A stretch of 63,580 nt of DNA, the filler included, from Bipalium vagum (lineage: Eukaryota), in the NCBI GenBank assembly GCA_037834085.1. It is 3 parts of 3 records of this genome, joined end to end, with 100 filler letters (N's around TTAATTAATTAA, not from the genome) between each part and the next. Parts side by side here need not be neighbours in the genome. Positions count along the whole stretch, not along the records: positions 1 to 26,661 come from JBBMKC010135109.1; 2 more parts are not named here. The stretch is one strand, 5' to 3'. Positions 1-63,580 of this stretch are shown piece after piece (the first letter of the stretch is position 1; each line of letters opens with the position of its first letter). The notes under the pieces were generated by a model, which worked only from the letters and a program-made list of their open reading frames with translations, did not search any database and was not told where the DNA came from. Position numbers and translations under genes: made by a program.

Positions 1-12320: not shown

Positions 12321-15300
12321 CTTATCTTATTATTATCTTATTAAAATAAGTAAGATATTCAAATCTTTTATCATTAATATTTAAAATAATAAATCATAAT
12401 ATCTTATATTCAAATTATTTTTGTAACATAATTATAACAGATTCCAGGGAATTTGATTAACATTCTAAATAATATTTAATAATATTATGGTTTATGTCTG
12501 TTATTTTTATATTTTATTAATATTAAGCTAGATGTTTTTCTGGGAATTTTACAGGTCCAATGGATAGGCTAATCAAGATCTCAAATTCTAATAAGCCAAC
12601 AGTACTGATTCTTGACATTCCATTGCCCATAGATGAGGCCATTTTGGGCAGCATTTGTAACTGTAAATATCTCAACATTTCCACAATCGATTCCTTGAAT
12701 CTGGAAGAGAGCAGTTTGTTAAGCAAAGTAGCGACAATCATTTATCAAAACGATCTCAACAAAGTTGACCTTTTGAAGTTTAAATCGCTGAAACACCTCG
12801 TGAAAATCGGACCCAATTTGATGTCGAATGATGTACAATTAATCACTGAAAAAAGTAATATTAAAAAATAATAACACTAATTCCATTTCATAAGATAAAA
12901 TATTGAAAAAATATTATTAATAAAATATCGTGTGTGATTTATAATTGTTTGAGCGGGCAGAATTCCAAGATTGAAACTAATAATCATCTGGCACGCGATC
13001 TCAACATGGAGCCATCTGTAAGCGTCTACACAATTCGGTAGCGGAGAAGAACAAGTTAATTGAGCCCAGTCCCAATCTGTTGTCTAATGTTCACTCTTTA
13101 CACCAGTGAGTTACCCTCTCAGCCACACAGAGTCTAGCTCAGTAAGAGAAGTAGAAAGAAACATAGGTAAATAGATGGTGGGAAGCCCTAACCAAATTTG
13201 TAATTTTCAGCAATTTGACGACCAACTCTGTTTTAATTTAGATCGGAATTGTCTTTATTAATACTTGGTTATTACTACTGCATTTGATAACATCATACCA
13301 ACCTCATTCATTTTTACCACCAACATTCCCTGATTGCAAAGCGCCATCGTAATTATCTATAAGTAGTTATTAATTAGATGAATATGCGGTAATTTTAATT
13401 TACTTTCTCTTACAATTACATAGTCCTACTTCTGCTTTCATGTGCGTATCTGATTGACAATCTTTTACCAATAAACTCGGATAATTAAATATGAAATTTT
13501 TATGAAAAAAGATTGGTAAATATTAACGAAAATAAATCGGATTCTTTATTTTTTGTTATACTGTTTCTTGATCTGTTTAAATTAAGCAATTTTATGTTTC
13601 CAAGGAAACAGAATGGCAAATTAACACTCTTGATTATATTAAGAGTTTTATAATTAATAAATTTTTTATATATAATTAACAAAAATATAATTTCAATGAA
13701 TGAATTTTTGTAATGCAGTAAAACAAAATTTGAATATTTAGAGGAGATAAAACTTTTTCTATTTCCTATGGAAACTAGAGTAAATAAATAAAGGATTAAA
13801 ATGTTAAGGGATTAAATCTCCAAAATTATGTAAACGTTTGTATGAATTTATAATAGTAGGTCTTAGCATTTTGGTTTGTTTGTTTTAATGAATGAAATAT
13901 CATAAATGGCAAAAAACAAAAATCGTTATTTCTAATTTTAAAAAAATGTTTGTCTTCAGAGAATATTTTAAAAATATTTTTCTTCATTAAAATATTTTTA
14001 TATTTCACGCTGTTAGAAAACTTTATCGATACAATTTTATACTTATATTGTTATAAAAAATATTATTTTATGTAATGAGTCAAGTTTAAGGATTCTTTCT
14101 ACAGGAAAAGTATCATGTATTCCTAGGTGCAAGCTTAAGAGAAAGAAGAAGATTTTTAGCTAAAAAATAAACTCCAAGTTTCAAAATAATAACAATAAAT
14201 TTGTGCATATTATTAATATGTAGTAATATTAAATTCATTAATAAACTTATTCAAATCTTTTTATTTTTAAAATTGTTTAATAAAAATAAAATAGTTAATA
14301 GTTAAAAAATAAATAAATGAAATTTTATTTATTTATTAGAAGAGTTTATTTATATTTTTTTTCTTTATATAAGATAATTATGTTTTTATAATATTCAAAT
14401 ATAACATATTTTATTAAAAACTTTTATCGATTTTACAAAAAAATACATTTATTAAGAAGCGTATCCGGATGAAATATTTTAATAATAATAATAATAAATA
14501 AATAGAAATTTGGAGGGAAATTAATAAAAAAATAATCCGATTTTATCATTTATATATATTTTTATATCTTTATATATATATGTATGGAAAAGTAATAAAA
14601 TATATTCAATTAATATATTCAGAAAATAATAATTAGGAAACAATACTTCATGTGAATGATAAAATAGGCATTCAGTAACCATCGCAACATGGAGTAACTA
14701 GTGGCTGGTGGTGGCAGAATATTATGCATCTCATCTCTGACAATTTTCGGTCAGAGCAGATTGAGAGACTTAATCCAGAAGGCAGGTTACGTGAACAATT
14801 ATCATAATTGGGCAGAGAGGCCAGTTCCGAGATCTTAACATAGGTTGTTTGTAGACGATGCTACTGGTGTAATTATTGAACTCAGATGATTTACCATAGT
14901 CTTGTTAACAGTATTATCCTGACTGATTAATTTTCTGGAAGATGCTCTGCCACGATAAATCTTCAACTGGTATTCGCATCATTCACCTGGGCGTTTAATC
15001 GACATATAATTTAATTCTCATCAACAAACTTTTTTCCTTTTCAACTTTGTAAAGGATTACTATAATCCGCTGTGTAAAGCTTATTACGTAAAAATCGCAA
15101 ACATTTCATTTATCAAAAATATATAAAATTATTTTTTTGAGTATTTTTTCCGCGTTAAATTTTTGTGGAAAAACATGAATATATTTTTTATAACTTTCTT
15201 TTGATAAAATATAAATCTACTGATTCCAATTATAATGGAAAATGTACAAAGGGATTTGCAATTTATTAATGCTTCAATGAGCGGGTATTGCAGAATTGGT

Positions 15301-18040
15301 GTACTGTGAGAAGTTGAGGAAAAAATAATAAAAATATTAAAATTGATTTTTTCTAGAAATTTTATTATTATTATTATTTTATTTCCAGATATCGCGTTGA
15401 GCATCATCAGTGCACCTAGTGTCGATGAAATTGCTGACACAATAATTTGCCTCATCCTCAACCTATATCGGCATACGTCGTTCCTATTAAAATATACCAA
15501 TGATTTCAAGCAAATATTTGAATGGAATAACGATATACAAAGTGGACATAAAGTACGACCTATTAAAGGTCAGGTTTTGGGTCTGGTTGGAATTGGTATG
15601 TGATGTTTAAGAGTAATAACTTTTTAAGTTATACAATCCAGGTCAAATTGGAATAGCTGTTGCAATCCGAGCTCGAGTATTTGGGTTTAATATCAAATTT
15701 TACGATTCTACCATTCCAGCGGGAAATGATTGGTATTTGGGCTTGAAAAGAGTAGATAGTCTGTCCCAGCTTCTTTCAGAATCTGATTGCGTATCAGTAA
15801 ATATCGATCATACATGTGACTTTAGTCAATCAATAACTTCTAATTACTTTGAGTACTTAAAAAAAGGTAAGAAACTATAATCTGTATTTTTATTGCTATT
15901 ATATACAACTACTGTAAATAAATTATCATTGGATTCTAAAATATATGAAATCATCTGTAGTTTTGTCACGAAAACATAAGAATTATAAGGTATGTGTATA
16001 TATAAGAAGAATAAATTATTACACTAAATTTAATGTTCGCCTTAGATAATTTTATTAAGGTGGCCAATAGATTTCCGTAATTTTGCATATGCTTATAATG
16101 CTATTTTTTAACACAAATAGTTTTTTGTTATAAACTCTTATTTTACTTAAAAAGCTGTAAACAAATCAAAATATTTTTTATAGTATTGATATTTAATTGT
16201 ATATTTTCCTGAAAAATCTGGCTCGAGATTAATTTGATGCTGAGCTATATAGCCAACAAATTGTTAAGTTATACCTCAACGGTATTCAACACTAAATACT
16301 AGGCTACACGTGGTTATTTTAGTTAAAACAAAAATTAACAGTCTAGATATAGAAATCCTATCACATCCAACATGTAGGCCCATTCTAGTGACATTAGATT
16401 TCCAATTATTTCGATTAATAACCACGATGATTAAAACAAGGAAATTTCCAGATCCACACTAATTCTTTGCATCTAAGAATGTGTTTTGGTATCAAAATGG
16501 TCTCTTATGGTTGGTCAAAAGGTGGTTAAAGACAATTAAACATGACGGTTTGTATTTCGATGAATAAAAATCACTCTTCTAATTTTTGTATTCAGTAACA
16601 ATAATATACTGAAAATTCCGGAAACTTAAAGGCCATCCTAATATAAAATAAAAATTGTGACGGAAGTAATCATTATATCAAGTGATTAAGAGAATTTCTT
16701 ACAACTATTTTTATTTAATATTTTATTTTTTAAAATATGACATTCATATTGATTGTGTAACATCAGCCTTGAATTTAGTAAAACAAATAATTATAGTTTA
16801 TTTTCACTGAAAATTTATCATTACGTTCTAATTAATACATTAAGAAATTAAAATAAAAAAATTTAACAGTTGAAAAAAACATAATAATTATAAAAGAAAA
16901 AATAATAGTTTTATTTCAATGATTCTTCATTTAAATATCGAAAGTATAAAATATAAAATATATAATGTCAATAGAATATATTATTATTTATATATTAAAA
17001 TTTTATATATTAAATATTTATATATTAAAATTTTATTTTCAAGAAGTAATAAGGAATTAGCTGAAATTCACTCCATATTTTCAGTTTCAGTTTTTATTAA
17101 TCAATTACAGGAATAATATTATATAATTTGATATAAAATAAATAAACAGAAATCAAAAATTGTTAGTTCAAAGACAAATTTTTAACCTTGAAGAAATACT
17201 AAATTTAGACAAGTTCTTCTAAACGATTTTCTGTTTGAATGGAACACAGCCTTCGTAATGGCAAACAATAAATAATTGATGATCATTGAATTGGAACTTA
17301 CCCTACTACTCTACCAATAACTAATCTTGTTCAAATCCTTTGTAGTTCTGTTTATTGGTCGAATCACTCCTGTCTTTAACTGGTCAGGTGAGAATATCGC
17401 ATATCAGTTGAGAAATTTAGTTTCCATTTCCACAGTTTTCAATGTAACATGATCAAACAATTGTTTAATGTCTTTCAATTTGATTTCTCCATTCTGTTTT
17501 GTAGATATGTATATGGCTTCTACATTTTGAAAAAGATATATCATTTTATTGAGAATAAGATATTTTTTGATTTTCCACTTTAGATGGAATTTCAAGATCA
17601 CCTTTCATTTCTACAGTTTCCCTTTTTAAAAATAAAAGCAATTAAAAAGGATGATATAAAATATCTCAATGAAGTTGTGTAGAAATTATTTATTTCTTTC
17701 TATAAATATATTGGAAATTGTTATGAAATATAATAATAATAAAAGTATAAAATTGATATTACACTTTAATTAAACTCCCAAACTGCGCACGAAGAAATAA
17801 ATAGAGGTGAGCGTATATTTTTGCAGGAAAGTGTTAATATTTTGAAAAAGATGAAATTTTTAAGATCTTTGTGATTTTAAGATTTTTTTTCACAGAGACA
17901 GTAGTGCAAAATATTTTATGCTCTTAATATTTGGTTAAAAAGAATGTGCAATTTAATATTTATACTAATATTTAATATTTATACTATATAATAATAATAT
18001 ATGATAATATATAATAACAATAAATAATAATAATAATAAT

Positions 18041-18073
<33 letters not shown>

Positions 18074-21000
18074 TAATCCTTCATTATTTTATGAATCATT
18101 ATTATACGAGGGTAACATAGAAATTGAAAACAATTCCAAAGTAGAGTGTAATATAAATAAAAGGGGCTGTCGTCTTAGTCAAGATTTTCCAAAAAGCTGC
18201 AAGGATAATATCAAAGACCTGTTTTTTTGTTCTCACAATAATAACTAAGTTTTTTTCTCAATGCTCAAATTACAATCAACATTTCTTCAATAAGCCATTA
18301 GACGAAATGATCGTTTTTCTCTTTGAATAAATTCCTTAAATAGATTTCGCATCCTAACGAAAATTTAATATCTTTAAATGTTGTAATATAAATATGTTAA
18401 CGTTTTTTGTTGAGTTTCAATTTTGAATATAATCTCATCTGTCATAGCGAAAAGGAAATGAAAATTTACTTATTTAATCAGTAACAATTTCTTTTAATTT
18501 CTTGTACTGGTAATAATAAAATAAGTCTTTAAAGTGATTTAAGTACAGAACCAGATAACGGAATAAAAATATTTTTTATATTTATTTTAGGCTGTATAAT
18601 GAAATGAAAAATGTGATTATTTTGAACAATATTTAATTTCTTTTTTCTCATTCTTCTGCTTCTTTGACATTGTTTAAATGATATATAATAGAATATCCAA
18701 TCCACATAGTTTGCTAAGCAGCCTAAAATCGTGTTCACAACCATTTTCATTTCCAGGTATTTGTTATCAACCTTTCAAAATTATCTTACCTCGAGAAACT
18801 TCTGTTTTGTGCTTATCATGTAACAGTTGATTGGAGTACTCCATCATCAATGAAATGCCTAGTAATAAAGTCTTTCCCCAAATGTTTGCTTTCATTGTGA
18901 AATTTACAATACGATATTTGATAATCATTTCTGAAAAGGTCAATAATTTAAGAATACTGGTATTTTTATCTTACTTCTATGTATCATTTTAAAGATCCTG
19001 ATTTGCTTAATAAGTTACCATAAGCCACTTAAACAATTTGTTTATTAAATTAAAGTTATTTAAGTTTTAAAATTTCTCATTTTCTATTTATAGTGTTACT
19101 TATTTTTGCACTTATGAGTTAGATTTTGACAAAGTTTCACATCACTTCCAAATGTTCAGATTAGATGAAAACATATGATGACGGGATAGTGACCTCATTT
19201 AGGTTTCTTAAAACAAAACATTACAAAAAATTGACAAAATTAATCAGAAGTGATAAATCTATAATGATTTAATTTAACTCGTGACTGACTCCTACGCTTA
19301 TGGCTGGGTTTCTATTCTCATTCAAATAAGAAACTCAAAAAGTCGCTAAGTTTTATTTCCTATAACAGGATTCAATACAAGATTTAAAAATGGTCGTGAT
19401 GATTTAAATGACAATGAAAAGTTTGGATGTCAAGATGCTGAAAATTGTCCATAAATGGTGGAAAAAGTACGTGAAATCATTGCTCGTGAAAATAAAATGA
19501 CTTTGATAATATTAGTAGAAGAATTAAATACAAGTTTCTTTATCATTTGGATAGTTTTAACCAACTATTTTAGTAAAAGAAAGGTTTATGCCAAACTTGT
19601 TTCACATGCATTAAATGAAAACAAAACACAGCTCGTGTTGATATTGGAAAGATCTTTTCAACACTGTTTTAAAAAATCCAGATTCTATTGATTCAATTAT
19701 AACTGGTGATGAAACATCTTTTTTCAAATATAATCCTAAAACAAAGGGTCAAAGTAATGAATGAAAGTTGGTAGATGAGCCGAAACCAAAAAAATTGCGT
19801 ATTTTAAAATCAAGAATTAAGACAATTCTTATTACTTTTTTGATTCGAAAGTTATATTCCAAAAGGAACTTGTCTCAAAAGGTCAAACTTATAATGCTAA
19901 ATATTATTTAAATGTTTTACATCGTTTGTGGTCAAGAATTGTTCGAGTTGAGCTGAATATCAAAAAGAAAAGCAATTTTTATTGCACGATAATGCCCCGC
20001 CTCACAAGACCATAAAAATATGTATCATCGGATGTCCACTATATTCACTTGATCTATCATCCTGAGACTATTTTCTATTCCAAAAGCTGAAATTGACATT
20101 GAAAGGTGTATTTTATGATGATATTCAAGCTATTCAAGGAGCCTTGACACGAGTGCTCAAGAAAATTCCTTTAAATGACTTTGAAAAATTTAAGCATGCA
20201 CTAGCTCACCGTGCCATATCTTGTATTGAATCACATGGAACCTTTTTTGAATAATTTTGAAGTCTTTCAGTTATAATATCACAAGGTGTGTATATGTACA
20301 TATATATTGTAAAAAAAATTTTGATTTTATGAAAAACTTTTTAAGTATTAATGATTTGATTATAACATTATTTTTCTTTTACCTAAAATGAAAACTAATT
20401 TAATCGTTACATATTCAAAAAAAATATGCATTTCCCTCCATATTTCGAATTTCATAACAATAGGGATGAGTATTTTAACCAAACGCAATGCGATAAAGAT
20501 TTTTATGCTCTTCTTTATTTTAAAATTCCCAAAATATAGAAAAGTTGAAAAAATATTATCATATTAAAAAAGATAAACATTGGATATGATAAAGCCACTT
20601 TTATGGAACACTCATCGATTTAGTTCCATTTTAAGTGTTTCAATTTTACTTTGGTTTTCACATAAATAGAAATCGATTGAAACTTAATTTAAATGCCAAA
20701 GGTCATTTCGGTGTTTATTTAAATAAATTGTCGTTTGGCATGCGAGCCTTTTTATTAACTTTATATTTATTTACACTGTAAATGCTGTAACCAAAGATTT
20801 AATATTTTATTATTACTTCTAGTTATACTTTTACATATTTCCCATTATTCTTTGATGATTTAAAATAAGCACATATTCGGTGGCATTTAAATCAAACAAA
20901 ATCTTATCATTATCGTGAATATTATATCATATTATTGGATATATGTAACTAAATAATAGAAATGTAACTAAAGTTTTATTTCAGATTCTTATTTTATCAA

Positions 21001-24000
21001 CATGTCATCAGTCCCTACCATGCACATTACCAGTAATGTTTTACATGTTGTCGAAGACGTAATTGGCGGGGCTGTCATTAATGCTTCTTGTATCGACCCA
21101 GCAATAATTGAAGGTTTGAGAACGTTATTTTTTGACTGATATGATATGTATAATAATATATAGATTTGTTGGAGATTCACAGCAATAAGATTACAATAAT
21201 GCCTATTCAAAATGAGTACAGTTATACATGTTTAATGGAAATGAGAGAACAGGCTCTTTATGAAGCTCGAAGAGGTTTACTTAACGGTTCTTTACAAAGT
21301 CTTCGAAGCTGCGTAAACAAAAATGAGCTGATCCATCAAAGTTTAATGTCAGAAAATCTTTCAAGTAATCCTCAATTTGGAATTCTGAATATTCTTCATA
21401 AAAATATTATATTTGACAAATCTAAGATTCATTGATTTCCATTTCCATCAGGGACTCGACGATATTGAATTTTCGATATTACATCTGGTGCATACCTTGA
21501 ATATGTATTTATATTTTCATGTCTACATAATTTTTCAGTAATCTTTCATTAAGCTATATTTCGTTCACTGTGATACAATGCTTAACAATGCAAAGTCATT
21601 AATCTTACATAATGCTAAAATAGTGTATCTGTAATTAATTTCTCTTGAGGACACCCGACTATAATTTCAATAGACAGACTTTGGCAACTATTGCATTGGT
21701 TTTCAGTATAACTGATACGCCACTTCTAATGTAGCATAATCTTTCTTCCTATCGTTTTGGTCTGAATGTCGAGCATTGTTTACCGATTGCTGCGTTAAAT
21801 TAGCTGTGATTATTGGTTTTGCTGGTGGCATTAGCTGCAAAAGTGACAGAATCGTTACAAATCCCATTAAAGATATGATATATAATAATTATACCATCCA
21901 TTATTTCATCCAGACTTTATTATAAGTCAACAACTAGGTTAGCTGAACATGAAAAGAAAGAAAAACTGTGATGATCATCGTCGATTGTTTCTTTGCAGTT
22001 TGAATTAATAAGGTTTGAAAAATAAATTTATTTTTGTGAGAAAAAATAATTTTCTTTCTTCACATAAAGTATACTGTTTTCTGTGTTGAAAAAATAATTA
22101 ATGTGAACTTCAACACGAAAGTTAAATTATTATTACTATTATTATTATTTTTGAATTATTAAAAATTATGTACAAAATTCCCTGCAAATGTGATTGTATT
22201 ATTGATTTCAGGGACTTATCTGCCATCCTTTATACATTTATGATAGTGTTTTATATATAATCACCAAACCGAAGTCATCACTATGAAACCCTTACCACTT
22301 ATAACACTTATCTCCACACTTGTTACATTTTTAAGAAAGATTACCTCCAAGAATTTTATTATTTTTTAAATCAGACTTCATGATTGATATTATTTTTTAT
22401 ACAAACGCACGGTTGAATCAAAAATTTTCAAATATTGCGCAATCAGTTGCACAAATTAAAATTTTTATTAAATCTTTACGCATTTATACACTTTGAACTG
22501 AATCTATGCCAATTTTTATTAAATCTTACTCGGGTTAATCTGAACTTTTATGAATGATTTAAAATAAATAACAACAATTATCAAAAAAGTCAGCTCAAGA
22601 AAACTTTAGAGACGTGATTCTCCACTACATTTATGTGCAGTCCAATTTTTGAATTTGCCACCAGATTTTATTAAAAATGTTTATTATAAAATATATTATT
22701 TGTTTGGATAATACAAACTTGGTTTGAAAAAGAAAGCTTCACGAAGATGATGACGACGTCAGCAATGTCAGGCTAAGGAGCTCACGCCCAGTTCCAGTCA
22801 ATATACTAAAAATAATACGATAATAATACGATTTTATTTCATCGGAAATTTAATGACAATTTCTAACAATATTGATTCTCATATATAATGGAAAATGATG
22901 TGGTTGTTCCTGAGCGCCTGGTATGTGGTTGTACATTTTCCAATAGTGCTATGATTCCGAACAAGCTAAACGCAAATTGTTGACTAACCATGCTTCGTTA
23001 AAAGACATAAGTTACTTTCAAATATTATTATCGGCAAAATTAAAACAAGCAAACGTTTTGGAAAACAATTCACTTAGTGAACAAGGTTAGATATGTTCCT
23101 ATGAAATTGCCGAATTAATTGCGGTTAATTTAAAACTTAATAACTTGGCTGAAGAAATAATATTACCAAGTTTTTGCGAATGGTTAATTATATAAAATCA
23201 AGTCCATTAAAAGTCGCAAAGTAATTTGAGCCAAGCCATGGAAGATACGAATGCCTGGTATTGCTCTCAGATTAAACTTAAACAAAGAAGAAGAATTATT
23301 TTCGCTTTGAAATAATCGAGATTTTATCCACAAGCATTCGAAGAGTCAATCAATTCGTTTTTTATTAAACACACGCGGCTGAGCTGCTAAAATTAAAGTC
23401 TTAAAAATATTATTTCCATTTCCTACACCTCTTCGGATCTTCAGCATTAAGAAAAATAAAAATAGATTAAATTTAAATTAAGAAGACTTAATTTTCAGGG
23501 TCTTATCACTTTTACGTCCAAGTGTGAAACCAATTATAACCATGAAGTTCAAATTTCCAATTAATTTGTGGATAATCATTTGATGAATCATAATTCGTAA
23601 CTCATCCCAGCTTTGTTAAAGCAACATTCTCCTTTATTCTTTCAAATTATTTTATTTTACATTGAAAATGATTTTCATTAACTATTTTACAGAATGAAGT
23701 AGGTGTAAGTGTGAAATTGTTAGAAGTATGCCTCGAAAAAAAGAGGTTAAGAAGAGATGACTATTGAACTTCAATCAATTCATTGATTGAATGAAGAAAT
23801 GTGTGAAAATCGAACTAAGTGATGGTTTTATGTTTAGAAATTTCATATTTGAACTAATAAAAATATGTGATTTTCTTGGTTGAAGTAACTCGTTTGTTAA
23901 GCATTTATGAAAATTGTTATGTTACATATTTTCTGGTTCTAATTCAATTTTTAAATAGTTATAGATGGAGAAATATATATGAAATAAGCACCATGTAGTT

Positions 24001-26274
24001 ACATTCATTCTCAAGGGGATTTTTGACCGAAATTACTCCTCGAGAAAAGATCATCTGATTTTTTATGTATATTCAAGTCAAAGTTAAAATGATCTTCAAC
24101 AGACAAATATTTCTCAATTATCGATTAGTCTGTGTTACGAACTCAAATGTAGAGAAAATTTAGAATTTTTCTTGTTTGGAAAACCTTTTTTGCATCAAAT
24201 TGTTACAACTGACGAAAAAATTTTTTTTGAAAATCCTTAATACAAAAAAACATTCAGTAAGCATGTCTTGCTTCACTAAAAATCATCAAAGAGGAGCATT
24301 TGTGAAACTTTAAAATGAATCTAGAGTGAAAATAATTGTGTTAAAAGTTTTTGAACCAAGACAAATAGTATGTCAAATCAGATAATGAGTGAAAACGATT
24401 AGAGTAGTGAACATTGGTACTTAACACCTCTTTGCTTCCTGATACATTCATTAGACCTTTCTCCTTCTGACTACCATCAGTTTCGATAGTAAGGTTACTT
24501 GTAATCTTTAGAAGAAATTGAAAAGTGAGTCAAGGACTAAGCAGCTACCAAAAACTCAATGTTTGAATTATATATACTTTACAGATTATATTTTTATAAA
24601 GACAGAATTGTGAAAATGGCTTACTCTCAACGCACAAACTTAATAACATCGTTCGTTTGTGATTAAACAATTTTTCCGCCAGATGGATGCCAAGGGCATT
24701 TTGAAATGATTACAAAATCCAAATAAAAGAGCAATCCATACTTTTTCTCAATCAATATGCTAACGATCAGTCATGTTGTGAACACGAAATGGGGTTTTTA
24801 AAATGTAACTAAACTGAATAAAAAAGGCTATGAAACATCTTAATTATAAAAAAACTTTTCCATTGTTCTCATCACACTTCTGCCATCGACACAATAAATC
24901 ATAAACTCAGTTTTCTGAGAAATCTGGAACTGAGACTTGGATTCATTCAGCTAGGTTTTTACTCCTGGAAATCAAGTTCCATGGAAGCAATGGTTATTCG
25001 AAAAACAAGTTCAGAATTCTCAAGGTTGAAAGAAAAATCTTGAAGAGGAAAAGAACAGTTATTTGACCCACTTCATGTGAACCCTTTAAAAACAAGAAAA
25101 TGTCACGGTTTAATTTTGTTCCCATCCAGATCATAAGATTCAAACATATTAGGTAGGGCTTAAATCTGAATTTCACTTGGATATTCTGTGATATCGATCA
25201 TAAAGTCTTGAATAAGTTCTCAGATGCCTTGTTTGAAGAATTGGAGGATAAAATATTATATATATAATAACAATCTCACGTAGATCATCACCATGTGAGA
25301 CATACAATATCAAAGAGTACAAAATCACGTCTCAATAGAGTTAATTTCATTATTCCTTAGAATAATTTTAACCTAAGCCGTTCCGGAAAGTCAATGATAG
25401 CTTTTACTTTAGAGGTAGGACTTATTTTTGAAGAAACACGATATGTAGAGAGGAAAGATTTCATCTTTTGTCTTTAATTTTTCAAGGAAAGTCTGATAGT
25501 AATGTTTAGGCGTATAGGTTGGCTTATCATAATTTTACCCAGATAAATATTATAAAATATTCAAATTTTTTTCTGTTACTTAAACTTTAAGGGTTAGAGA
25601 CTCACGGGAGAAGAAAAAATTCTTTGGATAAATTAAAGGTCTATTTAAAAAATCTCTGTCTTTAGTAATTTTTAGAAATGAGCCAACATGTTATAAATCA
25701 TTTTCATTGGGCATTACGAGGGTTTATGAAATGAAAATGCCTATTGATTGATAACAGGTTTATCCTTTAGAACAGGTAATGATAAACATTCGTATGATGG
25801 TCTCGAAAAAGGTTGTATTGTAATATTTAAAATTTATACAAAAATAGAAAGATAATCGAGACAAGAGGTGTTAGTTGGAATAAATCTATAATTTTTTGAT
25901 TTTTATGGTGTTTATTAAACATGGCCCCAAATGTAATAGTTTTAAAAATATAACCTACGGGGTTTTATATGATGCCAAACTATAAAATATTATATACTTG
26001 GCAATTTAATGTTCCATTATAATTATCTTTAAATGCACTCTTTATAGAGTTATATTACTGTTTATATATATATAAAATAAATTACGTTTAATAATTCATC
26101 ATGAAATAAAAATCAGTACGCGATCAATTATTTACGTTAATTTTTATAATGATTTCAGAATCAAGATACCCTTCAAATGGTCAAGACATTGAAGTATCGA
26201 AAGCATTCTCCGTGGAATCATTGATATACAATGCGAAGCAGTCTGATGTGAGGATGAAAGAATCCGACCTATAA
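11143..26274 (+). CDS. CtBP: THAP-domain C-terminal binding protein (CtBP), 8 coding exons, about 587 aa
   Basis: Exons 11143-11301, 11699-12125, 12555-12854, 15389-15595, 15642-15866, 20985-21113, 21164-21364 and 26159-26274. All introns are GT-AG, phases are compatible, total 1764 nt. The last exon is inferred; the unspliced alternative stops at 21435. Confidence 0.85.
11699..12125 (+). CDS. CtBP: CtBP exon 2: THAP C-terminal part plus Asn/Ser-rich linker
   Basis: TTCAG acceptor; LRVCSGHF..GEKKEGDVP completes the C2CH finger; donor G|GTAAG at 12126. Confidence 0.88.
12263..12320. repeat. (AAT)n microsatellite
   Basis: Long perfect AAT run in CtBP intron 2. Others lie near 18020-18072, 47756-47801, 47902-47970 and 63511-63570. 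Confidence 0.95.
12555..12854 (+). CDS. CtBP: CtBP exon 3: substrate-binding domain
   Basis: PTVLILD and DLLKFKSLKHLVKIG align to CtBP PLVALLD and DLEKFKALRIIVRIG. Confidence 0.8.
15389..15866 (+). CDS. CtBP: CtBP exons 4-5 (46-nt intron 15596-15641): NAD(H)-binding Rossmann fold
   Basis: SVDEIADTIICLILNLYR; GQVLGLVGIG|QIGIAVAIRARVFGFNIKFYD (GxGxxG plus Asp); LLSESDCVS. Confidence 0.9.
16055..16641 (+). mobile_element. Internally deleted mariner in CtBP intron 5
   Basis: TA|TTAAGGTGGCCAATAGATTTCCG ... CGGAAACTTAAAGGCCATCCTAA|TA TIRs; remnant EILSHP...DFQLFR motif. Confidence 0.75.
18690..18960 (-). mobile_element. Probable hAT transposase remnant
   Basis: Fragments FTMKANIW, ITRHFIDDG and CLAN resemble hAT TTDIW, TAHFID and CFAH motifs. 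Confidence 0.4.
19350..20260 (+). mobile_element. mariner transposase pseudogene in CtBP intron 5
   Basis: RFKNGRDDLND, YAKLVSHAL, IITGDETS, LLHDNAPPH, YSLDLSS*DYFLF with multiple disablements. Confidence 0.9.
20985..21364 (+). CDS. CtBP: CtBP exons 6-7 (50-nt intron 21114-21163): catalytic region and C-terminal helix
   Basis: SYFINMSS...IGGAVIN; IMPIQNEYS...EMREQALYEARR...SLRSCVNK aligns to CtBP EMREEAAREIRR...SLKNCVNK. Confidence 0.85.
22592..23762 (+). mobile_element. Degenerate hAT (Charlie/Buster-like) element in the last CtBP intron
   Basis: CLVCG..FSNSAMIPNKLKR, SYEIAELIA and AEEIILP motifs. Ends resemble CAGTGGTTCTCAAC-type TIRs. Confidence 0.65.
23990..24560 (+). mobile_element. 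Highly decayed mariner
   Basis: VCYEL, FLHQIVTTDEK, DLSPSDYH motifs. Confidence 0.65.
26159..26274 (+). CDS. Putative terminal CtBP exon with an eh1-like motif
   Basis: TTTCAG acceptor, phase 1 matching donor A|GTAATC at 21365. Reads (K)SRYPSNGQDIEVSKAFSVESLIYNAKQSDVRMKESDL*. Confidence 0.55.
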
Positions 26275-26661
26275 GCGGCAAAAATATAAATTATAAACAA
26301 TTATGATTAACACCTTTATTATTTTGTGTTGCTAGATTGTTTGCTACCAATTTTGTTATTAATATCTTCAATAATAAATTTTTATATAAATTAATTCTTT
26401 ATTGTCGAAGTTTTAATGAAAATAATTATACAACAGAATTTTATATTCTTATATAAAGGTTGCGTGAAAAGTTCTGAAAGCGAAAAAGAAAAAACGTATA
26501 TTTTTATTTAAATTCATATTATTATATAACAGAGTCTCCTAGCAATTCAACACATTTAGTCCAGTTGTTCTCCAACAATTCTGTCATGTTTGAAGTGAGA
26601 TTCCGGAAGGTCTGCAAAATACTGGTCTACGGATGCCATAGCTTCTTCATTTGATTTAAAA

Positions 26662-26761
26662 NNNNNNNNNNNNNNNNNNNNNNNNNNNNNNNNNNNNNNN
26701 NNNNNTTAATTAATTAANNNNNNNNNNNNNNNNNNNNNNNNNNNNNNNNNNNNNNNNNNNN
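26662..26761. other. Assembly linker/gap (44 N + TTAATTAATTAA + 44 N)
   Basis: Exactly 100 nt; the 12-mer gives stops in all six frames. Flanked by mariner fragments (about 26456-26661 and 26762-26870). Confidence 0.97.
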
Positions 26762-28063
26762 ATTGTAGATTGCGCGACGTGTGGTCTGGCATTATCATGG
26801 AGAAGCAGTGTACCCTTTCTATTGACCAAGGCTGGGTTTCATAAACCGCCATTAATTTCTTTACAACCTAATAATAATATTCTTTTTATCTAAATGTCAA
26901 GTTCAAACAAAAAAATAAATAATATTTTGAGAAATATTTATAATTGTAAGCTCCAAAATTTATTCTACAATAATATTATAATTTGTAATATTTCTCTATT
27001 AATTTGATCTTTATAATTAATTTTTTATGTCATAGAAAGTGATATTAGATTATAGGTATTTAATTTGGAATGTAAAAGTTAACTTTTTTCTAAACAAAAG
27101 AAATTACTGTTTATTACAAAATAAAATTTATTTAAATTAACTTATTCTTATGAAATTATTGAAAAAAAATGAAAATTGTGTTGACAAAGTTTTAGAATTA
27201 TTCAATTTATGGAAGTTAATTAGTTCATTAAAACGTATATAATATCCAGATCATACAGAAAAATTATATATTTCTAATATTAGTAATTACAAACTAAATT
27301 TTTATTTTAATTTGCTCTACATTTAAGAAGAATACTGGACTTGATTCATAAATTACAAATGATCCATAAGTCTATATGTGAAACTAAGTAAATAGGTCGG
27401 ATTATTTATGGAGAAAACGGCATTATGGCTTTATGTTAAACTCTACGGTCAATCACTGCTTTAATGATATATATTTACTAAAATAATTAATTTTCTCACT
27501 TAAAATTCATACTATAAATTTTACGACAGGTATTAGCAGTAAAAATATAATTAATTTTATAAACAAAACACAATGAACAACCTTATAAAATTTCCTATTT
27601 AAATTTAGTTTTCTTATGTATTGATTAGTTCGTTATCGTTGGTGTTTTGCATAAATAATCATTTCTTAACTATTTATAGGCTGTAAGACATTTTCAATTT
27701 TTATAAAGTATAAATTTTATATAAAGAATATGTAATTAATATATAAATACATAAAAAATAAATATTTGTAATTTTTTAACGTGAGATTTTCCATTTTAAG
27801 ATTTTCTATTTAAATTTAATTTTCTTGTATATTGATTAGTTTTTAACTTTACTTTGTGACTGACTACATAGTAGCGAGGTTGCACAGTAACGAAATTTGA
27901 CTTTTTAAATTTTTCTAATGTTGGATTATCTTCTTGTCACAAATTATATTTTAATATATAATATTTCATTTCGATTTAACTATTTAAAATGATTAGCGGT
28001 TTTTTGTATTATTTTTAAATTCTACTTCAACTTCCAACAGGATTTTATTGGTATAAATTTCAG

Positions 28064-30581
28064 ATTTTATTTAAGCAAGCATAATGGACGAGTTATCAAC
28101 TTACAACCAAATTTAGGGAATGTCGAACTCTCGGCTTATTTCTTTCCTTCTTGTACTGGACAACCCTTACTTGTGGCCGGAGGCGTATCCAGTAATTCCA
28201 TGAATGGAAGTCCTCAAAACGATAACTTTCCTATTGTAGCTCCATCGCGTGACAGCAGTGGAAGTTTCGGAAGTCAGGTCAGCCACACCGCCGTTTCTGC
28301 TCCTCCTAGTGCTACCTCAACGGCTGTTGGAGTTTTGAATCCTCTTCTCAATAATGATCATACAGCGCTTAGTGGTGGTTGTAGTGCTAATATAAAGAAA
28401 TATATCCTTCAGGTATGACATAATAGATTGTATGAAGTCAAGTGTCTTATATTAATATACGAATATTAATAATGAAATTTTGAATTGAAAAATCATTTTG
28501 AAAAAAAGTGAAAATTATTTTTATAGTTTATCTTCATTTAAAAAATTGAAAAAACATTATTTTATTTAACTCTATTTTTTATTCACATTCTCATTGAATT
28601 GTTAGTTCCAGTATTTATTCCTTGAAATTAAAATATTGAGCAATGAATAATATTTGAGATAGAAAAACTATTTACAAAACAGTGAATTTTTGTATAATTT
28701 TATTAACCTGGTCTTCTTAACCCGGCCTTCTTGTCTGTTATCTGTTTTTTATAATCAATTACAATTATGGCTATGAAAAGCTAAAGGTTGAGGTGGAATA
28801 AATGAGCCTTACAAATTTTTTCAAAATTTTAAACTTACTTTGCCCACCTCATTTAATTGAAAAAATACTGTGCTGAGAGTGAGAGTCTAATTTTTTATTA
28901 TATTTTATTGGGTTTTTTATTTAATTTAAGAATCAAACATCACATAAAATACGAAGGAAATTTGCATTGAACTAATAAATATAGTATATTTAATTATTAT
29001 TCCTATTCTTTCTTCAAAGTCTCGATGTAAGTTAGAGACTTAAGCTCAAATTATACCTTAAGTTATCTTTAACAAATAATTTTATTGTTATTTAAAATTG
29101 ATATTTTTTCAAGGTTTCCACTTATCAAATGGTTATTTTAATGAAATTCAATAAGAAGACAAAGTACAGTTTCGAAGAACTATTAAAAGAAACCAATATT
29201 CCGGAGAGAGATTTAACTCGTTCTTTATTGTCTCTGGCACTCAGCAAGTGGTCCCAACGAATTCTTATCAAAGAACCAAAGACAAAATCGACAGAATTAT
29301 TGATGACAGATATATTCAGTATCAATGAAACATTTACTTCAAAGCATTATAAAATAAAAGTGATTTTCTTTTTAGCTATTCACCTCAAAATTATGATATC
29401 TTTATTTACAAATAAAAATCATTAATTTTTGAGAATAAATAAATATATTTTTAAAAATATTTTAATGATATTGGGATCAATAATTAAGTAAATAGATGAT
29501 TACATATTATCTAACTTTAGCTGAGTATAAATGTGATTTTGAATTATTTATTATTATTAGCGAGGAAAATATTTTTTAATTAAATTTTTTTTTAAATTTA
29601 TATATTTCTTCCTGTTATAATTTCTACTTAAACAAGTTTTGGATTTAAATTGGAAATGTAGAAATGATATTTCAGCGATTTCAGTTGAAAATGATATATG
29701 TATAATTTTATTATAAATTATAAATACATTGTCGATAGTAGCCTATAAGAAAGGTTCTTCAAACTGAATACAAATTTCTCAGTAAAAATATTATACTAAT
29801 TCTAAAGATAGGTTTATGATTAAGCACGCGAACGACTTTTTCCATTTCAGTACAACATTTTAAAGGTTTATAACCGTCTTAATCAGCACAGCTCATTAAT
29901 TAATAATGGACATTTACAGAGATTATGTAAGATATCTAGCTTTACTTTAGTTTTTCTCAACGAAATGCTTTCATTATCTTCAATTTTGAAAGAAAAATTT
30001 TAGTGTTTAATTCAAGGGATCTATTGCCGTTACTTATTCCAGTTCATTTCTTATTCTGTTTCTACAGGTATTGTTCTAAACAGAGAGGTGGTCTTAAAAA
30101 AGAATTTTCAGAAAATCTTCATTAATGATTAATTTTTTCTTTTAACTTTATAAAAGGGAATAAAAAGTCAGTTTAATTTAATGGTTTTTTAAGTTCATTG
30201 TTTTACATATCAAACATTAGCTTGTTAATCAATTGAGTAGAACTTTAAGGGAAAAGTTGTTTTGATGTTACTAAATTTGATATATTTCTCACTATTTAGG
30301 TTCAAAATATCACAATAAAAGAAAGTGAACCTGAAAGAAAAGAAACAAAGACCAGAGTTGATGAAAATCGGAAGTATGTGATAGAAGCCACTATCGTGCG
30401 AGTGATGAAAGCAAGGAAGACTTTGACTCACAATCTGTTGATTGCTGAAGTTACAGAACAACTGAAGTCTAGATTCATACCGACACCACAGATGATTAAG
30501 CAAAGAATCGAATCTCTGTTAGAGCGAGATTATCTGGCCCGATCTGAAGACGATAAGAAGACATATAGATATCTCGCCTGA
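28064..30581 (+). CDS. CUL3: Cullin-3, last three coding exons (28064-28412, 29114-29359, 30300-30581); 5' part missing
   Basis: FYLSKHNGR..LQP; KYILQ|VSTYQM; ETNIPERDL; ESEPERKET..VDENRK; neddylation motif IVRVMKARK; IKQRIESLLERDYLAR...YRYLA*. Splice phases are consistent. Confidence 0.93.
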
Positions 30582-31389
30582 GATAGCATGAATTGATGGA
30601 CGAATATCAGTTTTTGCAAAAGTTTCTAAATGTCCTTTAAGTTAAAATAGTCAGTATTAAACTTAAGCCTGTACAAATCTTTATTTTAATTATTTTCCTG
30701 TTTCAATATGTTTGTATAAAAATTTACCATTTCCTTTCTCGATGTCCTATTGACACTACTTATTTTTACGATGACATTTTGTTATCTATTATTTTTGTTA
30801 TTTAATAATAAGTATTTTTATGAAATGTGCAAAAATGTATTGTAAGATTTATTTCATATCTATGCATAATCAATGTATCATCTTAATTTTGGCTTATTTA
30901 TTGTTTGTTGTTTGTTTTTATATTTTTTCTTTCTCAATCACTGTTTGTTTTATTAAGTGGACATCGTTGAATAATTACAAAATCTAAAATCTCTCATAAT
31001 TGCATAATGATTCTTTCTGCAGATTTACTGAAATCTTCTATAATAAAATGTGAATATTAAATTGGTTAAAACCAATCAATTGAAAGCTAAAATAATAATA
31101 ATTGAGTAGGAGAAAAAGGAAAGTACTACAGGGAAGAATATTTTTGAATAATAAAGTAATTTTTGGGCAATTTCGAGTTCTCATTGAAATTAATAATTAC
31201 TTAAAATTATAATTGATTTGAATAAATTTCAATAATATAATTATGTATTTTTAAAAATCAATAATAAATTAAAATTTTGACTATAGATGATAATAGTATT
31301 TACTAAGCTGTTGATATTTTAAAAGATGTCTTTGTTAGTAATACATTTGTTTAAATAAATAATTTTTTGAACTGGAATCCGTTAAATCA

Positions 31390-32108
31390 ATGAATAAGAG
31401 GGATGGTCGAACTGGCGACCACCGAGAATGTTATTTTCGTTACGAGAAGACAAGAAAGATGTCTCTGGAAACGTTACTAAAACCGGAACAGTTATTAAAT
31501 TTAATAGACCGAGATCGGCAGAAGCGAAGACCTGGATAAAAGAAATCGAAAAGTGGCTTAATATGAATGATCTTTGTTTGATATCAAAGATCTCTAAATA
31601 CCAGGACTCAAAACCAATCAAACTAGCACGATGGGATCATTATAGCAAACGTAATGGGAGGATCTCATCGTGCTGCCTGAAATTTTAGACTAAGTAGAGA
31701 TGAAGCAGCTCTATTGGAGAGACTCTTCAGCTTTTCGTTGAAAAAATAGAATTCTAGGAGGCTCTATAATAGATTTTAAGATTTACGATCACCAGAAGAT
31801 GAACAGCTTCGATTAGATCAGTTTTTTGTTCGAAAAAATTTAAGGATGCATTGTCCATTAAAGAATGTTTACTTAATTTGTGGAAAGCTTGGAAATCGTT
31901 TTCTGTTTTGTCCACTTTTAGAAGGGATTCGGAAATACAACTTAAATCAGTCCTAAGTATTCATGAAGAGATTGACAGAATATATCAAGATGAAAGTATA
32001 CAAGACGATACGGACGATGATATATTTGATATATATTTGTTTAATAGAAAAAATCTGGAATACATTTTTCACTTGTTAAATTGGTCAGATATGCGAAGAG
32101 CTGATTAA
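31390..32108 (+). pseudogene. Decayed intronless coding-like segment of unknown origin
   Basis: Two ORFs (31428-31688, 31851-32108) joined by a stop- and frameshift-broken stretch. GC is higher than the flanks; no splice model found. Confidence 0.35.
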
Positions 32109-32514
32109 CATTCTAACCTGTACAAATGGCTATTCAATTTTTAAATTTAATTAAATCTTTAAATAAAACTTTTTTTCAATTTTTTTATTTATTTAAATAC
32201 AAATAAAATTTAGCATATTACAGGGTGTAGTATATATTCGAATAAATTAAATTCTGTTTTTTAGTTTTAGAAATGTCTGAGCAAGGATTAACATGGAATT
32301 ATGTTGAAATGACTTTGGATAGGCAGAAAGAAGTTCTTTGTGAAATAAATCGTAGAATAATCCCACAAAGAAAGTAATAAATAAAACATTAAAAATATCA
32401 GTACCACTTCATGCATAAATTGATTGAGACAGAAGAAAATTACAAAAACACTTCTGAATTCTCAAGCTTTATCAATGTTTTAGATGCAATTCGTTAGCTT
32501 GATTACTGAAACTG

Positions 32515-33510
32515 AAACAAGTTACTTTCTCACACAAGTCAATACTCCTTACAATTCAATGTTTTGTTTGTTTTACTATTGTAACCGCAAAAATTTAAAC
32601 TTAGTTTGAATCAAAAGTTCACGCAATAAAACCTTATTCGCACCTCAATTGATTCAAAACAATCACAATAAAAATTTATTAAAAGTTTCGATCGTTATAC
32701 AAATTACGACAAAATCCCAATCGATACGCTAAAGAATTAAACACCTGAAAAACTCACTATAACAAAATCGATCCAATGTCTGCACAAATCAATACAAGAA
32801 AATCGTCAAATTAAATAATATATAATTAAAAGAAAAATTCAACACAAATACAATATTAGTTAAATGAAATTTATATGAGGATTAAAACAAAATATTAAAG
32901 AAGTATCACAAGAAAACATAAAAATCGAAAATATTATCCCCCGGAGGCACAATGGGTCTCCTGGTCGTCCTCTAGGTCCTTCTCAGGTCACCTAGGGATT
33001 TCCAAGCTCGCTGGGCCCCATTGTGAAATCCTGTGGCATATTTGATAAACTAAAAATCATTACGGAAAACTGAATTTCTTCGAAAATCTTCGCGAAAATA
33101 TCGAATAAAGTCTTCTACTTCACAAGAATATAAAATAACGCTAATTTTTATTTTTATGTTTTTTTTGGCATTTTCTGGGTCGGTTTTCTGGTAATAGCTG
33201 TCTTTTTATATAGTCTTAGAGATTGGTCTACGATCACTAATCCCTATGGTTAGTGAAGGCTATTTCCCCGAGATAAAGTTAGTCGAGAATTAAAATTTAT
33301 AGTCCCCACGACGAGACATCTTTCACGAAATAATAATTAATGAAGCAATATATCATTACTCGACTACGAGATTTTGATATATTGTTTTTTCTAATATTTT
33401 AAAATTTTCAGTTTTTTAAAATTAAAAGTAAAATTATTACTATTATTATTAATCTGATTTTTTCACCTTTTATGCCTTTGGCAAACCCAACACATAGGTG
33501 GCCAATGTAT
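32515..33510 (-). repeat. Dispersed solo-LTR-like repeat, copy 2
   Basis: Inverted homolog of 517-1235. Has TATATAAAAAG (minus, about 33200-33212) upstream of a GC-rich block. 33200-33270 also matches 37840-37900. Confidence 0.65.
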
Positions 33511-33952
33511 ATATGTTCGAATGTTTTTAATATTAACCAATCTGGTTATTATTTAACTCCAATATCTAATTCACTGGAGTTGAGTTCTATGTACAAAAAT
33601 GATATTAAGTAATAAAATATATTAAGTAAACAAAAACAACTTAACGGACAACTACGGTTAATTAATAAATGTCTCAAGTTTTTACAACGGAAAATACAAA
33701 GCCCTCGTAAATGTCTTCAGTCACTCTCTAGCAAATAACAAGCCCTATAAGAATAAAGAAAATAACAAAAATAAAATGAATCAGAATAAATCAAATCAAT
33801 AAATTACAATAAACACATCACTACAAGACAAAAGAAAACCGTATTTCTTGATAGTAAAATAACTTAGATCCTTAAGAATACCTTAATGATTAACAGGTAT
33901 AAACCATAAGATGTATAAACCATAACAAATGTGCTTAAACGAAAATTCAATA

Positions 33953-34350
33953 CAGTAACTACTCGTTAAATGTCATGCACGTTATTTGTCAGTCTCGTTA
34001 AATGTAGTAATGCGTTAAATGTCATCGACTCCGAAATATTCGATATTTGTCATATAAATTCTATTTTTTTGTTACGAATAATTTTGGTAGATTTAAATTT
34101 GTACACGAACTTTAATAATTTAATTTGTTTTCTAGAAATGAAATCTAAATTGACTCTAGAACAGAAAGTTAAAATATTAGGTCAACTGGAAAAAAATGAA
34201 AATATCAAGGATGTTGCGAAGGATAACAATGTAACAGAACAAACAATTTACCGTATTAAGAAAATGAAATATAATATTGAGCCATTTGTTGCAAAGGATT
34301 TGAGAAAGATTGCAAAAATGAAAAGGATGCGACAGTCAACTGTGCCAAAC
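33953..34350 (+). mobile_element. pogo/Tigger-like transposon 5' fragment (CENP-B/psq-type HTH)
   Basis: TA|CAGTAACTACTCGTTAAATGTCA with repeated CGTTAAATGT subterminal motifs; MKSKLTLEQKVKILGQLE...VAKDNNVTEQTIYRIKK. Confidence 0.8.
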
Positions 34351-34798
34351 AAGTTTTGTTCTGCTGAAAATGGCTTAGCCCTAAACACGCTATTCTAAAA
34401 CTACTATCAATCTTGTTCACGATCCAGAATCCAATAGCCAGTTTTGGACTCGCTAGCTCTACAAGCATCATACATCGATAAGATTTTCGGTGTCATGCCT
34501 CTACAAGATTCTTTCAGTCGTCTTTGAAATAATAACATGAATTTCAATTTTTAAAAATTCTAATCTAATTTAAAGTTTAATAATTAAACTCAAATTTTAA
34601 AAAAATTTAAAAAAATTTCCTTTCAGATATTTTAAAATGAATTATTAAATTTATTTATTTAAATTTATAACTTGTAAATTAAAATTTTTTTTCATTATTA
34701 CTTAATCTACCGAATATTTAAAAATAAAATAATTCTGATTTATTTTAAAACTTAATTTTTGTTTTAATATAATCTTAAATCATCGTAATTTAAAAAAT

Positions 34799-35108
34799 AT
34801 GAGCAATTTGAAAATTAAAGTATTTAAATTAATTAAAGTTTATAAAATACCTAAATATGCAGATTAATAGATGGAGCACTGTATCATCATGGCACTGGAA
34901 TACAAAAGATGATGTTTGCACAGTTTGTTCTTTTAATTTTGAAACCGCATGCGAAGAATGTAAAATGCCGGGCGATGATTGTCCAGTAGTCTGGGGTGTC
35001 TGTGGTCATTGCTTTCATATGCATTGTATTGAGAAATGGATTAGTAAAACCAATCATCCCACCTGTCCGCTATGCAGGAAAACTTGGGATTTTAAAAAGG
35101 AAAATTAG
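34799..35108 (+). CDS. ANAPC11: Anaphase-promoting complex subunit 11 (RING-H2); probable exons 34799-34819 and 34863-35108
   Basis: W..V..W.W..DD.C..C...F..AC..CKMPGDDCPVVWG.C.HCFHMHCI.KW...CPLCR..W.FK. A 43-nt GT-AG intron restores the N-terminus MSNLKIK|INRW. Confidence 0.95.
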
Positions 35109-35614
35109 GGTTTTTTCTACTTTAAAACTGATTTGTTTTAATATTTATAAAGTAGAAATGAATTAAGGCTTCTGATATTAATTATTGTTTTTCAAGTCAA
35201 GAATTCATTTTTATAATTATTTATTGTATATATTCCCTCAAACTTGAAATAATCAAGATATATGGCTAATTAAGTTCTGAAGATTAGTACAGAAATTCGT
35301 TTTCCATTTTTTTCAAATTAATAATCTTGTTATATAGAAATAAATATTTTAGATGACTCAAAGTATGGTTTATTCCATGTTTATTTTAGTTATTAAAATA
35401 AATGATAATTCTGTTTTTGATAGTTTTTATATTTAAACTTCTTATTTTGGTAATAAATGATTTTAAATAATAATGATTGTAGATAATAATAGTTATTACT
35501 TGATACTAATCATTTTTGAATTCTCTTTCGACTTCAAGATTTGTAGATATTTGCATTTTTATAAGTATCGAAATCTATGTGAGGGTATTTCACTTGAGTA
35601 TATATATATATATA

Positions 35615-36075
35615 CTGGTGGCCATGAAAAAGTAATACACTTTTTCATGAATTTTTTAAAAACTTTCAATCGGTATAACTGCCATTTTTCATTCTGCTAA
35701 CTCAAATTTGGCCATCATGGGAATCTAGCTAAAAACTGGATTCGTCAGTCCATAAGATATTCTGCTACTGTTCAGCCTAATACTGATGATCAAGAGTCCA
35801 CTGAAGTCTTGAAACTCTGTGATAGTGTCCAAGGGAAATTCTGATGGAAGGACAACCCGATTTCTATCCGGCATCAAGTACGATTAGTCTTGTGGTACGT
35901 AAGGAACAGATTAATTTATTCACCTTTATTCATTCATTTCCAACTTTGGTCACCGGCTTGAATCTAAATAATCTAAATCAAATACCATAAAGTAATATCT
36001 ATATGAATCCTCAAAAATATTTTTTTGAAATTCTTCAAATTTCATAATAAAAGTGTACTACTTTTTGGCTACCAG
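35615..36075. mobile_element. Non-autonomous Tc1/mariner-type element (MITE-sized)
   Basis: TA|CTGGTGGCCATGAAAAAGTAATACACTTTT ... AAAAGTGTACTACTTTTTGGCTACCAG|TA imperfect TIRs. Confidence 0.75.
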
Positions 36076-37249
36076 TATATAATGTATTTTTATAATTATA
36101 ATGTAACAGTCTAGGTCTCAAGCTAAACTGTTACAAGGGCGCTTACTACTGGGCTCACCAACTCCCTCGAAAGAAGTGTAAATAATAGAAAACTCACGAA
36201 TAAACAAAACGATTAACAAAATAAGGTATATTTGTTATCACAAATGCAAGGTTAGAAAGCTATTCAATCAAATAAACAATATTCAAAATACAAACGATTA
36301 ATTAATACAATGTCTTCTTGACTTTACGATAGTCGAAGAAGTCCTGATAACAAATATGCGTATTCTGTCGCCTAGAGCGAAGCATAATCGAATTAGCGAG
36401 AGAACAATAAAAAAGAATAAAGGAAATATTAAAAAGTTTGTGAGAGAAGAATTTCCTTCTATCACTAAATAAATGTTAATTAATTATTTAAGTTAACTCT
36501 ATCGGTTAAATACTTTTGGAATTAATACAAATTCCTTATCTATTATTACTACTGACGTCTTAAAACTATCTTTAATCTGAATAGTAATAATCGTATACTC
36601 AGATTGATTAAGGGCTTTTTGAATTTGAAAACCAGAAGATTATATACTCCGGTTTTCCACATTGTAGAGCCTCTCATTGGCTCTATACTAACTTACTAAA
36701 TATAAATTTATGTGAGTGCGGTTTCTATTTTAATTAAGTTTTCTTACTAATAATAGAATTCGTGTAGGTGGTTACTATTTTAAGTAAGTTCTTATACTAT
36801 AGAACTTACTATATTTAGTAACCCTATTTCCAAAACATTTATTTATGATAAGTTGTTTAATTTCTATAATAATAATGATTAATCATGTGGGTTAATATTT
36901 TAATTAATATCTAACTCCACTTTTAATTAATTTTTAAAATTATGATTATTTATAATTTTTTTACTTAAATATATAATGATATATTTTAATTATTTAAATA
37001 TTATTTTTACAATATAAAATACAAAATCACATCCTTTATTCGGAGATATAAAAATAAAGATAATAGGCCTTAAGAAGCCTTTTCATGCATATCAATATAA
37101 AATGTAAATTCAAATGTCAAGTATCAAATCAGAAAACAGAAAACGAGTAATAATCTGAAGGAGAAACACCAGATAATATAAATAAGAATTTGATCATACC
37201 TGTAAGCCTGGACAAGTGTTTTTAAAAATATACTTGTTTTATTTATTCG

Positions 37250-37510
37250 GTGGACCGAAAAATTTGAATAGTTTTATTTTAAATCACAGTTATAACCACC
37301 TTTTGCCACCCTTTATGCAAATTTAAAACCCGGGTCGATAAAAATCAATTAGCTTGATACCGAAATATTTTAATAGGGCATTTTGAATATCTTCTAAAGT
37401 TTAAAATTTCCCACATAGAAATGGTTGCAGCGATAGGAATAAACGGAAATACGATGATGCAAGTATAGTCGATGAAGTAGAGTCTCTAACCACAATCCAT
37501 TCATTTTGTC
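37250..37510 (-). mobile_element. mariner 3' fragment
   Basis: Minus strand reads I.PIAATISMWEILNF...FGIKLIDF.RP, similar to the mariner YSPD..P.DY.LF region and C-terminus. Confidence 0.5.
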
Positions 37511-37741
37511 TAGAATTCGTGTTGCACAAAGCGATCTTGCATTGTCGCATTGCAGAATAACTTGTTTTCTGTTGACAATAGCTGGGTATTTTTCAGTAAA
37601 GATTGATTTTCTCTATTCAGTTGTTCGCAGTAAAGGTCTAAGAAGAGTAAAAACGACGACTGGATATGTATTTATCAATATATCTATCCGTCCTACAATG
37701 ATAAATATAATAATAAATTAATATAAATAAAAAAATAATTA

Positions 37742-37905
37742 TGTAACACCGTCGATACAATGATTTACATTATTATAATTTTAATAAAAGTAATTTTATC
37801 TCGCGGTCGAGATACAATCAGAATTAATGAGCTATTAGTGGAAATAGCCGTCTAAAAGTAGAGATTGGCGGTCGTAGATCAATCTCTAAGACTATATTAA
37901 TCTTT
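37742..37905 (+). repeat. LTR-like fragment related to 32515-33510
   Basis: Starts TGTAACACC; GTAGATCAATCTCTAAGACTATAT matches the reverse complement of 33208-33232. Confidence 0.5.
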
Positions 37906-39329
37906 TTCAATTATTAAAAAGGGAGTATTATTTATAATTAAGGTTTTACTTACAATTGTTGAAGTTATTGATTGTGTTAATTGTTGTTCAAATATATTTA
38001 AAATTATAGAAAGTGAAATTTCAATTGATTTTTTAGTTTAATCTATTAAAAATTTTTCATTCATTACATTCTGAGTTTTATTTTCTAGTTTATCTAAAAC
38101 TGGTTTAAGAAATAAAGTTAAATCTTGTATTCTATTTTTTAATTTCCATCGATCCATTATCTTATTATTATATTCTTCTTCTACTGCTATTAGTTTTTGT
38201 AATATTTCAATTTCTTTTTTTCTACCAGTTACATTTTTTTGGATTTATTTTTGTTTTAAAAAACAATTAAAATTTAATGTTAATACATTTTATATATACA
38301 TATAGTATTATATTTCTAAAAATCATAAATATCTTGACTTATTTCAATATTTTTAAATTCAAGATAAATAAATTTAAAATTTGATGAAAATTAAATATCT
38401 AGTTATTATATATTTCTCTCATTCAAATTTTAAATGTAAATATTTGTCCCCACTTCAATTATTTTTAGAAAATACAAAATTGTTATTTTGTTTTATTAAA
38501 AAATGAATAATCAATACTATTTTCTAGAATATTATCAGAATAATCCACACCAATATTCAGAATGGAATAATGTCATAATAGTAAAAAATATTAAGTATAG
38601 AAGTTTTGGATGAATTAAGCAATAAATTGATAGTTCAATCAACCTCGGTTTCATAAAAACTATATGAATGAATCTGAAAAATATCAATTTTATAAAGATG
38701 ATGAATAAACATTGTTAATATCAATTGGTTTGCAATCAGAAATCGAAGACATTTTGAATATATTTTATTAAGTGATATAACAAGTAATATTTAAACAAAT
38801 TATCTCAAACCTGGTAATTTCTTTTCTTTTTATTAAATTTTAAAAACAAGTTTTATTTTTAAAATTTTAATCCTACTTTTTAAATATTTTAAAATAATTA
38901 AAATATTTAAAATAAATAAGTAAAAAATTCCCAGGTCTGATAAACATCCTCATAAACATCAAAGCAGTCTAATTATTGTAGAAATATATACGTTAAGTAC
39001 GGGACCTAGTAGAATATCTCTTAAGTGCCATCATCTCTTATATGCTGGTCTCTTACATCTGGGTTTGACTGTACTTGAATTTTCTAAAGGCGCGCAATTT
39101 TTTAAATATAACTTTGTTCCTGTAGAAGTAATATTTCTCCTAGTGGTTTCAGAAATAAATATATCATGTAACGAGCTAAGTTTTTTCGTTTTTTCAGTTG
39201 TTTAAATTTGTTAGCTCTTGGGATTTTCATTTATCTACCGATTTAAATTTTCTTTGTTCTAGTTTGCTGCCTAAACATGTGAGTTTCAATCTTTCTGTAT
39301 AATTAATGTAATTAACCATTATCCTCTGG

Positions 39330-40285
39330 AATAGGTGCTCCAAAAGTTCGCTGGACAAATCTGAAATTCGAGAAATTATTTATTACGAATGGAAGAATAA
39401 CACAAGCACAAATGAAACTGTCTCAAAACCTAACGAGATGCTAACGAACAGTGCAAAATTGGTTAAAAATATTCAATAATGGCGATTTTTCATTGGAAGA
39501 CAAAGAGAGGTCTGGAAGACCAAAAAGAGTTGAATCATTATCAAATTATGGACCTTCTTGAACAAAACAGATTAATTAGTACTAAACAAATCGCTTCTCA
39601 GTTAAATATAAGCGATACAGGCATAAGAAACCGACTGAAAGCGTTAGGATTCACTTGTAAACTCGACAAATAGATTCCCTACCAACTAGCTGAAAAAAAC
39701 AAGTTGAATCGTATTGAAATTTGTTCCGGAATTCTCGAAAGAAACCAAAATAATCCTTTTCTCGACCGGATAGTCACTTGCGATGAAAAGTGGATCTATC
39801 ATGAAAATATAACCAGACGAAACCTTACACGAAACAAGTTCTTTTATGCATTTGGTAGGATTCTCGTGGAATTATTTTTCAGGAGTTTCTCAAATCCTGG
39901 GAAACCATTAATTTTGATGTCTATTGTGACATACTAAGAAAATCTCATGCAGTTATGAAGGAAAACCGGAGCAGTTTGATAAGCCGAAAACAAGTGATTT
40001 TCCACCAAGATAATGCCAGGCTTCACAAATCAATGAAGATATTGAAGGTTACTCAGGAAGTGAACTGGACTCTAATGAAACATCCGCATTTTAGTCCCCA
40101 TATCCCCCCATCCGATTTTTATTTGTTCCGGGTATTACAGAATCACTCGATGGGTAAAAATTTTAAGAGTTCCTTCTTTTTTTCTTCATTCAAAAGATCG
40201 AGATTTCTTTAATACTGGGATCAATAAACTTCTGAATAGATGGGAGGCAGTAATAGAAAAAAATTTGGAATATCTGGATGATTTA
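39330..40285 (+). mobile_element. mariner transposase pseudogene
   Basis: KLDK*IPYQL, FLDRIVTCDEKWIY, IFHQDNARLH, HPHFSPHIPPSDFYLFR (DD34D-type). Confidence 0.92.
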
Positions 40286-40363
40286 TTATTTTAAAATGTT
40301 TTATGATTAATAAATTAAATTTAACTTCAGTCTTAGTTTAGTTTTTAATAAAAACTTAGTTCG

Positions 40364-40695
40364 TTACCTGATATTTAAAGCTCCAAAAATTGCAGTACCA
40401 ATAGGAATATAAAATACTAGTCCCATTCCTAAAATTGATACTCTTATTACCATTGCTGATCCAATTCCAACAATTTCAGTAATACAATTACTTCCTAATT
40501 TTAAAAAAGAATCAATTTCTGTATATTTATATTTTAATTTTTTATGATGGGATAATAAAATTTCTAAAACTTTTTCATTCATTTAACTTTTTATTTTTCT
40601 AGTTGATCAATTAAAGGATTAGAAAATCGTTCTTCACCTTTGTAAATAAGTTTATTCTCTTTTAAAGTTGGATAAATATGTAGGTTTTTGTTCAT
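40364..40695 (-). pseudogene. Decayed ORF resembling a Polinton/Maverick-associated small membrane-type protein
   Basis: MNKNLHIYPTL... then, after a break, a basic helix HHKKLKYKY followed by a Gly-rich hydrophobic tract IVGIGSAMV..SILGMGLVFYIPIGTAIFG. Confidence 0.35.
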
Positions 40696-41029
40696 CCTAG
40701 TATTCAAATTTTTCTTTTACTTTTTTTAATATAAATTTTGAGCAATTTTTAATATTTTTCATCATAGAATATATATAATATAATTTTATATTAGAATATA
40801 ATTTTTATTTGTTTTCCCTCTCATTTCTTTTTGTTTGTTACAATTTTCATAGCCACTATCTGATAAATTGCTGAGGACCTTTGTGCATTAAACTAAGTTT
40901 GTACCAAAAGATTATCTTCAATTTTACTAATCCCATAAATTAAAATTTTTAAAATACAAATTTACAATAAAATTTTGTAAACATTTGTGTTAGTTATTAT
41001 CTTGTGTTTTCGTTTTCTAATTGACAGTT

Positions 41030-41560
41030 GAGCTGCTGTTCACGTTTTACATTGTGAAAAGTACAAGTTTACATCTAGCTTTGAACGTACACTCCATAAA
41101 TCCTTCTAATTACAATAAACCTTGTTAAGTTTCCTAAGTCCAATCTCGATATTTTTAAACCAATCTTTTTTACTAATTTTTTGGAACTTTACATCTCTCT
41201 TAGAATAATCCTCCTCTAGTTAATGATGAAAACCTTGAAAATGATGGCGATTATTCAAAACAGTTCGTATGATTCTATAGACTGACAAATATGGAATATC
41301 TAACAAATTTCCAGCCTCATGACCGATAAATGAGGTTCTTGCTCAAAGGATTTAGTAATTATTGGTCATCTTTCATCAGATTTCCTTGATATCATTATTA
41401 ACTGATCCAATCCTCTGAAATTTCATCACCATCTCACGCATAGCTTTATCTGTCGCCCTATTTTTAAGATTTTTTTTCAAAATCTATTTTTATTTGTTCG
41501 CATTTCACTTCTTTTATTCATAATGCAGTTACCAATACTCGTTCTTTCGTGTTCATTTTC
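41030..41560 (-). mobile_element. Tc1/mariner-like transposase N-terminal remnant
   Basis: MNTKERVLV...IKIDFEKK...MREMVMKFQRIGSV HTH-like pattern with disablements. Confidence 0.5.
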
Positions 41561-41799
41561 AATAAATGGATCTAAAACTAAAACAATCAATAAAGATATT
41601 TAAATTTTTAATTAATAATATATTGTTTCGAAATATTTTTCGCGCTATTTATTTTATTATTGCATATACTTTAAATAAAGTATATATAGTGATTTAAGGT
41701 ATGATGGTAGATAGTGACTTTTAAAACACTACTGAAAACAAAACTTGTTTTTCAAAATTTTAAAAACTTTTTAAAATAGATAGTAACTTGAAACGTCCT

Positions 41800-42120
41800 G
41801 CATTTAAGATTGTGAACAAAACTCTTGAATCGGGAGGACTGCGATGGGTCGACTCAATCGGTGTTTGCACTGATTATGTACTTTCAATACAAGGTCAAAG
41901 AAAATGATTTTTGATGCATGTTCTCAGTTTCAATTCAAGTGCTAAAATTGTACACTGCATGATTCTTACTGAAGTTTAGATTTCAAAGGCCTTGCCAAAA
42001 TCTTGCTAAGACTGTAAATGAAGCTATCGTAGTCGTTAATTACATGAAGTCAATGACAACTACATTCCATAATTTTACTAATCTTTACAAGGAAGTGGAT
42101 TCGGATCAGACATCTTTTAT
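41800..42120 (+). mobile_element. hAT (Charlie/Buster-like) transposase fragment
   Basis: IGVCTD and VHCMIL motifs, plus AIVVVNYMKS. Confidence 0.65.
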
Positions 42121-44254
42121 TAAACAATATTAATATTAAATAATTGTTTGTGAATATAATTTTATTATATGACATATGTGTAAAATATTCTGGAAAATAT
42201 ATTATTATTATTATTATTATTTATAAAGAACAAAAATTATCATGTTTCAAATTTCGTTGATGTCAACAATAAATATTTATTTTGATTTAAAAAAAATAAT
42301 AATAAATTCTGTTATTATTTTATAAAGACGAAGAGAAAAAAAAATCAAATCATTTCGGTTGATCTTCTTAATTTTTTTTATTATTCAATTTTAAAAATTG
42401 AATTGCAAATTAAATTACTTTTCACAGGTTCATTGAAAACAAGGGTCTCATGTGTCAAGTTTGAAAATTGTAATTTGTGTTTAAATCAATAATTATTGTC
42501 ATTATTTGGTTTGCCTGCAACTTGTTCGGACTGTCCACATGAAAAAACGCGGTATCGTTCCTAGTCAAATCAAATACCGAATTTGTACTCCCATTAAATT
42601 AGGGATCAATTAAACTGATAAAGTAGCTACTATTGACATAGTCGTCCTCAAATATACATAGGCAAAATTGCAACAGTAGCTCATGTCTCATGAGCAGTCG
42701 ATAGTGCGTGTTTATTTGGTAATAAATAAATATATACTTCTTGTTACAGAGCTAGGGTAATTGAGTAGCAATCAATGCAAATAATATAAACATATATATA
42801 TCTGCTTCCCGATAATAAAACAGTAGAGGGAATAAAAATTACTGAATATATGACTCTTATCATAGGCGGCGAGGGCTGCTATCAGCCTGGCAATCAAGTT
42901 GGCCAGCAGAGTAATTACTGAATCAATTAACGATAAACCTTAAACATGGACTCAACTTTTTGTGTGGACATGGGAGCAAATAAACAGCGAACACAGTAGG
43001 AGTTACGGGCTCATTACATGAAAGAGAGACCCCACCTGCGCATATGGTCCGGATCTTTTATCAGACAATCTTTCTGTCACGATGTGCTATTATATAATTA
43101 AATAGAACATATAATATTTTTGATTCTCCAATGAATTTCTTGAATTTATTTCAACGATTTCTTCAAATTTCATGATTATTAATTTTAATAATTTCTAATT
43201 ATTAATATTTCAAAGTAACTTGAACAAATTATTATTGAACTCTTAATATAAAATATTTTCAAAATAATGAAAGTGTGAAAATCAAGATTACCAAGATCAA
43301 CAATTGAACATTTTGTTGGAATTAAAACAAATTGTATATTAATTATGATGAAAAAGAAATAAAATTCAAACAAAGATTGAGAATTATTAAAAAATTATTT
43401 ATATTATTTATATATCTTGACTGATACAACTAAGATTCATTAAAATTCTGTTCAATGAAAGAATAATTTCAATCTGATATAAAAGACAATATTTCCATAT
43501 TGTGGTATGACAGAAACAAGACAATTTTAATTTCTGATTTTTAAATTTAAAAAATTAAAAAAAGAGAGATTTTTCAATTATGATAGTAAAGTTGTTTTTA
43601 AAATGATTTTTAAAAATTCAAACAAATAAATATATATATTATTTTTCCATAAATATAAATCACTGGCTTTACTAGATCACAAGAGAACTTGTTTTATTGA
43701 AAAGACAGAGAACAGAGATATAGTTGAATAGGTTTATGGTTAAAGAAATATGATAACATTAATTATTTATTTTAATTATTTCTATACTTTGATTTTGATA
43801 TTGCTTCACATAAAAAGAGAAAAAGAGAAAACTAAAGTACTTTCCCGAAGTATACAAATGGTACTATTAGGTGGCGAAAGGTGTTAAGACTCACATCTCA
43901 CCCCCTACCGGAAGCACTGTCAATACGAATTGAATGAAAAAAAACAACAATAAATTTACTAATTTTTGTAAGTGTAAATATAGGTAAACAATCCTAGGAT
44001 TATTAAATAATAAATTAAACCTTAATTTATCTTGTTACGATTACTTCTATCAGGCGACAAAGCAAAGATCCATTGATTTTGGAATTGAAATGTATTATCA
44101 TAAACGAATATAATAAGGACTGAAGGAAGAGGTACATGGTAGTTTTAAATGATATAAAATATTTTAAAAATTAACATGCTTATTAGGCTTGTCCAGAAAC
44201 TTTTTGAACGAACCGTGTATATTTATTTATTTATTAATGAAGAAATAAATAATT

Positions 44255-44800
44255 TTCTTCGTATCATGGGTTGATCCGGGTCAGGATTCAAAACAGACAG
44301 TAAGGCAAAATCATTTTGGAAAAAAAGCAATGCTCTGCGTTTGGTTGGATCAAAAGGGTATGGTATATCATGAGCTTCTTAAACCAGGTGAAAATATTAA
44401 TTCTTCTCGGTATGAAAAACAAATAATGGACCTGAACCAATCTTTGATTACCAAACGTTCAGAATGGGCAAAAAGACATCGTAAAGTAATTGTGCTCCAT
44501 GACAACGCGTCGTCACATACATCAAAAGGAGTCAAAAGTGTCTTAAAAGATCTATCCTGGGAAGTACTGACCCACCCACCATATTCACCGGATCTTGCTC
44601 CTTCGGATTTCCATTTGTTCCGGTCGATGGCGTATGAAGATGTCCAAAAATGGGTCTCCGAATGGAGAAGAAGTTTTATGGGATGACATCCACAAATTGG
44701 ATGGAAATTTTTTTGAATAAAATATTTTTATGTATCATTTGAAATTTTCGTTTTTTGTTTGTTCCAAAAATCTGCATTTTTTTCCGGTACACCTCAGTAA
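44255..44800 (+). mobile_element. mariner 3' half
   Basis: MLCVWLDQKGMVYHELLKPGE, VLHDNASSH, HPPYSPDLAPSDFHLFRSM; TIR remnant TTTTCCGGTACACCTCAG|TA. Confidence 0.92.
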
Positions 44801-44949
44801 AGTACATAGATTGGGAAACAATATACCTCCCATTTTAATCGTCGTATTTACCTCCTTCGGATTTTCGGATTGGTGGTTGAAGGTCAATTCTTTGTATATA
44901 TCATATGGATCAGCTCAATCCCTTTTTAAAAATCCTATTGAAATGTGCG

Positions 44950-45620
44950 AAGAACATAGAATGTAAAGAGCAGACAACGCGATTCAGTTTATCAATAGAT
45001 TTGATGATGACTAAGAGGATTTTTACGGCAGACTAGTAACTGCTGATGAGTCGTACGTTTACCAATAAAATTCGAAAAGTAAAATTCAGTTTAAACTGTT
45101 TTTCAAAAGGATCAAGTGGCAAAGCTTAATAGTCAATAAAGAAGGTTATGGCCACTATTTTTGGGATTCTGAAGGTGTAATACTGGTAGACTTTCTTGAG
45201 GGTCAGTGAACACTTACCAATAGGTACTACAAAAAACTTGTAAAGTAACGCCCAGGAAAAATTCATCGAATTTTGTTTCACCATGACAATGCGTCAGCAC
45301 TTTCGTGCAAGCTTTCCAGGGGTGTACTTCGAGAATATCATTGGGAAATGCTCTGGCATCAACTATACTGCCCTCACTTGGGACTTTCAATGGCATTCAC
45401 TAGGAAACAATATCGAAGGCCAAAAGAGCTGTTTTGAAAAGGTTCAAATCAAAGGATCAAAATATAGAAATGGTTTTGAACACTGGTGACACCGTATAGT
45501 GGAAAAATGTTGGAAAAGTGTTATGAATTAGATGATTCATATGTCGAAAAATATTTTTTTTATAATATATCTTCTTTTGATTATTATGATTTTTCTGGCA
45601 ACTTTGATTCACTCTCGTAT
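44950..45620 (+). mobile_element. mariner fragment (different lineage from the neighbouring copy)
   Basis: LVTADES, KKVMATIFWDSEGVILVDFL, LFHHDNASA. Confidence 0.8.
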
Positions 45621-45889
45621 TATTCTTAACATTATGTGAGACTGAGAAGGATTCTTTATTTAAAGTTTAAGTATTTTTTTCAATTATCACTATTTAAAGT
45701 GTATTTGTAAAGTTAAAAAATGTCAACATCATGAATATGTAGGTGAATTTTACATAGCATTCTATTAAATTGAACCAGCAACATTTAATATTCTTAAGCT
45801 TAATTATATTATAGAAGATGAGAAATGGTGATTTTATATCAATATCAAGTAAATGCTCACATGAGTGAATAAAGGCGACAAAGCTCCAA

Positions 45890-46320
45890 CTTGTACGAGA
45901 CCAGAACAAATGCCTGTGTTTGGTGGGTCATTGAAGGCCTGATCCATAGAGAAATTTTATCGAGAAACGAGACGATCATTGCCGAAAAGTATTATCAACA
46001 ACTCGGACGACTATATGAATTAATGAAAACTAGAATCTTTACAAAGTGATTTTTCACCAGGATAATATATGTTAACACAAAGCTAAGGTGACAAAGAAAA
46101 TGTTCGATGACTATGGATCACCTACCTCATTCATCGCGGCGTCTGATTTTTATCTTTTCCTATATCTCTATAATGATATAAAAGGAACTAGATCTGATGA
46201 CGAAGAAGACTTGGGAGTTTGAATAGGTAGCTGGTCTTCGAAGATAGATCAATTTTTTAAAAAGAAAAGTAAAGAAAAATTACCAGAGCGTGATTGAAAA
46301 TGGTACGGAATACATCACCC
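45890..46320 (+). mobile_element. mariner fragment
   Basis: LCLVG/W..EGLIH.E, ETIIAEKYYQQL, IFHQDN, SDFYLF. Confidence 0.7.
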
Positions 46321-46645
46321 TTTGAAATTTACTTCTGGCATTTTAATGATGAGAAAATGGTAATTGATGTATTATAAATAAATCTTATAATAAATATTCT
46401 AGTTAATTTTACCATTAAAAAATGCATGAACTTATTATTTTGTTTTAATGATATAAATTTTTGAAACGGACTGGACATTTCCAACCATTTATTCTTGTCA
46501 CGCTGTAAGGTTGAAAGTAAGACTGGAAAAGGAATTGACAAATACAATATTATTTTCTATAATATGATTGTATTTAATTACAGTTCTAATAAATCATCGT
46601 TTTCTTTATTAAGAAAAACATGCATTGTGTTTTAATAAAGTGCCA

Positions 46646-47470
46646 TCAATAATCGAAATGATTTTTCAACCAATACTGATTAACGTTGGAATTGGAAAAT
46701 TTGTTGGACTGAGAAATATCCCATGGCTGATAAGTCGAGATTTGGGGTACGTAGTTGCAGTCTTCCACTGATTGATGGGGTAAAATGTTGTAAGGTGAAG
46801 ACATATTGGCGATTCCATTTGGCAGGAGATTGTCATATACACTGTATGGCATTACGAAATCGTTGTTTTGCAATGCTTGCGAACAATTGTTATTGTAATA
46901 CTTTTTGAATGAATCCAGAGATGATGAAAAACTTAGGTGATCGGTTTGACTGGTGCAAACTGAAGAGGAATTCGGATTATCAGTCTGAACGAAAGAAAAG
47001 TCTTGACAAGACTTATTGTAAGCTGAATTTGTTAAATTATATCTTTGAGAGTCTAAGGAAATATGAACTGGGATGAATTCATCTGATTTTTTCAACATTT
47101 CTAACGGATTAGAAATTGGAATCTGGTTTTTTTCGGCAGACAACATTTTAAGGTTCTTTCGAGAGATTTGCGATCTTTTTCGATTCACTGAATATTGTGT
47201 TTTTTGTGATCGCTTTCTGTAACTTGGATCATCTGGATTTTTGTACTCACTTTCACAAGTCACCGATAAAGACTTGCTGTAGTTGTCTATTTCTTTCAGC
47301 TTGCAATTGTTTTGCAACAGAATTGATGGATCGCAAATGAATTTGTACATGTATCGTTCTCCAGCCACTTTCTGCATGATACCCTTTTCATAATAATATC
47401 GCAATGAACGGCTCAGTTTATCATAATTCATTGCTGGTCTGTTTTTCTGTAAACCCCACAATTTTGCCAC
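46646..47470 (-). CDS. PEA3-subfamily (ETV1/4/5-like) ETS transcription factor, last coding exon
   Basis: TCCAG acceptor, then [48 protein letters not shown], diagnostic of PEA3-group ETS domains. The first half of the domain is not present in the window. Confidence 0.93.
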
Positions 47471-47753
47471 CTGGACAGAAATATGAATAATTTAATATTT
47501 ATTTTTAAGAAAATTTTAAAGAAACATTTGTTTGGTCAAGTAAAATAAGTTCATTAGCTTTTACAAAAATAATAAAGATCAAATATAAATAAATAATAAA
47601 GAAAAATTATGTAAATAAGACAAAAATATAAAGCACGATAAATATAAATAATAATATATAATATAAATAATAATATAATATAAATAATAATTACATTATT
47701 TGATATGTATAACACTATTTAAATCTCATTTAATAAAGTTTTAAGAATTAAGA

Positions 47754-47801
<48 letters not shown>

Positions 47802-47901
47802 NNNNNNNNNNNNNNNNNNNNNNNNNNNNNNNNNNNNNNNNNNNNTTAATTAATTAANNNNNNNNNNNNNNNNNNNNNNNNNNNNNNNNNNNNNNNNNNN
47901 N
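47802..47901. other. Assembly linker/gap (44 N + TTAATTAATTAA + 44 N)
   Basis: Identical 100-nt structure to 26662-26761; flanked by (AAT)n on both sides. Confidence 0.97.
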
Positions 47902-47973
<72 letters not shown>

Positions 47974-49067
47974 GAAATACAATTAAAGCAGAGTTTGCTG
48001 TTCAATTCAAAAAATGACATTTTGCAAATTTAACATTATTCTGATTTTGCTTTTTTTCATAATATTTTGCAGTCAATTATGGAAAATTATTTTCATTTTA
48101 AATTGATTTCCCACTGTCTCGACTCTCAACAATAATTATTAATAAATAGTAAGAGGGTTATAATAATAAAAATTTATTTATCAAATCTAGTCTTTTAAAT
48201 ATTTTAAAAATAATATATTTAAAATGACTTAAGTTAGTTATTAAAATTGAAATTTTCTTTCAACACCCGAAACTGATGATAAGAATACAATAAAAAAAAT
48301 TAATAAATTTTTCCCGTAAAACATTTTGAATTTTCGAACTGAATAACTTTTGGTTATTTTTGATATTTTCTATTTTAATATTCTAAATAAAAAGTGCTAA
48401 TCTAATAATTTAATTAATAAGCGACTTATAATTTACAATTCTCTATTTTTACGCAATGAGATATATTCGTTTTTAAATGTAATCATAACAATTGATGAAA
48501 ATTGGTTCTCTATAATAACTAATATCCAGTACAATGGATAAATGTCGATTAATCGCGGTTCACTCGTCCAAAACCTGATCTTCACAAAAAATCTGAACAA
48601 GAGATAGAAAGTCTGCACATCCACCGCATTTCCCATGGTGGAACCAATGGATTACGATGTTTTTAATGATCAACAATTAATAATCAACCAACCATGAAAA
48701 TCTTTGCAAATTAAGAAGGTATTGAAACGGGTATGTCTTTTTGTTTTCGTTTAAGCTTCCAGAACTATTAACTGAGCCTTTACAGTTGCTCAGAGATAAC
48801 CCTCTGGCGGTGAAGAATATTATATTATTAGCATAATCCAATTTACTTGAATTCTTCTTCAAAAAACGTTGAAAGCTCTGGAACGATATCGATAAGCAAT
48901 CTCCTTCACTAACTTCAGCGATAAATAATCTTCTTCGTAATACGAACAATATTCTTTCTTGTACACTGTTCTTGGGAGTTGAAATTGTGAGGAAATGCTT
49001 CTCTTTATATACTGATTCTAACTAATCAGTTTGGAGATGATCACCTTTCAAATTCCAAAAATTGCTC

Positions 49068-52000
49068 CTAGATGATCATAGTTGGGGAGTTAATTTCTTC
49101 GTTTTCCCAATTTTCTCCCAAACTCTTCACCTAATTACCCTTTAAAACCTCTCCGTAATATTTTAATTATTTTCAATAGCGTTTAATTAGCTAAAAATAA
49201 TTTTAGGAAAAACTTTTCAAGGACTTTTTAAGGGGTTAAATAAAATTTATTACCTAATTAATTAATTAATTAATATATATTTTAAAGGGATATTTTATGG
49301 GGTATCGGATTTCTTTAAGGGTTCATGGGGTGCCTTTGAGAAACTCAACATACTTAACATTTTCTTTTGTCTTTTATTGATTATATCCATGTTTAAGACT
49401 TCATATGATTATTTTATTATAAAAATAGTTAAGAATTTGTAGAAGTACATTTTCCTATTTACTGTCTGTAGAGAAACTGAAACTGTCTATCTTTAAACGT
49501 AAAAATAAAATCAATATTACATTAAATATATCAGAAAATAATGAATAAATTTATATGTACAAATTATTTTGTTATTTTATGCAAGTTTCACGTTCTCTTT
49601 CAAATTTAAAATTAAACTAATTTTTAACAAAATGTAATTATTCAAATTCAATTATTCAAAGTAAAAATTTATATAATTTTTTTCCTCATAACAGAAAGAT
49701 AACTTATTATTGATATTACATATATAATACTTAGTAATAATAAGTATAATTAATAATATTAATATTAATTACTTTTGCAATAAGATCGACAACGCTTTGT
49801 CCATAGGTTCTTTCTGGAATCAATGGAAACATTCTATAAGGGCTGCTGCCATTGGAATTCATCAGACTCCATAGAGATATGGTATTGACCGAAGATTTAT
49901 TAAAAACACTTTGATTTTTAATAAAAGTCTTATTGTGAAAATTGCAAGGGGACTGTTCGATTTTAACATCGCTCTGCTGCAATTCGCGCTCTTTAGAGAA
50001 CAAAGCTCTCTTAATATCTCCTTGGCTGATACCTAAGTAAAGTATTTTCATTTGGTTCACCCATTACATTTAAATACAATAATTGAAAAAAATAAAGATT
50101 AAAAAAAGATAAAAAGGAATTTACTTTTGGTTATATATTGCAAAGAAATGAAATGATTGTGATGATGTAAAAAACAGGGTTTGATTTTCTTATTTTTGCC
50201 AACAAAGTGACATATTTTATAAGTTTCACCCAAAAAAGTATTTAGGTTTAATGAAAATCTAAGACTTGATATTAGAATAGGATAGAGATTTTTTCATAAT
50301 TGCTATGGATGTTCTTGAATTCATTAGAAAACTCATTTATTATTTGGGAAAATAGCAATTGTGTAACACGTGTCTAGATCTGTCCAGAAAATAATTTACT
50401 ATTAATATGTGACTACTGTATATGGACTTGACTATAATGGTGGAATGAGGGTGCGCTTTCACACAGTGACAAATGAATAACATTCGCCAGATGTCTAAAA
50501 TAAAAGGAAAGATATAGATATATGATAGGCTTTATTAATTGAACACAAGTAAGACTAAAAGCATAAACCAAACATAATATTTCAGTTAGCCGAAAGAGTT
50601 TCATCAAACACATATTACTAAAACAAAAATTATCATTAATCAACATTTCTTCATACTTTGATTTCCACTTAAAATCGTTTTATTTCTGGATTTATTTCAC
50701 TGAGTTAGCCAATCAATAATTTTTTTCAATTAACTTATTAATTATTAATGGTCTTCTTATGAAAAAGAAAAGGTTACATTTGACTTGTTTTAGTCACTGG
50801 TTTGGGATTCTTAGCTATTCATTTCAATTTAAAAATTGCCTCTTTCAAATGATTGTTGAATAAAACATCCTCAATATTCATCCTCTTTATATCATCCTCT
50901 CAATATTGAATTCTATTGACAAAAGATTATTTTGTAATAATTATTTATTAACATTGTCTATACTTTAGGGTATCAAATTTAACCTGACTCCGAATCTTGA
51001 ATGGCGCAAAATATCAACAATCAGTAAAGCAATAATTTGTATTTATATTAAAATAACACGAAAAAAACAATGATAACAATACAAAATCGTTCAAATCAAT
51101 ATAAGGATCACAAGAGTAATAACTGACAAAGTGTCACTTAATGTAAATGTCAATATTTAATGAAGTTTTAATGAAAAAAAATCAAATAATAGAAGTTAAC
51201 ACAATGAGTAAAATAAAAATAATTAAAATTTAAAACAGTATCTTAGTCTTCGGTATAAATTTCCGAACTATTAGCTGAGTCCTTTTATAAAAAATTACCA
51301 ATAGATCAAACTGGTATGTCAGTTTTTATAATGATTTTATAATTTAGAACTATGAAAAAACCAATCAACTTTCCAAATAACCTAATATTTACATAAAAGT
51401 AAAATATTTGAAGTTATAATAAAAATCATTTACAATTAAATATATATAAACAATCAGCATAACGAAAATAAGATTGGCAATAAATGTAATGAAGGAAAAT
51501 TAAAAACAAAAACTTTTCCAACTTTTTAATAGTTATTCAAAATTAGGTGCAACGTATACAAAAATAATAAGAAACAATTGTTTTAGGTGAATTTATTGAT
51601 TAAAAATAATTGTAAAGAACTTAACCAATAATTAAAATATTAATTGTCATAAATAAAATAAGCTTTTCTGATTGGTTGACTTTTACACAATGAATCATTC
51701 TTCAAACAATAAACGGAAATAATTCTATGGAGCATTAATTACTGAAAAATAAGTTTCTGAATTCTATCAATTTATTACAAATGAATTAAAAATAAGTTCT
51801 AAGCGTTTGTTTAAATATTATAAAATTGGTAGATCTATAGTTTTAAATTGGTTCCTTGGTCTGGACTTGATAAGAAATAAAGTGTAACACTGTACTTAAT
51901 GTTACTAAAAATCCAACTTTCTTTGCCTGAGTTACTCTATCGTATAACAATAAAATTCTTTTTACCAATAATTATCAAAAGACTTTGGGATGTTTTGTAC

Positions 52001-55000
52001 ATATATAGTACAAATATTATTTATTCGACGTACGGAGTTTGACACTTTCAATGAATCACATTCATTTCAATGGTACAAAACCAAATTTTTAAAATTTTAA
52101 GTTCTGTCATTCGGCGCGGCTCCGACTAATTACAGGAATGATTTGTTTAATCAATGACAGCAGTAATCATTTTTACTTCCCGCAAGCTCTAAGGACTCCG
52201 TAATTTTGATCGCGCTGCTTCTTTTCGTATTGCAATACAAATTGAAATTATAGAATTTAAAAAGTTAAAGAATTTGTTATTAATAGAAAAAAAGATTAAA
52301 TCGTCATGCTGGTTGTGAGATTCAATTTTCTTCGGCTGACATTTCATCATTTTCTAAGATGGCTGCTACCATGCTGTTCCGCTTGAAATGCTTGATTGAT
52401 TTCAATGGGATAGCTGTTGATGACTGCTGACATCAATGTCTGTCAAAAAGCTGAAAACTCAACAGATTTGTGACTTCAATGGAAAAGAAATTGATTTTTC
52501 ATTGCGGCATTTCTTTCTGTTTTCGGCTTTCTTTTCACAGATTTAAATAAAATAAGGAATTATCTTGTCAACGAGATTTAGAAACCGATTTATTGGCAAG
52601 AATTTCACATTTGTGAGAAGGTTGCAAAGTGTATAAAACCTTTTTGAATTTATTGTTTTAAGTTTCTTATTTATTTTCTTATAAAAAAACACAATCTGAG
52701 TATATTTCATATCAATTCATCAAATCATGAGAAATCCATGAAAAAGATTGGTGCAGGAAATATTTAATCAAATATCCTGGAAAGTCTCAAAAAAGAAAAA
52801 CATGAATACATAGTAACTTAGAGCGAAACAAAGTCTTTGATTGAAAAATTAATTGGCTGAGTTAAAACGGATTTTATTAAGGTAAAAGTTAATATTATAT
52901 CAAAGAAGAACTGGAATTTTTAAGATTTCAGTAAGTTTTTGAGGAATATTTGTCAATAAGTGAATCCTTTTTAGTCTTCAGAGAATTACAACTACCATAG
53001 ATTCTCTGTCACAGCGCCAGCCGTGAGGAATAAATATTATTCATAAAATTAAAAAATATAAGTATCAATTTCGAACAATGATTTACTCTGGTATATGCAA
53101 TCCAAAAACTATTAAAACCACTGTCTTTAAAATATCCCACAAATATATTTTTCTATGAATAAGTTTTGTCCGGAAACTTTATTTCCAACCCAATAGTTTA
53201 TCAATTTCAATATGGTTTATTCTCAATTATCAGAATAAGGATCAAGAAAGTCATCTTTGGCCTCCTTTAGAATTTTCATCTTAACAAATATAAAAGATCT
53301 TCCATTCCAAGAAAATTATTCATTGTATGACTTATGTCACGTTTTCGGAAGGAATTCTGTATTATTTTTGGCCGAATTGACTCACCGGTAAACTAAAGTT
53401 AAGTTGAACATACCCAAAACTTAGTTGTTACCGTTTCATTTGATGAACTATATCTTTAAATGACATGTTTAAACAAAAGTCGATTAATTGGAACTGGGAT
53501 GTCAGTACATTCTTTGTTGAAGTCTTATCTTTAAGGTACGCCCAGAACATGTCCCATAAAATGTATCCACTGAAACATCTTGAATATAACGCGATCCTTA
53601 CATTTTCAACTTATTTTTGGTCTGTTGTTTAATGTTAAACTCAAGTAACCATGGTATTACACAAAATTTTAAGTAACATAAATGCTAAATTGTTCAAAAA
53701 TTTTCCTCTTGAAATATCTCATAGAAATAAAAGCGAATAATTATTGAATTTTTCTAATTTTAAGTTTTTTAAAATCACAAACCACCATAATAATAAAATC
53801 TTAATTTTATCAATCAATAATTGTGCAGATTAGATCAAATTTCGATTTAAATAAAAAATCAATAAATATAATTTCTGTTTATTGATTACAAACAGAACAA
53901 ACATTTTTCAACATTTTTGGGAAAATATTTTTTCATGCCTAAAATTAATGAAACTATTGAGATTATTTGAATATATGTTCAAAAATAAACAATGTCATAT
54001 TAGAATTTTTGTATAAGAATACGTAAATAAAACTTAATTATTTTTCAAGAATATGTATCTTAGTGTACTACTAATAATAGGTTGTTTCATAAGTTCCGTC
54101 GAACCATGGTTCTCAAATATCTGGTGGCAAATGTAATAAGAGTTTCCTTATTATTTTATAATTTTTAAAAATTTAGCATTTAAGTTTCCTAATCTTTTCT
54201 GTCATCTTGACAATACGTAGTTTGGCATTATCATGTTACAAGATGATCCGTTTTCTGATATCTGGAAAGTAGTGATGTACAAATTGATAGTCACACAGAA
54301 TTTTGGAAATCTGTCAATTGATAAGGGATTCAATTCCCGGCTTTGCTAGTCTTAGCAATTAGACACCAATTTCAAAATAAAAATAAATAAAAGAGACAAA
54401 AAGAAAAAACCATTGACCTTTTTTACCATTTTTATTTATTACGGAAAAATTTTGAATTTCTCCAGCTTTTTGTTCTGAAATTTCGTTTAATAATTTTTAA
54501 AACACAGAATCTGTCTACAATCTCACAGACTCGATATTGAAGATCTTTATGAAAATAGTCGATCGATAAATTTTCAGATTTTATCCGAAACATAACCATT
54601 TCAACAATTCACCAACTCACAGAACCGGTGCAATCTGCATTGCATTTAATTCACTTGAAAAAAATCAAAAAATATAAATCGATATTATTTTTTAATATAA
54701 AAAAATCAATAGGTTACAGTTACAAAATTTTAAAAAATTTCGAATTTGGAACATCAAGTAGATTTTTAAAATATTTTTCAATATGAAAAATTGATTATTT
54801 TTTTTGTGCATTTTTTGAAGCACATTTCATATATTTTCCACAAAAATAGAAATAGAAATACTTCGTTGTCGTTTGATTGTTGAAGAACCGGAGTTCGGTT
54901 GATCTTTGTTTGAATTGACCTTTGATTTGGTTTTCGACAATTTCGTTATATTAGCATACGTAGAGTTGTTCAAGGAATCCTGACAACGAAATAAAAAGCA

Positions 55001-58000
55001 AAATTTAGCAATTTATAACAACAGCAAAACCGTAAAAAGTTTCACAAGTTAGTTTAATAACACAAAATAGACAAGAAAGAGTGACCTGGAATTATTGTTG
55101 CCAGGACAACATATCACAAGACAACACAGCTTGAATATTTTTAGGTCACCTGCCAATGAAATCGGCCAATCAAAAATTCTTATTTGCATAAACCTCCTTT
55201 GTCATTGATGTCAATGAAAGTTGAAGAATTCATAATTGACTGTGGCAGCATCCTTCTCATTTGATTGTTACAATAGAAAAGTACAAATAATCATTGCTTT
55301 ATTCGTCACAATGTTATTAAATATAATATTTTAATTATTTAGCAATATCTAAAACTAAAATAAAACGATTCAGAATTTTTCTCTTTCTACGATTTGCCAA
55401 GAAAAGAGAACGTATTAATCTTATCCTTATATCGACAGGAATATCGTCTTGAGAAAAGTGAAACCAATTTTCCAAGATCATGCGCTTGTTTTATTGTTTT
55501 TATGAATAAAATGACAGAAAAATGTGACTACTAAAACCAGACTCAGCAGAGATAATTTTACGTTACACAGGCACCACAGACACATTCAGACAATTAGATG
55601 AATCGTACCAGCTTAATATAAACGTTAACCAAGTAAAAGCTAACCAGTGAAGTGATAATAAAACTTATTGAATAATTAATTGTCAAATGATTATATTTAT
55701 TACAATTCTATCATATATTTATTTTCTTCAATTCAAATAAAAATAATAAAAAAATAAACATAGATTATCGGTAAATGAGAATTTTATTTATTTAATGATG
55801 TGAGTTCAATACAGTCTCCGTAACTTATTATTATCATCATAGCAACAGAATAGTTAATGGACTGATTTCATTGGTTCGTAATATTTTAATAATTATTGAC
55901 ATTTATTTTAATAATTTAATTAGAAAAAATATAATTTCATACGCAATACGATCGTAGTTATTTTTCTAATAGATTAATTACCACTGATATCAATTTTAGC
56001 TCATTTTAATGATAAAAATAAAACAAAAAATATGAAATATATTAATAAATATTATCACAACTCGTTTTCATCATTTAAAAAAATGAAGTCAGAATAAAAT
56101 AATATTCAAAGATTATTAAAAATTCTCTATATATTATTTTTATTATTATTAAACAAAAAACAAAGAAATTTAGTTATAATAAATTATGAGTTGAGAGAGA
56201 ACTCATTACACTTGAACATGGTTATTTTTGAGAATATACAAAATTTCAAAAATATATTATAAATTTATTAATTAATTTGATTTTATAAAAAATGATTATA
56301 AAATTTAACTCTAACCAGGTTAAAAAAATTATTTTTACTTAAATTTTGATTAATAATTTTAACCATTTATTTGGAAAATGTAGATAGATGCTCAAAAGAT
56401 CAATATAACTGAAAGTAATCTTAATGCGATCAACAAAATCAAAATCTAAAGTACATAATTTGATTCTGACTTTATAACAAATTAAAAATATTAGACATAT
56501 TAAAATATTATCATTTATTTTTTTCTCCATTCTTTTATTTTTTCAATTTCATCAGTTTTTTATTCCCTTAATAAATGAGATTGAAAACACAATTTCAGGT
56601 TTGACATTGTAATCAATATTTCTTTCATTTTAAATTTGAAAAAATATTTTAAAATAATAGAATTACACAAACTGTATTGTTTTGTATAAAAATAATACAT
56701 TTCTAGAAGAATTGATTAAAAATTAAAATAATAACACAATGAAGCCTGTCAAATTTTGCCCAGTGAGTCTTTAAAATAATATTTTCATCCCAATGATTAT
56801 AAGATTAAACAATTCACACTGTATTTATTAAAAAAAATCTTAAATTTTAAATAAAATTAATTTAATTATAATGAAATAAAATTTCACTATTTGATTCACT
56901 GATTAACAATACTAATAATTTTATTAAAAGTTTGAAAATCTATATTTAGTATATATTTCATTTTTAAAGATGCTAAATTAAAACAGGGTGGCTTTTAATT
57001 ATTGCATATTATTTTGAACAGGTCCCATCACCTGGTGATTACTGATATGAAAGTTGTATTAATGTAATTTTAATCCTTATTGTATTGATAATCGTTTATA
57101 AATATAGATTGCTTATTTTGTTAATAATATTTAATAAAATGAAATCTAATCCGCTTCGGACTGCTATATTGGAATTATACAAACAAAGAAAGTTACAGTC
57201 GGGTATATTAGAACTGGTGAAAGTTCCACAATCAACAGTCTTGCGGGCAATAGAGAGGTTTTAGAGCTTGGAACTGATTCAGACCGTTCTGGAAGAGGCA
57301 GAAAAGTCACTACTACTACTACAAGAAACATACGGGAAGCGCAATGTAACAATTTCGAAGCGAACTTTAGCAAAATCAATGAATATCAGCCGAACTTCTG
57401 TTGACAAAGTGATATAGGGCTTTATTCTTACAAATTCTGCAAAGCACAAACACTAAATCCGAAGATGATGAAAAATCGATTGGAAAAATGTAAGATAATG
57501 TTGCAGTTGACTTCACAGGCCGTCATAAGTCGACATCCTTTACAGATGAAAAGATATTTACGGTAGAAGGCTGTCGCAATACACAGAATGACAGACAATT
57601 GCTGAAAAAGGTACCGAAGATCGCGCAATTGTAATGTGAAGTCGTTTTCCATAATCTGTAATGGTTTGGGGTGTTATAACGGGTTCTGGCAAAACTCCTT
57701 TGGTCTTTGTAGAAAGAGGTGTAAAAATGAATGCAAGAAGATACCAAGAAGACATTTTGGAAGCTGTATTATACCCTTGGGCTAAAACACATTTTGGTGA
57801 AGACAACTGGTCATTACAACAGGACTGGGCTACTTCACATTCTGCTGCAAGCACTATTGCGTTGTGCCAGGAACTTTTCCCATCATTTTGGGACAAAATA
57901 CGTGGCCTCCTAATTCGCCTGATTTAAATTCTATGGATTACTTTATTTGGGGAATCATGGAACAGAAACTTAAGAACTCCTACAACAACTTGGAGACATT

Positions 58001-61000
58001 AAAAACCGATATCAAAAAGCTTGGGACTCATTTTCTACTGCAAAATTAGCGGCAATTGTGGATAACTTTCCCAAACTTTTGAAAGCCTGTATCAAGTCAA
58101 AGGGTGTTTCTTCGAAAATCTTTTGTAAATAAATTGATTGTTATATAATAAAAGATAGTTCTGCCAAATTTTGAGTTTTTTGGATTCGAATTAACTGAAT
58201 TATGCCTAAGAAAGTTTCATGCAATAATTAATAACCACCCTGTATATATACAGAATGTCTCAAAAATGTTATCACCTTTTCAAAGTCAATAACTTACATT
58301 GTTTAGTCAAGATAATTATATTTTTGTAATCTTATTATATAGTTCATTTTATTTTATCAAGTTATTCGTTAACAGGCATTACTTTTGGAATGACCAAATA
58401 ATTTATTGATTATATAAATTATATTTATTGATCGAAAAAAATATTCTTTTTTGATATCATAATCACATCACGGTTAAAAAAATTCATGGGAATTTGTTTT
58501 CTTCTATTTTGTAGCAGCAAATTTTTGTCACATTCTCTTTGTAAGTTATACCGTAATAATATCCATCGGATATAATTTACGGTCCACTGAACATTTCATT
58601 TCATATTCGCTTTTTACTAAAAAATAGAAATCATTTAATTTTGTATGCTGAAAAAAGTTTATCATTCAACAAAATTTTCGTTCAGAGAGTAAAAAAAGAG
58701 AAACAATTAATTATTTCCATCAATAAATAGATCTTTACATTTTACTACGAAACCGACGTTTTTGCACTGTGTGTGGTATAAGCAAAAAATTCTATAACTA
58801 ATCCATCTCGTGAAATTCTTCGAATCTCGCATTATTTTACCGCTCAATGAAGATAAAAGCATTAGGTCGCGCGACTTCTTAATGAAGTTGCTCTCTTAAT
58901 TGTTTTGTTAGATTAACACGAATTTGTTTTAATATTTCAATTGAAATTCTTGCTCGATTTTTGAGTAGAGGAAAAAATGATCTTAAGTTTAACGAATATT
59001 CTTCCAGTTTCAAGATCCTTTATGATATGATCATGTTTTGGTTTCTGACCAGATTTACTAATCAGAAAATCAGCGCACTAAATATCAATATCAATATACA
59101 GATTAGCCTTTTTATTATTTAACTTCAGGTTGAAGAAGCAAGAAACTTTCAAAGTCAAAAAAATGTCGACCAGTTACCTACGTAATCATTTAAAAGGTTT
59201 ATTTTAATAACTACAACCAATAAAGACGTTTCTTAAAACAATTTCTAAAAACAACGAATTTTATGTTTTAATATTCAAAATTAACTATCATTATTTTGAT
59301 CTAAGTGAAATTTTTGATCATGTTTTTTTGACCAAAATGACTAACTAGTATTTTTTTGACAGATCGATTATACAATGTTATATATTTTCATGTTGACAAT
59401 AAAGACTTGGATATTAAATGCGATGGTAGTGGTAAAATATTCAAAGAATGCACATCAACAAGAAACATTGTTTGTGTTTCATGGCGCTGCTACACGAAAA
59501 ATACATTATTTAGACGAATCATCGTTTCGGTAATTTTTTCGATTACATCAACTATCTTTTTGACCCCGTTGATAATAAAACATGATTCGAATTTTTTTAC
59601 ACCTGCCTTAAAATTGTTTGAAAAGTTCTACAGATCTGGAGTAACAAAATTTTGATTCTGACAAAAATTGTACTCTTAAGAAATAATTTTGGTCCTGAAA
59701 TCAATAAAAATATTTTTCAAAAAGATTTCATTCTTAAATATCGTTCAATAATTTTTTTATTACAATCGATCATCAACTTTATTATGGATCATAGTATCGA
59801 GAAGGTTTAAGAATATCCTATATCAGAATATTTATGATATGCAACTTTTCTTTAATGGAAATACTTAATTTCACATAATAATTTTAGAGCTCTCATTTTA
59901 ATAAAACTTCTATGAAATAAAAAAACGTTTTTCTCTCACAAAAGAATGAATAGTGTTAACAAAGTGAGATCTCTATCTTCTCTTGCACTTTATTATTTTT
60001 AAAAGAATTCTTTCACAAAATTAGAGATTACAAATTTAATTAATGGAATAATATTTAGAATAATCGGAAACGTTTTTTCCATGTAATTTCCGAGAAAAGA
60101 TTTTATAAATTAATAATAAAAAAAATAATAATATTTTCCTAAATATTTACCATGCTGTTTTATTAAATTTAAAAGTTTTATAGTAAAGACACATTATATT
60201 ATTTTATTAAAAATAGAAAATTTGATTATGGCAGAAAATTGTTTCACTTTGATGATTTAGTGATATGATATGATAAAAAATAATAATGATAAAATTAATT
60301 AAATAATAGTAAAATTTTTAATAATACTAACAATAAAAAATCAATTAATTATAAGCAAAATAACAACAAATTAATAGCAACTTCACTTGAAATGATTTGC
60401 TTTAATCACAAGCTCGGTTAATTAATTTCTATCTAACCAAGGTTACATTGTTAATGATCCATAGCGACATTCTTACTTTAATTAATTATTAATAAATAAA
60501 TTTTAAAAATATTTAGAAATTTCAATAATTGTCTCTTATAATTATTATTTTTTATTATTATTAAAATAAAAATTAATCATTTTACTGAAAATTCTTTCAA
60601 ATTGGCAATGAATTCATAACATATGTACAATTGTTAAAATAATGATCGGTAATGATTTATATTAAACTGGTACATTATTAAGGAAACTTAATAATCAGCA
60701 AAGCTCTTACTCTTGTCAACGGTTTCAAGTCTATGGTGCGACTAGGAGATGTCAAACAACTGTTGAATTGAAGAGAGAGATTACTGTTTCGATTTGAATA
60801 TGCTGGTGTATAAACTGATGGTACTCCACAAACGGGACAGCTGCGCTTTTTGCATTTGATAGCAGCATACGTTGGATCATAATCATAGGAACTAAGATCA
60901 TCAGTGCTAAGGACATCTTGACGGCTGGCACAACGACAATTTACACATTCAACACTGATTCGGAGAAATTTATCCAATTTTGTAGCAGAAGAGTTAGCAG

Positions 61001-61224
61001 ATTTAAACGAGGCCGAATCAGTGAGAACAACGAAATTTTCTTCCTTATTTTCCGTCTCATCGGTTGACCGTAATTCATTGTAGTTCTCAGATTCGGCCAT
61101 AGATGTTATTTCAGGTTCCACAATGACATTTGTGAAACAAGCGTCAGATAGTTGAACAAGACAAGGTTTTGGAATAGGAGGAAGTTCACGATCAATGTGG
61201 CTCGTTCGACCTGTTGTTTCAAGC
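49068..61224 (-). CDS. Unknown multi-exon protein with a Pro-rich motif and multiple Tyr motifs (adaptor or receptor tail-like); 5' exons not found
   Basis: Phase-compatible GT-AG exons 61224-60711, 54979-54862, 54474-54427, 50032-49773 and 49130-49068 (stop). Confidence 0.55.
49773..50032 (-). CDS. Internal exon of the unknown minus-strand gene
   Basis: TTAG|GT ATC acceptor and AAA|GTAATT donor bracket the open frame GISQGDIKRALFSKERE...GQSVVDLIAK. Confidence 0.65.
53000..53600 (-). mobile_element. Decayed Tc1/mariner-type fragments
   Basis: MFWAYLKDK and FVGYFKD motifs, typical of the region following the final catalytic Asp. Confidence 0.45.
56984..58242 (+). mobile_element. maT (DD37D) transposon, full length with frameshifted transposase
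   Basis: TIRs CAGGGTGGCTTTTAATTATTGCAT / ATGCAATAATTAATAACCACCCTG|TA. Motifs TDEKIF, MVWGVI..GKTPLVFV, QQDWA...WPPNSPDLNSMDY, with 37 residues between the last two Asp across one frameshift. Confidence 0.9.
60711..61224 (-). CDS. Large internal exon of the unknown minus-strand gene
   Basis: About 171 open codons with higher GC; frame open upstream of the ORF-track start; donor AGA|GTAAGA. Confidence 0.75.
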
Positions 61225-63510
61225 CTATTGTGAATAATTTCATCAAAATTTCGAACTCAAAGTTCCATCAATATAACAGAGATTAGCAAAAATACCCATA
61301 TCAATTATTAAAATTGAATCAATAAATTACAGTGACAATAAACAATTACTGACATGTCACTTAATTATTTATTAAGATCCACTATTAATAATTAATAAGT
61401 ACTCCTACATTGAAAATTTAGATTATTCAACAAAAAAATTTTCAATAAATCAATAAATAGTTAATTTTTCGGCTAATAGAATAACATTAAAACAATATTC
61501 ATATTAATGTAATTAAAATAAAACATTGACAAAGATTCATAAAGAAAAATAGTTTTTTATGAACGAAACAGTAAATTGCTCTCTAAGTTTTACTCCATCA
61601 AACTGATCTAAAACTACATGTCTTCTACAAGGGTTTTAGTATGAAAGTCTGTCTGGGTGACTCCAACATTTCTAAAGAGAAGACTAGAAGATGTTGAAAC
61701 ATAAACAAGATTTACAAAAAAATTTAAAAAATGAAATTTTCTTAATTCATTAAAGATTCGAAATAATAATTATTATAGATAAATAATAATTAATTATATT
61801 AATTCTAAATAATTCATTTCAGAAATTATTTATATATTTTCCAAAAAATTTAATTTTTTAAACTCCTATTTTAAATAACAGTTCTAAATAATAAATATAT
61901 TTTTATTAAGAGTTAATTGAAGATAAAAAATCAGTTGAAAATCATGAAGAAATTCTTTTGTTCATTTTGTTAATTTTATCATATATAAAAAATTGAATTT
62001 TAAGAGAATATTGTTGAATTTTTTCAAGAGAAAAATCCTGAGGATATTTATTGAAGATTTTACTTACTTTATGCAATTGAAAAAAGATCATTTACAGATG
62101 AGACAAAATATGTTTGTCTCAATAATAACAAAGCTCGACTAAGTTTTGAATTAATTATAATTTTTAATAAAGAAAAATAATGGAACAATCGTTGAAAATA
62201 GTAAAGCAATTGAAAATTTTCAGCAATCGAAATTGATTTTCATATTATAACTGTTAATAAATAAATAAATTTTCTTAAAAAAATAATCATTGGTTTTTTC
62301 TGAGCTTTTAATGTGAACTGAGTGACAGATCAGGTTTCAAATTCAGGACACGTATTTATTTATTTAATATTTGAATTTGAACAAATCAAAATTTTTGACA
62401 AATAAAATTTCATTAATTGATTTTCAACTGGAAATATTTTAGCCACTGTCTATTTTTGCTTAATGACCGAAAACTTAACAAAAGAAATGATTTTAATTTG
62501 ATCTATTATTGACAACATCACTTTTGCTTATCAATTTCATATCTGGATTTTTTTATTTCAAGTTCAATTTTTGCTTTTTTCTGAACACAAAATATTACAA
62601 AAAATATTATGTAGTAATTGAACATTTTTATTACAAAATTTAACATATTATTTATTTTATTGTCGCCTATTTTAATGAATATTGATCAGATAAATAAATA
62701 ATTTTTAATTAAACTACCAATCAAATCCAAAATAAAAACAAGTTGACAGCGTGCTCATATTATTATTATTTTTTATTATTTAAAATTAAATTTTTGGTGA
62801 AATTAATAATATCATATCCAATTCTTTTTTCAATAAATTAATTATTTAATAAGTAAATAAATAATTAAAAAGGTTTCATTTGTGCAATAATCAATTAATT
62901 TCTTTACTCGCTAAAATATGAATTTTACTTTAAGGCTTTCTATTTCTGTTATTTTTCTATTTTTCTGCTTTCCGACTATTAACCATTGATCATAGACATT
63001 GACTTTGAAATTAAAACTTCATGTTTAGCTTTCCATTTTGTTATTAAATTAGATTCAGACACTGTTAACTTTGGACCGAGACTCAAAATCGGTAGCAAAA
63101 AACACAAATTCTCTTTTTTCTCACGGGACACAGATTAATATAATAGCATTTTTCACAATTCTCCCATTTAAACAACCAAATAAATGAGAAAAATGTTTTT
63201 AAAAAAAACCTTTTCCTCATTTCTCCCCATATAAATTTACAAATGACTTGTTTTAATAAATAATTAAACAGAAAAGAAAATTATTAAATTGATTGCTAAA
63301 GACATTTTGACAGTCTTTCCATGGTTATGATGTAACCAGTATTAATTGGTCAGACAAACTTCGCTTTAAGAATTGGTGATCAACAAAAAACACAAAGAAT
63401 GATTTGAATGAAATAAAAAATTAAAATCATAAAAGATGAATTTCTGTTAATTAAAATTTTAAATAAATATAAGAATTTTAAAAATAAAATAAAATATTAT
63501 TCTTAAAAAA

Positions 63511-63570
<60 letters not shown>
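63511..63570. repeat. (ATT)n microsatellite
   Basis: Perfect ATT run at the window end. Confidence 0.95.
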
Positions 63571-63580
63571 GATTATGAAT

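Follow-up and report, generated by a model that had tools for sequence, protein, structure and literature searches.

A decayed THAP–CtBP protein of the flatworm Bipalium vagum with a conserved eh1-like tail predicted to bind Groucho

Short motifs recruit two main co-repressors in animals, CtBP and Groucho. A gene of Bipalium vagum is described here whose product combines an N-terminal THAP zinc finger, a decayed core that is derived from CtBP, and a C-terminal tail carrying a conserved eh1-like word, FSVESLI. This protein is probably a DNA-binding repressor whose tail would recruit Groucho, and in which the decayed core would act as a spacer or hold a dimer together, as judged from sequence conservation and a model of the complex. 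The window, meaning the whole stretch of DNA analysed, is 63,580 nucleotides long, and the flagged stretch sits on contig G000:C135109. Positions are counted along the window, and all exons lie on the plus strand.

Gene structure and the last exon

Eight exons, separated by introns that all follow the GT-AG rule, give a single open frame of 587 amino acids whose sole stop is terminal. The coding part of exon 1 (11143..11301) holds the ATG and the first part of the THAP finger; its product is 80–94% identical to most THAP-CtBP N-termini, and the Pfam THAP profile matches this half domain with E 1.8e-4 and 22.7 bits, against a cut-off of 23.9. Exon 2 (11699..12125), conserved in the paralog on C223242, supplies the end of the finger with its second C and H, followed by a low-complexity linker. 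The decayed substrate-binding domain, with its PXDLS cleft replaced, is encoded by exon 3 (12555..12854; paralog on C196571), while exon 4 (15389..15595) provides the dimer helix and the start of the Rossmann fold, assigned by residue mapping. Exon 5 (15642..15866) is the NAD-binding part, its GxGxxG motif being completed across the splice, and Pfam 2-Hacid_dh_C (PF02826) matches it above the cut-off (E 1.4e-7). Exon 6 (20985..21113; paralog on C225096) covers the region of the catalytic R266 and E295, and exon 7 (21164..21364) the positions of H315 and W318 together with the last CtBP helix.

Exon 7 ends at 21364/21365 in a phase-1 donor, A/GTAATC (the slash marking the splice), from which intron 7 runs for 4794 nt to the acceptor ...gatTTCAG/, finishing at 26158. 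Exon 8 (26159..26274, 116 nt) contributes 38 codons of predicted disordered tail plus the TAA at 26272–74 that closes the THAP–CtBP frame, with FSVESLI at 26206..26226 (residues 566–572 of 587). The exon, acceptor, phase, donor, motif and the alternative stop at 21435 lie exactly where a preliminary description had placed them. GC content is 0.39 in exon 8 and 0.21 and 0.19 in its flanks. An AATAAA at 26373..26378, 99 nt past the stop, is a possible polyadenylation signal, weak given 3.6 such hexamers per kb here. The exon-8 peptide found no match in a sequence search of the PDB, and a DNA match on C200987 was dropped as an AT-rich alignment to the 3' flank of the exon. Reads of a sequencing run match the window over exon 8; this run covers intron 7, behaves as DNA and is possibly the source of the assembly, so that absence of the 21364–26159 joint from it is uninformative on splicing.

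A second copy of the gene is spread over five contigs (C223242, C196571, C225096, C202460 and C257123), which their one-to-one match to the window's exons suggests to be one gene. Its exon 7 has the donor A/GTAAT in the same place and phase. The exon-8 counterpart, on G000:C257123, is 68% identical over 34 of 37 residues (E 2e-7) and preserves the acceptor (CAG/AATCAA), an indel-free frame and the position of the stop. The 38 codons compared, among them the stop, show 16 silent differences and 14 replacements, with 8 unchanged (pS 0.86, pN 0.205). The seven motif codons carry 5 synonymous changes and no replacement, a codon pattern that shows purifying selection on the motif; exon 1 carries 30 synonymous changes and likewise no replacement. 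The proposal that this orphan exon belongs to the THAP–CtBP gene is therefore borne out by the 587-residue frame and by splice sites, frame and stop kept in the paralog, and exon 8 is likely to be the conserved last exon of this THAP–pseudo-CtBP gene and to be used constitutively.

Conserved blocks also occur in introns 3, 5 and 7, the last at 21759..21961, where it is 80% identical to the paralog and two genome copies were found. A nested antisense gene was considered for these blocks and rejected, since those in introns 3 and 5 contain stops and frame-breaking indels, and in the intron-7 block, where short frames are open in both copies, the substitutions are mixed. The blocks have no Rfam match at E<=0.1 and are probably non-coding.

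The THAP finger and the decayed CtBP core

The C2CH ligands of the N-terminal THAP finger are all present (C5, C10 and the C-x-x-H of exon 2). By sequence the finger is intact, and by analogy with its family it would bind DNA. It had been remarked that eh1 motifs are normally found in DNA-binding factors rather than CtBP; as this protein owns a THAP finger, its eh1-like word lies in the usual DNA-binding setting after all. Identity to the annelid THAP-CtBP is 85% in the THAP finger and 31% in the core.

Core residues are numbered as in human CtBP1 through an alignment that is loose at the columns of the PXDLS cleft (A52, F53, C54 and V66). The protein retains the equivalents of G181, G183 and G186, the glycines of the NAD-binding GxGxxG, and of D204. 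Of the dimer and tetramer residues, the equivalents of C134, N138, R141, G210 and L215 are kept and those of R142, R163, R171, R184 and W318 replaced. R97 is also lost, and the catalytic R266, E295 and H315 have become S, D and I. The earlier label of a dead CtBP is thus apt with respect to R266, E295, H315 and W318, but not for the dinucleotide-binding motif and D204, which remain. The survey of CtBP evolution, in the part available, records one of the three catalytic residues as missing from nematode CtBPs too (PMC9907507). In the cleft, AFC...V is changed to CNC...S, and unrelated letters stand at these columns in all 13 tapeworm and fluke models aligned; the cleft alanine corresponds to A203 of the worm protein, going by the accessible text of 10.1101/2020.06.09.143248. 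Because this cleft is replaced, the protein is not to be filed as a CtBP co-repressor. The idea of one protein linking two co-repressor systems is poorly supported on the same point, and ordinary CtBP is encoded by two other genes.

Evidence on the fold comes from a model of an Echinococcus homolog, taken as a proxy for the window protein. Its core matches CtBP1/2 first (Foldseek E 5e-20), and its tail (552–631) is of low confidence, with pLDDT <50 and a short helix at 615–618 on the motif, and is not packed on the core. Together with the sequence, this points to a D-2-hydroxyacid dehydrogenase fold derived from CtBP in the window protein. Decay has gone further in tapeworms and flukes, where the cores are 16–23% identical to the annelid reference, GxGxxG is broken at one glycine at least and the dimer residues are gone, and the eh1 word stays.

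The two ordinary CtBP genes lie on other contigs, are 72–75% identical to the annelid protein and have intact cleft and catalytic motifs. They end in proline- and alanine-rich tails, a character reported for flatworm CtBPs in the available part of PMC9907507. A search for a THAP exon that took in about 16 kb upstream of one gene and the entire contig of the other found none, and all five THAP exon-1 matches in the genome fall on contigs other than these two; the assembly is fragmented, and a THAP exon could lie farther away. An LG+F+G4 tree groups the decayed cores of this genome with those of the parasites (UFBoot 86), a mixture-model tree of 30 of the 41 rows gives no resolved grouping of them, and a tree of the THAP domain does not resolve their orthology either. 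The AU test rejects a recent origin of the gene by duplication of the ordinary CtBP of this genome (p=0.011), subject to long-branch effects. A single old duplication in flatworms would account for this most simply; the tapeworm and fluke genes likely share their origin with the window gene, and the motif may have been gained more than once. A profile search among 1.84 billion representatives brought up no close full-length relative of the window protein, the best local identity being 38% among the new matches of >=150 aa with a CtBP core. The survey of CtBP evolution, as far as its available text goes, gives a single CtBP gene across Protostomia and a catalytic triad conserved outside nematodes (PMC9907507), a picture into which decayed THAP-bearing copies do not fit.

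The eh1-like word and its predicted Groucho partner

FSVESLI fits the broad ELM-type eh1 pattern, [FYH]x[IVM]xx[ILM][ILMV]. This looser pattern is matched by 128 of the 74,964 stop-free 7-mers in the window's six frames, about 5% per 37-residue stretch, so that occurrence of the motif is weak by itself and conservation carries the claim. FS[VI]xx[IL][LIM] is rarer, with 8 matches among the same 7-mers (about 0.3% per 37-residue stretch). Set against the strict consensus FS[VI]xx[IL][LM], as it appears in the accessible part of PMC4943189, the word departs only at its last position (I).

The distribution of the word was scored in 63 of the 109 proteins returned, the other 46 (THAP-bearing fragments of 95–345 aa and two unrelated dehydrogenases) being left out. 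An eh1-like word occurs within the last 70 residues in 18 of 30 tapeworm, fluke and monogenean THAP-CtBP models, where shuffles expect 1.0, in 1 of 31 other or unnamed full-length THAP-CtBPs, and in neither of two Macrostomum models. Of the 12 misses, nine are models that end short of the last CtBP helix, which leaves 18 of 21 among models reaching past the core; the three that extend beyond the core end and have no word are Mesocestoides P0077, Spirometra P0085 and a second Clonorchis model, P0024, which diverges from the first a few residues ahead of the motif. Among four further representatives past the core end, the word is present in P0115 and P0120 and absent in P0114 and P0133. Misses of this kind are likely bad gene ends, though some tapeworms may truly have lost the motif. 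Conservation in related species, a check named in the preliminary description, holds for many parasite models but not for Macrostomum, nor for every model that continues past the core. The 18 matching models are interrelated, many being near-identical schistosomes, and do not count as 18 events; they fall into about seven families.

The words themselves vary by lineage. Tapeworms have FSIDTLL or FSIDTLV, schistosomes FGINSLV, FGVNSLM or FGINSIV, Fasciola and Echinostoma FGVNSLI or FGVNSLV, Calicophoron FCVNALM and opisthorchiids FCITSLV. A full match to the strict consensus is limited to the four taeniid FSIDTLL words among these 18, flukes having G or C at the second position. In a 13-row alignment F is invariant and the L at +5 occurs in 12 rows, while the commonest residue of flanking columns reaches 7 of 13 at most; the conserved columns are exactly those of eh1, namely F, V/I at +2, L/I at +5 and an aliphatic residue at +6. 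The motif lies outside the folded domains, in the tail after the last CtBP helix of a protein with a THAP finger. Convergence is proposed as the source of eh1 motifs in DNA-binding proteins, C-termini included (PMC1310626, available part). FSVESLI thus stands up as a conserved eh1-like word, with silent changes only in the paralog, counterparts in tapeworms and flukes, and a modelled place in the Groucho pore.

In a more distant THAP-CtBP pair of the same genome, the last helix is followed in each copy by a phase-1 donor. About 1 kb on, the copy on C231433 shows a GC-richer phase-1 exon ending FSIKSLA, a word that closes in Ala; the partner's exon was looked for and not found, which leaves the word in a single copy, and the 3' end of C221719 falls off its contig. 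The pattern, defined after this exon had been seen, has 0 matches in 203 kb of other DNA.

Groucho genes are present in the genome. A flatworm Groucho protein was sought as modelling partner and none was obtained, and residues 4–37 of the exon-8 peptide were accordingly modelled, with no alignment, against the WD40 domain of a thrips Groucho as stand-in. The peptide is placed in the WD40 pore with a score of 0.64 in three runs, the best of three controls scoring 0.01; the runs have >=73% of contacts in common, partner pLDDT is 51–52, and the best-placed contacts are those of the motif's F, V, L and I. The structure prediction proposed for the Groucho WD40 domain thus gives a suggestive pose, obtained with a stand-in partner. 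Among microbial pairs, 51 of 78 solved and 2 of 108 mismatched ones attain the score mark, and among eukaryotic pairs 39 of 65 solved and 2 of 126 unrelated ones do; peptides fall outside both calibration sets. The pass may well stem from likeness to the solved TLE1–eh1 complex 2ce8. Two Groucho genes of this genome have the same residue at each of the 22 contact positions of the model, F661 and E677 among them, a pair that marks Groucho pockets (PMC4943189, accessible part). On this model the predicted binding site of FSVESLI is the WD40 pore of Groucho/TLE. In fly cells, eh1 repression domains are Groucho-dependent and CtBP-independent, according to the available part of PMC9890238.

Proposed function, alternatives and known systems

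An ancestral THAP-CtBP gene would have been duplicated, one copy keeping CtBP function, apparently without its THAP finger, and the window copy keeping the finger. In the latter, the finger would bind DNA, the decayed dehydrogenase core could survive as a scaffold, possibly a dimer showing two fingers and two eh1 tails, and recruitment of Groucho would repress the bound genes. After duplication the THAP copy has in this way probably exchanged CtBP-type repression for Groucho recruitment. In C. elegans, as far as the accessible text of 10.1101/2020.06.09.143248 goes, rescue by CTBP-1a needs the THAP cysteines, the THAP finger alone is partly sufficient, and the cleft mutation A203E has no detectable effect. 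From these rescue results it follows that a THAP-CtBP can already act without its cleft.

A different use of the core is conceivable, in which it hetero-oligomerises with ordinary CtBP through the NAD-binding domain, adding a THAP finger and a Groucho-binding tail to CtBP complexes. The genome encodes ordinary CtBP, the two gene copies share 87% identity over the NAD-binding exon, and the window protein keeps GxGxxG, D204 and the five dimer and tetramer residues named above; with R142, R163, R171, R184 and W318 replaced and the core 31% identical to an ordinary CtBP, such pairing is nevertheless unlikely, and tapeworm and fluke models have the eh1 word but neither the dimer residues nor an unbroken GxGxxG. 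It is equally doubtful that a flatworm-wide CtBP duplicate, acting as a THAP repressor with a Groucho-binding tail, pairs in this lineage with ordinary CtBP via an intact NAD-binding surface and so forms a DNA-bound subunit wiring Groucho into CtBP oligomers. The conserved word might instead be an amphipathic helix for some other partner, such as the protein's own core, another WD40 protein or a degradation factor. Departures from the strict consensus in flukes and at the last position in the window, along with the chance rate of the loose pattern, leave room for this, yet it is rather improbable given conserved columns that are exactly those of eh1, a tail that does not pack against the core of the Echinococcus model, and the gap between the pore pose and its controls.

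That exon 8 is unused, or serves as a minor variant beside an isoform that stops at 21435, is highly improbable. The donor, GTAATC, departs from the consensus, 100 YAG sites follow it, several with equally long frames, and an AATAAA stands at 22021; the paralog nevertheless keeps donor, acceptor, frame, stop position and motif with synonymous sites near saturation. Read-through of the donor (21365..21435, to the TGA at 21433–35) adds 23 codons in the window, against 15 unrelated codons in the paralog. Because the sequence after the donor differs in this way between the copies, the eh1-less isoform suggested earlier is without support. The THAP repressor with a Groucho-recruiting tail is the preferred reading, and the protein probably works like an eh1 repressor.

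If the preferred reading is true, a CtBP-derived protein no longer has the cleft with which CtBP binds motifs and has acquired the motif of the other co-repressor, a clear instance of co-repressor swapping after duplication. The finding also gives a hypothesis of function for an unnamed protein of schistosomes, liver flukes and tapeworms. THAP-CtBP fusions and eh1 factors are each known, and their combination appears to be new: the open full-text literature yielded no description of THAP, decayed CtBP and eh1 together, or of a decayed THAP-bearing CtBP duplicate in flatworms, though subscription papers and the figure supplements of PMC9907507 may bear on this.

THAP-CtBP fusions as such are not new, having reportedly been noted by Nicholas in 2008. 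They are described in the available parts of 10.1101/2020.06.09.143248 and PMC8816384, where the THAP finger matters for the function of the worm protein. C. elegans CTBP-1a and other THAP-CtBPs resemble the window protein in having a CtBP core preceded, at the N-terminus, by a THAP finger from the same subfamily. Those of worm, annelid, echinoderm, hemichordate and amphioxus, however, keep the AFC...V cleft, with cores 52–81% identical to the annelid reference and an eh1-like end word in 1 of 31, whereas the window protein has lost the cleft, has a core of 31% identity and ends in a tail with the word. The classical eh1 factors (Engrailed, Goosecoid, Fox, T-box and Odd/Bowl) likewise pair a DNA-binding domain with F-x-[IV]-x-x-[LI]-[LIVM] outside the folded domains, and C-terminal placement occurs in odd, bowl and unc-4 (PMC1310626, available part). 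The accessible text of that source gives neither THAP nor CtBP as a domain partner of eh1, and neither word occurs in that of PMC4943189.

Drosophila Hairless, which has a CtBP-binding tail, is alike in associating Groucho and CtBP through a protein with an eh1-like word. Hairless is an adaptor with ligands for both co-repressors, while the window protein is itself CtBP-derived, lacks the PXDLS cleft and possesses a DNA-binding finger of its own. The eh1-like motif of Hairless binds Groucho, according to the available part of PMC1310626. A like architecture is found in uncharacterised tapeworm and fluke proteins annotated as THAP-type or Zinc finger C2CH (for example Echinococcus A0A068WBK5, S. 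mansoni A0A5K4F713 and Smp_150100, the last a truncated 390-aa model without the tail), which share the THAP finger, the decayed CtBP core and the terminal eh1-like word. They differ in being more decayed than the window protein in both core identity and GxGxxG, and the fluke forms carry long inserts.

Paired co-repressor genes and divergent copies

CtBP, THAP-CtBP and Groucho genes each occur as pairs in the B. vagum genome, on the contig pairs C196163/C202717, C135109/C223242, C149176/C112120+C231433, C213110/C11019 and C203813/C242094, a pairing that suggests a duplication across the whole genome. Almost no differences in protein sequence separate the two ordinary CtBPs; the copies of the decayed THAP-CtBP pair share ca. 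73% identity. A fifth THAP-CtBP copy, on contig C221719, is the most divergent of all, with a THAP exon 75% identical and a 3' end lying beyond the contig edge. Two THAP-CtBPs (protein models P0075 and, from Macrostomum, P0105), with ca. 50% identity in the core, retain the PXDLS-binding cleft, have lost catalytic residues and contain no eh1 word, and on these features may represent intermediates.

Conserved blocks of the THAP-CtBP locus

Synonymous sites between the window gene and its paralogous locus are near saturation, yet several blocks remain alike. Identity falls within 79–86% at positions 10777–10948, 14701–15116, 17264–17329 and 21759–21961, while it is ca. 70% for much of intron 1 (11302–11698) and for the HSP containing the block at 12940–13362. 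The blocks, which have no match in Rfam, are probably regulatory elements.

Other features of the window

Directly past the last THAP-CtBP exon, at the contig end, lies a very high-copy repeat (26450–26661; depth >20,000 vs ca. 30). A mariner-type transposase relic is present at 44249–44683, and other sites in the window carry putative relics that resemble it. The window also contains the 3' exons of a cullin (27993–30578, plus strand; Pfam Cullin and Cullin_Nedd8), an APC11-type RING-H2 reading frame (34833–35105, plus strand), the last exon of an ETS-domain gene (47491–46649, minus strand), truncated by the end of its stretch, and an open frame of 192 codons (61256–60681, minus strand) with no Pfam match. 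An NPY/NPF-type neuropeptide precursor (1959–2213, plus strand; Pfam Hormone_3, E 7.6e-7) begins with a signal-like segment, and its amidated end is apparently interrupted by an intron; when joined, this end reads GRQRF-G-K, the Q of GRQRF standing where invertebrates usually have P.
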